Source of the DNA: an uncultured Chthonomonadaceae bacterium
Lineage (GTDB): Bacteria > Armatimonadota > Chthonomonadetes > Chthonomonadales > Chthonomonadaceae
DNA length: 64,000 nucleotides
Direction: 5' to 3'
Assembly: GCA_963817895.1 (NCBI GenBank)
Contig: CAWFQB010000003.1
Span: 1 to 64,000, forward strand
Of this stretch, positions 1 through 64,000 are shown in pieces. The translations under genes were made by a program, and so were the position numbers. The first letter of the stretch is position 1. Each line of letters opens with the position of its first letter. The notes beneath the pieces were generated by a model, which saw only the letters and a program-made list of their open reading frames with translations, did not search any database and was not told the DNA's origin.

Positions 1-42
1 ATGTTTTTTTTTCCTGTTCTTCAACTTACATTTCTCGTATTG

Positions 43-2078
43 CTATGTAACGACGATGCGCAGTTTGCCCGGTATGGCGGCGCAGCAGGGGAGCAGGGGC
101 GTTTCTCCCTGCGCGGCCATTCCCCACGGACCTTGTCCGTAGGGCGCAATGGCTAAGGCTTGTTTCCACGCGCCGTCTTCAAAGCCGATGTCGCGCCATA
201 CCGCTGTTTCCTGCCGCGCGGAACGCCATGACGCATCGGTAACAATCGTCTGTGTTGCGCCGTCGGCGAAATGCAGTTCCAGTTTGGCGATCAGTCCGGC
301 GGGGTTCTGCGCGACGGGCGCGGGCTGATTGGTTGCAAGCGCGGCAAGGACGTTCGCGCCCGGTTTCAGCCATGCTTTCAGATTGGTAAACTCCCGTCCC
401 ACTTTCCAGTTGGCTTTTGAACCGAGTTCCTGCCCGTTCAGCCACACGGTAAACAGGTCGTCGGCGGAGATTTTCAGGCGGGCGCCGGTCAGTGTTTTAC
501 CGGGCGGCAGAGTAAATTCGCGGCGGAAGTAACGGCTTTCGGTTGGGGCGTCAACGCGCGGGGTTGCCTTCGGGAAACCATATCCACCGGCTGCCCTCCA
601 GCGTCAGGGGCGTTGGCGCATCCGTTGTCACCCATTCGGGATGGGGCGCGCACTGTTCCCAATGGTAATTCAGCAGCAGTTTACGCGCCATCCCCACCTG
701 TTCGGAACCCGGCAGACGCATGGCCTGCTGCCACGAAAGGTTGGTGTAGCCGCCGAACGTGACGGAGGGTTCCCCTGCCCGGTTTACCTGCCAGATGCCA
801 TTCCCGCCGTACGTGTAGCCTGCGCAGCCGTTGAGCAGGCAGTTCCAGACGAACAATCGCTGTATGGTCGCGTTGTTGTAATCAAGCGACAGCAGCGCCT
901 CGTAATTCACTTCGCCTTCGACAATCGGCAGGGTGGGAGTGGCTTTGTAGGAGGCGCGAATGGTGTTAAGCGTGGGCGCGAGATCGCTGAGGCCGCCGTG
1001 TCCCGTTTGCAGCATGTCGTAATCCAGACGCGCTCGGGTCCAGCGTTGCGCCCCGCGCGCTCAATTTGCCCAATCCGGTCGGATGTACCGTCAAAACGCG
1101 CCGGAAAGGATCAATTTGGCGGGCGTAGCGGCAAATGTCCGTCCACTCGCGAACCTGATTTCTATCATTGTAGGGGAAACCCGGCAGTTTATAATAGGGC
1201 AGATTCACTTCGCCCGCCATGCACCAGATCACGGGAAGAGCGCCGTAGCGGGCGATCAGATACCGCCAGTGCTGTTCTAATTTTTGCGTCCCCATAAACG
1301 GCTGAAAGTAGCCCCACGCGCCCACGATGCAGGGCGTGATTCCGTTTTCGACAAGGAGTTGCAGCCGTTTATCCGCTTCCTGAAAGTATTCGGGGCGGAT
1401 ACGCTTGTAGCCGGGTTCCCAGGGCAGGCCCGCCTCGTTCGCGCCGCGCGGGTCGAGCGGTGGCATTTCCGGGTACAGTCCCGCCACAATCTGAACCACG
1501 TTGAAGCCTTTGGCCTTGCGGTCCGCAAGGAGGGTTTGAAACTCGTCCGGCCAGCTTCAGGCGGCTGCTCAGGCCCATCCACCATGTATCGCCAAGCCAC
1601 AAAAATGGCGTCCCGTCCGCGTGTTCAAAGTAGCGCTTATTGGAGGAAACCCGAACCGGGCCGTGCTGATACAACGGATTTTTGCCCCGGTACGGCGTGA
1701 CCATAATTTGGCGCTCTGGTGCTGTAAATCGGGGTTTGTGGTGTCGCTGCATTCCGTCGGAAAAGAGTACGCGCCCGCTTTACCTGCCGCAAAGCGGACG
1801 CGCCACGTTTGCCCGCCATCCCAGAATGCGGGAACGCGCTGCTGTGTGCCGTCCGGGGCCGTGAATGTGGCGTCCAGCGTAACCTCGTTAAACGGGTCGG
1901 CATACGCTTTGCGGGACATGAACGTCCACTCCGCAACGGTATTGGCGGCAACTTTGCGCGGCGTATCTTCGGCCATCACACTCCGGCCTGTGAGCAATAG
2001 CCACAACCCGGCAGTTAAGGCGCGCCAGAGCAGGCGATTTATCGGCGTTCTCCCTGTGGCCCTCAACCGGGCGTCCAC
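43..2078 (-). CDS. Secreted DUF5060/DUF4038 (apiosidase/GH140-like) glycoside hydrolase with a C-terminal galactose-binding-like domain; split over about 5 frames
   Basis: Consecutive fragments: signal-like segment, YADPFNEVTLDATF..PAFWDGG (DUF5060), HADGTPFLWLGDTWW, WRYLIARYGALPVIWCMAGE, QTGHG..EGEVNYE..GYTYGGNGIWQ, then WIWFPEGNP..NPAGLIAKLEL. The 3' end is uncertain. Confidence 0.7.
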
Positions 2079-2126
2079 TTGTGGACATGACCCCTTCTCC
2101 CAAGTTTGGGAGAAGGGGAACCTATA

Positions 2127-2702
2127 TTAATGCGGGCTGTTCAGCAGTTTCTCTATTTGCGCCTTCACTTCCTCTAAATCGCCGTCAATGCGCGTAACAA
2201 ATTTTCCCTGTTGGTCAACCAACACGCAGGAAGGAATACTGCCCCCGCCGAATTGATTGAAAACCGTCTGATCTTCGTCCGACAGCAGCGGGTATGTCAC
2301 CTTATGCTTGTCGCGAAAGGCTTTCAATTTAATGGCGGGATCGGTCAGATTGGGGTCGGCGTCCCGTTCGGAAACGGCGAGGGCAAGCACCTGTACGCCT
2401 TTGTTCTTGTACGCCTGCCAGATTTCCTGTTCCAGATGCGGAGCCTCCGCATTGCAGCTTCCTCACCAGGAGGCGTAAAACACGAGGGGAACGATCTTGC
2501 CCCTGTAGTCCGAAAGGCGTGCGGTTTTGCCGTTCTCATCCTTGAGCGCGAAATCCTCCACCGCTTTTCCGGTCATGGAAGTCAGCGTTCCGTTCATCGG
2601 CTCACCCGTCGCGGCGGGTTTCATACTCTGCTGAAACGAGAACACGACCCATCCGATTGCCAGTACCAGCATCGCCGTCAGCAATCCCACTCGTTTACTC
2701 AT
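2127..2702 (-). CDS. Membrane-anchored TlpA/AhpC-TSA family redoxin, probable selenoprotein (UGA at 2463-2465 read as Sec, WUGSC)
   Basis: ORFs 2463..2702 and 2127..2390 share a frame and are separated by one TGA: DFALKDENGKTARLSDYRGKIVPLVFYASW*GSCNAEAPHL...YPLLSD...IPSCVLVDQQGK. N-terminal TM segment present. Confidence 0.85.
2436..2452 (-). promoter_or_regulatory. Candidate bacterial SECIS hairpin
   Basis: AUGCGGA-GGC-UCCGCAU stem-loop starts 11 nt after the in-frame UGA and has G in the apical loop. Confidence 0.6.
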
Positions 2703-2916
2703 GGTTTCTTCTTTCTTTACAGTTGCGTCTACTCAATTTTTCCACACGGACGCAACGAAATAATTTCTTTGCTATGGGGCGTTCCGCCCAATGTCCGCCT
2801 GCGCGGACATAATCCTCTTTTAGGTCACGTTAATTGAGGGTTATGCGTGTGTCCGCATTTATTCGCGTCCATTCGCGTTGATTTGCGGCTAACTCTTTTT
2901 TGATTGGAGCGATAAG

Positions 2917-4059
2917 ATGCGTTCATTCAGTATTGACGTTGGCGGTTTACCACTGGTTCCCCCGGTGGGTTTGCAAAGCCGGAGTATCAGCCGGGAAAAT
3001 ACGAGCGGCGCAAAGGGCGCGGGCGGGCAGGCGGGAAACGGGCGCAAGGGAGCGCCGAGTATGGGGCCATTGCGGGCAGGCGAAACCGTTACGCTTGCCG
3101 ACATAGAGGGTCTGGGCTGCATCCGGCATCTCTGGCTGACCACGCCGCCGGGAAATCCGCTGCACGACCGCAATTTAATATTGCGCTGTTACTGGGACGG
3201 GCAAATTCAGCCGAGCGTGGAGTGTCCACTGGGCGACTTTTTCGGGATGGCGCACGGACGGCGGCGGCATTTCGCCAGCTCCCTGACTTCCATGCCCGAA
3301 GGCCGGGGTTTGAGCGCGTATTACGCCATGCCGTTCCGCCAACACACCCGCATCACGATTGAAAACGACGCGGGCGAAGATGTTCCCCTGCTGTTTTACC
3401 AGATTGATTATACGATTGGCGACCTGCTGAACGAGGATTGCGGCTATTTTCACTGTCAGTTTCGGCGCGAAAACCCGACGACGTTACGGCAGGATTATGT
3501 TGTACTGGACGGCGTTGCGGGACGCGGGCGGTTTTTGGGCTGCGTGATCGGAATCAGGACATTAGACGCGCACTGGTGGGGCGAGGGCGAATTCAAGTTC
3601 TATCTGGACGGCGATACGGATTATCCGACGATTTGCGGCACGGGAAGCGAGGATTACGCGGGTTCCGCATGGGGTTTGGGCGTTCACCACACGCCCTATC
3701 ACGGCTGCCCACTCTACCTGCACGAACACGAAAACGGCCCCAATCGTGACCTGAACGCCCTTGTGAGTTTCTACCGCTGGCACATTCTCGACCCCATTTA
3801 CTTTCACGAGAACCTCCGCGTGGCGGCCCAGCAAATGGGCGGCGCGTTTGTGGATCATGTTCGCGAACGGATCGAACGCGGCGACATGGTTCTGCCCACG
3901 CCCCTCCAACCCGATCAGGCGTTCACGCTGTTCGAGCGTCAGGATGACATGAGCAGCGCAGCCTTCTGGTATCAAACCCTGCCCACGCAGCCGTTCCCTG
4001 TTTTCCCTGACCGCGCTCTGCGTTCTCTCAGCCTCGAACCCCGCTTGGAGGAACAGTAA
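2917..4059 (+). CDS. DUF2961 / glycoside hydrolase family 172 protein
   Basis: SRSISREN.SGAKG, LADIEG.G.IRHLWLT, PSVECPLGDFF, WWGEGEFKFYLDGD, ICGTGSEDY, YRWHILDPIYF, SSAAFWYQ. Confidence 0.9.
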   Translation: MRSFSIDVGGLPLVPPVGLQSRSISRENTSGAKGAGGQAGNGRKGAPSMGPLRAGETVTLADIEGLGCIRHLWLTTPPGNPLHDRNLILRCYWDGQIQPSVECPLGDFFGMAHGRRRHFASSLTSMPEGRGLSAYYAMPFRQHTRITIENDAGEDVPLLFYQIDYTIGDLLNEDCGYFHCQFRRENPTTLRQDYVVLDGVAGRGRFLGCVIGIRTLDAHWWGEGEFKFYLDGDTDYPTICGTGSEDYAGSAWGLGVHHTPYHGCPLYLHEHENGPNRDLNALVSFYRWHILDPIYFHENLRVAAQQMGGAFVDHVRERIERGDMVLPTPLQPDQAFTLFERQDDMSSAAFWYQTLPTQPFPVFPDRALRSLSLEPRLEEQ

Positions 4060-4382
4060 AGTTGAATAGCAAGCATCCTCTTGCCTGCCTGCTAATCCGC
4101 CTGCATAAGCTACAATGAGAGAGGTTTTTGTTGACATTCCTTCAGAAGAGTTGTATGAGCGGCAGCAACTTTTCGCTCGGGTTGAAGCGTCGGCGACGGA
4201 AAAAGCAGCGGCAATTTGGCTGTTATCAGGCAATTCACCCAACGCTGATGCAAGCAGATGAGCAAAACGTATATACCACAGGCCTTGAGAATAGAAGCCG
4301 AAACCTATTTTCAGGATCAACAAGTTACGAGCGCAATTGCATAGTTTATGTACAACGTGGTTGAAGCGAAGGAAACAAAAGG

Positions 4383-5032
4383 ATGAACCTTTCAGCGCAG
4401 GAAGCAGTACAAAATTTAGTTAACGCGCTTGCGGAAGCCCGCGCTGTTTACGAGACGCAACGACAGAACGCCGAAGATGCCCGCCAAAACGCAGAGGGAA
4501 CCGAGGAGTCATTCCTTTCGCTTCTCAAAGCGCAGCAGTCCGACACAACAAGCGCAGAGGCGCAGCAACGCCAGCGTGAAATCGTGGAGCAAATGCGCAG
4601 CCGCAGGCTGTCCCAATTCGGAATAGAACACCTCGCGGATATGTCGGAGCGGAATTTACGATGGCAAACAGCCTGTGCGACAGCCAGATTGCGCTCATGC
4701 GCTTGTACGTTTATCCTGAAGCGCAAGCAGGCGCGGAACGCATCGCGGAATTGCTGCGAACCCTGCGCCTGCTTCAGGTTGAACATGTGCCGCGCACTCT
4801 TCCGCCTGCGCCGTCCCTGCCCACTATCAATGCGGAAACCGCTTCCGCAGAAGAGCGTCAGCAGCAAAAAATTGGAATGTCGCTTGACTTTATGCAGGGC
4901 ATGAGCGGCTACCGGGAGCAGGTGAAACAGTCGTATCAGGAAAAGAGAAACCGTACCGAAACGCTGTTGAAGCAGGCGTATGAAGAAGCCGAGGCATTGG
5001 CGCGGGTTATCAGAAATTTAAAGTCCCTGTAG
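4383..5032 (+). CDS. Hypothetical helical/coiled-coil protein, frameshifted near 4660-4680
   Basis: AAGGA RBS before ATG 4383. Two overlapping A/E/Q/R-rich ORFs (4383.. and ..5032) join into one plausible protein. Confidence 0.5.
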
Positions 5033-5040
5033 GGACAAAA

Positions 5041-5168
5041 CAAGCGTCTTGCGGACGCGGGAATCTTCTATTAAGAACTTCCGCGTCCGCAAGACGCTTG
5101 CGCTTTCCTGCCGGGGATTTTCAATCCCCGGCACCCTATCTCACAGCAAGCGTTTTCAATCCCCGGCG
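5041..5168. repeat. 20-bp perfect inverted repeat plus REP-like GCCGGGGATT/AATCCCCGGC palindromes
   Basis: caagcgtcttgcggacgcgg (5041-5060) pairs with ccgcgtccgcaagacgcttg (5081-5100); gccggggattttcaatccccggc at 5110-5132 and a half copy at about 5153-5168. Confidence 0.75.
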
Positions 5169-5283
5169 CGTAAACCCGCTTCATTCAACAAAAGAGGAAA
5201 ACGGCTGCGCGAAAATGAATACAATTCTACTGCAAACGCTGATTCGATGATGTCTCTGTACTCTGATACGATAAGGAAATTCA

Positions 5284-7374
5284 ATGCTGAACACGATGAA
5301 CACACCTGCGACGCGCACCCGTTTCAAACCCCTGACTCGCCTGTTGCGGCTTTCACTGCTGGCGGGAACCGCGCCCCTGCTTGCCGGACTTGCCGGAACC
5401 GCTACGCTTGCGCTGACTCTGGCCGCGCCCGCTCCGGTCAGTGCCGCGCCCGTCAATCTGCCCTTTCTCAGTCCGCTGTTCAGCGACAACATGGTGCTGC
5501 AGCGCGACCGGCCTATCATGGTATGGGGTTGGGCGACAACAGGGCAGGCCGTGACCGCGCAAATGGGCGACCATCAGGCGACGGTGAAAGCCGACAACAG
5601 CGGCAAATGGACAATCAAACTGCCCGCTCTGCCCGCCGGTGGCCCGCATACGCTGACCATTCGCGGCCCGCAAACCGTCACGCTCAAAAACATTCTCATG
5701 GGGGATGTATGGGTGTGTTCCGGGCAGTCCAATATGGAGATGGGCATCGGCAATGTCAACAACGCCGCGCAGGAGATCGCCAACGCCAACTATCCGCAAA
5801 TCCGATTGTTCACGGTGAAGAAGGATGTGGCGATGGAACCCCGCGCCACGCCGACCGGCACATGGGACGTGTGTACACCCCAAACCGTTGCTGCCGGAGG
5901 CTGGAACGGCTTTTCGGCTGTGGGCTATTTCTTCGGGCGCGAACTGTACAACAATCTTAAGGTTCCCATCGGCCTGATCCACACCTCGTGGGGCGGAACC
6001 CCGGCGGAAGCGTGGACAAGCGCGGAAGCGCTGGAACAAAAAGTGCCGGCCTACACCCCCGCTGTGGAGCAGATGGCGGAAGCGCGGACGCGCATGGCGC
6101 GGGGTGAGCGTCCCTATTCGGCCATGATGACGGACTGGTATATCGCCAACGATCCCGGTACGGCGCAGGTCTGGAACAGCATGAACTTCAGCGACGCGAA
6201 CTGGCCGACGATGAACCTGCCGGGGGCGTGGGAGCAATCCGGCGTTCCCGAACTGGCGGCCTTCGATGGCGTGGTCTGGTACCGCCGAACGATTGAACTG
6301 GCCGAGGGCGAGGAGGGGCGGCAGTGCGTTCTGCATCTGGGAACCGTTGACGACCGCGATACCACCTGGGTCAACGGCAGGCTGGTGGGCGCGAAGGAAT
6401 TGTATACGGACGACCGCGCGTATGCCCTGCCGCTCGGCGCGCTGCGAACGGGCAAAAATGAGATCGTTGTCCGCGTTCTGGATACGAGCGGCGCGGGCGG
6501 ATTTACCGGCACACCCGACCAGATGTACCTGGAAGTAACGGACGGGCGCAAAATCCCGCTCAACGGCGCGTGGAAATACAAAATCGGCGTCGCGCTCAAT
6601 CAGGCCAAACCGCTGCCGGTTCTTGTGAACAGCAACCCGAACTATCCCACGGTGCTGTACAACGGCATGATCGCGCCCCTGCTTGGCTACGGCATCAAGG
6701 GAGCCATCTGGTATCAGGGCGAGTCCAACGCGGGCAAGGCGTACCAGTACCGAACCCTGCTGCCGACGATGATTACGGATTGGCGGTCGCGCTGGAAGGA
6801 GGGCGATTTCCCCTTTTATATCGTGCAGCTCGCCAATTATCAGCAGCCCAACCCCAACCCCGTTGAAGATGCCTGGGCGGAACTGCGCGAAGCGCAATCA
6901 ATGACCGCGCAGCATCTGCCGAATACGGGTATCGCCGTAACAACGGACATCGGCGACGCGGGCGACATCCATCCCAAAAACAAGCAGGACGTGGGCAAAC
7001 GCCTCGCCCTCGCCGCCCTCGCGAAAACCTACGGCGAAAAGATCGAATATTCCGGCCCGGAATACAAGGCGATGAGGGTGGAGGGCAACAAAATACGCCT
7101 GACCTTCGCGCATGTCGGCGGTGGCCTGACGACGCATAATGACGAACCTCTGAAAGGCTTTGCCATTGCGGGCGAGGATCACAAATTCGCGTGGGCGGAC
7201 GCCAAAATCGAAGGCGACAGCATCATCGTATCCTCGCCGCAGGTTGCCAATCCCGTCGCCGTCCGCTACGCCTGGCACATCAACCCGGTCGCCAACCTCT
7301 ACAACAAAGCCGGCCTGCCCGCGTCCCCCTTCCGCACGGATACCTGGCCGGGGGTGACGGTCAATAATAAGTAG
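5284..7374 (+). CDS. Sialate O-acetylesterase (SASA) family protein with inserted jelly-roll domain
   Basis: FSDNMVLQRD, GDVWVCSGQSNMEM, PIGLIHTSWGGT, GAIWYQGESNA, FYIVQLAN, DIHPKNK, PVAVRYAW, GLPASPFRTD; signal peptide. Confidence 0.93.
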   Translation: MLNTMNTPATRTRFKPLTRLLRLSLLAGTAPLLAGLAGTATLALTLAAPAPVSAAPVNLPFLSPLFSDNMVLQRDRPIMVWGWATTGQAVTAQMGDHQATVKADNSGKWTIKLPALPAGGPHTLTIRGPQTVTLKNILMGDVWVCSGQSNMEMGIGNVNNAAQEIANANYPQIRLFTVKKDVAMEPRATPTGTWDVCTPQTVAAGGWNGFSAVGYFFGRELYNNLKVPIGLIHTSWGGTPAEAWTSAEALEQKVPAYTPAVEQMAEARTRMARGERPYSAMMTDWYIANDPGTAQVWNSMNFSDANWPTMNLPGAWEQSGVPELAAFDGVVWYRRTIELAEGEEGRQCVLHLGTVDDRDTTWVNGRLVGAKELYTDDRAYALPLGALRTGKNEIVVRVLDTSGAGGFTGTPDQMYLEVTDGRKIPLNGAWKYKIGVALNQAKPLPVLVNSNPNYPTVLYNGMIAPLLGYGIKGAIWYQGESNAGKAYQYRTLLPTMITDWRSRWKEGDFPFYIVQLANYQQPNPNPVEDAWAELREAQSMTAQHLPNTGIAVTTDIGDAGDIHPKNKQDVGKRLALAALAKTYGEKIEYSGPEYKAMRVEGNKIRLTFAHVGGGLTTHNDEPLKGFAIAGEDHKFAWADAKIEGDSIIVSSPQVANPVAVRYAWHINPVANLYNKAGLPASPFRTDTWPGVTVNNK

Positions 7375-7496
7375 GCAGATGAGTAGATGGGTAGGTGGGT
7401 AGAGGAGTAGGAAAAGACACTACCCGTCTACCCATCCTGAAAATAGCTTTCAATATAGAAGCCGGATCAGGAAAACAGGCGCTTTCCTGATTGTGA

Positions 7497-7531
7497 AAAC
7501 AGCCTTCCGCTTTAGGGGCGGAAGGCTGTTT
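7497..7531. terminator. Bidirectional intrinsic terminator-like hairpin
   Basis: aaacagccttccgc / gcggaaggctgttt between convergent genes. Confidence 0.7.
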
Positions 7532-7557
7532 CGCGTCGCGCTGTATCCGAAAGGGAA

Positions 7558-8340
7558 TCACGGCTTTGTTTCCGGGGAGGGTACACTCGCCGGCTTGACG
7601 GCTGCGGCGGGATTGGCGGGAACAGGAGCGGGCGGAGCGACGTTGAGAGCGGGCGCGTTTGCGGGCGCGGGCGTGGCGGGCTGTACATGCGCCAGAAGTT
7701 TGATGCGGTCAAAGTCGAAGCCGAGCGGATCGGACTTGCGCCCGGGAGGAATGGCGATCTGCGCATGGGACACGATGTGGTCATCGGGGATGAGATAGCG
7801 CGACCGCGCGAACCGGATGATGCCCGCCACCGCCTGAATCTGCGGCTCCGTATACGGGTCTTTGCCGTCGTTGAGGTTGACCATTTCGATGCCGATGCTG
7901 ACGTTGTTGAGGTCTTTCACGCCGTCCCAGGTGGATACGCCCGCGTGCCAGGCGCGTTTTTCGAGGGGAACCATCTGCACCACGCGCCCATCCTTGCCCA
8001 CCACAAAATGCGCGGACACCTGACGGGCGGGATTGAGGAAAATGCCGATAGTGCCTTCGGTCGTCGGCTCTACGGTAGAATGAAGCACCATGAAGTTGAC
8101 GGGCGTATTGGCCGGACGCTCGCCAAAATTGGGCGAAGCGATGAATTCGTAGGCCAGCGGCATGGGCGGCGGGCCGATCTGCGATTGGGCATGCGCTCCC
8201 CGCCACACCGCGCTGCCTGTTGCGGCAAGCGCCAGCAGCCCCGCTATCCCTTTTCGCATCCGGCGCGCGCGCCCCTGTCGCTCTCGTTTGCCTGTCCCTG
8301 ATATGCCGTCGTCCTCACTGCGTATTGCTGCTGTTCCCAT
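7558..8340 (-). CDS. N-acetylmuramoyl-L-alanine amidase (Amidase_2/AmpD-like) with Pro/Ala tail; start may be about 8259
   Basis: SPNFGER, MVLHST, VSAHFVV, RAWHAG, NNVSIGIEMVN, IVSHAQIA..RKSDP. Confidence 0.9.
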   Translation of the reverse strand: MGTAAIRSEDDGISGTGKRERQGRARRMRKGIAGLLALAATGSAVWRGAHAQSQIGPPPMPLAYEFIASPNFGERPANTPVNFMVLHSTVEPTTEGTIGIFLNPARQVSAHFVVGKDGRVVQMVPLEKRAWHAGVSTWDGVKDLNNVSIGIEMVNLNDGKDPYTEPQIQAVAGIIRFARSRYLIPDDHIVSHAQIAIPPGRKSDPLGFDFDRIKLLAHVQPATPAPANAPALNVAPPAPVPANPAAAVKPASVPSPETKP

Positions 8341-8588
8341 GGCCGCTTCGCTCCTGCCTGCTTGAATGTTCGCGTATTGATATATTTTGGTGAATCCTGA
8401 TTCGCCGCTTATTTCCCCTTCTTGCTTACGGTTTCCTTCTTTTCAGCGACTGTTGCAGACAATGCGCGTCCCAAAGGCGAAAAGGAGGCGTATAACTCTG
8501 ATTCCCGTGAAATATTGCCCGGAAGCCCTCAGTTTTGCAGGAGTATAAGCGGAAATACCATTTTCTTGTGTCAGGAGGAAAATTAGCC

Positions 8589-8618
8589 TTGACAAATCCC
8601 TAAAATTAGGGATAATAT
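8589..8618 (+). promoter_or_regulatory. Sigma70-type promoter with palindromic operator in the spacer
   Basis: TTGACA (8589-8594) followed by GATAAT/TAATAT; ATCCCTAA-AA-TTAGGGAT at 8596-8613. Confidence 0.65.
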
Positions 8619-8778
8619 ATTTAATCCTTTGAGCTATCTAATGTCAGTAGAGGTTGTCAGAGGTTTGTTTCTTCTTCACATCGGCGTGGATACCTCTCGG
8701 TTTCATGGCAGAAGCCAGCCCCCTTTCACAAAGAGAGCGGGCATTGTCACTTATTCTTATTTTCCACAGGAGAGTCTT

Positions 8779-9633
8779 ATGGAGCATGTTACTCCCTCTA
8801 CGCGACGCGGTTTCACCCTGATTGAACTGCTCGTCGTCATTGCAATTATCGCCATTCTCGCCGCGATTCTGTTCCCCGTTTTCGCGCAGGCGCGGGCAAA
8901 AGCGCGTCAGGCAACCTGCGTCAGCAATCAGAAGCAGCTGAACCTGGGCGCCCTTCAGTATGTGCAGGACTATGACGAGACGCTGCCCCTGTGTGAATAC
9001 CTGGCTCCGGGCGGCACCACATGGTCCGGCGCCAGTGTCACCACACCCTCCAGCGTCTTTGGCAGCACCCCCACGCGGGACTGCTACTGGTCCAACTCCA
9101 TCAACCCGTACCTGAAGAACTACCAGATATATCGCTGCCCGTCTGCGGCCAAGTCGCGCGACGACGTGTTCGGCGTCACCCTGGCTCAGGCTCAGGGCTA
9201 CGGCTACTCGCTGACCTACAATGGCTACCTGAACCAGTGGAACATAGCCGGTTCCCCGTCCCCGGCCATGGTTATTACCTTCTCGGAAGGTTTGGGCGCG
9301 GCCTTCATGCCCCGCTATGCCAACCAGTTCCCGCTGAACATTAACAATGGCGGCCAATGGGAAGGCCTGTTCATTGCGGATGATGGCGGCCCCCACTGTT
9401 CCCAGCCCTACGGCTACTCGTTCAACTATGATACGACGTGGTGGGTGCATAGCAATCGCGGCTCCAACTACAGCTATATGGATGGGCATACCAAATATCT
9501 GGTGAACCCGTCCGCCAACTCGCCCTGGGCCACCACGACCGCTGACGGCGTTCCCGGATCCCTGTGGACCAGCACATCGGCCAGCGCTCACGGCTGCAAC
9601 TGGTTCTACTACTACGGCCCAACCATTCAATAA
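8779..9633 (+). CDS. Prepilin-type N-terminal cleavage/methylation, DUF1559-like protein with H-x-DG C-terminal motif
   Basis: [62 protein letters not shown] before ATG 8779. Confidence 0.92.
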
Positions 9634-9642
9634 GGAGTTCTC

Positions 9643-9846
9643 ATGCGCTTACGTAACTCTGTTCTGGCGTTGTCAGGTGTGTTGATCGTGGGGGCGCTTG
9701 CCGGCTGCGGCAGCAAACCCGAAACCGGCGATGTGAAGTCGGAGGGTACCGCCAACCCGAACACCAGCACTGCCAAACCCGCTGCCACGGGCGCGTCCGG
9801 CGGGGGGGCGGCAAGCACCCAGAGCGTCAAACCCAAAGCCGATTAG
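9643..9846 (+). CDS. Small low-complexity lipoprotein
   Basis: AAGGAG RBS; signal peptide with LAGC lipobox; 9 nt downstream of the prepilin gene. Confidence 0.75.
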   Translation: MRLRNSVLALSGVLIVGALAGCGSKPETGDVKSEGTANPNTSTAKPAATGASGGGAASTQSVKPKAD

Positions 9847-9900
9847 TTCCTCAGTCCTGACGCGCCACGCATGTGTGAACCAAAACATACTTTCGGCAAA

Positions 9901-9950
9901 GCAAAGCCCGCGTTCCACCGGAGGGAGGAACGCGGGCTTTGCTTTTATTT
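9901..9950 (+). terminator. Intrinsic terminator
   Basis: gcaaagcccgcgttcc / ggaacgcgggctttgc followed by ttttattt. Confidence 0.75.
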
Positions 9951-10099
9951 TCACTACCTTCAGGCCCTCACCCCGGGCGTCCACCCGCAGGGAAGGACAC
10001 CCCTCTCCCACAAAACGTATTTCAAAGCGAAGCAGAAATACGCAACTTGGGGGAGGGGCTATTCTAAAATTATGAGAAGGGGCTAAATAGTTACAATTT

Positions 10100-11617
10100 T
10101 CATAACTGCGTAATAATGGAAACTGTCTGCGCCGCGACCGGCTTGCCCTGCGCGTTGAACACTTCCAGCGTGAGTTTGTGGCGTCCCGGCTTTACGCCCC
10201 CGGCGTTCCAGCGGCATACCCATTGATCCGGGTGACTGGCGCGATAGATGGGGTAGCCATCCACCTTGTACACAACCGTTACTTCATCGCCGGGAGAGCG
10301 GGCGAAACACGACAATTCCACATGTCCCCGCAAAACTTCGCCCTGACGCATGGGCATGGGAACGGCAAACGCGGGCTGTGGCGCGGTTGTGGATTCCGGC
10401 CTGTCCAGAAAATAGGGCGAACGGATGGCGTTGCGGTAAATGCCTAAAACGGTGGGATCATCGGTCACGGAGTAGTTGTTGTTGGCGGCTTTGGTGTACT
10501 TCATGTTGTTGCTGTCGAAGTAGTTGATGCACTTCACGCGGGGGTATAAACGGGGCAGGGCGGCGTACAGCGTGGCGATTTTACGGGCAGCGAAGTCGGC
10601 GCGAACCTGATTGTCGCAGGCGGCATAGTGGGTGGCGGCGAATTCGCAGATCATCATGGGTTTATGCGTGGCGTAGTGCGTGTACACCCAGTTGACAAAG
10701 TCGCTCGGATGCTCGGATTCGGCAGGCTCTCGCAGGCTGTTGTTGTGGTACGTGACGCTGTACATGTTGACCCCGACCCAGTCCGTCGCGTCTTCCCCCG
10801 GCCAGTATTTGGCGATGTCCACTTCGGGCGTCATGTAGGGACACCAGACGAGCGCGACATTGGGCGCGCGGCGATGCATCACGTCATGCACCAGTTTGAA
10901 CTTGCGCCGGTACTCGTCGGGATGGAAATGGTAGTTGACCCACTCGCCATTCATTTCGGACGCATAGCGCAGAAAAATCTTCGCGCCCGAACGCTTCATG
11001 TCGTCGGCCAGTTTTTGCAGGTAGGCGTCGTCTTTGACCATTTTCAGGCCGCTGTTGGGTTCCAGCGCGATATGCACCGTTTTGCCATGCGCCCCCAGCC
11101 AGCGCACCCATTCGAACGGCAGCGGGCGGCCATAGCCCATATAGAAAAAGTACACCGCGTGGGACTTCTGCACGATTTGCTCGAACCCGGCGGGGTCCTG
11201 GTGCGGCCAGGACTTGTCTATAATCACGGGGCGTTTCAAACTCGGGTCGAAATCAATAAAGGCTCCCAGGTAGCAGCCCAGGGCGGGTTCGTGCAGCGCG
11301 TGGGAGTTGCGGGCGGCGATCTCACCGGCAGTCGGCACGCGCGTCAGGTACAATTTCGCCTGCGCCTCCCGCGAACCGGCAACAGCGCATGAAACAGCGC
11401 CATTCCACAACAATACCAGAAATAACGAAAGCGGCAGAAGCCTGCGCAAAATACGCCATAACGATGCAGAGCAGCCAATCAGCAAGAGTAAATTCTTTCT
11501 ATGCCAGCAACATGCGGGTTTATCAGGTTTATAGTGGATGCGTTGTCCAATGAATACACCGGTGAACACACCGGGTTTCAATGGATGTGCTGGAAAGTAC
11601 GAGTGTCCTGGGGACAC
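10100..11617 (-). CDS. GH26-like glycoside hydrolase with C-terminal Ig-like domain (start uncertain)
   Basis: IALEP, IFLRYASEMNGEW, APNVALVWCP, YWPGEDATDWVGVNMY, KPMMICEF; C-terminal PGRHKLTLEVFNAQG. Confidence 0.8.
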   Translation of the reverse strand: MSPGHSYFPAHPLKPGVFTGVFIGQRIHYKPDKPACCWHRKNLLLLIGCSASLWRILRRLLPLSLFLVLLWNGAVSCAVAGSREAQAKLYLTRVPTAGEIAARNSHALHEPALGCYLGAFIDFDPSLKRPVIIDKSWPHQDPAGFEQIVQKSHAVYFFYMGYGRPLPFEWVRWLGAHGKTVHIALEPNSGLKMVKDDAYLQKLADDMKRSGAKIFLRYASEMNGEWVNYHFHPDEYRRKFKLVHDVMHRRAPNVALVWCPYMTPEVDIAKYWPGEDATDWVGVNMYSVTYHNNSLREPAESEHPSDFVNWVYTHYATHKPMMICEFAATHYAACDNQVRADFAARKIATLYAALPRLYPRVKCINYFDSNNMKYTKAANNNYSVTDDPTVLGIYRNAIRSPYFLDRPESTTAPQPAFAVPMPMRQGEVLRGHVELSCFARSPGDEVTVVYKVDGYPIYRASHPDQWVCRWNAGGVKPGRHKLTLEVFNAQGKPVAAQTVSIITQL

Positions 11618-11641
11618 AGAGTTCTTCAGGATAAGGACGGT

Positions 11642-11980
11642 TCAAGTTCCAGCAACTGAACTTTCGGCTGCTGTCTCCTCTTCTCCTTTTCTCCTTTTCT
11701 CCCCTTCTTCCTGTTCCGGCAGGGTCAGGTCGCCGTACTTGCCCTTGCGCGGACGGCGCGGCGGAACCGAATTGATACCGAGCGCGGTGTTGGGAAAGAA
11801 TTTGCGGGCGGCAAGGGCGTCGCGGTAGGGGTTGTAGTGGCACAGGGCGCGAAGTCCCAGCACTTCCGCGACGGTTACGCTGTCGGCCTTCTTTTTCGGG
11901 TTGGCTTTGCCGTCCGCGCACACGCGTTCGGTTCGGCTGTAACGGGGGCAATTCCAGCAGTGCATACGCTTTTCGGCCAT
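11642..11980 (-). CDS. Small Cys-containing hypothetical protein
   Basis: MAEKRMHCWNCPRY..VC.DGKANP..LCHYNPYRD, followed by a basic/acidic tail. Confidence 0.55.
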   Translation of the reverse strand: MAEKRMHCWNCPRYSRTERVCADGKANPKKKADSVTVAEVLGLRALCHYNPYRDALAARKFFPNTALGINSVPPRRPRKGKYGDLTLPEQEEGEKRRKGEEETAAESSVAGT

Positions 11981-12070
11981 AAGATCGCCACTCGCTTTTC
12001 TGCCCCGGCAGGCAGACACTCCCCTTGATAGAGATACGCTTTTGCGCTTGATTATTGTATCACAGATGTA

Positions 12071-15000
12071 TCACAGATTGACCCGCCCGGCAATTTCTGC
12101 CAGGGCCTGATCGCGCGACAGGGTTCGCCCCTGCGCCATTGCGGTTTCGCGCGCCTCCGCTCCCAACGCCTGCCGGAGTTCCTCCGCAAACTGTTCGACA
12201 TCCCTGGCATCTTCGGGCGCGGTCAACAACGCTTCGCCGACGCTCAACGGCTGCATCATGCCCCACAGCCGCGCCGCCAGCGCCGCGTTGCCCTGCGCGG
12301 CCTCCAATCTCGCCAGCAGCAGCAGCTCCTTCGCCAGCGTTGTCGGATCACCCACCTGTTCGCTGTCCCGCAGCGCCTCGCCAAGATACCGGCGGGCCTC
12401 CTGATAGGCTTGATTGTAAAACGCCAGTTTTGCCAGGCACAGTAGCGCCATCGCCTTGTTATATTTGCTGTTGAGTTTTTGATGCAGCGTCAGCGCCTCC
12501 ACAAAACACTTTTCCGCGCCCGCATAATCGCCCGTATTCATTCGGATCGTGCCGCAATTGAGCAGGCCCATGCCCAGCGCGTGGGGATTGTCCATTTTGC
12601 GCCCGGTTTCAAGCGCGGCCTCATGGAAGCGCAGAGCCGTTTCGTAATCGCCGTTTATTTCCGCCAACATGCCCAATCCGCTCAAACAGCGGCCTTCAGT
12701 ATAGAGATTGCCGGTTTGACGCCCCCATTGCAGGCTGGCCTCCAGGAGCTGCCGCGCTTCGCTGTAGCAGCCCTGTGTCCGCGCGACGTCGCTCAAGTTG
12801 CCCTGTAGTTTCGCGCAGAGTTCCGCATCTCCCTGGCTCTGCGCCCATGTCAGGGCTTCTTCGTAACAGACGCGCGCCTGGGCGCAATGCCCCTGATTTT
12901 TGTAAAACGCTCCCAGCCCGTTCAGCGCTTCCGCGCGCAAAAACCCTTCGATGGAGCCTGCGGGATGGTTCAAAAAAGCCTGAATATAGAAACGCGCTTC
13001 GCTGAAGTGATCCCGCATCATCCAGAAACGCCGCAGCGTATTCACAAAACGCATGCCTGTGTCGCGCGCTTCCAGGGTCGGTTCGCTCAGGCAGGCATCC
13101 AGCGCGGCCCGAAAATTGCCATGCTCCGCCTGTATCTCATGCAGCGCGCCGATCTGCCCTGCCCCCTCCAGTTCCTGGTCCCACTTTCGCGCGAAGTTCA
13201 GATAGAACTCCGCATGGCGCAGCCACAGCGCATCATTCTCACGCGATACCGATAGTTGTTCCCGCGCATACTGCCGCACTGTTTCCAGCAGACAATACCG
13301 CCCGATCCCATTCCGTTCCTCAAATACTACCAGCGACTTATCCACAAGGCCGGTGAGAGCATCTAACAAAGGCGGAAGGATGAAGGATGAAGGATGAATG
13401 GACTCGGCATTGTCTTCATCCTTCCGCCTTCCGCCTTCATCCTTTGCAATGGCTTCCGCCGCTTCCAGCGTCCAGCCGCCGGAAAAGACGGACAGGCGGG
13501 CTAACAGGCTTTTTTCGGAAGGGGTCAGCAGAGCCACGCTCCAGTCTATGAGCGCGCGCAGGGTCTGCTGCCGCGTGGACACCGGGGATGCGGAGGTGAG
13601 CAGGGTAAAGCAATCGTCCAGGCGCGACACAAGCTGCGGCAGCGACATGGCGCGCAGGCGTCCCGCCGCCAGTTCCAGCGCGAGGGGAATCCCGTCCAGG
13701 CGCAGGCAGAGGCGGGCGACCAGACAGGCATTTCGCGCTGTCAGCCGGAAGCCGGGACGCGCCTGACACGCCCGTTCCACAAAGAAAAGCACGGCGTCCG
13801 AGGCCAGCAGTTCCGGCAGGCTTTCCCGCGTTGCCCATTCCGGCGCGGTTTGTGTCCACCCGGCAAATTCCCACTCCGCATGGGGCAGGCCCAGCGACGG
13901 CACTCGCCAGGTCACTTCTCCCGCCAGTTCCAGAGGGCGTCGACTTGTCGCCAGAACTTGCAGCCCGACGGCGGATTGCAGCAGCAGGCTGACAATGCGG
14001 CCGCACTCCCCTGCCAGATGTTCGCAGTTGTCCAGAACCAGGAGTACGCGGCGCGGTCTGAACCAGTCGGCAAGCGTGGTTTCCAGTGGTTGTCCGGGCG
14101 TTTCCTGAACCTTTAGCGCGGAGGCTATCGCCGGCAGTACCTGTTCGGAACGCGACACACCGGAAAGATCAACGAACCAGACGCCCTGCGGATACGCGGC
14201 CCGATTTTCCGCCGCCACATGCGTTGCCAGGCGGGTCTTGCCCACGCCGCCCGTTCCAGTCAGCGTAACCAGGCGCGCGGCGCGCAGTTGTTCCCATACC
14301 TCTTCCGCCTCCTGTTCGCGCCCGATCAGCCGGGTCAGCGGCTGCGGCAGAAAAGAGTCGGCCCGATTTTCCGCTGCCGCATCGCGCCCGTTGGTGGAGT
14401 TGTTCTCTGTTGCCCCCCTGTGTTCCTCCTGACGCGCCGATACGGTTCCTTCCGGCAGGGGAGGCGCAGCCGGAAGAGAGATTGGCGACGGCAGAGCGGC
14501 TTGCCGAACGGAGGAGGAAACGGCAGGGGGCGGTGAAACGGTTTGTCGCGCCTCCTTTTGTATCCGTTGATACAGAGCAATGGTTTCGGCGGAGGGAGGC
14601 ATATTTAATTCCTGATGCAGATGCAGCCGCAAAGCGCGGTACGCCTGTATCGCGCTTCCCACCTCGCCCCCGGCAGCCAGTACCCGCATCAATTGCCCCT
14701 GCGCCGTTTCGCGCAGGGGATCAATCTCAATGATGGCCCGCAAATGCCGCGCCGCCGCGCCCCAATCCCCCGTTTCGTTCGCGTGTTCGGCAAGCGCTTG
14801 CCGCGCATCCAGATACGCCTGTTCGCGCGCGTTCCGCTCCGTCAGCGCCCATGCTACATCGAAGCCCTCCAGAAACGGGCCGCGATACAGCGCGACGGCC
14901 TCGCGCAGCGCGTCCGGCGTTCGCTGCCGCGTCAGTTTGTCAAACTGTAACGCGTCTATGCGCGCGCCCTCCGCGCTGAATTCCACCGTTCGGGACGTCG

Positions 15001-15316
15001 GGGACAGGATACGCCCGCCCTCCTTGCCAAGCAAGCCGCGAACAATGCTCAGGCTGCGGCGCAGGTTGTACAACGCCTGACTCTGTTCGCTGTCCGGCCA
15101 CAACATTCCGGCCAGCCAGTCGCGCTCCAGCGCTTGTCCGTGCCGCATTGCCAGCAGCGCCAGCAGCAAAAAATCCTTGCGCTGCTTCGGGCGCGGCGTC
15201 CGAACGCCGCTTATCAGTATCTCACCCGCGCCAAACAAGCGCAGGCACAGGGAAGCCTGCGCGTCCGGCGACGCGGCCCCTTCAGCCGTTGTTTCTCCGC
15301 CCGCCCACATTCCCAC
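12071..15316 (-). CDS. AfsR/SARP-like regulator: BTAD + STAND-type ATPase + TPR repeats
   Basis: LAGMLWPDS, ALYRGPFLEG, DPLRE (BTAD); RLVTLTGTGGVGKTRLA Walker A; LLVLDNCEHL, LATSR, LDGIPLALELAA, RQQTLRALIDWS; TPR C-terminus. Confidence 0.92.
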   Translation of the reverse strand: MGMWAGGETTAEGAASPDAQASLCLRLFGAGEILISGVRTPRPKQRKDFLLLALLAMRHGQALERDWLAGMLWPDSEQSQALYNLRRSLSIVRGLLGKEGGRILSPTSRTVEFSAEGARIDALQFDKLTRQRTPDALREAVALYRGPFLEGFDVAWALTERNAREQAYLDARQALAEHANETGDWGAAARHLRAIIEIDPLRETAQGQLMRVLAAGGEVGSAIQAYRALRLHLHQELNMPPSAETIALYQRIQKEARQTVSPPPAVSSSVRQAALPSPISLPAAPPLPEGTVSARQEEHRGATENNSTNGRDAAAENRADSFLPQPLTRLIGREQEAEEVWEQLRAARLVTLTGTGGVGKTRLATHVAAENRAAYPQGVWFVDLSGVSRSEQVLPAIASALKVQETPGQPLETTLADWFRPRRVLLVLDNCEHLAGECGRIVSLLLQSAVGLQVLATSRRPLELAGEVTWRVPSLGLPHAEWEFAGWTQTAPEWATRESLPELLASDAVLFFVERACQARPGFRLTARNACLVARLCLRLDGIPLALELAAGRLRAMSLPQLVSRLDDCFTLLTSASPVSTRQQTLRALIDWSVALLTPSEKSLLARLSVFSGGWTLEAAEAIAKDEGGRRKDEDNAESIHPSSFILPPLLDALTGLVDKSLVVFEERNGIGRYCLLETVRQYAREQLSVSRENDALWLRHAEFYLNFARKWDQELEGAGQIGALHEIQAEHGNFRAALDACLSEPTLEARDTGMRFVNTLRRFWMMRDHFSEARFYIQAFLNHPAGSIEGFLRAEALNGLGAFYKNQGHCAQARVCYEEALTWAQSQGDAELCAKLQGNLSDVARTQGCYSEARQLLEASLQWGRQTGNLYTEGRCLSGLGMLAEINGDYETALRFHEAALETGRKMDNPHALGMGLLNCGTIRMNTGDYAGAEKCFVEALTLHQKLNSKYNKAMALLCLAKLAFYNQAYQEARRYLGEALRDSEQVGDPTTLAKELLLLARLEAAQGNAALAARLWGMMQPLSVGEALLTAPEDARDVEQFAEELRQALGAEARETAMAQGRTLSRDQALAEIAGRVNL

Positions 15317-15706
15317 CGCAGCCCCTCCTCAACTTCCTGTCAGAGCAACGCGCTTCACGCCCGCATGCGTCGCCGCATGTTCGTAGAACACATCTGTCAC
15401 CCCGTAAAGTTTCCAGTTTTACGCCGGGAAGTCCTTTTTTGCGCCGAAAACTCCTTTGTTTTTGGAATGACACGTTTTTTGCGTGGTTTATGACACGGCT
15501 ACAGACACGTTTGCCGGACATACTGACAACACTCCTAAGTGGTATATCCACAGTGCCGGGGATTGTCGCCATGAAGCGCAAAGAGTTTGCCCCGGTATAC
15601 TCGGTGAAACGTTCGTTACAATGAGCAAACGGCGAACGTTTCACCCTTTTTTCAGACCCCTTTTCAACACTCTCCTTGCGTCCGGTGATTTCAACTTCTT
15701 TCAACA

Positions 15707-15736
15707 TTGACAATCTTCTCCCGCAGAGAGTATACT
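15707..15736 (+). promoter_or_regulatory. Sigma70-type promoter upstream of ffh
   Basis: TTGACA-N18-TATACT. Confidence 0.6.
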
Positions 15737-15900
15737 AATCAGTACAATCCGAATTGTGATTGCGATGCAGACAACGGAAGAGGCCCGATGTCGCCTGCGC
15801 CCACCGCTACCCTTTTCCCGGCGCGACGTCGGGTTTTGTGTCGCGTGTCGCCTGCGCATTATTTTTCGATGGTTTGTTCCGGTAACAAGGAAGTGTTCGC

Positions 15901-17334
15901 ATGTTTGAAAGCCTGTCCGACAAACTTCAAAAAGCGCTGTTTTCCCGGCTGCGCAACAGCGGCAAAGTGACAGAGGCCGATGTCAGCGAGGCCATGCGCC
16001 AGGTGCGCCTTGCCCTGCTGGAAGCCGATGTCAACCTGAAAGTGGTCAAAGACTTTACGGCCCGCGTCAAGGAGAAAGCCCTCGGCGTCGAGGTGCTGGA
16101 GAGCCTGAAGCCGTGGGAACAGGTTATTGATATTGTCAACAAAGAATTGATTGAACTGCTCGGCGGCGAACAGGTGGGCGTCACCATCGCTCCCAATCCG
16201 CCGACCATTATTATGCTGTGCGGCTTGCAGGGCGCGGGCAAAACCACGCTGACCGGGAAAATGGCCGCGTGGTATAAGAAGCAGGGCCGCAACCCGCTGA
16301 TGGTAGCCTGCGACATTTACCGTCCCGCCGCCGTCCGGCAACTTCAAGTATTAGGCGAACAGATCAAAATCCCCGTTTTCACCATTGACCCCCAGGAGAA
16401 GAAAGCCCCGCCCACCATTGCCATGCGCGCCGTCGAACTGGCAAAGGAAAACGGCAACGACATTGTGATTCTGGATACGGCGGGTCGGCTTGCCATTGAC
16501 AAAGAGCTGATGGACGAGTTGGGCCAGATGAAAGCGCGGGTGCAGCCGCACGAGATTTTACTGGTTGTGGACGCGATGGTCGGCCAGGACGCAGTCAACT
16601 TCGCCGAAGAGTTCAACAGCAAGCTGGACATTACCGGGTTCGTGATGACAAAAATGGATGGCGACACGCGCGGCGGCGCGGCCCTGTCCATCCGCTCCGT
16701 GACCGGCGTACCCATCAAGTTTATGGGCGTGGGCGAAAAGCTGGACGCGCTGGAGTTGTTTTATCCCGACCGTCTGGCCTCGCGCATCCTGGGCATGGGC
16801 GATATTCTCACGCTGATTGAAAAAGCGCAGGAGAATATTGACGAGAAAAAAGCCGAGGAGATGGAAGCAAAACTGCGCGAAAGCCGCTTCGATCTCAACG
16901 ACTTTCTGGATCAACTGGAGCAGATGAACAAGCTCGGCCCGATGGAAAACATCCTGAAGATGCTTCCAGGCATGAACAGCGAAATGCTGGATCAGTTCAA
17001 CAGTTCGGAAGCGCAGAAAATGCTGGCGCGCAAAAAAGCCATTGTGCAGTCCATGACGCCGCAGGAGCGCGGTAACCCCGCCATGCTCAACGGCCCCCGG
17101 CGTCGGCGCATCGCGCAGGGCTGCGGCATGAAGGTTCAGGAGATCAACCAGTTCCTGAATGAGTTCGAGCAGATGCGCAAGATGATTCGCATGATGATGG
17201 GACAAATGCCCGGCGGCAAGGGCGGGCCGGGTAAAGGTCCGTTCGGCAAGGGCGGGCCGGGTGGCCTGCCGCGCCGTCCCATCGGCCCCGGCCCCAAAAT
17301 GCCCCGATCCCCGTTCGGACGCAAGGGGCGTTAG
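15901..17334 (+). CDS. ffh: Signal recognition particle protein Ffh
   Basis: MFESLSDKLQ, ALLEADVN, GLQGAGKTT, DIYRPAA, DTAGRL, TKMDGDTRGGAALS, M domain with RRRRIAQGCG. Confidence 0.98.
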   Translation: MFESLSDKLQKALFSRLRNSGKVTEADVSEAMRQVRLALLEADVNLKVVKDFTARVKEKALGVEVLESLKPWEQVIDIVNKELIELLGGEQVGVTIAPNPPTIIMLCGLQGAGKTTLTGKMAAWYKKQGRNPLMVACDIYRPAAVRQLQVLGEQIKIPVFTIDPQEKKAPPTIAMRAVELAKENGNDIVILDTAGRLAIDKELMDELGQMKARVQPHEILLVVDAMVGQDAVNFAEEFNSKLDITGFVMTKMDGDTRGGAALSIRSVTGVPIKFMGVGEKLDALELFYPDRLASRILGMGDILTLIEKAQENIDEKKAEEMEAKLRESRFDLNDFLDQLEQMNKLGPMENILKMLPGMNSEMLDQFNSSEAQKMLARKKAIVQSMTPQERGNPAMLNGPRRRRIAQGCGMKVQEINQFLNEFEQMRKMIRMMMGQMPGGKGGPGKGPFGKGGPGGLPRRPIGPGPKMPRSPFGRKGR

Positions 17335-17688
17335 GTGATTGGTGGCTGGTGATTGGCTGTTTGTTTTGTTTTCGTTTTGCCGCGTGTTTGTTTTCGTTTT
17401 GCGGCCTGAAAGTTTCGCCTGTGCGCGATGTGGGATGGATGCGAAAACTGGTAATAGAAGTCGCCTTTATTGCCAAAAAATATGCGTTGATTTATCAGTG
17501 ACGGGGAACATGTTCTCTGTGCCAATCGTCAAAGAGAGAAGCCTCGTATTGAGCGGCGTGTCGCTCAATGGCCTCTGTTTGGCCCCGAATCGAATTGCGC
17601 AGCATCCATCTATTTTCCTGAACGACGTTTTCTTCCAGTAATATAGAGGAGAGCCGCTTCGTTTCCCGTTTGAAAGGAGCCTTGCAGA

Positions 17689-17979
17689 GTGCCAGTCAAG
17701 ATACGTTTGAAGCGCATGGGCGCAAAAAAGCATCCCATTTACCGCGTGGTCGTTGCTAACAGCACGGAAGCGCGCGATGGTCGCTTTATTGACACAATCG
17801 GAACCTACGATCCGAATGTGGATCCTCCCGCCGTCACCTTTGACGAGGAGAAAGCCCTTCGCTGGCTCGGTTACGGGGCGCAGCCGACCGACACCACCCG
17901 CGCTCTGCTCAAAAAGCAGGGCCTCCTGGACCGTCTAGCGGCGGTGAAAGCCGCGCCGCGCCAGGACTCTTCCCAATAG
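17689..17979 (+). CDS. rpsP: 30S ribosomal protein S16
   Basis: [52 protein letters not shown] with GTG start. Confidence 0.97.
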
Positions 17980-18055
17980 GACGGACGCATGGGCAGCGTG
18001 TGTTGCCCGAACGAGCCACAGGTGAATCGTGGAATATAGCGAAGGAGTCACAACA

Positions 18056-18286
18056 ATGCACAACCTCATCGAGTATCTGGTCAAAGCCCTCGTGGACGAA
18101 CCGGATTTGGTCGAGATTAAAGAAGTTCCTCAGGAAGAAGCGACCACGTATGAAGTGCGCGTGGCTCCCGGCGATCTGGGCAAAGTGATCGGCAAGCAGG
18201 GACGCATCGCCAACGCTTTGCGCACCGTCGCCAAAGCCGCCGCCATGAAGAACAAGCGCAAGGTCTACGTCGAAATCATCGCTTAA
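18056..18286 (+). CDS. khpA: KH domain RNA-binding protein (KhpA/YlqC)
   Basis: LIEYLVKALVD, DLGKVIGKQGRIANALRT; lies between rpsP and rimM. Confidence 0.93.
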   Translation: MHNLIEYLVKALVDEPDLVEIKEVPQEEATTYEVRVAPGDLGKVIGKQGRIANALRTVAKAAAMKNKRKVYVEIIA

Positions 18287-18376
18287 CAGGGCGCGTTCAG
18301 GCGCGTTTACTAATCTACGCGAAAACATCGTCTTGACTCCGCGCGGTCTGATCTGCCCCATATCAATCTCTGGTGT

Positions 18377-18967
18377 ATGGCAGAAGCGGGCAACAGCGGG
18401 GAGGAAGACGGTGCATTGCCTGTGAAAATGATGCAGTTAGAAGAGTGGAGCCTGACAATCGGAGAGATCGTTGCTCCTTTCGGGCTGGCGGGGGAGATGA
18501 AGGTTCGGCTTGAAACGGATTTCCCCGAACGCTTCACCAAATTGCGTGAAGTATGCGTCCGCCGATCCCCGGAAGACGCGCAGCTTTGCGCGGTGGAAAG
18601 CGTTCGCCCGCACAAAGGGCAAATCCTCCTGCGACTGCGCGGCGTGGCTTCCATTGAGGAGGCCGAAACTCTCCGCAACACGTTTTTGCAGGTGCGTCCG
18701 CAGGATGCTGTGCGCCTGCCCAAAAATGAATACTACATTCACGAACTTGTCGGGTGCGATGTTTTTCTGGATACCGGACGCCTTTTAGGTCGGTTGAACT
18801 CTATCCTGCGCGGCGGCGGCAATGATGTGTATGTCATCGGTGAGGGCAAGGACGAAATTCTCCTCCCCGCCATCAAAGACGTTGTGCGCGAAGTAGATTT
18901 AACCCGCCGCCGTATCGTCGTATCGCCCACGCCCGGATTGCTGCCGGGTGAGGCGGAAGAAGCGTGA
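18377..18967 (+). CDS. rimM: Ribosome maturation factor RimM
   Basis: IGEIVAPFGLAGEMKV..TDFPERF, EYYIHELVGC, GGNDVYV, ILLPAIKDVV; synteny. Confidence 0.95.
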   Translation: MAEAGNSGEEDGALPVKMMQLEEWSLTIGEIVAPFGLAGEMKVRLETDFPERFTKLREVCVRRSPEDAQLCAVESVRPHKGQILLRLRGVASIEEAETLRNTFLQVRPQDAVRLPKNEYYIHELVGCDVFLDTGRLLGRLNSILRGGGNDVYVIGEGKDEILLPAIKDVVREVDLTRRRIVVSPTPGLLPGEAEEA

Positions 18968-18970
18968 AGA

Positions 18971-19101
18971 GGTAGGTAGGTAGATGGGTAGATGGGTAGA
19001 TAGGTAGTAACAGTTGCTTCATGCTTTATAACCGTAGAGTATGAGCAAACCTACCAGCGTATTTCTACCCATCTACTCATCTACCTACCTACCTATCTAC
19101 C
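18971..19101. repeat. Inverted (GGTAGATG)n / (CATCTACC)n octamer arrays; related copies at about 7371-7435, 20638-20757 and 23199-23325
   Basis: ggtaggtaggtagatgggtagatgggtagataggtag ... ctacccatctactcatctacctacctacctatctacc. Confidence 0.85.
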
Positions 19102-20191
19102 ATGCAAATTGACATCCTCACCGTGCTGCCCGAAATGGTTGCGGGCGCGCTGGAGCATAGCATTATCAAGCGGGCGCGGGAGCGCGGGCTGATTACCATC
19201 AATGTAATCAACCTGCGCGATTTTACGTTTGACCGGCATAAAACCACGGATGATATTCCCTACGGCGGCGGGGGCGGCATGATTATGAAAGTCGAGCCGA
19301 TTGCCCGCGCGCTGGCGCATTTGACCGCTTCTCATACTTCGCACGACGGCAAGCCCTTACGCGAATCTTCCCGCTGAAAATCCCGCATCCGCGCTTTCCC
19401 CGCCCGAAATTCCGTTTCCCGCATTGGAAAATACGCTTGTTGGTGTGGAAAGTGAAACAAAGGGGCCACAAAACGGCGTAAATGAGGTAAAGTATACGGC
19501 GGGAATGATTGGCAGCCGGGAACGCCCGCGCGTTGTTCTGACCGATCCACGCGGCCCGCGCTTTACACAGGTAACGGCGCAGCAGTGGGCGCGGGAAGAG
19601 CATCTTATTCTGCTTTGCGGCCATTATGAGGGCGTGGACGAGCGCGTTCGACAACATCTGGTTACGGATGAGATTTCTCTGGGCGATTACATTCTGACGG
19701 GTGGCGAACTGCCCGCCCTGATAATCGCCGACGCGCTGACTCGTTTGCAGCCGGACGCGCTTGGCGACAGCCTGGCTCCCGATAAAGATACGTTTGCCGA
19801 TAATCTATTGGAGTATCCGCACTACACCCGCCCCCGCGAGTTTCAGGGCTGGCCCGCGCCGGACATACTCCTGTGCGGACACCACGCCGAAATCGAACGC
19901 TGGCGGCGCTGGCATCAACTGCGGGCCACGCGGGAACGCCGCCCCGACCTGTTCGCGCGGCTGAACCTGTCCGCGAAGGATTGGAAACTGTTAGACGGGG
20001 AGGAACCGACCGCTCCTCCCGACTCGAAGGCCGCTGCTCATAAAGCGTCTGCGCCCGGAAGGGAACCGGACACGAAGCAAGCCGCACCGGACGACACGCG
20101 CATGGCTGTCGGCAATCCTGCCGCGCCTGCCCTCGGCCCGGACACTGCTGAACCGCTGGAAGAAGAGGAAACTAATGGCACTGGGATATGA
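19102..20191 (+). CDS. trmD: tRNA (guanine-N1)-methyltransferase TrmD with an insertion of about 60 aa and a frameshift at about 19325-19375
   Basis: [25 protein letters not shown] in frame 1; [43 protein letters not shown] in frame 2. Confidence 0.93.
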
Positions 20192-20642
20192 AACCATTCG
20201 CGAGATCGAGCGTCAAGAGATTGTGCGCGCCCGCGAAATCTGGGCGAATACGGAAAACCGACGGCGCGAACAGGAAGCGAAAGAGAAAAAGCGTCCCGAC
20301 TTCGAGCGGGTCACTGTCGAGCAGCGCGCCGAACTGCCCAAATTCCGCCCCGGCGACACGATAAAAGTGTTCGCCAAAGTGGTGGAGGGCGACAAAGAGC
20401 GTATTCAGGTGTTTGAAGGCGTGGTCATTGCCGACAATCACACCAGCGCGCGCAAAAGCTTCACCGTCCGCAAAATTTCGCATACTGTCGGCGTAGAGCG
20501 CACGTTCCTGCTGTACTCGCCGCGCATCGAGAAAATCGAAGTGGTCCGCTTCGGCAAGGTGCGCCGCGCCAAGCTGTACTACCTGCGCGGCAAAATCGGC
20601 AAGCAGGCCCGCATCAAGGAAGATCGCAACGCAAAGAGGTAG
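20175..20642 (+). CDS. rplS: 50S ribosomal protein L19 with N-terminal extension
   Basis: [51 protein letters not shown]. Confidence 0.96.
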
Positions 20643-20771
20643 ATAAGTAGATGGTAGGTAGGTAGACGGTAGAAGAACTCACTATTGTAAGTTTATTCTG
20701 TAGAGTATGCTTTATATAGCAGGAATTTCTACCCATCTACCTACCGCATCTACCTGCCTCTGGAGTTTTCC

Positions 20772-21621
20772 ATGAACCCAACAACGGATACGGGCGCGAC
20801 GGAGTTTCTGGCGAATTTGAGCGTCAGTTCCATTGTTCTGGCGGCGCTGTGCCTGACGATGCTGCGGCTGCTGATTTTACAGGTGGGCGGGGCGATGCGT
20901 CCGCGCATGGTTGGGGCTGCTGCCGGGAACAGCGAGGCCGGACTTATACGGGGGCTTGCGGAAATCCTTGAATCGCTGATTATCGCCGGGGTGCTGGTGT
21001 TTCTGGTGATTCGCCCGTTTTTCGTGCAAGCCTTCTTTATCCCCTCCGAATCGATGGAAAACACCCTGCTCGGCCATGACGCGGGCAACCCCGTAGCCGG
21101 AAACCCCCTTCTGACGCACAAAGAAACGGTTCACGACCATATTTTCGTCAACAAGCTGGTGTACCGTTTCGGGCATCCGAATCGTGGCGACATTGTCGTG
21201 TTTCGCGCCCCGAAAGAGGCGGACGCGGAGCATAAGTTCAGTGGCGCCCAGGTAGAAAACGTGCTGATCAAGCGGCTGATAGGCGTACCCGGCGATACCA
21301 TCTGAGTTCAAGGATGGTCGCGTGTACCGCAACGGCGAACCATTGGATGAGTACCACAACGACGCGAACGGCAATCTACTGCCCGGTTATCCCTACTCCA
21401 TCAAAGAACAGATGGATGAGAACTTGGAACAGCAATTCAACTTTGCCACGCACTGGCGCGGCGGTCCTCTGAAACTTGGGCCGCATCAATACTGGATGAT
21501 GGGCGACAACCGCAACGACAGCAACGACAGCCGCTACTGGGGGCCGCTCGAAGATTGGCGCGTAATCGGCAAAGCCAGCGTGATTTTCTGGCCGCTCAGT
21601 CGGATACGGCTGCTGCATTAG
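20772..21621 (+). CDS. lepB: Signal peptidase I (apparent 1-nt insertion near 21303)
   Basis: FFIPSESMENTL (Ser), RGDIVVF, LIKRLIGVPGD (Lys); GDNRNDSNDSRYWG in the next frame. Confidence 0.92.
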
Positions 21622-21674
21622 GAAGTTGATAGTTATTAGTTGATAGCGATTCTGCCTGAGCGTAGACGTTAGGA

Positions 21675-22343
21675 GTGAATTGGGTGGCTATCAACTATCA
21701 ACTATCAACCCTCAACTTCTGGAACGAAGAGCGACTGGCAAGAGAAGACGGCTACCGTTGCCTTGCCGGGATTGATGAGGCGGGGCGGGGCGCGTTGGCG
21801 GGGCCGGTGGTGGCGGCTTGCGTGGTGTTGCCGTTTGAGCGGGTTCCCGTCGGCGTCAATGACAGCAAGCAGGTTTCCGCCGATATGCGCGAACGTTTAT
21901 ACGAAGAAATCAGGAACGGAGCGCGCGGCGTCGGCATCGGCATTGTGGACGCGCCCACCATTGATCGCATCAATATCCTCCGAGCCTCCCATGAAGCCAT
22001 GCGGCTTGCCCTCGCCGACCTTCCCTCCGGCCTGTTCCCCGATGTCGCTTTGATAGATGGCCTGCCCGTTCGCCCCTTTCCGCTGGATCAGATCGCGCTT
22101 GTGAAAGGCGACAGCCGCAGCGCGTCCATTGCCGCCGCTTCCATCATTGCCAAAGTGACCCGCGACCGCCTGATGCGGGCGTATCATGACCAGTACCCGG
22201 TTTACGGCTTTTCGGGACACAAAGGCTATCCCGCCCCCATCCACCTTCGCGCTTTGCAGACAAACGGAATTTGCCCCCTGCATCGCCGCACGTACCGCCC
22301 CGTTGCCGAAGTATGCGGTCAGCCCACAAACCCCGGCGCATAA
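21675..22343 (+). CDS. rnhB: Ribonuclease HII
   Basis: AGIDEAGRGALAGPVVAA, NDSKQ, IDRINIL, LIDG, KGDSRSASIAAASIIAKVTRD, HKGY, HRRTY. Confidence 0.96.
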   Translation: MNWVAINYQLSTLNFWNEERLAREDGYRCLAGIDEAGRGALAGPVVAACVVLPFERVPVGVNDSKQVSADMRERLYEEIRNGARGVGIGIVDAPTIDRINILRASHEAMRLALADLPSGLFPDVALIDGLPVRPFPLDQIALVKGDSRSASIAAASIIAKVTRDRLMRAYHDQYPVYGFSGHKGYPAPIHLRALQTNGICPLHRRTYRPVAEVCGQPTNPGA

Positions 22344-22379
22344 ATTCCTTTCAATGTGAATTGTGGAGCTATAACGCCC

Positions 22380-22769
22380 ATGCCGGAAAGCAATCGCAAA
22401 CAGTTGGGAACACGGGGTGAACAGCTTGTGGCGCGGCATCTGGAACGGCTTGGCTGGCGCGTCCTGCAAACCAATTTTCGCTGTCGGCAGGGCGAGATAG
22501 ACGTAGTTGCGGAAGAACCGGGGCAGGATGGCAAAACGCTGGTATTCATCGAAGTGAAAACTCGGCACGGCAAAGCGCATGGAGCGCCCATAGAGGCCGT
22601 AGACCCGCGCAAACAGCGCCGACTGTGGAATGTGGCGCAAGCCTATCTGGGAACGCTGGACGCGGGCGGGGAGGAACCGGCCTGCCGCTTCGACATTGCC
22701 GAAGTCGTAATAGACGCCAACGAATTCGCAAGCATTGCTCTGCGCCGCGCCTGTCTGATCGAAGAATAG
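22380..22769 (+). CDS. yraN: YraN (UPF0102) family protein
   Basis: LGTRGEQLVARHL..NFRCRQGEIDVVA..LVFIEVKTR..EAVDPRKQ..RFD; follows rnhB. Confidence 0.92.
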   Translation: MPESNRKQLGTRGEQLVARHLERLGWRVLQTNFRCRQGEIDVVAEEPGQDGKTLVFIEVKTRHGKAHGAPIEAVDPRKQRRLWNVAQAYLGTLDAGGEEPACRFDIAEVVIDANEFASIALRRACLIEE

Positions 22770-22800
22770 TTCTACTTTAGCATAACATCATAAATGAAAG

Positions 22801-22832
22801 AACCGCTCCACAGAAAAATGTGTGGAGCGGTT
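22801..22832. terminator. Hairpin between convergent transcription units
   Basis: aaccgctccaca / tgtggagcggtt. Confidence 0.65.
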
Positions 22833-22911
22833 CGCGTTTGCACATGCGGGTATGAATAAATAAGTTCAGGGTTGTTCGTTCACAGAATGGAAAATGAAAA
22901 TGTGAACGCCG

Positions 22912-23088
22912 TTAAGCATGTGCCTCGCTGTCGTTGCCGTTTCGCTTGCTGACATTCATGTTCACACGCGGGGCATTGCGATCTGCGTATTGCGTTTGCA
23001 CCTGTTCGGCGGCGCGCGCCGGAACCGTGACAAACAATTGTTGTCCGCTGCGTGGGAACACCAGCCCGACCTGGGTGGTTTGTTCCAA
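22912..23088 (-). CDS. Small hypothetical protein (58 aa), absent from the ORF track
   Basis: GGAAAGGAG RBS, TTG start, MEQTTQVGLVFPRSGQQLFVTVPARAAEQVQ...EAHA-TAA, hairpin downstream. Confidence 0.5.
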   Translation of the reverse strand: MEQTTQVGLVFPRSGQQLFVTVPARAAEQVQTQYADRNAPRVNMNVSKRNGNDSEAHA

Positions 23089-23326
23089 ATAGCTTCTCCT
23101 TTCCTATTTGTTGTTTTTCAGAACCGCAGAGGATCTTCCCTCCACTTCTCTCTCATTGTATCACAGGTTATTAAAATATGCCAGAGAAATTTTTGAGGAG
23201 GTAGATAGGTAGATGAGTAGATGGGTAGATAGGCATACCGTTTGCTTACAGGCTTGCGCGTTGTGGCAGAGGTATCAGATACGGATGCTGCCATCTACCT
23301 ATCTACTCATCTACCTATCTACCTCC

Positions 23327-23854
23327 TTAAAGATTTCCATAATCGGTCACGGAGCGCTGGCGGGGGTTGACATGGATGCCGGTGGTGTGCAGGTAGGCGA
23401 TGGCGCGTTGTATCTCGCCCAATGGCCCGGAAATGGCGATTTCCACATACCCGCCCTCTTCATCGTCGAAGCCCGCTTGTTCCAGCGTATACACGACATC
23501 GAAGTCTTTGCCCAACCGGTAGAGGATGGGAACATTGTATTGCGCCGGAAGGACGGGGTTCAGGCGCACATAAATGGTGTTGGCGCGCGAAACCGTATCT
23601 TCGGGTTCGCGGACTCGGGCGGGAACAAGAGCGTTGTCCGTGTGTTCCATGACACCGAGCGAACGCAGATAGCCCGTCGCCTGCTCCACTTCCTGCGTAG
23701 AGCCTTCCACATCCAGCGCGACAAAGGCGAAATCGGACGAGACGCGCGCGCGGCGCACATTGGTGACAACATTGAACTTTCGGCCCAACCGCCAGATCAG
23801 CGGCAGCCGCGCCATTTCATTCTTCGCATTGACATTTACAGTAACTACAGGCAT
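23327..23854 (-). CDS. Tandem NIL-domain protein
   Basis: Two repeats: PLIWRLGRKFNVVTNVRRA..LDVEGS..EVEQATGYLRSLGV and PILYRLGKDFDVVYTLEQA..IAISGP..EIQRAIAYLHTTGI. Confidence 0.85.
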   Translation of the reverse strand: MPVVTVNVNAKNEMARLPLIWRLGRKFNVVTNVRRARVSSDFAFVALDVEGSTQEVEQATGYLRSLGVMEHTDNALVPARVREPEDTVSRANTIYVRLNPVLPAQYNVPILYRLGKDFDVVYTLEQAGFDDEEGGYVEIAISGPLGEIQRAIAYLHTTGIHVNPRQRSVTDYGNL

Positions 23855-23943
23855 GGCACATCATCCTCAGGGAAAAGGGAAAAGGGAAAAGAAGAGAAGA
23901 TACGAGATACGAGAAGAAGAGGCATTTCATCCTTCATCCTTTT

Positions 23944-24219
23944 CTAGCCGCCGGCAATGGCGGGCACTATGGACACTTCATCGCCATCTTTGGTCGTCGT
24001 TTCCACGCCGTCCGCGAACCGGATGTCTTCGCCGTTCAGATAGATGTTGACGAATTTGCGCAGTTCGCCCTTATCGTCCAGCAGGGGCTTGACGATGCCG
24101 GGAAAGCGCTGCGACAATTCCGCCACAATGCCGCCGATATTACCGGGCGCAACCGCAATGGTATCTTCATTCTCCGTAAACTTCCGCAGGGGAGTCGGGA
24201 TCAATACATTAACAGGCAT
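23944..24219 (-). CDS. MoaD/ThiS (CysO-like) sulfur carrier protein
   Basis: VLIPTPLRKFT..FPGI..LRKFVNIYLNGEDIRF..DGDEVSIVPAIAGG with C-terminal GG; AAGGAG RBS. Confidence 0.95.
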   Translation of the reverse strand: MPVNVLIPTPLRKFTENEDTIAVAPGNIGGIVAELSQRFPGIVKPLLDDKGELRKFVNIYLNGEDIRFADGVETTTKDGDEVSIVPAIAGG

Positions 24220-24322
24220 AAGGGTTCTCCTTTGAAGTGAGAGTGGAGAGTACCAAGTGGAGAGTGGAGAGTGAAGAGTGAGAGTACGCAAGCATTTCTC
24301 TCACTCTCAACTCTCACTTCTT

Positions 24323-25576
24323 CTATCCTACTCCCGCCAGCAGTTTCTCGGTTTTCAGGGCGGCTTCCAGCGAGGCGAGGCTGGGGGAGATGCCGACCGT
24401 TTGCCCCAACTCCCCGACAACCACTTCCTGCGTTTTCAGGCCGTTGCCGGTGATGGCGATAACCACGATGTCGTCTTTGCCGAAACGCCCCTGCTCGGCC
24501 AATTTTTTGGTGACCGATGTGGTCACGCCGCCCGCCGTTTCGGTGAAAATCCCTTCGGTGCGCCCCAGTAAGCGGATGCCGTCAATCACTTCCTCGTCCG
24601 TCACATCTTCGGCCCATCCGCCGGATTTGCGCACGGTTTCCATTGCGATATACCCGTCAGCGGGGTTGCCGATGGCGATGGATTTAGCGATGGTATTGGG
24701 CTTTTGCGGGCGGAACACTTCGGCTCCGGTCTTGATGGCCGTTGTAATGGGCGAGCAGCCTTTGGCCTGCGCCGCGTACATGCGGGTGGGAACGCCGCCG
24801 TCAATCAATTTCAAGCGGTCGAATTCGTTCAGACCTTTGTAGATTTTGGAGATCAGCGAACCGCCCGCGCACGGCACAACCACATGGTCGGGCGCGCGCC
24901 AGCCAAGCTGTTCCGCGATTTCGTAGCCGAACGATTTAGAGCCGTCGCCGTAGAACGGGCGCAGGTTGATGTTGACGAACGCCCAACCGTACTTGTCGCC
25001 CGCTTCGGCGCACAGGCGGTTTACTTCGTCATAGTTGCCGGATACGGACAGCACATTGGCCCCGTATACCAGCGTCCCCAAAACCTTGCCCTGTTCCAGA
25101 TCGGACGGGATAAAGATGTAGGACTTGAAGCCACCCTCGGCGGAGTGGGCGGCAACGCTGTTGGCGAGATTGCCCGTGCTTGCGCAGGCCACTGTATCAT
25201 AGCCGAATTCGCGCGCTTTGGTCAGGGCGAGAGCGACAACGCGATCCTTGAACGACAGCGTGGGATGGTTGACGGCATCGTTTTTGATGTACAGGTTGTT
25301 CAGCCCAAGTTCGCGGCCCAGATTGCTGGCATGAATCAGCGGCGTCCAGCCGACGTTCTTGCCGACAGTGGGCGGCCCCTCGACGGGCAGCAGGGCATGG
25401 TAGCGCCACATGGAGGCCGGACCGGCCTCAATCGAAGCGCGGGTCACATGCCCCTCGATGAGTTCCCAGTTGAGCATCACCTCCAGTGGCCCGAAACACA
25501 ATTCACACACATGTATGGGCGCGAGCGGATACTCTTCCCCACACTCCCGACACCTCATTCCCAATGTTTTCGCCAT
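24323..25576 (-). CDS. Threonine-synthase-like fold-type II PLP enzyme; by context possibly an O-phosphohomoserine sulfhydrylase
   Basis: N-terminal CxxC..CxxC, NHPTLSFKDR (PLP Lys), CASTGNLANS, YDEVNRLC, KSFGYEIAEQLGW, IAIGNPADG, ETAGG, ITGNGLK. Confidence 0.9.
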   Translation of the reverse strand: MAKTLGMRCRECGEEYPLAPIHVCELCFGPLEVMLNWELIEGHVTRASIEAGPASMWRYHALLPVEGPPTVGKNVGWTPLIHASNLGRELGLNNLYIKNDAVNHPTLSFKDRVVALALTKAREFGYDTVACASTGNLANSVAAHSAEGGFKSYIFIPSDLEQGKVLGTLVYGANVLSVSGNYDEVNRLCAEAGDKYGWAFVNINLRPFYGDGSKSFGYEIAEQLGWRAPDHVVVPCAGGSLISKIYKGLNEFDRLKLIDGGVPTRMYAAQAKGCSPITTAIKTGAEVFRPQKPNTIAKSIAIGNPADGYIAMETVRKSGGWAEDVTDEEVIDGIRLLGRTEGIFTETAGGVTTSVTKKLAEQGRFGKDDIVVIAITGNGLKTQEVVVGELGQTVGISPSLASLEAALKTEKLLAGVG

Positions 25577-25672
25577 AATATCTCCCCTGCGAATTGCCGA
25601 TTTTCATTTGCTGGTTGACGATTGGCCGCAGGTTTGAAGTCCTCGAAAATCGAAAATCGAAAATCGAAAATC

Positions 25673-26095
25673 AAAAAGCCTCTCGTCAGCCGTGCATAAA
25701 TAATGCACAGGACGAGAGGCTGTCGCCTTCGTGGTTCCACCTGTTTTCGCCGCGCCCTCGCAGACGCAGCCTCAGCGAGCGCGGAAATTGCCGATTTTCG
25801 ATTGCTGATTGCCGATTAGTTCACAGTGAAACTAATCGGCAATCGAAAATCGAAAATCGAAAATCGTCAGGCTCTAACCCTGTAACGGGAGCCCCCCGGC
25901 GGGACTTACTGAGGAGAAAGGAGAAAGGAGAAAGGAGAAAGCAACGGCGATGCTACTTTTCCCTTTTCCCTTTTCCCTTTTCCCTTTCTGTGCCGCAGCT
26001 CAAAGGCCATTTCAGCAGGTTCGCTTATACCGGCTCACACCAACCCGGCTCGCTGTGATCGCGCCGCCCGCGTACTCCACCTTCTCAATGCTTTT
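25673..26095 (-). promoter_or_regulatory. Transcriptional T-box riboswitch, predicted Met (AUG) specifier
   Basis: Stem I: GCAUUGAGAAGGUGGAGUA..AGCGAG..GGUGUGAG..GAA AUG G CCUUUGAGC (AUG at 26008-26010). Stem II GAA/AGUA S-turn; CCCGUUA box. Antiterminator ACAGG-UGGAACC-ACGA..UCGU-CCUGU; terminator AGCCUCUCGUC/GACGAGAGGCU-UUUU. Confidence 0.92.
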
Positions 26096-26143
26096 GGAAT
26101 CGTTTCTTCCCAATCGGGAAGGTAAATTTTTCAAAGTTTGACC

Positions 26144-26173
26144 ATTATACTCAGCATTGAAAGGCTTTGTCAA
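26144..26173 (-). promoter_or_regulatory. Consensus sigma70 promoter driving the T-box leader
   Basis: TTGACA-N18-TATAAT on the minus strand, about 50 nt upstream of Stem I. Confidence 0.8.
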
Positions 26174-26189
26174 GCGGCAATCAGCAGAT

Positions 26190-26919
26190 TTAAGAGATAT
26201 AGGAAACAATCTGAATGCCGTTGCGCTCCATGCTGTACAGGAAAACGGCGTTCATCAGGTCGGCGGGATGCGCGGGAATGTCTTCGGCCTGCGCGATTTC
26301 TACAGGAATGTCGTAGGTGTCCACGCAGTTGACAGGCACAATTACGGGATGCAGTTTGTCGGCGGCGTTGGCGCGTAGTTTCAGGTGCATTGCCAATTGG
26401 TACGTGCAAATATCCGTGCAGTCGCCGACCACAATGCGGTGCGTAATGCCGGGATGCGCGTCCAGCCAGGCGTCGAGGGTTGTGCCTTCGCTGGAGGAGA
26501 TGGTATTTTTGGCAACTAGATGGAATTTGGAAGCGAACGGAAGCCGCCATCAGTTCCGGCACGATTTCGGACTCGCTTGTTCCCCGGATGCAGTGCGGCG
26601 GATAGTCCACGAATTCAACGGCGGCGGGGTTGTGCGCGTCATGCGTCAGCACAAAATGCTCCACCCCGGAAGCGTACAGGCTCTCGAACAGTTCCACAAT
26701 CGGCGGCACGACGCCCGCCACGCGGCTGCTTGCCAGCGGCCCCTCGTAGCAGAAGCCGTTAATAACATCCACGCAGAACACGCCGACATGCTGAGGCCCA
26801 CCCGCCTCCTGTATCAGGCTTTCCAGCGGCAGCGGCAGCAAATCATCCAGCCATTCATCCAGATACTCTATAAACGCGCCTGCCCGCGTACTCAGGGGCG
26901 CGATGTCCATCAGCGTCAT
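26190..26919 (-). CDS. Isochorismatase/nicotinamidase-like cysteine hydrolase (frameshift near 26510-26540)
   Basis: CVDVINGFC.EGPL, DAH..EF..YPPHCIRGTSE; second frame VGDCTDICTYQLA. Confidence 0.85.
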
Positions 26920-26965
26920 ACGTCGTCCTCATAATTGAAAAGTTGGGGTTGAAAATCCGCGCTTG

Positions 26966-27978
26966 TCACTGCGTCATTAAATTATTGCCCATGCGCAACT
27001 TCACGCTTACTTTTTGTGAGGCAGGCGGCGTGGGCGTTTTCGATGCGACCGGTTTGCCGGGTTTGGCCTTGCCGGGTTTGGGAGCGGCGTTACCCGGCAC
27101 GTTTACCATTACGGTAATGTCGCCGTCACCCGTCGATCGAACCACTTTGCCCTCCAGCAGGGCGAGATTGCTGTCGTAGTTCATGGTCATCAGCCCCTTC
27201 ATGGCAACCGGGGGCTTCACGCTGGCATCATTGAGAACAAAAGGGACGCTCATGGTGGAGTGCAGCCGGGCGGTATTGAATGTGCCAACCGGCTCTATTC
27301 GCACCAGTTTGGTCTGCACAGTCCCCACGCTGCCCTTGCCCAACCCGGCGACATTGATTTTCTGCGTCCATTTGTCGCCGATACGGACGGGCTGTTTGGG
27401 CAGGTACACGCCCTGCGTACTGAGCGCGCCGGACTGAAAAATTTTGCTTGTCGGGTCTATGCCGCTGGAAGCTTTGGGCAGGTCTTTGGCCGCAACAATG
27501 TTGTTATGCGTATCGAACGTGATGATGGAGGGCTTGCCGGAAATATCGGGCTTAAACGGTTGCCGATTGACAACGCCCTCGCCGCTCAAAGTGGTAATCG
27601 CCACATCCGCGCTGCCATCGGGCCGAACCTTGATTACTTTCTGCTGAATCACCATGTTCAGACTGCTGTTGTACTGGCTGGCCGCGCCCTGCGCCATTCC
27701 CGGCAACAGCATATCCGCCTGCATGGTCATCTGATACCGGCTCAAATCGTTGGGCTTGAACTTCATGCGCAGTTCAATCGGGCGCGTTCCGGGCGCAGCA
27801 GGCAGCGTTTGCAACGGCTTTGCCAATGCGCTCCCGGATATACTCGGTTTTTCCGGGTCGCGGGCGGGGCGGGCTGTTTCTGCTGACCGAAAGCCAACGC
27901 GCCGCCCAGAGGCAACACCATCCCGACGGCAAGAACAACGCGCAGCAAACGTTGGGAGTGAAAACGTAGTTGTTTCAT
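26966..27978 (-). CDS. Secreted beta-rich hypothetical protein, paralog 3 (DUF6263-like), frameshifted near the N-terminus
   Basis: Signal peptide in ORF 27763..27978; body in 26966..27826 with LRMKFKPN..Y and LPKQPVRIGDKWT. Confidence 0.65.
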
Positions 27979-28020
27979 GGTAGTGTCAAACTCAAGATAA
28001 AACGTTGTTCAAACAAACGC

Positions 28021-28111
28021 CTGTAGGGACACAACATGTTGTGTCCGAAACGGCCTTGTGTCCCAAACACGATGGTTGGGCAGGAGGACACAACATGTTG
28101 TGTCCCTACGG
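28021..28111. repeat. REPIN-like inverted pair of GTAG-type REP palindromes; second copy at about 36443-36531
   Basis: gtagggacacaacatgttgtgtcc ... ggacacaacatgttgtgtccctac. Confidence 0.85.
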
Positions 28112-28114
28112 GCA

Positions 28115-29161
28115 TCATCTGGGAACGGAATCGGATTTGGCGGCAGTGGTTTCGGGCGCGTTATCGTCAATTCGCACGGCTACCAGTTGGCCGGCGATGG
28201 TCATGGTGTCGCCAGGCAGTTGGCGAAGTAATGCGCCCTCGAACTTGATTGTGCCGGAAATTGACCCCTCGGAACGTACCAGCAGGCCGCTTTCCGGCAG
28301 GGCGTTGAGCAGTTGGGTGAACGTCATCTGCATCATCATGCGGCCCTGCGCGCCCCTTGCGCCCGCAGGCTTGCCCTGCGCGTCGGTATACGCGACATAG
28401 GGGACGGTCAACACCTGCTTGATCTTGATGGTGTTGACGTCGCCGATTTTCTCGCTCCCCAACAGCGTCAGCGTGGCGCTCACGTCCTCGCCTTCGTCGC
28501 CTGCTTCCCCTTTCAGCGTTTTTCCGGGCGAAGCGTAGCGGGCGGTCCAGCTTTCCCCGACGCGAACGGGCTTGTCCGGCAGGGGCAGAATGTGCAGCGG
28601 CACGAACAGATTGGACTGCGTGAACAGCGCGTCCAGTCCGCCCGATTTACTTTTCGCCGTTTGATCTTTGAACGCCGTGATATGGCTTTGCCGATCCAGC
28701 GTGAGCAGCCGACCCGCGCTTTCCATTTCTTTTGGAATGTCGTGAAACGCGCTGCTCGCGTCCAGCATCCGCCCGCCCTCGGACGTCACCGTGACCTGTG
28801 AAACGCCGTCCGGTTTGGTTTCGCGCACTTTATAGCGCATCACAAGGCTCATGCTCATGGTAGACGCGAAACTGGACACGGCCCCATTCGCGCCGGGGAT
28901 GCGCAGGGTCATGCTCGACTGTGTAGCGTAGCGTTTAGCCTGTCCCTTGTCGAAGGCGGCGGTAGGCGCGAAGGTCACGCCCTCCGTTACAAGGGGCGCG
29001 ATCTGAAGCGGCGATTGGGCCGGTTGCGAGGGCGTTTGCGTTCCGGCAGACGGCGTTTGCGTCCGGTTTTGCGCCCCCGCCATCGCGGATATAATCAAAA
29101 TGCCGCCCAGAGCAGCCGTTCGCAGCAGGTGTTCAGGGACGAATTTCCTTGCTTTCATCAT
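28115..29161 (-). CDS. Secreted beta-rich hypothetical protein, paralog 2
   Basis: Signal peptide, P/Q/T linker, FDKGQAKRY, LPDKPVRVGESWT. Confidence 0.75.
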   Translation of the reverse strand: MMKARKFVPEHLLRTAALGGILIISAMAGAQNRTQTPSAGTQTPSQPAQSPLQIAPLVTEGVTFAPTAAFDKGQAKRYATQSSMTLRIPGANGAVSSFASTMSMSLVMRYKVRETKPDGVSQVTVTSEGGRMLDASSAFHDIPKEMESAGRLLTLDRQSHITAFKDQTAKSKSGGLDALFTQSNLFVPLHILPLPDKPVRVGESWTARYASPGKTLKGEAGDEGEDVSATLTLLGSEKIGDVNTIKIKQVLTVPYVAYTDAQGKPAGARGAQGRMMMQMTFTQLLNALPESGLLVRSEGSISGTIKFEGALLRQLPGDTMTIAGQLVAVRIDDNAPETTAAKSDSVPR

Positions 29162-29165
29162 AGTC

Positions 29166-30356
29166 CTACTTTGTTCCCGCAGTCGGTTTGTCGCCGGGCG
29201 CAACTGATTTGCCCGCGCTCTCGTTTTTGCCTTTTATAGTTGGCGCGACAAGGGCGTTCTTGCCCGATTTTACCGGGGCATTTTCCCGAGCGACTGTGAT
29301 ACGCGCTTTCACATCCAGCGGATCGTATTCCGGTATTTCAGGATGGTCAGGGTCAATCTTCACGCGCTTGCGAACCACATTGGCGTTCATCGTGATGTGT
29401 GCGGATTTCACCTGACCGGGCAGCGGTCCCGCCGCCCCGGTCAGCGGAGTTGCCAGCAGCATATCGCCGCTCATGTCAATCTTGCCCGTCAGTGTCCGGT
29501 ACACATCCGCGTCATTGGCTGTGGAATTGCCCTCTTTGTTCAGCTTGTCTTCCACTGCCGAGGTCGCGGTCTGGTTCAGCGCGTACTCGGCGTCTTTGCC
29601 CTTCACTTTAGCGTTCGCGAGTTTGTTGGTGTATGTGATGCGGCCCGCTTTGGAACCCAATACCCCATCCGCGGACGGCCACGTATCCCCCACCTTCACC
29701 GGCTGATTGGAAAGCGTGACGGGCATCAGCATCAGAAACAGTTTGCGGACATCAAAGCCCACGTCAATCTGCACTTTCACGCTGCTTGCCGTCAGAATGT
29801 TGGCGACGGAACCGTCCGGGCGGAGAACAGCGGTTGCGTTGAGCGCCTTCTGCATATCTTCCAGCGGAATGGGAAAGGGCGTGGTTTTGTCGGGGTCTAT
29901 CTTCTCGTCTTCTCTAATTTCGTGGTCGAACAGCGACAGGTCGGCGCTGTCCACGCTGAAATCAACGGTCGCGCCCGTCTTATCCACTTTCTTCACAGTG
30001 GCGACGTAAACCAGATCAACCTTGATATGAATGGGTGGGCTGTCCGGCTGCGCGAACGGCGGAATATGCCCATCGAACAGGGCGGACAAGCGGTAGCGGT
30101 ACGTCGCTCCGGGCGTAAACTGATAGGCAAGCTGCGCAGGTATGGGCGCGACCACCGCTTTAGAGGCAGGCGGTTTGTTCGCGTTTGTAGATTTTGCAGG
30201 CGGTTTTACGCCCGCGCTATTTTTGGAAGCCGACTTCGCGCCAGATTTGTCAGTTTTGGTGGCTTGCTGCGCGTTTACATTCGGCGCGACAAGCAGGCAA
30301 GTTGTTAAGGCCACGGAAGCCAGTAGTGCGCGGGAAGGTATCAAAGAAAAAAACAT
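29166..30356 (-). CDS. Secreted beta-rich hypothetical protein, paralog 1
   Basis: AGGAGG upstream, signal peptide, K/A/S linker, LAYQFTPGATYRY, LSNQPVKVGDTW. Confidence 0.75.
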   Translation of the reverse strand: MFFSLIPSRALLASVALTTCLLVAPNVNAQQATKTDKSGAKSASKNSAGVKPPAKSTNANKPPASKAVVAPIPAQLAYQFTPGATYRYRLSALFDGHIPPFAQPDSPPIHIKVDLVYVATVKKVDKTGATVDFSVDSADLSLFDHEIREDEKIDPDKTTPFPIPLEDMQKALNATAVLRPDGSVANILTASSVKVQIDVGFDVRKLFLMLMPVTLSNQPVKVGDTWPSADGVLGSKAGRITYTNKLANAKVKGKDAEYALNQTATSAVEDKLNKEGNSTANDADVYRTLTGKIDMSGDMLLATPLTGAAGPLPGQVKSAHITMNANVVRKRVKIDPDHPEIPEYDPLDVKARITVARENAPVKSGKNALVAPTIKGKNESAGKSVAPGDKPTAGTK

Positions 30357-30530
30357 ACGGATTAAATTCCTCCTGAATGTCGCATTGTACCACCTATCAG
30401 GAAATGGTGTCAAAACGTCCCCGTGACGGGTAAACTAACCTACTATACGCAAAATCCAAGATGTACAATTTGCGCGGCGTGTGACGCGCCTGAACAAACT
30501 GAAAAGATTACAAGGGAAAAGCGGGACGTT

Positions 30531-31316
30531 ATGAATGAGGAAGAGAAATATCTGTTCGACTTGCAGGGTTACATCAAAATTGAGAATGTTCTGGATGCCG
30601 AAACGGTTGCGGCGATGAACGACTGGATTGACGGACAGGCCGAACACAATCCCGCGTTTCAAAGCCAGACCGGCAACACGCATCTGGAAAACGTGATTAC
30701 GTGGGGGCCGATGTTCCGCAACCTGATGGATCATCCCGCATCTATGCGGATTTTACGCGCTATCATGGGCGATATGCTGCGGCTGGATCACGATTACGCC
30801 ATTTTCCTCAAGCCGGGGCATAAAGGGCTGGAACTACACGGCCCGACCGCGCTTGCGCCCTACGATCCCTGCCACTACTACCACTGCATCAACGGCCAGA
30901 TTTTCTGTGGCCTGAGCGTAGCCACGTTTGCGCTCACGGACGTAGAGCCGGGGCAGGGCGGATTGTGCCTGATACCGGGCAGCCATAAGAACAACTTCGT
31001 CACGCCGGAAGACATCCGCTTTTTCCGCCGTCCCTCCCCGATTGTGCAGCAGATTCCTACCAAAGCGGGCGACTGCGTGATCTTCACAGAGAAACTGATA
31101 CACGGCACGTTCCCGTGGCAGGGGCCGGGAGAACGCCGAACTCTGTTCTTCAAATACGCGCCGCCCGTCATTGCGTGGACAAACAAGCGGTATTTCCCCT
31201 CTCCTGCCGACCCGGAAATTCAGGCCATTGAGGACGAACTGACGGAAGCGCAGCGCATCCTGCTTCAGCCGCCGAGCGCGAAAGACCACCGCAAACCATT
31301 GCCGCCACTATCTTAA
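30531..31316 (+). CDS. Phytanoyl-CoA dioxygenase (PhyH) family protein
   Basis: EKYLFDLQGYI, RLDHDY, LHG, GGLCLIPGSHK, AGDCVIFTEKLIHGT, RRTLFFKY. Confidence 0.88.
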   Translation: MNEEEKYLFDLQGYIKIENVLDAETVAAMNDWIDGQAEHNPAFQSQTGNTHLENVITWGPMFRNLMDHPASMRILRAIMGDMLRLDHDYAIFLKPGHKGLELHGPTALAPYDPCHYYHCINGQIFCGLSVATFALTDVEPGQGGLCLIPGSHKNNFVTPEDIRFFRRPSPIVQQIPTKAGDCVIFTEKLIHGTFPWQGPGERRTLFFKYAPPVIAWTNKRYFPSPADPEIQAIEDELTEAQRILLQPPSAKDHRKPLPPLS

Positions 31317-31321
31317 ATTCA

Positions 31322-31370
31322 CCTCACCCCAACCCCTCTCCTTGCCGCGCAACGCGCTAGGAGAGGGGCT
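31322..31370. repeat. CCTCACCCC..CCCCTCTCC/GGAGAGGGG palindromic repeat family; relatives at about 2091-2118, 9966-10059, 35149-35236 and 46237-46282
   Basis: cctcaccccaacccctctccttgccgcgcaacgcgctaggagagggg. Confidence 0.75.
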
Positions 31371-31450
31371 ATTGTTTTGCAACCTTCTCCTGGCTCATTG
31401 GGCCAGTGGAGGGGCTTTTCATGCTTTCGGTACAGGCGCATGAAAAAATA

Positions 31451-31484
31451 CAGCCCTCAGATTTATTGCTAAATCTGAGGGCTG
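31451..31484 (-). terminator. Intrinsic terminator downstream of ftsH
   Basis: cagccctcagattt / aaatctgagggctg, with TATTTTTT following on the minus strand. Confidence 0.75.
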
Positions 31485-31500
31485 CGCGTCGCATCAACTG

Positions 31501-33463
31501 TTACGCCGGTTCGGGGCGCAATCCCTGCGTTTGGATGCGGGCGCGCTCCGGTTCTGCGGTCGTGACGGGCGTACCCGTTGTCGGCGGAACCGTGGGCGGC
31601 GTCATGGCGTTGCGGCGAATGTCGTCCGCATTGGCTGTGCCGTCCAGAAGCGCGATGAATTCCTCGCGGTTCAGCGATTCGCGCTCCAGCAGTATATCGG
31701 CAATCTCGTCCATTTTGGCGCGATTTTCAATCAGAATTTCCCGCGCTCGCTCGTAACCCTGATCAATGAACATGCGGACTTCTTCATCAATGGCTTTGGC
31801 GACATCTTCGCTGTAATCGCGGTCTTCCATCAGGTCGCGGCCCAGAAACGGGTTGCCGTGCCGCCGTCCCAACCGCACCATGCCCAACCGATCCGACATG
31901 CCGTACTCGCAAACCATCGCCCGCGCCGTGTCCGTCACCTGATTCAAGTCTGCCACCGCGCCGGTCGTCACGTCCTGAAAGACGAGTTCTTCCGCCACGC
32001 GCCCGCCCAGACTGGCCGCGATGTCGTCCATCATGTCCTGCTTGGTGCGCAGGGATTCCTCTTTGGGCAGGAACCACGTCGCGCCCCCGCTCATGCCGCG
32101 CGGAACAACGGTAATCTTGTACACCGGGTCGGCGTTGGGCAGTTTGGCGGCCACAATCGCGTGTCCTAGTTCGTGGTACGCGACGACGCGCAGTTTGCGC
32201 TCCGAGTTCATGCGGGTTTTGCGCTCCGGCCCCATCAACACGCGGTCACGCGCCTCATCGAATTCGGCCATTGCGATCTTGCTTTTGTCGCGACGGGCCG
32301 CCAGAATAGCCGCTTCATTGACGACGTTCATAATGTCCGCGCCCGTGAAACCCGGCGTCAGTTTGGCAAGGGTGTCCACGTTGATGTCATCTTCGACGGG
32401 CTTGCCGCGCAGATGCACGTTGAAGATCGCCTTGCGGCCCACCACGTCCGGGGCGTCCACGACAACGCGGCGGTCAAAGCGACCGGGGCGAAGCAGGGCC
32501 GGGTCCAGAACGTCCGGGCGGTTCGTGGCTGCGATCATAATCACGCCCGCGTTCGGGTCAAAGCCGTCCATTTCGACGAGCAGTTGGTTCAGGGTCTGTT
32601 CGCGCTCGTCGTGACCACCGCCCAACCCAGCGCCGCGCTGCCGTCCAACCGCGTCAATTTCGTCAATGAAGATGAGAGACGGGCGATTGCTTTTGGCGGT
32701 ATCGAACAGGTCGCGAACGCGGCTCGCGCCCACGCCGACAAACATTTCCACAAAGTCGGAACCGGAAATATGGAAGAACGGAACGCCCGCTTCCCCGGCA
32801 ACCGCCCGCGCCAGCATGGTTTTGCCGCAGCCGGGAGGTCCGAGCAACAGAACGCCTTTGGGAATCTTCGCGCCCAATGCCTGAAACTTCTTGGCGTTCT
32901 TCAAGAACTCGACGATTTCGGCCAGTTCCTGCTTGGCCTCTTCCACGCCCGCCACTTCGTCAAACGTCACTTTCGGCACGCTGTCGGTCAAGGCGGCGCG
33001 CTTTGCTGCGCCCGAAGTTGAGCGCCTGATTGCCGCCGGACTGCGCCTGCCGGATGAAGAACAGGTAAAAGACGGCGATCAAGCCCACCGGAAACAGCAG
33101 CATCGTGAGAACCGTCTGCACAAACTCGTTCATAAACGGCGGCTTGAACTCGTGCGTGATGTTGTTCTTCGCAAGAGCGGCGTACAGCGCGTTGCGGGAT
33201 TCGGGCGCGTCGGGCAGTTTGGTAGAGACGACTTTATCCGTCGTGCCGGCGGGAAGCTGCCGGAACTTGAGAACGGCCTCATCTTTTTGCAGTTCGACGG
33301 TCTCAATTTGAGGGACATTATGATCTATGTAGCCGAGGAAGGTGCTGTAGGGAACCGTTTTGGGCGATCCCATCCCCGACAGCGGCGATTTCCACACCAC
33401 AATCAACAGCATGATTACCACAATGGTAATGATTATGCGCGTTCCATTCGTACCTGTCTTCAA
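31501..33463 (-). CDS. ftsH: ATP-dependent zinc metalloprotease FtsH (apparent 1-nt insertion near 32990)
   Basis: Two TM segments, [59 protein letters not shown] zinc motif. Confidence 0.97.
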
Positions 33464-33655
33464 ATCAACCTCCTCCGGCGTCGCTCACACAAAAACTTGG
33501 ACGCTGGCTGTTACAACAATTCCTGCTATTATAGCATACTATTGCGGGCTGTCCATGCACAGCCGGAATCGAATCCATCTGCCCTGCGGTCTTGTTCTAT
33601 ACCTCTAATCCTACTTCATAGGTACATCATCAGCGTTACGAACAGTTCCCGCGTT

Positions 33656-35096
33656 TCACCGGTCGCAATTATTTTCCCTGCGCGTTGCTTCAAAAATCGT
33701 GTCAATCCTGTCCTGTGTCGCAGACAGGCGACAGGCAAACAGGGCAGTTTCCTCTGTTCGCCACTTGCCAACCGCCAGAATGCGCCCGCTTGCCTGTTCC
33801 GCCAGCAGGGGAATCGAGTGGCGTTCTCCCGCCGGTATCTTCAAATCGGTAAAGATGTCCTGAATTTTCTTCGTGCCGTTCAAACCGCGCGGGCGCATCC
33901 GGTCGCCCGGTTTCCACGAACGAACCGTTAAAGGCAACTGTACCATTGCGGCGGGCCAGATTATCAATTGCCCCGCGCGTAAGTTTTCAAGCCAATCGCC
34001 GCGCAATTCTATCAGAGCATTCGGCAATTCATCGGGCAGGCATAGCCGAGTCAATAACAAGGACGTTTCGGCCCCGCGCGAGGGTTCGCCCCGGAACGGC
34101 TACGGGACATTCCCACGGAATCGCTAAGGCAAGGGGCGGTACGCGAGCAACCCTGATAGCGGTTTCCTCACAGGTAACGCGAACCGTTCCCTTTGCGTCT
34201 GCCGGCAGTTCCACACTCCCGGCCTGCCCGCCTGCCGCCAACTCCAGCACCGTTTCGACCGCTTCAAACGCGACATTTTGTAAATCGCCGCGTATTCGAG
34301 CAATGGCCTGCCGTAAAACCCGTCGGCGCAATCCAGGCGGAAGCGCGTTGAATTGAGGCAGGGGAAGCAGGAGAGAATCGGCATGAGAGAAATCGCCTTG
34401 CAGTGTGAGGGAGGCGAGCGATTGAAGCGCGAGGGTTTCCAGCAGGGCGTTGTCTTCGGCGGCAAGGTCTGCCAGTCGCAGCAGGGCATCATCCACTTTT
34501 GGGTTGTAGAGTTCGCGCAGTTGAGGCAACAGTTCCAATCGAACGCGATTTCGCCGATAGGTTAGTTTTGAATTGGAACTATCGTGGCGCGGGGCGAGTT
34601 GGAAGCGTTGGCAATACTGTTCTACCTGAAGGCGCGTAACATCATAAAGGGGACGAATCAGAGGAAGCGCAACGGGCGCGAAACCGGCCAGCCCTTCCAG
34701 CCCACTGCCGCGCAGAATGTTGAGGCAAACAGTTTCGGTTCGGTCATTGCGCGTATGCGCAAGGGCAATCCGTTCCGCGCCCGCTTCCGAAGCGACACGG
34801 CGCAAAAACGCATGGCGCGCGTCACGAGCGGCCTGTTGCGCGGAAAGGTGTCGCCGTTTTTGCAGGGCAGGAACATCAACGAACTCAATACGGCACGGCA
34901 CGTTCAAACTGTCGCAAAGCGCGCGAACGTAATCGGCATCGGCTTCCGCTTCCGCGCCCCGAAAGCCATGATTGAGATGACACGCGACGAGTGACAACTT
35001 CCACTCGTCGCGTAATTGGGTCAGGGCGTGAAGCAGAGCCGCGCTGTCCGGCCCGCCCGATGCCCCGACAACGACCGTCTGCCCCGGCGTCAGCAT
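33656..35096 (-). CDS. tilS: tRNA(Ile)-lysidine synthetase TilS (frameshift near 34060-34100; true start probably further upstream)
   Basis: SGGPDSAALL, HLNHGFRG, AHTRNDRTET, IRPL, RNRVR; C-terminal fragment RSWKPGDRMRPRG..KKIQDIFTDLKIP. Confidence 0.92.
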
Positions 35097-35303
35097 CTCA
35101 TAGCGGGTGATAGTGGCGCGTAAGATTGCTGCTAAGTCTGCTTTGATACCTCACCCCCGGCCCCTCTCCTTGCCGCGCTCTCGATAAACACGTTAAAGCG
35201 TAGCAAACGTGTTTATCGAGAGCGCTAGGAGTGGGGAGAGCGTAGTTGTTAGCCCCTCCGTAATGAGGAAGAGGGGGGCTGTTGATTGGAAAAGTTTGTC
35301 CTC

Positions 35304-36275
35304 TTACTGCGCGTAGGCAAGTTCGCGCTCGCGCGTGGGCGTTTCTTCCTGTGGGAACGCGCTCAGGTGAACGACATGGTTGTCCACCAGCAGGGCCGCG
35401 CCTGCCACGCCCTTGCCATTCAGCCGCGCGTCTTCGCCGATACCGATGGACGCGAATTGTTCGGCGTTGGACGCGGCGACCGCTTTGAGAAACGAATCAA
35501 CCGCCCATCGAGAGGGCGCAATGGCATCCTCGCCCTGCTTATCCAGCGCGTCCAACGCGTAACTGCGGGTCAATTTGGGCAGCAGTCCGGCAAACGTTTG
35601 CGGGCTGTCGAATAGTTCCAGTCCGACCACTTTGCCGTTGATGGCAAACACGGCTCCGGTCTGTTTCTCCCCGGCGCGAAACTCCCCCGCGTACTCTTCC
35701 AGTCCGCCCTCATGCAGTTCATAAATTTCGGACATAGCGGAAGTCGCCGAGCGCGAATCCATGCGACTCGCTTTAAGCGCGATGTCGCTCCACACCTCGC
35801 TCTGATCCGAATAGTGCGAACTGCCTCCCGATGCGCGCATGGACTCGGTAACATGCGCCATTTTGCGGGCGCGTCCCTCTGCGAATTGCGCGTGGGACGA
35901 AGTGGCGAACTCCGCCGAATTGTGGCTCCAGCGTCCGGCCTCGACACAGGATACGGGGATATTCAGGGATTCTCCGGCGGGCGCAAGGAGGGTCAAATTC
36001 AAAACGCGGTTCTGCTTGGCCCCTATCAGCGCCTCGCCGTCTATGAGCAGCACGGGCCGCTCGCCCTCTGTTTTCAGGCGAAGAATGGGGACATTGCCGC
36101 CCTCGCTGACTTCGGTAACGGTGGCGAGATTTTGCGCCAGCGCTTCGTCAAGCGTGAGATAATCGCGGGTCGGCGGCAGCGTGTCCGAACCAAACAGAGG
36201 AAAAACCGTCAGATTGCGGTAACTGACCGGCGAGCCAACGGTAATCTGATCAAGAACGTTTTCAATGGTCTGCAT
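35304..36275 (-). CDS. DUF6569 / ARPP-1-like domain protein
   Basis: NLTVFPL..YLTLDEAL..VTEVSEGGNVP..LLIDGEALIGAKQNRVLN..IPVSCVEAGRW..QSEVW; GGAGG RBS. Family assigned from memory of the motif. Confidence 0.75.
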   Translation of the reverse strand: MQTIENVLDQITVGSPVSYRNLTVFPLFGSDTLPPTRDYLTLDEALAQNLATVTEVSEGGNVPILRLKTEGERPVLLIDGEALIGAKQNRVLNLTLLAPAGESLNIPVSCVEAGRWSHNSAEFATSSHAQFAEGRARKMAHVTESMRASGGSSHYSDQSEVWSDIALKASRMDSRSATSAMSEIYELHEGGLEEYAGEFRAGEKQTGAVFAINGKVVGLELFDSPQTFAGLLPKLTRSYALDALDKQGEDAIAPSRWAVDSFLKAVAASNAEQFASIGIGEDARLNGKGVAGAALLVDNHVVHLSAFPQEETPTRERELAYAQ

Positions 36276-36578
36276 GTCGTGGTTCCTCCTGCCCTGCGCG
36301 TGTAAAAAAGCGGCGTGTTGAAGACCGCGCCTCCTTCGTGAGAGTCGCTGTTCTCCAAACAACATGACAGGAAAAACAACCTTTCGGTTTCAAACGCGGG
36401 TTAAATATTTCTCTTAATCCTGGTATCGTTCAAATAAAACTCCGTAGGGACACAACTTGTTGTGTCCGCATTGAGGCAATGTGTCCGCCCCAATAGATAA
36501 GCGCGAGGACACAACAAGTTGTGTCCCTGCGAAGTCTTAAATCCATTTGGCTTTTTGAACGGTATTGTTCCTCAACTA

Positions 36579-37406
36579 TCAACTATGCAGCCTGCTGTAA
36601 TCTGGGTCGAGGGAGGGGGAAGCATCCAGCAGTCGCTTTGTGTATTCCTGCTGCGGGTGGTCGAATATTTGGTCTACCGTGCCGCGTTCTACAATCTGTC
36701 CGTGTTCCATCACGCAGACCTCATCGGCGAGATAGCCGACAACATCCAGATTGTGGGTGACGAACAGATAGGTCAGGCCGCGTTCGCGCTGCAAGCGGCG
36801 CAGCAGATTCAGCACCTGCGATTGAACGGACACATCCAGCGCGCTTGTCGGCTCGTCCAGCACGATGAAGTTGGGGTCAACCGACAGGGCGCGGGCAATG
36901 GCGATGCGCTGCCGCTGCCCGCCCGAAAACTCATGCGGGTAACGGTCTAAAGATTCGGGCGGCATACTGACCTGTTTGAGCAGTTCTTTGCAGCGTTCCT
37001 CGCGTTCCATTGCGTTTGCCCCGATACGATGCACAATCATGCCCTCCTGCAAGGTTTCCCGCACGTTCATGCGGGCGTTCAGACTGGCATACGGGTCCTG
37101 AAACACGACCTGCATCTGCCGGCGCAGTTCCTGCCGCACTCGTCCCGTTCGCACGGAAAACGGCTGTCCCTCATACACAATGTCGCCGCCGGTTGGCGCG
37201 AGCAGATCGAGCAGCATCAGCGCGACGGTTGTTTTGCCCGAACCCGACTCGCCCACAAGGGCCAGCGTTTTGCCTTTGAGTATCTCGAAACTGACATCCT
37301 CAACCGCTTTTTTCCACTTTTTGGGTTGAAACAAGCCCGTCCGCTGTGGGAAATACTTTTGCAGGTTCCTGACGGCAATCAATGGTGTCTCATTTTGCGA
37401 GTTCAT
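36579..37406 (-). CDS. Oligopeptide ABC transporter ATP-binding subunit (OppF-like)
   Basis: GESGSGKTT, FQDPYASLN, YPHEFSGGQRQR, LDEPTSALD. Confidence 0.93.
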   Translation of the reverse strand: MNSQNETPLIAVRNLQKYFPQRTGLFQPKKWKKAVEDVSFEILKGKTLALVGESGSGKTTVALMLLDLLAPTGGDIVYEGQPFSVRTGRVRQELRRQMQVVFQDPYASLNARMNVRETLQEGMIVHRIGANAMEREERCKELLKQVSMPPESLDRYPHEFSGGQRQRIAIARALSVDPNFIVLDEPTSALDVSVQSQVLNLLRRLQRERGLTYLFVTHNLDVVGYLADEVCVMEHGQIVERGTVDQIFDHPQQEYTKRLLDASPSLDPDYSRLHS

Positions 37407-38442
37407 GTTTGTCCTTCGGTAGAATGATCGGAACCATTTTGTCGGCGCGGGTGGCGGGACGGTCGGGAATGTCGGGATCGTACAGGTGGCAGCGGCAGGG
37501 ACGCTCCGCGCCTTTCGGATGCCCTTTGGGCGGAATGGTCGAACACGAGCCGAAACGGTAATGGCAGCGCGGCTCGAAGCGGCAGGCTGTAGGCCATTTG
37601 GTCGGCTGCGGCACGATGCCTTCCAGCGTGGTCAAATCCTGTCCCCGCCGCGCCCGCGTGGGCAGGCTGGCAAACAACCCTTGCGTGTACGGATGCTGCG
37701 GGTCGGCGAACAAATCTTTCGCGGACGCGCTTTCCACGACCTGCCCCGCGTACATCACGGTCACGTCATGGGCCACGCGGGCAACCACGCCTAAATCGTG
37801 CGTAATCAGCACCATCGCCATGCCCAACCGCTTTTGCAAATCGCGCATCAAGTCCAGAATCTGCGCCTGTATGGTCACATCTAAGGCGGTTGTCGGCTCA
37901 TCGGCAATCAGCAGTTTCGGGTCATTGGCAAGGGCAAGCGCGATCATCACGCGCTGCCGCATCCCGCCCGAAAGCTCGTGCGGGTATTGCCGCATGTGCT
38001 GCGTGGGGTCGGGCATACCCACCAGTTTGAGCAGGTCCACGCCCCGGTTCCACGCATCCCTGCCGTTCGCCGTGCCGTGAATGTCCATGCTTTCGCTCAG
38101 TTGCCAGCCAACCGTATACACGGCGTTCAGGCTGGTCATGGGTTCCTGAAAGATCATGGCGATGTCTTTGCCGCGCACGGCCCGCATCTGGTCCCACGTC
38201 AAATCCAGCAGGTCGCGCCCCTCAAAGAGAATGCGCCCCGCGTCAATATACCCGGCAGGCTCCGGCACTAATTGCATAATCGAAAGCGCGGTAATGGACT
38301 TGCCGCACCCCGACTCGCCCACAATCGCCAGCGTTTCGCCCTTGTTGACCGTAAACGACACGCCATCTACGGCCTTCGCCAACCCCGACGGCGTATTGAA
38401 AAACGTATGCAGGTTTTCCACCTGTAAGATAGGTTCAGGCAT
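37390..38442 (-). CDS. Oligopeptide ABC transporter ATP-binding subunit (OppD-like)
   Basis: GESGCGKS, FQEPMTSLN, YPHELSGGMRQR, ADEPTTALD, HPYTQGL, Cys-rich tail. Confidence 0.94.
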   Translation of the reverse strand: MPEPILQVENLHTFFNTPSGLAKAVDGVSFTVNKGETLAIVGESGCGKSITALSIMQLVPEPAGYIDAGRILFEGRDLLDLTWDQMRAVRGKDIAMIFQEPMTSLNAVYTVGWQLSESMDIHGTANGRDAWNRGVDLLKLVGMPDPTQHMRQYPHELSGGMRQRVMIALALANDPKLLIADEPTTALDVTIQAQILDLMRDLQKRLGMAMVLITHDLGVVARVAHDVTVMYAGQVVESASAKDLFADPQHPYTQGLFASLPTRARRGQDLTTLEGIVPQPTKWPTACRFEPRCHYRFGSCSTIPPKGHPKGAERPCRCHLYDPDIPDRPATRADKMVPIILPKDKHELAK

Positions 38443-39449
38443 TAGCTCGTCCTCAATCGCGGATCAATGGCGTCGCGCAGGGCGTCGCCGAATATGTTGA
38501 AGGACAGCACCAGGAGGAACAGCGCGGTCGAGGCAGACGCGAGATGCCAGCCGATTACGGGTTCGCGGGCCAGTTCCGTGCGCGCGCTGTCAATCATGTT
38601 GCCCCAACTGCCGAATTCCGGCGGGACGCCGACTCCGATGTAGGTGAGAATGGTTTCCGACATCACAAAGCCGCTGAAACCCAGCACGAGGGTAATAATC
38701 ACGATGGGCAGCAGGTTGGGCAGAATGTGGCGAACCATGATGCGCAGATCGCTCACGCCAAGTGAACGGGCGGCGCGGACGTACTCGCGGTCGCGATGCT
38801 TGAGCGTTTCGCCGCGTATCAGGCGGCACAGGCCGATCCAACTGGTGAAGCCGAGCGCGAAACATATCTGGTTCAATCCCTTGCCCAACACCAGAACGAG
38901 GGTAATCAGCAGCAGAATATCGGGTACGGAACCGACAACGGTATACGTGTATTGGATCACATCGTCTACGCGCTTGCCGTAATAGCCCGCCAGCAGGCCA
39001 AAAATCAGGCCGATGGGCAGCACGATAATGCTCGTCAGGCCGCCGATGATCATGGCCGTGCGGCAGCCTTTGAGGGTGCGGAACAGCACGTCGCGCCCAT
39101 TGCCGTCCGTGCCTAAGAGATGCCTGCCTTTGAGCGGATGGATTTTGGCCTCGCCCGTTGTCATCGTATCCAGTGGCGCGGAATAGGTGCGCTCGACCGG
39201 TACGCGGACAAACATGCGATCCAGAACGGTTTGCGGCTCCGCCGCTTTGTTGTCGCGCCACGAAATGCTGTCCAGCACAGCCACGCTCGCGTACAAACAG
39301 ATGATTGTCAGCGCGGCCAGCGCCACTTTATTGCGTCCGATGCGGCGGTACGCTTCCGCCCACAGCGGTGTTCGCCGCGCGCGGACGATGAGCGTAATCA
39401 GCGCGACGACAACGGCAACAGGTATCAGATTGCTTATCAGGGTCATCAT
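38442..39449 (-). CDS. Oligopeptide ABC transporter permease (OppC-like)
   Basis: HLLGTDGNGRD, EYVRAARSLG, RHILPN, GDALRDAIDP. Confidence 0.93.
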   Translation of the reverse strand: MMTLISNLIPVAVVVALITLIVRARRTPLWAEAYRRIGRNKVALAALTIICLYASVAVLDSISWRDNKAAEPQTVLDRMFVRVPVERTYSAPLDTMTTGEAKIHPLKGRHLLGTDGNGRDVLFRTLKGCRTAMIIGGLTSIIVLPIGLIFGLLAGYYGKRVDDVIQYTYTVVGSVPDILLLITLVLVLGKGLNQICFALGFTSWIGLCRLIRGETLKHRDREYVRAARSLGVSDLRIMVRHILPNLLPIVIITLVLGFSGFVMSETILTYIGVGVPPEFGSWGNMIDSARTELAREPVIGWHLASASTALFLLVLSFNIFGDALRDAIDPRLRTS

Positions 39450-39461
39450 GTCTGTTCCCCA

Positions 39462-40403
39462 TTACTCCAATCGAACGCGGGGGTCTACGAGGGCGTAGCC
39501 GATGTCGGTCAAGATGTAGCCGATAATGGTCATCAGCGTTCCAAGAAATACCATCGCGCGCACAACGGCGAAGTCCGCGCTGTTGATAGCATCCACCAGA
39601 TAACTGCCCAATCCGGGGATGTTGAAAAACGATTCGACCAGTAGGTTTCCCAGAAACAGCGACGGGATAATCGCTACTGTTGAGGTGACAATCGGCACAG
39701 CGGCGTTTTTCAGCACATGCCGGAACAGCACGGCCTGTTCGGAAACGCCTTTGGCCCGCGCCGTCCTCACATAGTCCTGATTCATCTCTTCCAGCATAAA
39801 TGTGCGGTACAGCCGGGTCAGGGCGCCAAATCCGGCGATAATTCCCACAATCAGGGGCATCAGGAAGAACTTAATGCCCGACAGCCCGCCGTGATAGCCG
39901 GCGATGGGGAATATTTTCAGGATTTTACCTAAAATGAACTGCCCCGTAATGATGTACACGAGAGACACAATGCTCATCAGCAACACGCATAAGAACGTAC
40001 CCCAGTAGTCTACATACGTGCTTCGGAAATACGCCAGAAACAGCGCGGCGGCGATGGTGACAAGCTGCAATCCCATAAAGACCGGAACCGCAATGGCAAA
40101 CGACGGCCCCGCGCTTATCTTGATTCGTTCGCGGATGTCCTCGCCGTTGGCGTCGGATTTGCCGAACTGGAACGTCAGCAGGTTCCAGGTTTGCGAAACG
40201 ATCTGCTGTCCGCGCGGCTTGTCGTATCCATGCTGAACCAGCCAGTCTTTCAGCTGTTTTTGCGTCGGATTTTTGGCCGACAGGTTGTTGCGGGCAATCC
40301 GCTCCGGGGGAAAGACGCCGTAGAACAGCAGAATCGTCAGAAACGAGACGGTAGCGAGAATGGGAATCGCGTACAGCAGGCGTCGTATCACATAGCGCAG
40401 CAT
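39462..40403 (-). CDS. Oligopeptide ABC transporter permease (OppB-like)
   Basis: YVIRRLL, QDYVRTARAKG, RHVLKNA, ESFFNIPGLG, YALVDPRV. Confidence 0.93.
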   Translation of the reverse strand: MLRYVIRRLLYAIPILATVSFLTILLFYGVFPPERIARNNLSAKNPTQKQLKDWLVQHGYDKPRGQQIVSQTWNLLTFQFGKSDANGEDIRERIKISAGPSFAIAVPVFMGLQLVTIAAALFLAYFRSTYVDYWGTFLCVLLMSIVSLVYIITGQFILGKILKIFPIAGYHGGLSGIKFFLMPLIVGIIAGFGALTRLYRTFMLEEMNQDYVRTARAKGVSEQAVLFRHVLKNAAVPIVTSTVAIIPSLFLGNLLVESFFNIPGLGSYLVDAINSADFAVVRAMVFLGTLMTIIGYILTDIGYALVDPRVRLE

Positions 40404-40405
40404 GG

Positions 40406-42499
40406 TTAATTTCCTCCTGTGTCGCGGCGCACATGCCGGTTGGTACGCTGTCGAACCACCTGCGCGGCGGGAATACTGCCCACGAAAATCAGCGCGGCTA
40501 GCGCCAGCAGGGGTAAATAGTTGGGAGTGTTGTATTCAGCTTGGAGGCGGGCGCGCATTTTGCCGTCCACGCGCCAGTATTTCACCATGTCCTGCGCAAC
40601 CGGATGCGGTTTGTAGTTGGAAAGCCAGGGCTGCGTCAGCGCGAAGGTTTCATTGTGCGTGAGATAAATCCAGGGACAATCCTCCGCCGCTATGTCGCGC
40701 ATCTTGTTGATGATTGCCGCCCGTTCCGGCGTGTCTTCCATTGCTCGCATCTGCTCGAACAGTTTGTCGTATTCCGGGTTCTCATAATTACAGGCGTTAG
40801 GGCCGGGCCGCTTATTGGGGCCGTACAGCAGGAACACGAAGTTTTCCGGGTCGGGATAATCGGCCACCCAGCCGTAGTTCATAAACTGGTAGTCGCCCGC
40901 GTCTATTTTGGCCTGAAAGACCGGTCCGCGCCAGGCACGCGGCTCGACATGGATACCGATCTTTTCGATCATTTCGGTAAACAGGCCAAGAATCTGCCGG
41001 CCCGCCGGAGTGATAAGCTGATTTTCCCAGTAGATGGTCAGCCGTTCGCCAGTTTTGGGGTCAATGCCGTTGGGGTAGCCCGCTTCCGCCAGCAGTTTTT
41101 TCGCTTTTTCTACATCCTGGGTTCGGTACGGGTTTTTGTAGTTGGGATCGTAGCCGAAAAGTCCGGGTGAAATGATGGACTGCGCGGGCTTGCCCAATCC
41201 GAGATAGATAATGTCAATGTACTTTTGCGAGTCAATGGAACAGGAGATCGCCTGCCGCAATTTGCGATGTTTTTCCGCGTCCGCCCCGGTCAAAGGTTTA
41301 CCGTTGGCGTCCACGCCGCCCACAACCGGGTCATTCATGTTGAATGAAAAATAACTCACGTCTACGGACACTTCGCGGTGCAGGCCGATGCCGCGCTTCT
41401 GCATGGCGGGCGTCAGCGTGTTGCCGTTGCCGATAACCTGCTGGAAGTTCGTCTGCCCCACGCCCGAAAAGTCCATATAGCCCTGCTGGAAAAGGTTCCA
41501 GGCGGTCGTGCCTTCGCGGACAACGACGTAGCGCAGTTCCTTGATGAAGGGCAACGGCTGTCCCGCGTCCTTGAGCAATCCTGCTTCCCTGTCGCCCGGC
41601 GCGCCTTCGGACGGGTAGAAATCGTCCTTGCGGTAGTTGGGGTTGGCTTTGAGCGTAATGCCGCCTTTAGGCTTGTACTCCGTCATCATATAGGGGCCGC
41701 AACCGACGGGGTGACGGGCCAAATCTTTGCCATACGTTTCCGCCGCTTCATGCGCCAGTGGGCTGGTGAAGTGCATCGCCATCAGGTACTTTAGTTGCGG
41801 ATACGGCTGGTTGAGCTTGATATGGAACGTATACGGGTCGTTCGGATCAAGCTGTAGCCCCTCCATGGCGAAATTGTAGTCGGGCTTTTGCTTTGCCTTC
41901 TCCTGCGCGGCCAGATGATCCTCGTAGTCTTTCATGCCGAGAATTTTGTCATCAAAGAAACTGACGATAGGGCAGGGTACGGCGGGGTCGGCCATGCGCC
42001 GGAAGCAGTACAGGAAATCTGCCGCCGTAATTTCGCGCCCCTTGCCGCCCGCAAAGCAGGGATCGTCCTGAAAGCGCAACCCTTTGCGGATACGAAACGT
42101 CCATATCTGGCCCGTTTTCGTACTCGTAGTCTCTTTACCGGCCTTATCTTTTTCGGTTGCGGTATAGGTGTACGGATTCGCTTCGGGCATAGCCGCGCCC
42201 AACCCCAATTCCAACACGAAAGGGTTGCGTTTGAGATAGTTGTATTGCAGGTAGGAAGCGTAGATCGGGTCTATTACTTCTGCGGCGGCAACGTCATACG
42301 CGATGCTTGGGTCAAAAGATTTGGGGTCGTCGGTGATATTGCGGTACAGGATGGGTTCTGCCGTTTCACCCTCCCTATAGGGATTGTTGCTGCATCCGGT
42401 CAGAGACAGCATCAGTGAGACTGCAAGCCCAGATAAAACGAGAGCACGGCAGCTTGCGCCGCCTATTGAGGTTATGGGTTGAAATGAGAATACCGACAT
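40406..42499 (-). CDS. ABC transporter family-5 substrate-binding lipoprotein (OppA-like) with C-terminal TM helix
   Basis: LTGC lipobox, DPKSFDP, FQDDPCF, HPVGCGPY, LRQAIS, WVADYPDPENF; hydrophobic C-terminal segment. Confidence 0.9.
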   Translation of the reverse strand: MSVFSFQPITSIGGASCRALVLSGLAVSLMLSLTGCSNNPYREGETAEPILYRNITDDPKSFDPSIAYDVAAAEVIDPIYASYLQYNYLKRNPFVLELGLGAAMPEANPYTYTATEKDKAGKETTSTKTGQIWTFRIRKGLRFQDDPCFAGGKGREITAADFLYCFRRMADPAVPCPIVSFFDDKILGMKDYEDHLAAQEKAKQKPDYNFAMEGLQLDPNDPYTFHIKLNQPYPQLKYLMAMHFTSPLAHEAAETYGKDLARHPVGCGPYMMTEYKPKGGITLKANPNYRKDDFYPSEGAPGDREAGLLKDAGQPLPFIKELRYVVVREGTTAWNLFQQGYMDFSGVGQTNFQQVIGNGNTLTPAMQKRGIGLHREVSVDVSYFSFNMNDPVVGGVDANGKPLTGADAEKHRKLRQAISCSIDSQKYIDIIYLGLGKPAQSIISPGLFGYDPNYKNPYRTQDVEKAKKLLAEAGYPNGIDPKTGERLTIYWENQLITPAGRQILGLFTEMIEKIGIHVEPRAWRGPVFQAKIDAGDYQFMNYGWVADYPDPENFVFLLYGPNKRPGPNACNYENPEYDKLFEQMRAMEDTPERAAIINKMRDIAAEDCPWIYLTHNETFALTQPWLSNYKPHPVAQDMVKYWRVDGKMRARLQAEYNTPNYLPLLALAALIFVGSIPAAQVVRQRTNRHVRRDTGGN

Positions 42500-42606
42500 G
42501 GTTATTATCCTGAATGAGAAATCGGAAAAGTCGGAAATGGGAGAAATGTCATAAGAAGACAATGCGATTTGACATTATACCCATAAACCTGACTGGATTG
42601 TACTTG

Positions 42607-44208
42607 TTAATGACCGTAGGAGGGAATTCCAATTCCCGGTAACGTTTCCCCGATTGCTTCTGTGACAATTTTACCTTCGCGCCGATCCAGCAGGGACGCG
42701 GGCAGATAGGCCATGATTGCCAGCGCGGGTACGCTCAACCCCGCGCTCAAGCCCACAACCTGCGCGAAATGCCAGTGCAGGGACACGTTCAGCCACGAGC
42801 CGAACACATTGGACAGGCGGCTTGCCAGCATGAATACGCTTGTCAGCAGGGCGTAGCCCATCATGGCCTGTCCGCGTGGAATCGCCCGTATGGCGAGATC
42901 GAACAGCATGGCGAACACAAGCGCGGACAGCAGGCCATTCGCGCCCTCGATGCAAACAGCGGTCAGTGGAGAACGATAGCCTAAGTACAACAGAGTTCCC
43001 AGCGCGTTGCAGGCGATACCAGCGGTCAGCAGGGTTTGCAGCGTCACGCGCCGACACAGATACAGATACCCGCCCACTCCCACCAGGCCACACGCCCCGC
43101 CCACAAACGCCAGCCCGTACTTAACGCCCTCCCCAAAGTGCAGCCGCAAATTCTCCTGATCCTGCAAAGCGGAAAAGTTGGGAGCCATGTACACCAGCGC
43201 AGCTATCGCCATGACCCCCATCATGTTTCGATTGACGATTGGCGATGTTCGATTTTCAATTGGGGATTGCCCGTCAAGCGTAAGCGCCGCGTAGAAAGGA
43301 GGATTGAAGGAGGGCGCAGCAAGCAACGCCCCTACGCTTTTTCCTTTTTCCTTTTTCCTTTTTCCTTGAAGTAACGCTCCGCATAGAACGGCGAAGACTG
43401 CCAGAATCAGGGCGCAGAGGGGGGCTGTGAAGTGCAGCGTTTGTGAGCCGAGCAGACTGGCCGCGCCTGCGCCGGTCAGTCGCGCCAGAAAAATACCGCC
43501 CGCGTGGAACGCGCCCAATCGTCCGGTCGCGCCCATCTGCTGCCCCTGCTCGACAAGAATGCCGCCCATCACTGTGCTTGCCAATGCCAGCATCGCGCCC
43601 ACACTAATTAGCAGCAGGGCAAACATCAGGGGGGAATGGGTAAGTCCTGCCAGCAGCCACAATCCCGCCGCGCCAAACGCGCTGCCCATCAGCCAATTCC
43701 GCCTTGACGCTGCAGGAGTGGAAACGCGCCCTATCAGCAATGCCCACAGCGGTTTGACAAACCAGAACCCGCTCAACGCCAGCCACAGCAGCGCGGTTTG
43801 CAGGGCGTTGGCGTTGCCATTGCCGAACCACAGATGTTCTACAGCAAGGGGCGCGATCACGTCCGGTTGCGTCAGCGTCGTCACGAACAGGATCAGGCCA
43901 ATCAGCAGTAAAAGTTGGCGCAGTGCGGCTCTTATGCGGGCGCGATCTTCCGAAGCGAGCCGGGGCAAATCGGGCAGGCCAAGGGCAGACAATATCCCCG
44001 AAAGGCCCTTTTCTGACAGGGTTTCCGTTTGCAACTGCGCCAATCCGTTCGCGGCTCGCTGTTCCGCTCGAAAGTCTTTGCGGCAGTCCGCGCGCCACAT
44101 TCGCCGCCATCGGGCGGCAAGCGTATTGGCGGCCAGGGGGGAAGCGTCCTGCCTTTTGCGGTCAACAGCGTTGTCGCCGCGTGAATTGTTATGACGAGAG
44201 CCGCTCAT
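42607..44208 (-). CDS. MFS transporter (BT1-like) with a soluble N-terminal extension of about 95 aa
   Basis: About 12 hydrophobic segments, WFVKPLWALL, GGILVEQGQ..TGRL, DLAIRAIPRG; ATG overlaps the sigma stop (ATGA). Confidence 0.8.
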   Translation of the reverse strand: MSGSRHNNSRGDNAVDRKRQDASPLAANTLAARWRRMWRADCRKDFRAEQRAANGLAQLQTETLSEKGLSGILSALGLPDLPRLASEDRARIRAALRQLLLLIGLILFVTTLTQPDVIAPLAVEHLWFGNGNANALQTALLWLALSGFWFVKPLWALLIGRVSTPAASRRNWLMGSAFGAAGLWLLAGLTHSPLMFALLLISVGAMLALASTVMGGILVEQGQQMGATGRLGAFHAGGIFLARLTGAGAASLLGSQTLHFTAPLCALILAVFAVLCGALLQGKRKKEKGKSVGALLAAPSFNPPFYAALTLDGQSPIENRTSPIVNRNMMGVMAIAALVYMAPNFSALQDQENLRLHFGEGVKYGLAFVGGACGLVGVGGYLYLCRRVTLQTLLTAGIACNALGTLLYLGYRSPLTAVCIEGANGLLSALVFAMLFDLAIRAIPRGQAMMGYALLTSVFMLASRLSNVFGSWLNVSLHWHFAQVVGLSAGLSVPALAIMAYLPASLLDRREGKIVTEAIGETLPGIGIPSYGH

Positions 44209-44865
44209 TTCAAATTTCCTTTGAACCAGTGTTTTTTGACCGCGACATGCGCTGTCGCGGTTACGTTGCCCCTGCCGTTTGCGGCTGCCGGGGAAGAACA
44301 AAAATCTTTTTCAGGAAGGGCGGGTGTATCGTTTTGTGGCATCAGTTCGCGCAATTTCTGCCGCGCGAAATAGCAGCGCAACTCGACCGTGCCGACCGGA
44401 ACTTCCAGTATCTGCGCCACTTCCGGCGCGGTGAACTGCGACAGATAGCGCAGCATAAAGGTGTCGCGATGCTCTTCCGAGAGTTGCGCCAGCGCGTTTT
44501 GCAGCGCGATTCGATCTTCCACTCCGCGCATGGCATTGGGAGAAATGCCTACGACCAGAGCTGTCAATCGTTGCTTCCAGCGCTTCCAGACTGCAATGGG
44601 TTTTGTGGTCGCGCAGCCAGTGGGCAAACTCGCGCCGCATGATGGCGAACAGCCACGCCCGCACTGCGGAACGTTCTTCCAAGCGGGGTAGCGCGGGAAA
44701 CGCCCGAACCCACACGAGTTGGGTCAGGTCTTCCGCGTCCTCGCGGGACCCGGTCTTCCACCGCAGCCAGCAAAACAGCGCATTGCTGTGCCGCGCCACC
44801 AGCAGCGAAGCCGCGTATTTCTCCCCGCCAAGATAGCGTTCGATTAGTTCGGCATCCTCATTCAC
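44205..44865 (-). CDS. ECF RNA polymerase sigma factor (frameshift near 44560-44600)
   Basis: Region 2: EDAEDLTQ..RAWLFAIMR. Region 4, other frame: ALAQLSEEHRDTFMLRY..EVAQILEVPVGTVELRCYFARQKLR. Confidence 0.85.
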
Positions 44866-44973
44866 AGAAAACTCCGGTTCCGCCCTGCTGCAAAATCTCT
44901 TCCGTTGGTTCTTCTATACGTATAGAGCGCATTCAGCGTGATTTCCTTCATGCTGAAAACTATTTTTACGGAA

Positions 44974-45016
44974 GTTTCTACCCTCATCCGGGCTTCGCCC
45001 GGATGAGGGTAGAAAC
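44974..45016. repeat. 20-bp perfect hairpin in a divergent intergenic region
   Basis: gtttctaccctcatccgggc-ttc-gcccggatgagggtagaaac. Confidence 0.8.
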
Positions 45017-45167
45017 CTCTGTAAGTGCAGCACATTCTCTTTTGGAGTAGCTATTATCTGGCGAACAAATACATTTGTACAGCAAAAAACTGAGCGTTTT
45101 CCTGCAAAGGCGGCGCGGTATCGCATTGCGTTATTCTGCGCATGTGTGGGGAATGTTGCGGCCGCTC

Positions 45168-45196
45168 TTGACAAAGCGGAAAAGATGCGTTATACT
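45168..45196 (+). promoter_or_regulatory. Sigma70-type promoter
   Basis: TTGACA-N17-TATACT upstream of the RHH-DUF47 pair. Confidence 0.65.
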
Positions 45197-45313
45197 GCAA
45201 GCCAACGAAATGCAAAATAATACATTGGCTTGCACTGTCTTTCTATATAGCGCGATATTCCACCAACTATATAGCACAGGCGCAGGAAGCGATGAGAGAA
45301 GGCGTGCGATTTG

Positions 45314-45580
45314 ATGGCTGCTGCAAATGACGAGGAACGGGACAAGGGAAGCGCCAAAAAGAAAAAGGCGAAGTCCACGCCCAAAAAAGAACGCCAGATT
45401 TCCCTGCGGCTGACGCCCAAAGGCGCGAAACGCCTGAGCCAGCTTACGGAGAAAACCGAATGGTCGGTGACGCAGGTGATTGAGGAAGCCCTGAAGGTGT
45501 ACGCCGCGCATGAGAATATCCATGTAGACGACAAAATCGAGGGCGACAGCAACATTGAATTGAAAGCCGAATTGAAGTAA
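45314..45580 (+). CDS. Ribbon-helix-helix (CopG-like) DNA-binding protein
   Basis: QISLRLTPKGAKRLSQLTEKTEWSVTQVIEEALKVY pattern. Confidence 0.65.
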   Translation: MAAANDEERDKGSAKKKKAKSTPKKERQISLRLTPKGAKRLSQLTEKTEWSVTQVIEEALKVYAAHENIHVDDKIEGDSNIELKAELK

Positions 45581-45590
45581 AGGAACCACC

Positions 45591-46220
45591 ATGATACACT
45601 TTGGCCCTCGGCCCGATACATCCTTCTATGACGCGCTGGAAGCGCAGGCGCGAACGGCGCGGGACGCGGCGCAAACGTTTTATGCCCTGACGGTAGACCT
45701 GAGCCATGTCGCGCCCTATATGGAAAAACTGGAACGGCTGGAACAGGACGCGGACACGCTGCGCGAACATCTGGCGCACAAGGTCAACGCGCAATTCCTG
45801 ACGTGCCTGGATCGGGAAGACATGCAGACGCTGACCAACCATCTGGACGCGGTTGCTGCGGGCGTGAAAAACGCCGGTTCGCGCATCAGCCTGTACCGTT
45901 TGGCGCGTCCCCGCCCGGATTTAGAGTCGTTTTCTTGCCTTCTGGTCGCTATCACGCAGCAGACGCAGGAGATGGTGTGCCTGTTACGGCGCGGGTTTCG
46001 CGGCGCGGAACTTTGCGGCGTGATTGCGGGCATACACGCGCTGGAGCATCGCGCCGAACAGGTATTTGAACACGGCCTTGCCGCCATGTTTGTAGACGCC
46101 ACGCTCGACCACCGCCTGCTTGTGGCGTGGAAGGACGTGTACGAGCGCATGGAAACCGCCATTCGCGAGTGTGACCGTCTCGCCCGCTTCGTAGAGAGTC
46201 TTTCCGGCAAGTACGCTTAG
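45591..46220 (+). CDS. DUF47 (PhoU-like phosphate transport regulator) family protein
   Basis: LEQDADTL..FLTCLDREDMQTL..LD, LEHRAEQV, WKDVYERMETAIRECD, GKYA end. Confidence 0.85.
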   Translation: MIHFGPRPDTSFYDALEAQARTARDAAQTFYALTVDLSHVAPYMEKLERLEQDADTLREHLAHKVNAQFLTCLDREDMQTLTNHLDAVAAGVKNAGSRISLYRLARPRPDLESFSCLLVAITQQTQEMVCLLRRGFRGAELCGVIAGIHALEHRAEQVFEHGLAAMFVDATLDHRLLVAWKDVYERMETAIRECDRLARFVESLSGKYA

Positions 46221-46380
46221 AGCCTGTCCCAGGTAGCCCTCAACCCCTAACCCCTTCTCCCCAAAAAGCCTGGGAGAAGGGGAATTTACTGGTTAGGCTT
46301 TTAACCTCTGTTTGAAAGATAACAGAGGAACAACGCGGTAATCTCCCGAACTAAAGAGAAATTCTCAAAGGGGGAGGCGC

Positions 46381-47474
46381 ATGAGCGAGTTCAACGGTTT
46401 GGGCATGGGTCTGCACAACATTTCGCGGCTGTCGAAGGCGAAGACGCGATCCATCAGCGCGGAAAACTTTACGGGCGAAAAGGGCAAAGCGGGCATGGCG
46501 ACGGAGGGTACGGGCGCGAACGCGGCCCGCGAACTCGGTCAGGGCTGGAAAGTATCGCCCTCCATCCATATTCCGCCGCGCCAGACGGTGACACTGGCCG
46601 AAATCGAGGGGCCGGGAGCCATTCAGCACATCTGGAATACCTGCGCCCCCAACTGGTGGCGGCGGCTGATTTTGCGCGTGTACTGGGATGGGGAAGACAC
46701 GCCCTCCATTGAAACGCCGTTTGGCGATTTCTTCTGCAACGGCTGGTGCGAACGCTGCAACATCAACAGCCTGCCGATTGCCGTCAATCCCGCCGGGGCG
46801 TTCAACTCGTACTGGGAAATGCCGTTCCGCAAGTCCGCCCGCGTCACGCTGGAAAACCTCACGGACGAGGAGTGCAAGGGGTACTACTATCAGATTACTT
46901 ATGCCCTGACGGACGTGCCGGACGATGCCGCGTATCTTCCACGCGCAGTTTCGGCGCAGCAATCCCCTGCCATATGCCGAAGTTCACACGCTTTTGGACA
47001 ACGTTGTGGGACAGGGGCAGTATGTCGGAACCTATCTGGCGTGGCAGGTCAATAACACGGGCTGGTGGGGCGAGGGCGAAATCAAGTTCTTTCTGGACGG
47101 CGACGGCGAATTCCCGACCATATGCGGGTACGGGAACGGAAGACTACTTCGGCGGCGCGTGGAACTTTGAGCATCCGCAGGGGCAGTACGGCGTGTTTTC
47201 CACCGCGTTTTTAGGGATGCCGCAGGTTCTCATGGCGGGGCAGGCGGGCATGTACCGCAGTCAGCAGCGGCACGGCATGTATCGCTGGCACATTCCCGAT
47301 CCCATCCGCTTTGAGCAGGATTTGAAAGTGACCATTCAGGCGCTTGGCTGGCGCAGCGGCGGGCGCTACCTGCCGCTTCAGGACGACATCGCGAGTACCG
47401 CCTTCTGGTATCAGGCCGAGCCACACGCGCCCTTCCCCCAACTGCCGGATATAAACGGATTAGAAGTTATTTGA
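46381..47474 (+). CDS. Second DUF2961 / GH172 protein (frameshifts near 46940 and 47125)
   Basis: TRSISAENFTGEKGKAGMA, LGQGWKVSP, PGAIQHIW, WWGEGEIKFFLDGD, GTGTEDYFGG, YRWHIPDPIRF, DDIASTAFWYQ. Confidence 0.9.
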
Positions 47475-47602
47475 GTTTAGCCGCAAACACGCGCGAATAC
47501 GCGCAAATCACCGAAGGCGCAGAGATTGAACAAATGTCTGCGTGATTTTGGCGTATACTGTAGCAGAATGTATCGGCAGTAGACAGCGCAGGAGAAATCA
47601 CG

Positions 47603-48409
47603 ATGGCAGCCATAGAAACCATAGAAGCGATTAGACAGCCGCGCCACGACAAACCGGTTCGCAAGCGCGCGGTCTACTATCCCACAGGAGACGGCAAGCC
47701 GATGGCGGAAGACAACTTGCACCGCAAGTTGATGGCTTATGGCTGTGACGCTCTGGAATTCCACTTTGCCGACCGCCCTGACGTGTATGTGGGCGGTAAC
47801 GACTTTGTGTACTACCATGAGGGCTTCCCGAAAGAGCGCGTGTCGCCCGATTGCTATGTGGCATTCGGCGTCGAACCCAAAGCGCGTCGCCACTTCTACA
47901 AAGTATGGGAGGAGAACCACATCCCGCCTGCCATTGTGTTTGAGTTCACGAGCAAAGCCACGCAGAAGGATGATATAGAAACCAAGCGGCCTTTGTATGA
48001 GCAGACCCTGCGCGTGGCCGAATACTTCCAGTTCGACCCCACGGGCGACTATCTGCATCCCCGGTTGCAGGGACAGCGTTTGCGGGAGGGACGCTATCAG
48101 AGTATCGAGCTGCGCGATAACCGTATGTGGAGTGAGCAGTTGCAGTTGGAACTGGTCGTTCAGAATGACAATCTGCGCTTCTACGATCCGGCAAGGGGAG
48201 AGTGGCTGCGCACCTACGAAGAAGCCGAAACACAGTGTCTTGCCGAAACGAAACGCGCCAATGCGGAAGCCCGACGCGCCAACAAGGAAGCGCAACGCGC
48301 GCAGGCCGCAGAGCAACGCGCTAATGCGGAGGCGCAACGCGCTCAAAATGCAGAAGCGGCGTTGGCGCAGGTACTCGCCGAGATGGAAGCCATGCGCCAA
48401 CAGAAATGA
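47603..48409 (+). CDS. Uma2 (DUF820) family putative endonuclease with coiled-coil tail
   Basis: YPTGDGKPMAE..H, VSPDCYVAFGV, YKVWEE, FEFTSKAT..D, EYFQFDPTGDYL; AEQRANAEAQRA tail. Confidence 0.9.
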   Translation: MAAIETIEAIRQPRHDKPVRKRAVYYPTGDGKPMAEDNLHRKLMAYGCDALEFHFADRPDVYVGGNDFVYYHEGFPKERVSPDCYVAFGVEPKARRHFYKVWEENHIPPAIVFEFTSKATQKDDIETKRPLYEQTLRVAEYFQFDPTGDYLHPRLQGQRLREGRYQSIELRDNRMWSEQLQLELVVQNDNLRFYDPARGEWLRTYEEAETQCLAETKRANAEARRANKEAQRAQAAEQRANAEAQRAQNAEAALAQVLAEMEAMRQQK

Positions 48410-48483
48410 TCTGTACAGAAAACGCTTGCTCACAAAAAGTTGGGGCAGCGTTGACGCTACATTCTACGGCAACAGGTAACAAC

Positions 48484-48524
48484 AATACAACCCGCGTCCA
48501 ATCAAATTGGACGCGGGTTGTATT
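48484..48524. terminator. 19-bp perfect hairpin between convergent genes
   Basis: aatacaacccgcgtccaat / attggacgcgggttgtatt. Confidence 0.7.
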
Positions 48525-48547
48525 CTCGTTGTGACGTTCGTAGACTT

Positions 48548-51500
48548 CTATGGCGAAGCGGATGTTTTCTCGCCGGGTACGGACTTGCCGCCGGGACGAA
48601 CCGCCGAAGAGCCGCCGTTCGGGTTCAGGTTGGCGGAAGAGACGGAACCGCTGCCGTCGCTTCCTCCTGCCGTCCTGTCAGGCGACCCGGCGGGCAGTTC
48701 TTTGAGCAGGGTTTGGACGGCGGTTTCTAATTGCCGATCCCGGTTTGCGGCGATGTCTTCGGGCCTATTTTCCACTGTGATATCCGGCGGAATACCGAGG
48801 TTCTCCATGTTCTTGCCGGTCAGGGTGTACCAGCCCCACATCGGCAGGCGATAGGTCGTGCCGTCCACCAATCGCCCGCTGTAGGTCCCGATCACGTAAC
48901 CGGGGGTAGAGACGCCGACGATTTTGCCTAGTTTCAAGTCGCGGAACCCGGCGGGAAAAATCTCTGCGTCGCTGTAGCTTTCCTGATTGATGAGCAGCAC
49001 GACGGACTTGGTGAACGCGCGGACAGGCTGCATCTGGCGCTGACCGTCGCGTGGCTGCGTGTAGCCGTAAACGTGCCGCGACAGGTCTTCCAGTATTTTG
49101 TCGTGCGTATTGCCGCCGCCGTTGCCTCGAATGTCCAGCACCAGCCCGTCTTTGTTCAGGGCGTCGCTGTACAGTTCGCGCTCGAATTTCGCCAGCGAGG
49201 GGCCGTCCATGTTGTGAATATGGATGTAGGCCAGCCGCCCGTTGGAGAGTTTGTCTACAAGCAGACGGTTGCGCTTGATGCGGGATTCGTACTCCAGATT
49301 CGTCCATTCGGCAGTGGAAATCGCCTTCATCTTAATGGTTCGCGCGCCCTCTTTAGTCGGTTTGCTGTTGACCAGCAAATCCACCACTTTGCCCGCCTTG
49401 TCATGCAGCAGGTCGTAGTAGTTCTCGTTCATGCCGACATCCGTACCGTTCACGCTCAGGATGTACTCGCCGGGAGAAACGCGGGTTGTCGGCAGATCGG
49501 CGGGACCTTTGGGCATCACGCCCGCCACTTTCAGGCCCAGTCCGGTATAGGTATCGTCGTAGAACACGCCCAACGTCGCGGCCTGCGGCCCACCAACCGT
49601 TGGCGCGGGGTTAATCTCCGAGTGGGACGAGTTTACTTCCCCGACCATTTCCGACAGCAGGTTGGCGAACTCTTCGGGCGTGCCAACGCCGGGAAGCAGG
49701 GCTTCGTATTTAGCGCGCAGGCTGGACCAGTTGACGCCGTGCATTTTGGCGTCGTAGAAGTCCGCGCCGAACTTGCGGTAGAACTCGTTGAACGCCTGCT
49801 GATACAGGGCGCGGCGGTCGAACAGCAGCTCCGCGCTGAACGGCACAACCTGCGGCGATTGGGGCGGGCCGGGCAGGTTGGCAAGCGAACGCGGCGTCCC
49901 GTTGATGCCTGTATAGAAGAAGCGCGACCCATCGGGTACGAATTCGATGTTGCCCCCGACTTCCGGGCCTGCTGTGAGCAGCGAGGGTGGCGTAGGTGGT
50001 GTGGATGACCCGCCCTTGATGCTCGCCGACACGAAACTACCGCCCGTTGAGATCACAACCCGCTGGCTATCGGGCGAGGGCGCGAAATCAAGAACCGGAC
50101 CATTGAATATGGCTTTGGCCCGTTCATGAATGTCCTCAAAATCTATCTTGACGTTTTTGCTGCGGTCTTCCGGCCTGGGCTTGGGCGCGGACTCATCTAC
50201 GGGCGCGTCATCCTCGCGCTCCAGCGGCAGGCGGTACAATCCGCCCCGGCTGGACACAAACAGCAGATTGCGTCCGTCTTTCGTAAAGCGGGGTTGAGCG
50301 TTTACGTCCGGGTAGCGCGTAACGTTGACGGCTGTGCCCCCGACTGCGGGAATGACCCATATATCCGTTGTAGTGAACCGATCCATGCGGGCAAAAGCGA
50401 CCCATCGGCTGTCGGGCGACCAGACATGGCTGGTGATGCCCTGCCCGAAGTTGTTGTTGCCATTGCCCGCTGCCAGCAGGCGCGGCTTATCGCCCCCGGA
50501 CGCGGACACGATGTACAAACCGGATTGAACACCAGCTTTTGCAAACGAAACCCATTTGCCATCGGGCGACCACTGCGGATTGGCTTCCGTGTCCGCGTCG
50601 TTGGTAAGGCGCGTGATGGCTTTGGTTTTCACGTCAATCGTGTACACGTCCGGCTGATTCTCCCGGTCGGACATAAAGACCAGTTTGGTTCCATCCGGCG
50701 ACCAGATGATGTCGTCGTCATTGGCGGGGTCATTGGTCAGGCGTTTGGCGTCGCCGCCCGCGATGGGCAGCAGCCAGATGTCGCCCTGAATTACCATTGC
50801 CAGTTGCTTGCCATCCGGCGCCAGTTCAACCTCGTTCGCGCCCGCGTTGACCACGCGCCGCTCCTGATTGTTCACCTTGTCGTCGGAATGGCAGATAATA
50901 GAGACTTTTTTCGCGTCACCGCCATCAGGACGGGCCACGTACAGGTCGCCATTGTAAAGGTAGGCGAGCGCGCTTCCGTTGCGGGCAATGGAGGGATAGC
51001 GCACGGCATCCGTCGTGTACTTTGTGACTGCAACCGGATTGCCGCCGTCGAACGGAACGCGGTACAGGTTGGGCGTGTTGCCGTTGCCGTAGATCATGGT
51101 GACGTACACGCTTTTACCGTCACCCGAATACAGGGGCCAGAACTGCTGCGTGTTGGTTTTGACGAGAGTTCGGACTTTGCCCGTATCCACGTCCTCAATC
51201 ACGGTGCTTGCGGCCACGCTGCCCCGATACCAGGGCCGCCACCAGGGCTGCCCCGCCCGCGAGTAGGCAATGGTTTTGCCGTCCGGCGACCAGGCCGCGT
51301 AGCGCAGGGGCGTCTCGTCATTGCTGACTTTTTTCACGGCAAGGGTTCGCAAATCCAGCGTGAACAGGGCAAAACTGCGCGTGTCGCGCACGGAATAGAA
51401 CAGCAGTTTTGTGCCGTCCGGCGACCAGTCCGTCACCCAATCGGCAGTGGCGTTGAACGTCACCTGACGGGCGGAGCCGCCCTCGGCGGGAACCAGAAAA

Positions 51501-51922
51501 ATGTCGGCGTTGCCCGTGCGGGTACTGGTGAACGCGATAAACTTGCCGTCCGGCGACCAGCGCGGGTAGGCATCGAGGGCTTCATGCACGGTCAGGCGAT
51601 TGGCGACCCCGCCTGATGTGGGAACCGTCCATAAATCGCCGAGATAGACAAAGCACAGGGTTTTGCCGTCCGGCGACAGCGCGGGCCAGTTCATGCCGCG
51701 TATGGGCTTGTTGTCGGGCAGGCGCAGCAGGCTTCCGGCATCCACACGGGCGGTCGAGGTAACGACCGGCGTGGTTGTCGGCGTGACGGGCGTGGTAGGC
51801 GGCGGGGCCGTTTGCGCTCCTAACGCGGTCGCCAATCCCAACGCCAGCAGCAGGCTGCCATTCAAATGAAAAAAGGCGGCGCGTTTTCCGGTTCGGAACG
51901 CCGCTGCGCGAACACGCTTCAT
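48548..51922 (-). CDS. Tricorn-like S41 protease (PD40 propellers + PDZ + S41)
   Basis: Repeated [27 protein letters not shown] region, [30 protein letters not shown]; signal peptide. Confidence 0.93.
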
Positions 51923-52631
51923 ATTTATTTCTCCGGGGTTATCAACCAGAATAATCGAAAATAGCCGTGAAGAATCACTCGTCGCACAAACTATTCTATC
52001 ATACGCGCAAAGGGGTGTGCAGAGTTTTGCAAAGAGGATTTTCAAATTTGGGAGAAGGGGAACGATTGAAATAGCGTTAGGGAAATATGTAGAGACAGCG
52101 TCGAAATAGTGGCAATGCAGCGCTTCCAGCACAGTGTCTCGTTATGTCTAGTTTTTAAGAAGAGGCGTCGTGACCTCCGAGTGGTTAAGGCGGACGAGTA
52201 TATACAGGCATCATCTTGCACCTCCCTTCCGGGTTAGGTTGTTAGGTTGTTCGTTGTCCGGTTGTCAGGAACTCCGAACAGTCAACGGCCCGCCACCTGA
52301 CTGATTGGCAGACATCGCATGATTAATTTACATAAGCACACCTGAATAGAAGGTCGCTGCGGAAAAATTCGCAGGTTTTGCCTGCTCTGCCTTGTTTTGG
52401 TTCCTTTTTCGCCAGAGACTTATACTCGTCAGGAGGACTGGCGCAGGACGGGGCAGGGTGGTTCGTGGCTCTCATTGCGTAGAATGATGTGCCAATGCAC
52501 CTGGACGTTTCAGATTCTGGTACACTAAACAACAGAGGGAATTGCTATGAGGTTCATGGCAGAACAACGCAAAGTATTTGCCGCAGACGCCACGAGCGCG
52601 AAAAAACTCGGATAGGAAGGAGATAGAAGAT

Positions 52632-52826
52632 ATGGCAGAGAAGCAACGGTTGGTTAAGTTTTTTACATCGGTTCACGTACCTGATGCGGCTAAAATGCTT
52701 GATCTCGAACATCAAATCAACACATGGGTAACACAACAATCGAGCGTTATTATTGTACATACCTCCCTGACAATTACCGATAGATTTGATTTCTTTGCGC
52801 TTGTTACCTATTACATCCAAGATTGA
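52632..52826 (+). CDS. Small hypothetical protein (weak Cse60-like pattern)
   Basis: AAGGAG upstream; LVKFF..LEHQINTWV..ALVTY. Confidence 0.5.
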   Translation: MAEKQRLVKFFTSVHVPDAAKMLDLEHQINTWVTQQSSVIIVHTSLTITDRFDFFALVTYYIQD

Positions 52827-52935
52827 ACAGGAGAGAGCCGGAAACCGCCCCTGCCGTCGTACCCTACCCCCGCCCCCGTGATCCTGTTTCCGTCCACGCC
52901 TCCACTAATCTCCACTTGCAAAATGATGGTTTGAA

Positions 52936-53220
52936 TCAAAGAGGAATACGCCCCTCTCCAAAGTCAACGCGATTGGCCTGTAAGTTGCGGACAAATTCTG
53001 CCGTTTCCTCTTCCGATTTGCGAATCTCTTCAGGGTCCTGTGTGGCATCCTCTGCGATCCACGATTGCAAAGTGGCGGCGAGATCATGGCGCTGCGGGGG
53101 AATTACATGGCTTCCAAACAAACGGGCGCGTACCAGCGTATTCACATCCACGCCCTGCGTTTGCGCCTGTCGCTGCAAAACAGTTTCTTCTTCCCGCGTA
53201 AGTTCCAATGTTAATGTCAT
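52936..53220 (-). CDS. Antitoxin-like small protein
   Basis: GAGGAGGAG RBS; MTLTLELTREEETVLQRQAQTQGVDVNTLV..LQSWIAEDAT.DPEEIRK.E. Confidence 0.65.
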   Translation of the reverse strand: MTLTLELTREEETVLQRQAQTQGVDVNTLVRARLFGSHVIPPQRHDLAATLQSWIAEDATQDPEEIRKSEEETAEFVRNLQANRVDFGEGRIPL

Positions 53221-53345
53221 GGCACTCCTCCTCGACAATTTTATTTCGTCCTGAACAGCAGAAAGGAAGCGCAATGGTATACGCTTCCCTGCATTATATC
53301 ACGAAGCCACTCTCTTGCCAATTGCGCGGCGGCAGGGTAGCGGAC

Positions 53346-56300
53346 TCACTGCGCCTGGAGGATCACCTGCCGATAGTCGTGCCGCTCTACCGATAGGTTC
53401 AGTCTGCCGGACGCGCTTGCGGCCAGCGGTTCCTGCGTTTCGGCATCGTACACTCGCCACTGCGCCACGTTGGGCAATCCCAGCCGTTTCGCGTCTATCT
53501 GAATGGAAGCGGTCGTTTTCTCTCCCGTATTGACGACCGCAAGCAGCAGCTTACCGGGGCGGGCTGCCGTTGCCGGATTCAGCCAGCCGGCAAGATAAAC
53601 CTGCTTTGTTTCGCTTTTTAGCCCGCTGTCTTTTTCCCACCCGGCGAGAAAGCGAACGTCGGGAGCCGTGATGCCGAAGCGTTCGCGTCCCTGCCACACC
53701 TCCGGGTTCAGGCCATTGGCGTTGGCCGACGCGAGAGTATCTTGCAGCAGCAGCATGCCCGTATAGGCGCGCATCGCCTTTTTCAGCTTCTGCGGTTCCC
53801 ACGCGCCCTGATACTCCTGCAAGAAGTTGACCGCCACGCCCCAGGTCGCCGGATCGTCCACGCGCAGCCGTTCCCCCGTCCAGAAATCCATGAAATCTTT
53901 GTTCATTTCAGGATAAATGACGTGATGTTCGCCGTCCAGGGCGATGTCCGCCGCGCCGATCCAGGGCGCGATCATGTGGTTCGTGATGTGCAGGACGAAT
54001 TTGTCCTGCTTGCCCTGCTCGGCAAGCGCGGCCCGCAGGCGCAGCAGATAGCGGCGCGTGTCGAACATCTGGTAGGCGGGCTGAACGCGCCCGTCCGGCA
54101 GGCGATAGCCCCGGCCCGCTTCCAGGTTGTCGTCTGCAATGGGGTACACGTTGTCCAGATAAAAGCCGTCTATGCCGCAGTCGCGCGCCCACTGTCCGAC
54201 GTGGTAGACCATATAATCCGCCAGCGTTTTGCCATAGGAAAGCCCCCGGCTGACGCGCGTGCGCCACTCCTCCCCGAAATAGCCCATCTCCGGCGCGAAC
54301 TGTTCGCCCATGTTGATATGCTCGAAATAGGGAACGGCATTGGCGCGGTAGGCGGGGCTGGCCGCGCCCAGTATTGAACTCGCTTCTTTGTGACGCGCCT
54401 GAACCATCTCCCGGCTCTTCACGGGATCGAGCGGAAAGGGAATGGAACTGAAGATCAGCCCCATATTGCCCGCTTTGCCTTTCGATTCCACCTGCGCCCA
54501 GTCCTTGAAGGTATCGCTCGTTCCCCACGTATCCATGCGCCAGCCCGGAAAGAGGGGGCGGGTCGGAGTCGCCTGAAACGCGAATACGAGAGAACGCGGC
54601 CGCGTCAGCGTCGTTGGCGCGCTGATAAAGTTCAGGACGAGATCGGCGCTGCGGGCGGAGTTGCGGCGTACCTCAATGGCGGGAACCCGGTTATTCGGCT
54701 CCCAACCCGCGTCGCTGTCCGCGAACCAGCATAGTCCCGCGCCGGGATTTCCCATCCAGACGTAGGGCAGGAACGAGCCGACTTGCATCGGCTGCCCGTC
54801 CACCGAATGGGAATCCCACAGGCGCCCCTGCTTTGCTTGCGGCAGGAACCGGTAATCGAAGCCGTAGCGGATGCCTTCGCCACAAGCATGGAGATAATCG
54901 GCAATGTCGTTGCGGAGGGGCGCGACCAGCCGCAGGGAACGAATTGCCGTCGCCTGTCCGGGAGTGAGCCGCATCTCGATCTTCATCATGCCGTCGTACT
55001 CGACCGTGACCCGGCTTTGAACCGCGATGTTCCCCAGGCGGCTTTGAACTTCGACAACCGCGCGGTTCGGCTGTTGGGAAAGCGTCCGCAGGCGCATGTC
55101 CCGCGCCTGAATCGTCGTTCCGTCCGCCATCTGCGCGATGAGCGTCATGGGCCGCGCGAGAAGGTCCCGCCCCTGCGCGCGAATTCGCGTCGGCAGTCCC
55201 GCTTCCCCAACCGTCATTTCGCGTCCCCACACACTGAAGCGTCCTTTCGCATACTGTACGGGCGTCCAGGGCGCAAGGACTTTATCGGCATTGCCCACAG
55301 CGGTATTCCACCAGGGGAACGTTTGGGCGGGGTCTTTTTGCTCGAAGTCGGTTTTGCGCGTCAGCAGGGCGCGCCCGCTTTTGTCATAAGCGATCAGTTC
55401 CGCCGAGTACAGGCCGGGTGACAGGTGGGGGAGAGGCAGAACGTCCTGCGCGTAGTTCAGCGCGTCCAGGCGGACGGCTTTGCGGGCAAGGACGCGCTGT
55501 TTGCTGTCGCGCGCCGTCACCTCGCAGCGCGCGATGGCGGCGCGGGCATCGTAGTTGATAAAGTCGCCAGATACGCGCAGATAGTCTCGCGCCGGATTCA
55601 GGGTGATCGAAAGCGCAACCTGATTGCCTGTATCGTGAAGCGGCTGCGCCAGCGCTTCCAGCCCGCCCCATTCGCGCTTCGCGCTCCAATCCAGATAAAC
55701 CGTTTTGCCGTCCGGGGCAAACACCTGTATGCGAAACGCGCCCGCGCCCTCTCGATCCAGAGCAGGGTTGGGTAGCCCAAACGCCAGTTTTCCGGGCCGC
55801 GTATCCAGCGTACCCTCCTGGCGAACGCTGCCGTCGCTTTCAAAGCGCCACCGCAACGTTTGCGCTTTCTGCCCACTCTGCGCGAAGGCGGCCAACGTCA
55901 GCCCGAAGGTTCGCTTCGTGGGATCGCCGACCGAAAGCAGGTGAATTGCGGGCGCGTTTTTGGAAAGAGTATAGCGCGCGTAGGTTTCGCGCACGGAGAA
56001 ACTGCCGCTTCCCGCCAGCGTCACCTGATCCCAGGGACGCTTGAAGTTGCGCGCCAGCAGCCCTGAAAAGACGAAGCCATCGCGGAACGGCGTGTCTTTG
56101 TACAGGCTTCGGCGCGGTATCGCCAGTTCCATTTCCCAGAACTTGCCATCCGGCGTCAGTCGGTTCCGCGGCTTCCATCCCGCTGTCCAGGAGAGGCGCG
56201 AGTTGCCCACCGCCGGTTCCTGCATCACGTCCCAGCGCGCCCCCGCGAAATTGGAAAGGTACTGGAAAAAGACAGGCTGCCCGTCCGCGCTGCGCGTTCC

Positions 56301-56729
56301 CACATCCAGCCAGATTTCATAGGAGTCGTCGAATACGGCGTTTACATCGTGGTCGCGTTCGCGCAATGCCTGTATTAGCCGTTCGCCCGTTCGCAGAGGG
56401 GATCGCATCGCCACATACAGATTATCCTCATCCCACATCAGCCAAAAGCGGGCTTGTCGCGCGCTGACGGCCTTCGTGGTCGTTTGCAGCGCGTTCAGGC
56501 TGACCGCGCCCTGCCACTCCTCATCGTGAAGGATGCCATCCAGCGTGGGTTTCTTCCAGGCGTAGGGAATCACAATAGCAGGCGCTTTATAGTCCTGCTG
56601 AACCCCCTGCGCGTTTGCCAGTCGAAACGGCGCAATCATGCAAAGCAACAGGCCGATCACGAAGAGTTGTCCGACATTCCGTGAGGAGCGTGAACAGAAT
56701 CCGGCTTGATGTGTGAGGATATTCTTCAT
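53346..56729 (-). CDS. Large secreted DUF6067-like putative glycoside hydrolase with N-terminal CBM9-like domain
   Basis: PTLDGILHDEEW, WDEDNLYVAM, DDSYEIWLD, WEMELAIP; VEYDGMM, PYVWMGN..GLCWFADSD.GW, IDGFYLDN; GGAGGAG RBS. Confidence 0.75.
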   Translation of the reverse strand: MKNILTHQAGFCSRSSRNVGQLFVIGLLLCMIAPFRLANAQGVQQDYKAPAIVIPYAWKKPTLDGILHDEEWQGAVSLNALQTTTKAVSARQARFWLMWDEDNLYVAMRSPLRTGERLIQALRERDHDVNAVFDDSYEIWLDVGTRSADGQPVFFQYLSNFAGARWDVMQEPAVGNSRLSWTAGWKPRNRLTPDGKFWEMELAIPRRSLYKDTPFRDGFVFSGLLARNFKRPWDQVTLAGSGSFSVRETYARYTLSKNAPAIHLLSVGDPTKRTFGLTLAAFAQSGQKAQTLRWRFESDGSVRQEGTLDTRPGKLAFGLPNPALDREGAGAFRIQVFAPDGKTVYLDWSAKREWGGLEALAQPLHDTGNQVALSITLNPARDYLRVSGDFINYDARAAIARCEVTARDSKQRVLARKAVRLDALNYAQDVLPLPHLSPGLYSAELIAYDKSGRALLTRKTDFEQKDPAQTFPWWNTAVGNADKVLAPWTPVQYAKGRFSVWGREMTVGEAGLPTRIRAQGRDLLARPMTLIAQMADGTTIQARDMRLRTLSQQPNRAVVEVQSRLGNIAVQSRVTVEYDGMMKIEMRLTPGQATAIRSLRLVAPLRNDIADYLHACGEGIRYGFDYRFLPQAKQGRLWDSHSVDGQPMQVGSFLPYVWMGNPGAGLCWFADSDAGWEPNNRVPAIEVRRNSARSADLVLNFISAPTTLTRPRSLVFAFQATPTRPLFPGWRMDTWGTSDTFKDWAQVESKGKAGNMGLIFSSIPFPLDPVKSREMVQARHKEASSILGAASPAYRANAVPYFEHINMGEQFAPEMGYFGEEWRTRVSRGLSYGKTLADYMVYHVGQWARDCGIDGFYLDNVYPIADDNLEAGRGYRLPDGRVQPAYQMFDTRRYLLRLRAALAEQGKQDKFVLHITNHMIAPWIGAADIALDGEHHVIYPEMNKDFMDFWTGERLRVDDPATWGVAVNFLQEYQGAWEPQKLKKAMRAYTGMLLLQDTLASANANGLNPEVWQGRERFGITAPDVRFLAGWEKDSGLKSETKQVYLAGWLNPATAARPGKLLLAVVNTGEKTTASIQIDAKRLGLPNVAQWRVYDAETQEPLAASASGRLNLSVERHDYRQVILQAQ

Positions 56730-56730
56730 C

Positions 56731-59634
56731 TCACTCCTCCGCTCCCTGATCCTGGTCGCCGAAATTGTCGTCCCCTTCACTGGGACGGCGGACGCGCCTG
56801 TCGCCTGTTTGCGGCTGTTCGCGATCCAGTTGGAGAATGTCCACGCTGCTCTGGCTGTCGCCCAGCAGATACCGGCAGAAGTAGTCGGCGCGCAGCCAGA
56901 AGCAGTATTCGCTCATGTCGCCGTACCCGTGACGCTGCCCCGGAAACTGGAAGGTGTCGAACCGCTTATTGGCGCGTATCAGCGCGTTGGCAAGGCGGAT
57001 CGTGTTGGCGGGATGCACGTTGTCGTCAATGTCGCCCGTGACGAGCATCAGATGCCCCTTCAGGTTTTTCGCGATGTCGGAGTTCTTCTCGATGTCGTAG
57101 GAGAAGGTAATTTTGCCGTCTTTCGTCGGTGTTCTCTTTGACCCCGTGATGCGATTCGCTCCACCAGCGGTTGTAGATGTTGTTTTCGTGGTTGCCCGAT
57201 TCTGAAAAAGCCACCTTGTAAAAGTCCGGGTAGACCAGCATCGCCGCCGCCGACATGAACCCGCCGCCCGGAATGGCCGTAGATGCCGACCCGATCCGTA
57301 TCAATCCACGGGTATTTCAGGGCGAGTTCTTCGACCGCCCGCTTTTTGTCGGCCAGGCCGTAGTCGCGCAGGTTGCCGTAGCCGAAGTTGTGGTACCACT
57401 TGGAGCGCTGCGGACTGCCGCCCCGGTTGCCGACCTCGATCACGATAAAGCCCATCTGCGCCAGCGTCACATTGCCGTTGCGCGGCGAGAAGCTTTTGGA
57501 GACGGCTTCGGTCTGCGGGCCGGGGTAGACGTATTCGATGATCGGATAGCGTTTGTTGGGATCGAAATCGAAGGGCTTGTACATCACGCCGTACAGGTCG
57601 GTGATGCCGTCGTCGGCTTTTACTTTGAACGGTTCGGGGAACTTGAAGCCGTTGTCCATCAGCGCGCTGACATCGGTGGTCTCCAGATCCGCCAGAACCG
57701 CGCCGTTCGCGTCGCGCAGTTCGGAATGGGGCGCGGCGTTGACGCGGCTGCTGTTGTCCACGAAGTAGCGGGCGTCGTCGCTCATGGCGGGAGTATGGTC
57801 GGCGTCGCCGGCGTCGATGAGTTTCATGTCCCGTCCATCCAGGCGGACGCGGTAGAGGTGCGTGAAATAGGGATCTTCGCCCGGTTCGCGCCCGCAGGCG
57901 TTGACGTACAGCATCCGGTTTTTGGCGTCTATCCCGGCAATCCCCTCGCAGGTGAACTCGCCGGACGTGACCTGATTTTCCAGCTTGCCCTCGGCGTCGT
58001 ACAGGTAGTAGTGGCCCCATCCGTCGCGCTCGGACCAGAACAGTATCTCCTTGCCCCCATTGGCGAGTCGCAGCGGCCTGGTGTCAATGTAGGTGTTCAG
58101 GCGCTCCTCGATCAGGGTTTTGACATCGCCGGTTTTGGTATCGGCGACGCAGACATCCAGCTTGTGCCGATCCCGACTCGCTCGGGTGAAGTATAGTTTG
58201 TCCGGCGTGTCGCTCAGCCACTTCTCGACCACTTTATCCTGTTCGCGCTCGACGAGACAGAATACGATCCGGGGCGATGTCCAGCGTCTGATCCTTGAAT
58301 TTATCGGCTTTCACCTTGACGGCGGCGCGGGCGGCTACGTCGAAAATCAGGATTTCGGCTTGCGGCTGGTTCTCCTCTCCGGGCATGCCGTAGCGATAGG
58401 TTTCCAGCGTGGGGCGGGGCAGAGACAGCGAATTGATTACCCACAGGTCGGCCACCTTGCGCTCGTCCTCGCGTTCTACAGCGAATTTCTTCGAATCTTT
58501 GGACCAGGTTATGCCGATTGCGGGAACGCGATAGTCTGTTCGCTCTTTTTCCTGCGTCTGGAACGTCTTTTTAACTTCGTCTTTGAGCGTCCGGGCGTAG
58601 CTGTAATGCTCCTCGCCGTCACGTGGTAAGCTGCGTCTCTTTGATGGCTTTATCATCGGCCTTCTTTTGCGCCAGAGCGTAGTTGGCCGCGTCCATCATA
58701 AACAGATTGTGGCCGCGCGCGAAGACGAACGGTTTTTTCATCCGGCGACACGCTGGCCCACAGCATCTTTTTCGGCGGGGCTTTGTAAGTCCGGCAGAAG
58801 CGTGACCTGTTCGGTCTTCAAATCGTATTCGAAGAACAGCGTTTTGGTGAGCGAAGCGGCTTCACCTGTAACGGCGGCCTGTGTCGTCTGCCCCTCTTTG
58901 TTGTCCTGCTTGTTCTTGTCCCCGTCCGTTTTCTGTCCGCCTGTGGTTTTGCCGACGGTCTGCGTATCGGTCTTTGTGGTTCCTTTGGTGTCACTCTTCG
59001 TATCGGTCTGTTTATCTGTTTTGCCCTGCTGCTTGTCCGTTTGTTTGTCCGTTTGCTGCTGCTCCAACTGCTTATCGGTTCGCTGTTCCGTTCTATCTTT
59101 CTGCGCGCCGTTCTGCTGTTGTTTGTCGGTCTGCTTTGCTTTGTTCTTGTCCTGCATATCGTCCGACTTGACGGAATTGTCGCCGATCTCCTGCACGGTT
59201 TTAAACTGGTCGCCCACGCGCACGGTGGCGTCTTTGGAAAAATCAATCTCAAACCGAATCGCGGTATCCTGCTTGATAAATTTCAGCGTTCGTATGGGGA
59301 GATGCTGCGCGTCGTAGGGAGTGAGGGTGATACGCGTGAGCATCGCCGCCATGCGGGCGCTATCGAAGAGGGGTTTTTTGGTTTTGGCGCGGCAATCCAC
59401 CAGCCAGTAGCGGCGTCCCTGCCGGGTTTCGTAGGTGTACCAGAAACGTTCGCCGGTTTCCAGCCAGTGCGGCGCGACACCGGTATCAAAAGTTAGTCGG
59501 GCCGCTTTCGCAGCCGTCCATTTGGAGGCCAGATCATAATTAGCCTTGTGAACAGGCGTTGTTTCGGCCCGTAAAGAGGTAGGCACAAGGGTGGATATTG
59601 CCAGCAGAAGACAGACAGACAAGCGTAATTTCAT
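56731..59634 (-). CDS. Dipeptidyl peptidase IV-like S9 peptidase, split over about 5 frames
   Basis: Signal peptide; WSERDGWGHYYLY, YPIIEYVYPGPQ, GYGNLRDYGLAD, GIYGHSGGG (Ser), GDIDDNVHP (Asp), PGQRHGY (His). Confidence 0.9.
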
Positions 59635-59823
59635 GAAATACGAACTCCTTATTCAAATTGCTGCTTACTGACGCCGGCCTGAATCCCTGAAATTTTCGCT
59701 GCTGGTTGAGATGGGAAAACACCACAGAAACTTTAGTGTTTATGCCGACGCCAATAAGAGTATACCCCTTCCCATCTTGCGTCCGCCGATTCTGGCGCCT
59801 GAATGGGTGGGGTACTCTATTTG

Positions 59824-60753
59824 TCACCGGACACGAATGTAGGGCTGCATTTTTGCGAACTTCTTTTCGCCGATGCCGGAAATTTGCAGCATGTCTTCGG
59901 GGGCGGTGAATTTGCCGTTGGTTTTGCGGAATTCGAGGATGCGTTCGGCCATCGCGGGGCCGATGCCGGGGATGCGCTGGAGTTCTTCCGCACTGGCCGT
60001 GTTGATGTTGACGGTTCCCTGCGCGGGATCGGTGAATTTGCCGCCCTTGCCGCCCTTCGCGCCGGCTGCGGATTTCGCCGTTGCGTGGCCGGCCGTTTTC
60101 GCGTTCGGCTTGCCGGCCGCTTTTGTGGAGGGGGAAGTTACCGAAGAGATGGGCGCGGCGTCTGCCGTTGTGGTGGGCGCGTCGGCTCCGCCTTCGGGAT
60201 GCTGTTTGCGCGTGGGCAGGTACAGTTGGCTGCCGTCTTCGATGCGCGAGGCGAGATTGATGCCGTCCGTATTCGCCTGAGATGTCGGGCCACCCGCTTT
60301 TTGAATGGCGTCGTCGTTGCGCGACCCGGCAGGCAGATGGTACACGCCCGGATTCTTCACCGCGCCCGCCACATGGACGACAATCTCATTGACCGTATTG
60401 GCGGGAACGGAAGGGGAGGTGGCAGTCCCACTCTCAGCCGCAAAGGAGGAAGCAACTCCCGCGCCTGAAACAGATGTGGGCGGCGCAATCCGGGCAGAAC
60501 CGGAAGCCTGCGAAGCCGCGCCGGGAACAGCATTGGCAGGCGAAGAGGGTGTTGCCGGAACAGGCGGAACGGGAACGCCGCCCAAACGACCGGGCGGCAA
60601 ACCACCCGGCGGCTGCGCGAAGGCTTCATGCAGCGTGATGCCAGGTTCGGACGTGGCGCGCCATGTTTTGGCAATTAATCCAATCAGAGCCAGACCGAAC
60701 ACAACAGCAAGGGCAACGATGGCCGCCGTTACTTTGCGCGACGTTTGCAGCAT
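59824..60753 (-). CDS. comEA: ComEA DNA-binding protein (SLBB + helix-hairpin-helix)
   Basis: N-terminal TM, VVHVAGAVKNPGVY..INLA..DG, VNINTASAEELQRIPGIGPAMAERI, ISGIGEKK. Confidence 0.9.
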   Translation of the reverse strand: MLQTSRKVTAAIVALAVVFGLALIGLIAKTWRATSEPGITLHEAFAQPPGGLPPGRLGGVPVPPVPATPSSPANAVPGAASQASGSARIAPPTSVSGAGVASSFAAESGTATSPSVPANTVNEIVVHVAGAVKNPGVYHLPAGSRNDDAIQKAGGPTSQANTDGINLASRIEDGSQLYLPTRKQHPEGGADAPTTTADAAPISSVTSPSTKAAGKPNAKTAGHATAKSAAGAKGGKGGKFTDPAQGTVNINTASAEELQRIPGIGPAMAERILEFRKTNGKFTAPEDMLQISGIGEKKFAKMQPYIRVR

Positions 60754-61035
60754 GGCACAGGGTTCTCCGTTTGGCAGTCAGATGCAAGGAAGACAGCAGG
60801 CGAACAAAAATCCGGATGGAAACGAACGCGCTAAACAGTCGCTTCCAGAACCGTTCGCCATGTATTCATTTAGGCTTCCCCGGCGAGGATTCCTGCATTG
60901 TATGCCATTTTTAGCCCTATCGCGGAAGGAGATAGCCGAATTTCTGTTGAATCACCTGACAAGATCGTCGGATAGTCGCTTTTCTACAATTGAGCGCAAT
61001 CTGAAACAAAGCGTATCTATGGAGAGGAACTATTG

Positions 61036-63181
61036 ATGAGAGTGTTCAAATGGATACCGGTCACCTTGTTCGGAGCGCTGCTCCTGTCGGCGCGGACGGG
61101 CTTCGTCCTCCAGCCCGCTGCAGCGCGGCAACAGCCGCAGAAAGGGCAGCCGCTGGAGAGCCAGACCGAATGGCCCGGCTATGGCGGCGGACCTGACGGA
61201 ATTCGGTATTCGAGCCTCTACACAGATAGACCGCTCGAACGTCAGCCAACTGCAGGTCGCATGGACCTATGATTCCGGCGAGGGGCCGGGCGGCACGCAG
61301 ACGCAGCCGCTTGTCGCCGGCGGCGTGCTCTATGCCGTGACGCCGCACCACAACGTGGTGGCGCTGGACGCCGCAACGGGAAAGCAGATCTGGCGATTCG
61401 ATTCCGGCATCATCGGGCGCGGGCCGAATCGCGGCGTCGCCTACTGGACCGAGGGCGGCGAGCGGCGCATTTTTGCGGCCGTCACAGCACTTCGTCTATG
61501 CGCTGGATGCCGCGACCGGCAAGCCGATCCCAGACTTCGGCACGAATGGCAGGATCGATCTGCGCGAGGACGTTGGACGCGATCCGGCAAAACAGTCCAT
61601 CATCCTGACAACTCCGGGGGTCATCTATAAGGACCTGTTGATCGTCGGGGGCCGGGTGTCCGAGGGGCTGCCGTGTACTCCCGGCGATATCCGCGCCTAC
61701 GACGTCCGCACGGGCAAGATGCGCTGGGCGTTCCACACGATTCCGCATCCGGGCGAGTTCGGATACAAAACGTGGCCGAAATTCGCCTGGAAGGTCTCCG
61801 GTTCGGCCAACAACTGGGCGGGAATGACCGTGGATGCCGCGCGGGGAATGGTGTTCGTGCCGACCGGATCGGCGGCCAGCGACTTCTACGGGGCGGATCG
61901 GGTGGGCGACGACCTCTTTGCCAACACCATGCTGGCGCTCGATGCGAATACGGGGAAGCGTATCTGGCATTTCCAGGCGGTCAAGCACGACATCTGGGAC
62001 CGCGATTTTCCGGCGCCGCCCGCCCTCGTTCGCGTCAAACGCGGCCAGAAGTGGATCGACGCCGTGGCGCAGACCACCAAATCCGGGCATGTCTACCTCT
62101 TCGAGCGAGAACACGGAAAGCCGCTCTTCCCCATCAAATATCGCAAGTATGAGCCGAGCACCGTGCCCGGCGAAGTCGCGGCCAAAACCCAGCCGCTGCC
62201 CACGAAACCCGCCCCGTTTGCCCGCCAGGTGCTGACGGAAGACATGCTGACCAATCGGACGCCGGAGGCGCACCGCTGGGCTGTCGAGCGTTTCCGGACG
62301 TTCCACGGCGGCACGCCAGTTCGTGCCCTTTCGAGTCGGCCAGGAGACGATCATCTTCCCCGGCTTCGACGGCGGAGCGGAATGGGGCGGTCCCGGCATT
62401 CGACCCCGAAACGGGCCTCCTCTACGTGAACGCGAACGAGATGGCCTGGACTTCGAACCTGGCCAAGAACGAGACCGTCAAATCGGCGCGGCAGCTCTAC
62501 CTTCAAAACTGCGCCAACTGTCATGGCGATACCCTGGCCGGATCCCCGCCCCAGTTGCCGAAACTGCTGAACATGGGGCCGAAATGGGACGTGGCCGCGA
62601 TTTCCCGGATCACCCGCCAGGGCGCAGGCCGCATGCCCGGCTTCCCGAACCTTTCCGATGCGGAAGTAAAGGCGGTGTCGGAGTACGTTCTGAGCGGCGA
62701 GAGCAAACCCATCGAATCGGACGAGCCGGCAGCGGTCACACAGGATTATCGCTTTACCGGCTACCGCAAGTTTCTGGACCCCGACGGCTATCCGGCGATC
62801 GCGCCGCCATGGGGCACTCTCAATGCCATCAATCTGAATACCGGCGAATTCGCCTGGAAAATTCCGTTCGGCGAATATCCCGAACTGGCGGAGAAGGGCA
62901 TGAAGGATACGGGCAGCGAAAGCTACGGCGGGCCGGTTGTCACGGCGGGCGGGCTGGTCTTCATCGCCGCAACGAACTACGATCGCAAGTTTCGCGCGTT
63001 CGATAAGGCCACAGGCAAACTCCTCTGGGAGACCACGCTGCCGTTCTCAGCCAATGCCACTCCTGCGGTCTACTCGGCCGGGGGACGCCAGTTCGTCGTG
63101 GTCTGCGCGGAGGGAAGCAAAGGTCGCCCGAACGATCCGAAGGGCGGCAAGTACATAGCCTTCGCGTTACCTCAGCCGTAA
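61036..63181 (+). CDS. PQQ-dependent glucose/quinate-type dehydrogenase with internal cytochrome c domain; split over 4 frames
   Basis: [78 protein letters not shown]. Confidence 0.9.
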
Positions 63182-63232
63182 GGCTATGGAGCATGGCGTG
63201 TCGTTCTAGTACACTATTCAAGATAGAACGCT

Positions 63233-63315
63233 GTCGCAGGGGCGCTGCTTGCTGCGCCTTGCTATGAGGAGGTTTCAGCCTTGTTGAGGAGGGTTCAGCA
63301 AGCAGAACCCCTACA
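63233..63315. repeat. Degenerate inverted pair of GTAG-type REP sequences
   Basis: gcaggggcgctgcttgctgcgcc ... gggttcagcaagcagaacccctac. Confidence 0.6.
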
Positions 63316-63405
63316 AATCACTCTTACGTTCTACCTTGACGGAGTATAATACTAGAACAGGTATGCCTTACGTCACCAGAACAAAGCCTCTGCAACGCAA
63401 ACGCA

Positions 63406-64000
63406 TCAGGGATTGATAACGCCGCCGAAGGTTCGGATTTTGGGCGTTCGGATGCGCGGGGCGCGATATGTGGGCGCGCGGTAGCCGTTGTAGCCGTTTT
63501 GTCGGTTGTTGTTCTGATTGTTATTCCTGTTATTGCTGCTGTTGGGCGCGGAGGGATCGTAGGGCTTGCCGTCTATCGTTTCCTGCTGCGTCAAAACCTT
63601 CACGCTTTGCAGTTTCCAGACGTTCGCCGCAGACGTCCAGACTTCCTGTGACGTGACATTGAGCGCCATTTTGTGCGGCTTGTTTTGCGGGTCGTTGGCG
63701 GTTTCCGCGAAGTAGTGATGCAGGGTGGCCGTTGTTTTGCCGCCGTCTGCCTTCACGTCCGTAACCTGACTGGTGACTTTATCAATGGAAACGGCGTTGG
63801 CAAGCGTCAGCCGCTCGGTGGCTTCGATGTCGCCCCGCCCGTAGACTTTACCCTTCGCGTCCCGATACGTGAAATCCTGCGCGCGCAGAACCGCCAACAC
63901 GGATTCATCCCGTTTTTTGGTCGCCGCCACGCACCGATTATAAATTCCCTGCAATGTGTTCTTGAGTGGATTTTCTGTCGTACCGGTATTCGCGTTACCA
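63406..64000 (-). CDS. NTF2-like (DUF4440-type) protein with Asn/Arg-rich tail; 5' end lies outside the window
   Basis: Frame open to the window edge; DFTYRDAKGKVYGR..ATL..EVWT..WKL. Confidence 0.65.
   Translation of the reverse strand, partial: GNANTGTTENPLKNTLQGIYNRCVAATKKRDESVLAVLRAQDFTYRDAKGKVYGRGDIEATERLTLANAVSIDKVTSQVTDVKADGGKTTATLHHYFAETANDPQNKPHKMALNVTSQEVWTSAANVWKLQSVKVLTQQETIDGKPYDPSAPNSSNNRNNNQNNNRQNGYNGYRAPTYRAPRIRTPKIRTFGGVINP

Follow-up and report, generated by a model that had tools for sequence, protein, structure and literature searches.

A ResA/TlpA-like redoxin gene of an uncultured Chthonomonadaceae bacterium with an in-frame UGA at the active site and an adjacent SECIS hairpin

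The window analysed here, a 64,000-nt stretch of DNA from an uncultured Chthonomonadaceae bacterium (assembly GCA_963817895.1, contig CAWFQB010000003.1, positions 1 to 64,000), contains a minus-strand redoxin gene with an ATG at 2702-2700, a TAA at 2129-2127 and one TGA in frame between them. Read-through of the TGA yields a protein of 191 aa, in agreement with the first-pass annotation, which had followed the frame to the stop at 2127. The features of the locus, in window coordinates, are as follows.

2127..2702, minus strand: gene for a 191-aa ResA/TlpA-like redoxin, predicted to be a selenoprotein (AhpC-TSA 89.2 bits; Redoxin 71.6 bits; ResA 4nmu, E 4.3e-20)
2634..2690, minus strand: hydrophobic stretch at the N-terminus, residues 5-23, either a signal peptide or a membrane anchor (Kyte-Doolittle 19-residue mean 2.34)
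2463..2465, minus strand: in-frame UGA, predicted Sec80, first position of the U-G-S-C motif (U80-G-S-C83; TGA in 11 other genomes)
2454..2456, minus strand: Cys83, putative resolving cysteine (invariant in 21/21 aligned sequences)
2436..2452, minus strand: SECIS hairpin with a 7-bp stem and a GGC loop, which widens to AGGCU if the A-U pair is open (covariation, bSECIS model)
2232..2234, minus strand: Pro157, probable cis-proline position of the thioredoxin fold (nearly invariant; matched in the alignment by the proline within GVGPLP of ResA)

The TGA at 2465-2463 is preceded by FYASW and followed by GSC, and the earlier claim that this single in-frame TGA occupies the first Cys position of the motif is upheld by its alignment with Cys in homologues. 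Both the AhpC-TSA and the Redoxin Pfam matches of the read-through product span the TGA, the PF00578 score lies well over the cut-off (89.2 against 26 bits), and the best match among PDB sequences is ResA (4nmu), followed by further matches to 1st9 and 1jfu; the predicted fold is ResA/TlpA-like. Gene calling with table 11 breaks the gene into pieces of 79 and 87 aa, and an open reading frame list with an 80-aa threshold shows the 87-aa downstream piece only. Within the protein alignment, the column of Sec80 is invariantly Cys or Sec. Glu86, three residues beyond the second Cys, aligns with Glu80 of ResA and Glu71 of StoA, residues which the text of PMC2665060 describes as tuning active-site reactivity. 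An extra cysteine, Cys159 (2226-2228, minus strand), lies two residues past the cis-proline; it is common to G001 and P0002 and absent from most orthologues.

All 11 orthologues measured begin with a hydrophobic stretch, with 19-residue hydropathies of 1.41-2.22 in the ten besides this one, and no lipobox Cys was found in that of the present gene. The membrane anchoring proposed in the first-pass annotation is plausible from the hydropathy of residues 5-23, which fits an anchor and a cleaved signal peptide alike; several orthologues look more like the latter. The segment looks anchor-like within the bacterium's own genus and more like a cleaved signal in others. Neither a sigma-70-like promoter nor a terminator beyond chance was found near the gene.

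A search for the redoxin over 41 genomes gave a match in 38, and 20 loci were read at the aligned codon. Both TGA and Cys, the two states which the first-pass annotation had proposed to look for, were present. TGA was read in 12 of the 20 loci, namely this gene and 11 close homologues (in G001, G002, G004, G005, G009, G011, G017, G018, G019, G020 and G021), and Cys in the other 8, which comprise a close homologue in G036 with TGT and seven distant paralogues. The closest public matches are from Chthonomonadaceae or Chthonomonadales, phylum Armatimonadota, and within a 251-genome sample of the phylum 26 genomes matched at E 1e-38, with a TGA inside 24 of 27 matches. In one database homologue, P0008, the Sec position is occupied by Trp (W-W-A-G-C), probably because a gene caller rendered a UGA as Trp.

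The hairpin AUGCGGA-GGC-UCCGCAU, previously noticed as starting 11 nt after the UGA, was located at 2452-2436 of the minus strand, where its first base is the 11th after the UGA and its loop follows 17 nt after it. The bSECIS model given in the Fig 2 legend of PMC13188914 has a loop of 3-9 nt, a stem of 4-16 bp, a G among the first two loop bases, a spacing of 16-37 nt and an energy of at most -7.5 kcal/mol. The hairpin fits this model, with a 3-nt GGC loop, a 7-bp stem, a spacing of 17 nt and an energy inside the limit (-8.3 kcal/mol for the stem, -9.7 with flanks). Energy alone is unremarkable: compared with shuffles over four spans, it gave z scores of 0.15, 0.56, -0.35 and 0.35, not beyond chance. 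Of the genome's 207578 TGA triplets, 3025 (1.5%) are followed at this offset by a stem of at least 7 bp. Across 11 distinct but related orthologue sequences, with the structure taken from this gene's sequence, 98.7% of cells were paired, against at most 55.8% in slid controls. Both sides changed in two of the seven pairs (C-G to A-U and U-A to C-G), and the covariation of 0.197 compares with 0.066 for shuffles, none of 500 being as high.

Conserved Glu-x-Pro codons coincide with the hairpin (within N84-A85-E86-A87-P88-H89), so Cys genes were taken as the control. Selection of the rows combined a motif expression with a profile filter; L009 and L024, whose frames close early, were excluded from the protein alignment and the count. 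The SECIS core (GGAG plus stem) was present in 38 of 38 UGA rows and in 1 of 41 Cys rows, or 1 of the 27 Cys rows that keep Glu, counts which are not independent trials because the rows are kin; in a smaller control set, the stem was found in 16/16 UGA rows and 0/18 Cys rows. The Glu codon was GAG in every UGA row (38/38) and in 13 of the 27 Cys rows. Counts at codon +5 and at the synonymous Pro wobble were complementary: GCG 21 with CCG 21, GAG 16 with CCT 16, and CGG 1 with CCC 1. The assignment of the hairpin as a SECIS element is therefore borne out by the model fit, the covariation and its tracking of the UGA.

The machinery implied by a selenoprotein was present to a large extent. The selA gene is intact and over its cut-off, selD is over its cut-off with an in-frame TGA of its own approximately 4 kb from selA, and a tRNA-Sec (selC) was recovered at 63.9 bits with anticodon TCA. 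The expectation of all four genes holds for these three; selB (C14:204960-206852) is present at full length but frameshifted, with 8 frame-breaking indels relative to the G001 gene and a score under the cut-off. A combined pattern of UGA-x-x-Cys and SECIS core gave 36 matches in 18 of the 41 genomes, each of which has selA and/or selB, and one of these matches looks like chance. The pattern was found in none of the 10 genomes in which neither selA nor selB was found, the Fisher p of 0.002 being overstated because the genomes are kin. The reversed pattern gave no match, and the Cys version of the combined pattern gave 7 in 6 genomes.

Taken together, the in-frame TGA almost certainly encodes a selenocysteine at the active site of the redoxin. 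That the TGA arose by nonsense mutation or sequencing error, or is a UGA read as Trp or Gly, is scarcely credible. While the assembly is error-prone and the orthologue in G002 is interrupted further downstream of the site, the same TGA occurs in 11 other genomes aligned with Cys and not Trp, the assembly errors seen are indels, and SECIS presence tracks the UGA state; TGA closes 831 of 2131 long open frames in this genome and is therefore an ordinary stop here. A true selenoprotein gene by descent, in a strain that lost Sec decoding through a broken selB and makes only the 79-aa fragment, is very improbable, less so than the foregoing. The 8 indels favour it, as does the fact that, among 29 genomes with a match, selB is under the cut-off only in this one (G000) and in G008. 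However, the essential gene rpoC (C3:352734-357250) is also frameshifted, and frame changes affect 13 of 48 control open reading frames (those passing filters of 127 given, some being antisense shadows of one gene), including 7 of 8 in the selB neighbourhood, so the selB frameshift is probably an assembly error. Moreover selA, selC, selD and all UGA/SECIS sites remain intact. Frame changes in the control open reading frames amount to approximately 0.3 per kb and concentrate on one part of C14, and because the assembly is this rich in indels its broken genes are not to be called pseudogenes without reads. Each of the 11 genomes with a TGA homologue has selA and an intact selB over the cut-off. 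Directly downstream of the redoxin gene, a gene for a DUF5060 and apiosidase-like glycoside hydrolase (43-2078, minus strand) lies in several frames, probably from the same assembly errors.

As a whole, the gene very probably encodes an exported thiol-disulfide reductase of the ResA/TlpA type with an attacking Sec, read through by means of the SECIS. In this scheme SelB would recognise the hairpin, which lies 17 nt beyond the UGA, and deliver Sec-tRNA, an established mechanism whose parts are recognised here by sequence, and the hydrophobic N-terminus would carry the redoxin domain outside the cytoplasmic membrane. There, Sec80 would attack the disulfide of an oxidised substrate, and Cys83 would resolve the mixed bond to leave a selenenylsulfide. 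By analogy with the biochemistry of ResA/StoA and CcdA, DsbD may then re-reduce the selenenylsulfide with cytoplasmic electrons; ResA and StoA are believed to take electrons from CcdA (text of PMC2665060). A DsbD-type gene with a weak Pfam match (34.3 bits) lies on C14 (581500-583900), split in this assembly.

The most likely role would be general envelope thiol repair or isomerisation, and a DsbD-recharged extracytoplasmic reductase for general envelope thiols is somewhat favoured over a dedicated cytochrome c maturation factor. Less probable, though carrying appreciable weight, is that the same Sec enzyme acts as an exported thiol peroxidase or as a CcmG/ResA-type apocytochrome c reductase. 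The best matches are to ResA, the ResA Glu is kept, the genome has cytochrome c assembly genes, and the source records of some Cys homologues call them 'peroxiredoxin'. Against these points, no AhpC/TSA match lies near the cytochrome c assembly genes, the nearest being approximately 17 kb away (the gene on C11), a search of the genome, which is 81% complete, gave no ResB, the motif is UxxC and not the TxxU of peroxiredoxin selenoproteins, and the PrxU score is far below its cut-off (27.9 against 270). Among 14 annotated loci the redoxin showed no link to cytochrome c maturation genes, which in this genome lie on other contigs.

No single conserved partner of the redoxin gene was apparent across these 14 loci, in which 33 open reading frames were scanned. 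The neighbours in this genome are the broken apiosidase-like gene and a DUF2961 gene. In four genomes (L035, L041, L043 and L044) the orthologue comes after two tandem genes for S41/PDZ C-terminal peptidases that are read in its own direction, and in a further four it is turned towards an HlyD/MacB pair. The UGA homologue of G021 (L045:3003-6271) carries a frameshift of its own and immediately precedes merA-like and merT/HMA genes, with which it shares the strand. In G005 (L046:5925-9524) the gene for SBP56, the 56-kDa selenium-binding protein, is followed two genes later on its own strand by a second Sec redoxin, which is fused to DUF2092. Loci L148, L150, L153, L154 and L155 of family f32 each hold two or three UxxC redoxin genes within approximately 3 kb.

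Five of the 31 AhpC/TSA-domain matches in this genome contain a TGA; it always takes the place of the first Cys, and GGAG-N3-CC follows it at a constant offset. The four besides the gene in the window (L166-L169), together with a further selenoprotein gene, are:

C3:448397, plus strand: UGA redoxin, U-I-C-C, with a DUF2092-like N-terminal domain
C5:542719, minus strand: UGA redoxin
C6:13945, minus strand: UGA redoxin
C11:128878, plus strand: UGA redoxin
C4:511540, plus strand: formate dehydrogenase alpha subunit with an in-frame TGA (ARI-U-HS) and a strong hairpin, a classical selenoprotein

Besides the U-I-C-C protein, the four redoxins comprise two U-G-A-C near-duplicates and one protein that is fused to a beta-propeller of the YVTN type. 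Two paralogues, the C11 copy among them, match DUF2092 at the N-terminus with scores below or close to the threshold. The count of UGA and SECIS pattern matches in this genome is the highest among the 41. A rhodanese-domain gene (C1:83994, plus strand; L170) with an N-terminal DUF4760 has YCA-U-SDE and a strong hairpin, and scores below cut-off (72.3/115) against NF041203, 'rhodanese-related (seleno)protein'. A genome-wide screen of TGAs by motif and hairpin was dropped, as its 2907 candidates were mostly spurious. A coding-model screen recovered several real sites and missed C3:448397, so this list of the selenoproteome is incomplete.

The history of the family was approached with a quick, unrooted tree of 92 rows and 143 columns, which has several long branches and is weak in places. 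Twelve of the 14 database proteins found entered it with CxxC, as close homologues or outgroups, plus P0010, and P0008 was left out. The tree needs 12 changes between Sec and Cys, of which at least 6 are forced by well-supported branches. Cys sequences adjoin or nest in Sec groups, one instance being the sister pair of this gene, P0002 with P0010 (support 96). A Sec gene from Melainabacteria falls within a Cys clade (SH-aLRT 99). L150 (G179) is a Cys copy with a decayed hairpin. One SECIS core at the same offset is shared by all 38 UGA rows, including those of distant paralogues and the Melainabacteria gene. Independent origin of the Sec genes and an ancient origin with many losses may both accommodate the tree data. 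Other families already offer precedents, with SECIS remnants known from Cys genes and shifts from Cys to Sec known from families with UxxC (text of PMC1794560).

A speculative reading, which we hold possible and rather less than likely, is that the conserved Glu-x-Pro codons of the TlpA family (G-GAG-NNN-CC) themselves form the apical stem-loop of the SECIS and ease repeated, independent switching between Cys and Sec, and that Armatimonadota expanded an exported set in this way. With these codons as the stem-loop, few and mostly synonymous changes would convert a Cys gene to a Sec gene. If true, Armatimonadota built an expanded set of exported selenium reductases, with five here in at least three domain architectures. 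A narrow search of the literature on SECIS and coding constraint found no earlier statement of this idea. The Sec genes, Cys genes, decayed hairpins and one fixed SECIS core offer a clean set for studying SECIS constraint on protein sequence. The redoxin also exposes an annotation blind spot, since table 11 calling cuts the gene in two.

Compared with known systems, the redoxin reveals no new mechanism. It differs from the PrxU peroxiredoxin selenoproteins (TxxU; NF040737, 27.9 against 270) in its UxxC motif. With the WAxxUGC or UGC-containing TlpA selenoproteins (NF041054) it has in common a TlpA-like fold and Sec at the first active-site position, but its motif is UxxC and not UGC, and it scores 48.1 bits against a cut-off of 300. 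It resembles Bacillus ResA and StoA and rhizobial TlpA in its hydrophobic N-terminus, the position of CxxC, the Glu three residues from the second Cys and the cis-Pro, whereas its first Cys is Sec and no maturation or sporulation genes are linked to it. None of the NCBIfam equivalog cut-offs for ResA, TlpA and StoA is reached (98.8/170, 58.8/230 and 36.5/210), and the redoxin is predicted to work like ResA/TlpA, and is not filed as their equivalog.

The redoxin belongs to the catalogued Prx-like thiol:disulfide oxidoreductase selenoproteins, a family (PF00578, UxxC/UxxU) tabulated in the text of PMC13188914 and PMC9312934 and represented by 225 sequences of 'Prx-like 1' in that of PMC2398784. 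The word 'Armatimonad' has 0 occurrences in the main text of PMC13188914 and PMC13326102, and no description of a selenoproteome or selenocysteine for Armatimonadota or Chthonomonas was found in the literature searched; supplements or BSepDB may list such entries. Common to the redoxin and the family are PF00578, UxxC, a SECIS just 3' of the UGA and frequent Cys homologues. The examples in the text of PMC13188914, PMC9312934 and PMC2398784 are from Deltaproteobacteria and marine metagenomes, whereas this redoxin is armatimonadotal and, unlike the family as described, is one of five paralogues with one SECIS core in a single genome. A catalogued selenoprotein family is thereby extended into Armatimonadota.

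Follow-up and report, generated by a model that had tools for sequence, protein, structure and literature searches.

A methionine-specifier T-box precedes a probable MetM/MetO-type operon for homocysteine synthesis in a Chthonomonadaceae-like genome

Operon layout and T-box leader

The window, a 64,000-nt stretch from a Chthonomonadaceae-like (Armatimonadota) genome, carries a leader and a three-gene operon at positions 23327-26173, all on the minus strand (Table 1). As the preliminary description had stated, a promoter matching the consensus is followed by a complete T-box with a GAA-AUG-G specifier loop and by genes for a ThrC-like enzyme, a sulfur carrier that ends in GG, and a double-NIL protein. 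The T-box comprises Stem I, antiterminator, and terminator, and the three genes were recovered as open reading frames with the corresponding domain matches.

Table 1. Leader and operon features in the 64,000-nt window
Feature	Position	Strand	Basis
σ70-type promoter TTGACA-18-TATAAT	26144..26173	-	12/12 consensus positions
T-box Stem I (GA motif, AGUA/GAA S-turn, AG bulge, apical loop, specifier loop)	25999..26097	-	Rfam alignment and pairing
Specifier codon AUG (Met), conserved purine next	26008..26010	-	Leader comparison
Heptamer-repeat hairpin GGGAAAA/TTTCTCC within Stem II loop; lineage-specific insertion	25905..25990	-	
Second heptamer-repeat hairpin TTTTCGA, between Stem IIA/B and Stem III; lineage-specific insertion	25780..25870	-	
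Antiterminator; T-box bulge UGGA-ACC at 25739-25733	25705..25745	-	
Intrinsic terminator hairpin and U tract; mutually exclusive with antiterminator	25667..25721	-	
MetM-like PLP enzyme, 417 aa; N-terminal CxxC...CxxC; PLP lysine K110; PALP/ThrC-like	24323..25576	-	
MetO-like ThiS/MoaD sulfur carrier, 91 aa, ends IAGG; free C-terminal Gly-Gly	23944..24219	-	
Tandem-NIL protein, 175 aa; two ferredoxin-like NIL domains	23327..23854	-	

The Rfam model RF00230 aligned end to end at 25705-26097 with 69 bits (E 8.5e-15), below the gathering score of 93, at which no hit was obtained; the alignment contains two hairpin insertions of ~70 and ~100 nt. The leader of one relative (L136) reached 97.1 bits. 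The GA motif, S-turn, AG bulge, and apical loop of Stem I are present and supported by covariation; specifically, 96% of the cells were paired across 26 leaders and 11 of 19 pairs showed two-sided changes, whereas none of 500 shuffles scored as high and slid controls gave 24 to 44%. Both the antiterminator with its UGGN-ACC bulge and a competing terminator are present, with folding energies of -14.8 kcal/mol for the former versus -31.7 kcal/mol for the terminator hairpin, which is followed by a U tract.

The 3′ side of the specifier loop reads GAA-AUG-G-CCUU, with AUG at 26010-26008, in the specifier frame 2 to 4 nt from the loop end that the accessible text of TBDB gives. Of the 30 top-ranking MetM loci, 27 yielded this codon with a pattern that did not demand AUG; two others are cut by a contig end and one is without a T-box. 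Its flanks are variable (GAA, GAAA, or GAAC on the 5′ side, G or A on the 3′ side), and since AUG is fixed while they vary, the methionine assignment holds. As previously noted for this leader, no threonine codon is in register; none appears in any of three specifier frames (AAU, AUG, and UGG). AAU (Asn) and UGG (Trp) are ruled out by the flank variation, and their tRNAs carry G73, a misfit to UGGA as well. Applied to the two remaining T-boxes of the genome, the same 3′-anchored rule gave GUC for one and CUC for the other, which precedes ilvB. Closure of the loop by a U-G pair behind the AUG was rejected, as this pair shows no compensatory change and is broken in 5 of 26 leaders. A motif search of 20 more distant enzyme loci detected no such T-box in 17; one locus ends at a contig end. 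No published work joining T-box, Armatimonadetes, and riboswitch was found in a search that had subscription papers outside its range.

The enzyme, its carrier, and the tandem-NIL protein

Like canonical ThrC (TIGR00260; PDB 2zsj and 1uim), the window enzyme is a fold-type II PLP enzyme with an FKDR lysine and an ASTGN motif, and it is 37% identical to the genome's own ThrC. Unlike ThrC, it possesses an N-terminal four-Cys ribbon, and it reads NLRPFYGDGSK, AGGS, and ETAGG where ThrC has SVNPYRLEGQK, GNAGN, and EPASA, respectively. The ThrC-type residues of the first two segments, which we take to have a catalytic role, are not kept; a literature search on the ThrC active site gave no paper. 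Residues R206, Y209, and S213 (N, R, and Q in ThrC), ET-AGG (EP-ASA in ThrC), and four invariant cysteines are common to the window enzyme, 49 aligned relatives (among which these diagnostic residues are invariant or nearly so), and a protein of the actinobacterium Nonomuraea. An orthologue 86% identical (P0037) comes from a cultured species, named Chthonomonas calidirosea by its source. The Nonomuraea homologue is 51% identical to the window enzyme; its gene lies downstream of a SAM-I riboswitch and precedes that of a GG carrier with 41% identity to the window carrier. The link to MetM of Streptomyces albulus (UniProt A0A059WBP2) runs through this homologue; the same riboswitch/carrier arrangement is reported for S. 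albulus metM in the accessible text of PMC12172450.

Within the family, the carrier gene adjoins the enzyme gene, and the C-terminal GG of the carrier is invariant (37/37 aligned). Among 49 relatives, 41 have a carrier gene and 30 a NIL gene in the locus as fetched. The window NIL protein matched the Pfam NIL family (PF09383) in two stretches with 54.5 bits, the two domains being 28% identical to each other, with the NIL asparagine kept in domain 1 (N32) and replaced by threonine in domain 2. The best fold matches of the modeled protein were MetN C-terminal domains (2qsw, Z 8.2; 3tui, Z 7.8; rmsd 2.2-2.4 over 77 residues), although scores near 8 are only modestly above those of unrelated folds (6.9); Foldseek with the whole model returned loose matches only, and a PDB sequence search with the protein gave no match. 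With MetN and the NIL/ferredoxin protein MA1822, as described in the available part of PMC5764234, it shares the Pfam NIL domain, here present twice, and a methionine-pathway context, but it is a stand-alone protein of two NIL domains with neither ATPase nor ferredoxin. The tandem is a family-specific duplication, other families of the phylum having a single NIL domain, once fused behind the carrier's GG. A methionine-binding feedback or accessory subunit is predicted with moderate confidence. Among the matches listed in a literature search on the NIL domain, homocysteine, sulfur carrier, and methionine, which had subscription papers outside its range, none linked NIL to MetM.

Pathway context and functional assignment

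The ThrC-like-plus-carrier route that the preliminary description named for Streptomyces exists as the MetM/MetO route of S. albulus, which combines MetM and the sulfur carrier MetO with two further partners, MoeZ and Mec (Hasebe et al. 2024, AEM 90:e01247-24, as summarized in Table 2 and the S1D text of PMC13759103, in PMC12172450, and in bioRxiv 10.64898/2026.09.15.751699). As far as these secondary accounts extend, the window shares with it the adjacency of enzyme and carrier genes, MoeZ and Mec in the genome, and a methionine-responsive type of leader, whereas it differs in having a Met T-box, not a SAM riboswitch, an additional tandem-NIL gene, a carrier ending in a free GG, and O-phosphohomoserine apparently derived from HomK, not ThrB.

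The host genome (G000; 81% complete, frameshifted, with HomK, CysM, and a second carrier/MoeZ split) encodes a separate canonical ThrC (G000:C1:933263-934318; TIGR00260, 322 bits), which is present in 35 of 42 family genomes. It further contains a cysM-mec-carrier-moeZ cluster (C5:364110-368724), with Mec and MoeZ, the latter recognized by ThiF and rhodanese sequence motifs, within C5:365323-368724, as well as CysK, a hom gene, and a MetH domain. ThrB was found in none of the 42 family genomes, so that O-phosphohomoserine supply rests on HomK, which replaces ThrB according to the accessible text of PMC13759103. This family (TIGR02535), which would account for the O-phosphohomoserine source, was found in 5/5 genomes, over the cut-off in four (4/4 relatives) and split in the G000 assembly. 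MetX, MetA, and HcyBio were not found in G000 at its 81% completeness; two unassigned Cys/Met PLP enzymes (C2:47953-49158 and C1:1007052-1008231) could offer another route. In 251 genomes of the phylum, MetX and the enzyme are mostly mutually exclusive: 79 genomes have the enzyme alone, 112 have MetX alone, 15 have both, and 45 have neither, one weak 35% match not being counted for the enzyme. The genomes with both or with neither speak against the reading, and kin genomes are not independent, so that the Fisher P overstates the exclusion. In the genome checks proposed by the preliminary description, a further thrC, MoeZ, and Mec were found, whereas metA and metX were not.

In the proposed route, Hom and HomK would provide O-phosphohomoserine, MoeZ, encoded elsewhere, would turn the carrier's C-terminal Gly-Gly into a thiocarboxylate, and the PLP enzyme would swap the phosphate for the carrier sulfur; Mec or hydrolysis would then free homocysteine for methylation by MetH. 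Under methionine shortage, uncharged tRNA-Met would stabilize the antiterminator, so that transcription would read through the terminator. Sequence and comparison show the anatomy of the T-box and its terminator, the unchanging AUG, the order of the genes, their partners elsewhere in the genome, and the anticorrelation with MetX. The operon behind the Met-specifier T-box very likely makes homocysteine by a MetM/MetO route; the genome checks support the earlier proposal of carrier-bound homocysteine rather than threonine formation.

It is highly improbable that the enzyme is instead a second threonine synthase or a threonine deaminase, with the carrier and NIL genes as passengers. A canonical ThrC is already encoded, the AUG is invariant with no threonine codon in any frame, the enzyme anticorrelates with MetX, and a homologue is under SAM control. 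The enzyme does pass TIGR00260 (274.6 bits; cut-off, 167.1), but so does the SAM-controlled homologue, so that the model does not separate MetM-like enzymes from ThrC. Similarly, all named homologues are labeled threonine synthase in databases, a label that MetM often receives by misannotation according to the GapMind account in the available part of PMC13759103. In favor of the threonine reading, a Microcystis homologue 51.6% identical to MetM is described in the accessible text of PMC12172450 as forming threonine in vitro, with ThrC plus deaminase activity, and as not fully acting as MetM in cells. Also improbable, if a little less so, is an operon serving methionine whose enzyme takes its sulfur from free sulfide or cysteine, or else forms cysteine with O-phosphoserine as substrate, the carrier not being the direct donor. 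Several distant loci place the enzyme gene beside cysK/cysM, moeB, and mec genes, and 8 of 49 loci are without a carrier in the fetched range; against this stand the CysK and CysM-Mec-MoeZ cluster already present in G000, the adjacency and invariant GG of the family's carrier, and cysteate synthase models scoring the enzyme far below their cut-off.

T-box bulge and tRNA-Met discriminator

The pathway itself was already described in 2024; newly seen is a family-wide mismatch between T-box bulge and tRNA discriminator. The bulge is UGGA in 22 of 25 Chthonomonadaceae-family leaders, and its A forms a Watson-Crick pair with neither the A73 of elongator tRNA-Met nor the C73 of the initiator, which has an unusual U72-C73; none of the standard CAU tRNAs pairs with UGGA. 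The earlier caveat that UGGA fits U73 and not tRNA-Met with A73 thus identified a real mismatch, although discriminator pairing is a majority rule and not an absolute one in the accessible text of TBDB. A single family leader has U at this position (G268; neither initiator nor elongator tRNA-Met was found in its 64% assembly). On a quick tree, the Met bulge base changed approximately five times. Outgroups already combine AUG with UGGU, so that the A is derived and a relic of a Cys, Gly, or Thr T-box is ruled out. The only candidate for a hidden U73 tRNA-Met is a degenerate CAU gene in the G000 rRNA spacer (C4:876823-876892); similar genes in G270 and G271 have C73 at their end, and such a tRNA therefore cannot explain the family-wide A. 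Pairing of the fifth bulge base with U72 is disfavored because the ACC part is structural (PMC7583486, accessible text). One UGGA match (L125) lies inside a coding region and was discarded.

Like the met leader T-box of Staphylococcus aureus, as covered by the available part of PMC3771891, the window T-box is transcriptional, has a Met specifier, and lies upstream of methionine biosynthesis genes; the former has UGGU and trans-sulfuration genes, the latter UGGA and a C73 initiator tRNA. The S. aureus switch is reported there to prefer the initiator tRNA. We slightly and tentatively favor a switch that reads the initiator, with A opposite C73, over one reading the elongator or both. Reading of the elongator, with A opposite A73 as a detuning mismatch lowering read-through, is nonetheless quite possible: outside the family, U stands at this position in 16 of 19 leaders and can pair with the A73 of the elongator, although the initiator of these genomes also has C73 wherever one was found; within the family, only 2 of 25 leaders carry G, which would match C73 perfectly. 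Besides the S. aureus preference, same-order Leu-type (31/31) and Val-type (8/8) bulges, which keep U for their A73 tRNAs, argue against detuning, as do the changes on the tree (U to A three times, U to G once, C never seen). That both tRNAs are read seems unlikely.

More speculatively, and with some doubt, Chthonomonadaceae may have rewired the Met T-box to initiator U72-C73-CCA through a non-Watson-Crick A-C73 contact (G-C73 in one genus), tuning the carrier homocysteine pathway to fMet supply for initiation, while the NIL protein, as a covalently linked dimer, would act as a second methionine brake at the level of protein. If true, this rewiring would provide a natural allelic series (A, G, and U) on initiator/elongator discrimination by T-boxes. 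The family-wide mismatch and the C73 initiator make the question raised by S. aureus testable, namely how a Met T-box chooses between tRNAs with the same anticodon. The Met codon in the tRNA sensor is independent regulatory evidence that an enzyme widely misannotated as threonine synthase serves methionine in lineages other than Streptomyces. The operon would likely close the gap in homocysteine synthesis for a family whose genomes almost never yield MetX or ThrB.

Anatomy of the operon and its leader

As the preliminary description had it, the region reads on the minus strand as a promoter, a T-box and three open reading frames, with named close homologues coming from Chthonomonadaceae within the Armatimonadota. 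The alignment of the leader with its Rfam model contains two long hairpin insertions and scores under the model's gathering score. Its specifier loop has the sequence GAA-AUG-G-CCUU and its T-box bulge is UGGA-ACC, and a U-tract terminator of -31.7 kcal/mol stands against a competing antiterminator of -14.8 kcal/mol. Across 26 leaders, Stem I is paired in 96% of cells, compared with 24 to 44% in slid controls, and two-sided changes occur at 11 of its 19 pairs. The leader is a T-box that departs from the expected form solely in the usual discriminator pairing; our literature search turned up no publication on T-boxes in Armatimonadetes.

Features of the operon and its surroundings in the window
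Feature	Position	Strand	Remarks
Sigma-70 promoter	26173-26144	-	12/12 consensus
T-box leader	25705-26097	-	Rfam RF00230, end-to-end alignment, 69 bits, E 8.5e-15
ThrC-like PLP enzyme		-	417 aa, downstream of leader
ThiS/MoaD protein		-	91 aa, GG end, downstream of leader
NIL protein		-	175 aa, two NIL domains, downstream of leader
Heptamer tandem-repeat hairpins	25905-25990, 25780-25870, 25590-25670, 23205-23326, 24230-24320		
Isochorismatase/nicotinamidase-like gene	26170-26919		upstream; broken across two frames, one among many assembly frameshifts

Genome-wide, the host genome (G000) holds 560 triple arrays of heptamers versus 33 of hexamers, 174 of octamers and 7 of nonamers. The host and three other genomes (G270, G271 and G145) carry differing heptamers at one or two shared positions of the T-box, and some repeats fall within coding frames, which suggests that the hairpins form a mobile or expanding repeat family.

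Specifier codon and discriminator base

The claim of a methionine specifier held up. With a search pattern free of any AUG requirement, AUG was found in 27 of the 30 best enzyme loci, the others being two truncated by contig ends and one (L040) without a T-box. The flanks vary (GAA, GAAA or GAAC before AUG, G or A after it), which excludes the AAU and UGG frames. The 3'-anchored frame, the preferred one according to the TBDB paper (PMC7778990), reads GUC and CUC in the two other T-boxes of the host genome, the latter preceding ilvB. As read from these sequences, the specifier is Met. Among 20 more distant loci, such a leader was present in 3 and motif search found none in 17, so T-box control is confined to part of the phylum. 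In another family (f6), the regions upstream of loci L143 to L146 carry a short conserved motif, CAAAGGTG ... GGCGCGTGCCAGCCT, ahead of metM; it has no Rfam match at the gathering cut-off and may be a different regulator.

In most T-boxes, according to the TBDB paper (PMC7778990), the variable base N of the UGGN bulge pairs with tRNA base 73, the discriminator. Among 44 Met leaders parsed with a pattern requiring AUG, N was A in 22, G in 2 and U in 1 of the 25 from the host's family, U in 16 and A in 3 of the 19 from other families, and C in none. An order-wide bulge scan with N free gave 78 matches, in which, with T-box types verified on a subset, Met-type leaders had A (31), G (2) or U (1) and Leu-type and Val-type leaders had U throughout (31/31 and 8/8), with five others. 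On a quick enzyme tree carrying SH-aLRT support only, N reads as having changed from U to A three times, from A to G once and from A to U once.

Elongator tRNA-Met was found in 40 of the 42 family genomes, with A73 in every one, and initiator tRNA-Met in 34, with U72-C73 in every one. C73 stands in 28 of 29 parsed initiator genes, and in 18 of these an encoded CCA follows it and so sets the register. Initiators with C73 are found as well in Caulobacterales, some Fimbriimonadaceae and Myxococcales, and are therefore no unique trait. Neither form of tRNA-Met therefore pairs with UGGA, and the earlier caveat about the discriminator was correct. The host initiator gene (G000:C14:593210-593283) and its relatives in several Armatimonadota families combine a U1/U72 or C1/U72 mismatch with C73. 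A degenerate initiator-like CAU tRNA gene with an A72-U73 end lies in an rRNA spacer between tRNA-Ile and tRNA-Ala (G000:C4:876823-876892). ARAGORN also reported a CUA-anticodon tRNA (labelled Pyl) and tRNA-Sec (G000:C11:90528-90599 and C1:245013-245110), and the tRNA arrays on host contigs C4 and C3 look mobile.

Estimates of bulge-tRNA energy gave no decision between initiator and elongator. Tentatively, the switch may read the initiator, because the purine alleles of N suit a pyrimidine at position 73, the G allele pairs perfectly with C73, and the Met T-box of S. aureus prefers the initiator, for a reason described as unknown (PMC3771891). Only slightly less favoured is reading of the elongator, with A-A73 as a detuning mismatch, because most outgroups retain U despite a C73 initiator, and G, the perfect partner of C73, is rare. 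That the switch reads both tRNA-Met forms seems less likely still.

NIL protein and sulfur carriers

The model of the NIL protein (pLDDT 86) comprises two ferredoxin-like domains that are 28% identical, and in VIA-align its three best matches, at Z 7.7-8.2, were C-terminal domains of the MetN type, with unrelated folds modestly lower. A usable NIL match was present in 30 of 49 related loci, one more being discarded owing to a stop; the form is tandem in 10 family loci and a single domain in 20 loci of other families, so the tandem is a family-specific duplication. The second domain of the window protein has lost the NIL asparagine. Because the MetN domain binds methionine as a dimer, the simplest guess is that the tandem would be a fixed pseudo-dimer serving as a predicted feedback subunit. 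Among the literature matches listed, no publication links NIL to MetM.

Gene arrangements vary elsewhere. One genome has a carrier-NIL fusion with an internal GG, its single NIL domain lying behind that GG (L141:1936-2436), and in another the carrier is doubled (L145:3348-3917). Family f29 has a conserved gene between metM and metO, roughly 260-280 aa long, which we take to resemble chlorite-dismutase-family proteins (L045:2928-3716 and L046:2778-3611, oriented coordinates). The frame of a second host carrier does not stop at its GG but continues into inserted repeats directly ahead of moeZ, with mec and cysM adjoining (G000:C5:367164-368724); this carrier and MoeZ are probably a fusion split in assembly.

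The enzyme and the probable route to methionine

The Streptomyces route named in the preliminary description exists: it is the MetM/MetO pathway found in Streptomyces albulus, in which MoeZ and Mec also take part (PMC13759103, PMC12172450, bioRxiv 10.64898/2026.09.15.751699), and MetM is reported to be frequently misannotated as threonine synthase (PMC13759103). The window enzyme is linked to that pair through a homologue from Nonomuraea gerenzanensis rather than by direct alignment. This protein, the best named match in the plasmid collection (51% identical to the window enzyme), has a SAM-I riboswitch upstream and a GG carrier, 41% identical, downstream, and shares a four-Cys ribbon and residues distinct from ThrC with 50 aligned Armatimonadota proteins. 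That a T-box and a SAM-I riboswitch, unrelated methionine sensors, appear to control the same gene pair is the strongest indirect support for the MetM reading.

The expected second thrC and the MoeZ and JAMM partners are present in the host genome, as a separate canonical ThrC (found in 35 of the 42 family genomes) and a cysM-mec-carrier-moeZ cluster, together with hom and MetH. ThrB was found in none of the 42 family genomes, and the HomK family in all five tested; HomK is reported to stand in for ThrB (PMC13759103). Across 251 phylum genomes, in which kin are not independent and one 35% match was excluded, the enzyme occurs without MetX in 79, MetX without the enzyme in 112, both in 15 and neither in 45.

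The suggested absence of a conventional pathway was borne out in part: MetX, MetA and HcyBio were not found in the 81% complete, frameshift-rich host assembly, but two unassigned Cys/Met PLP enzymes are present. These count against the MetM reading, at least one such enzyme occurring in 38 of the 42 family genomes, as do the fact that the window enzyme passes the thrC model and the report that a Microcystis homologue makes threonine in vitro and is not fully MetM-like in cells (PMC12172450). Judged by gene content and sequence, the operon very probably resembles MetM/MetO in its working and belongs to that route.
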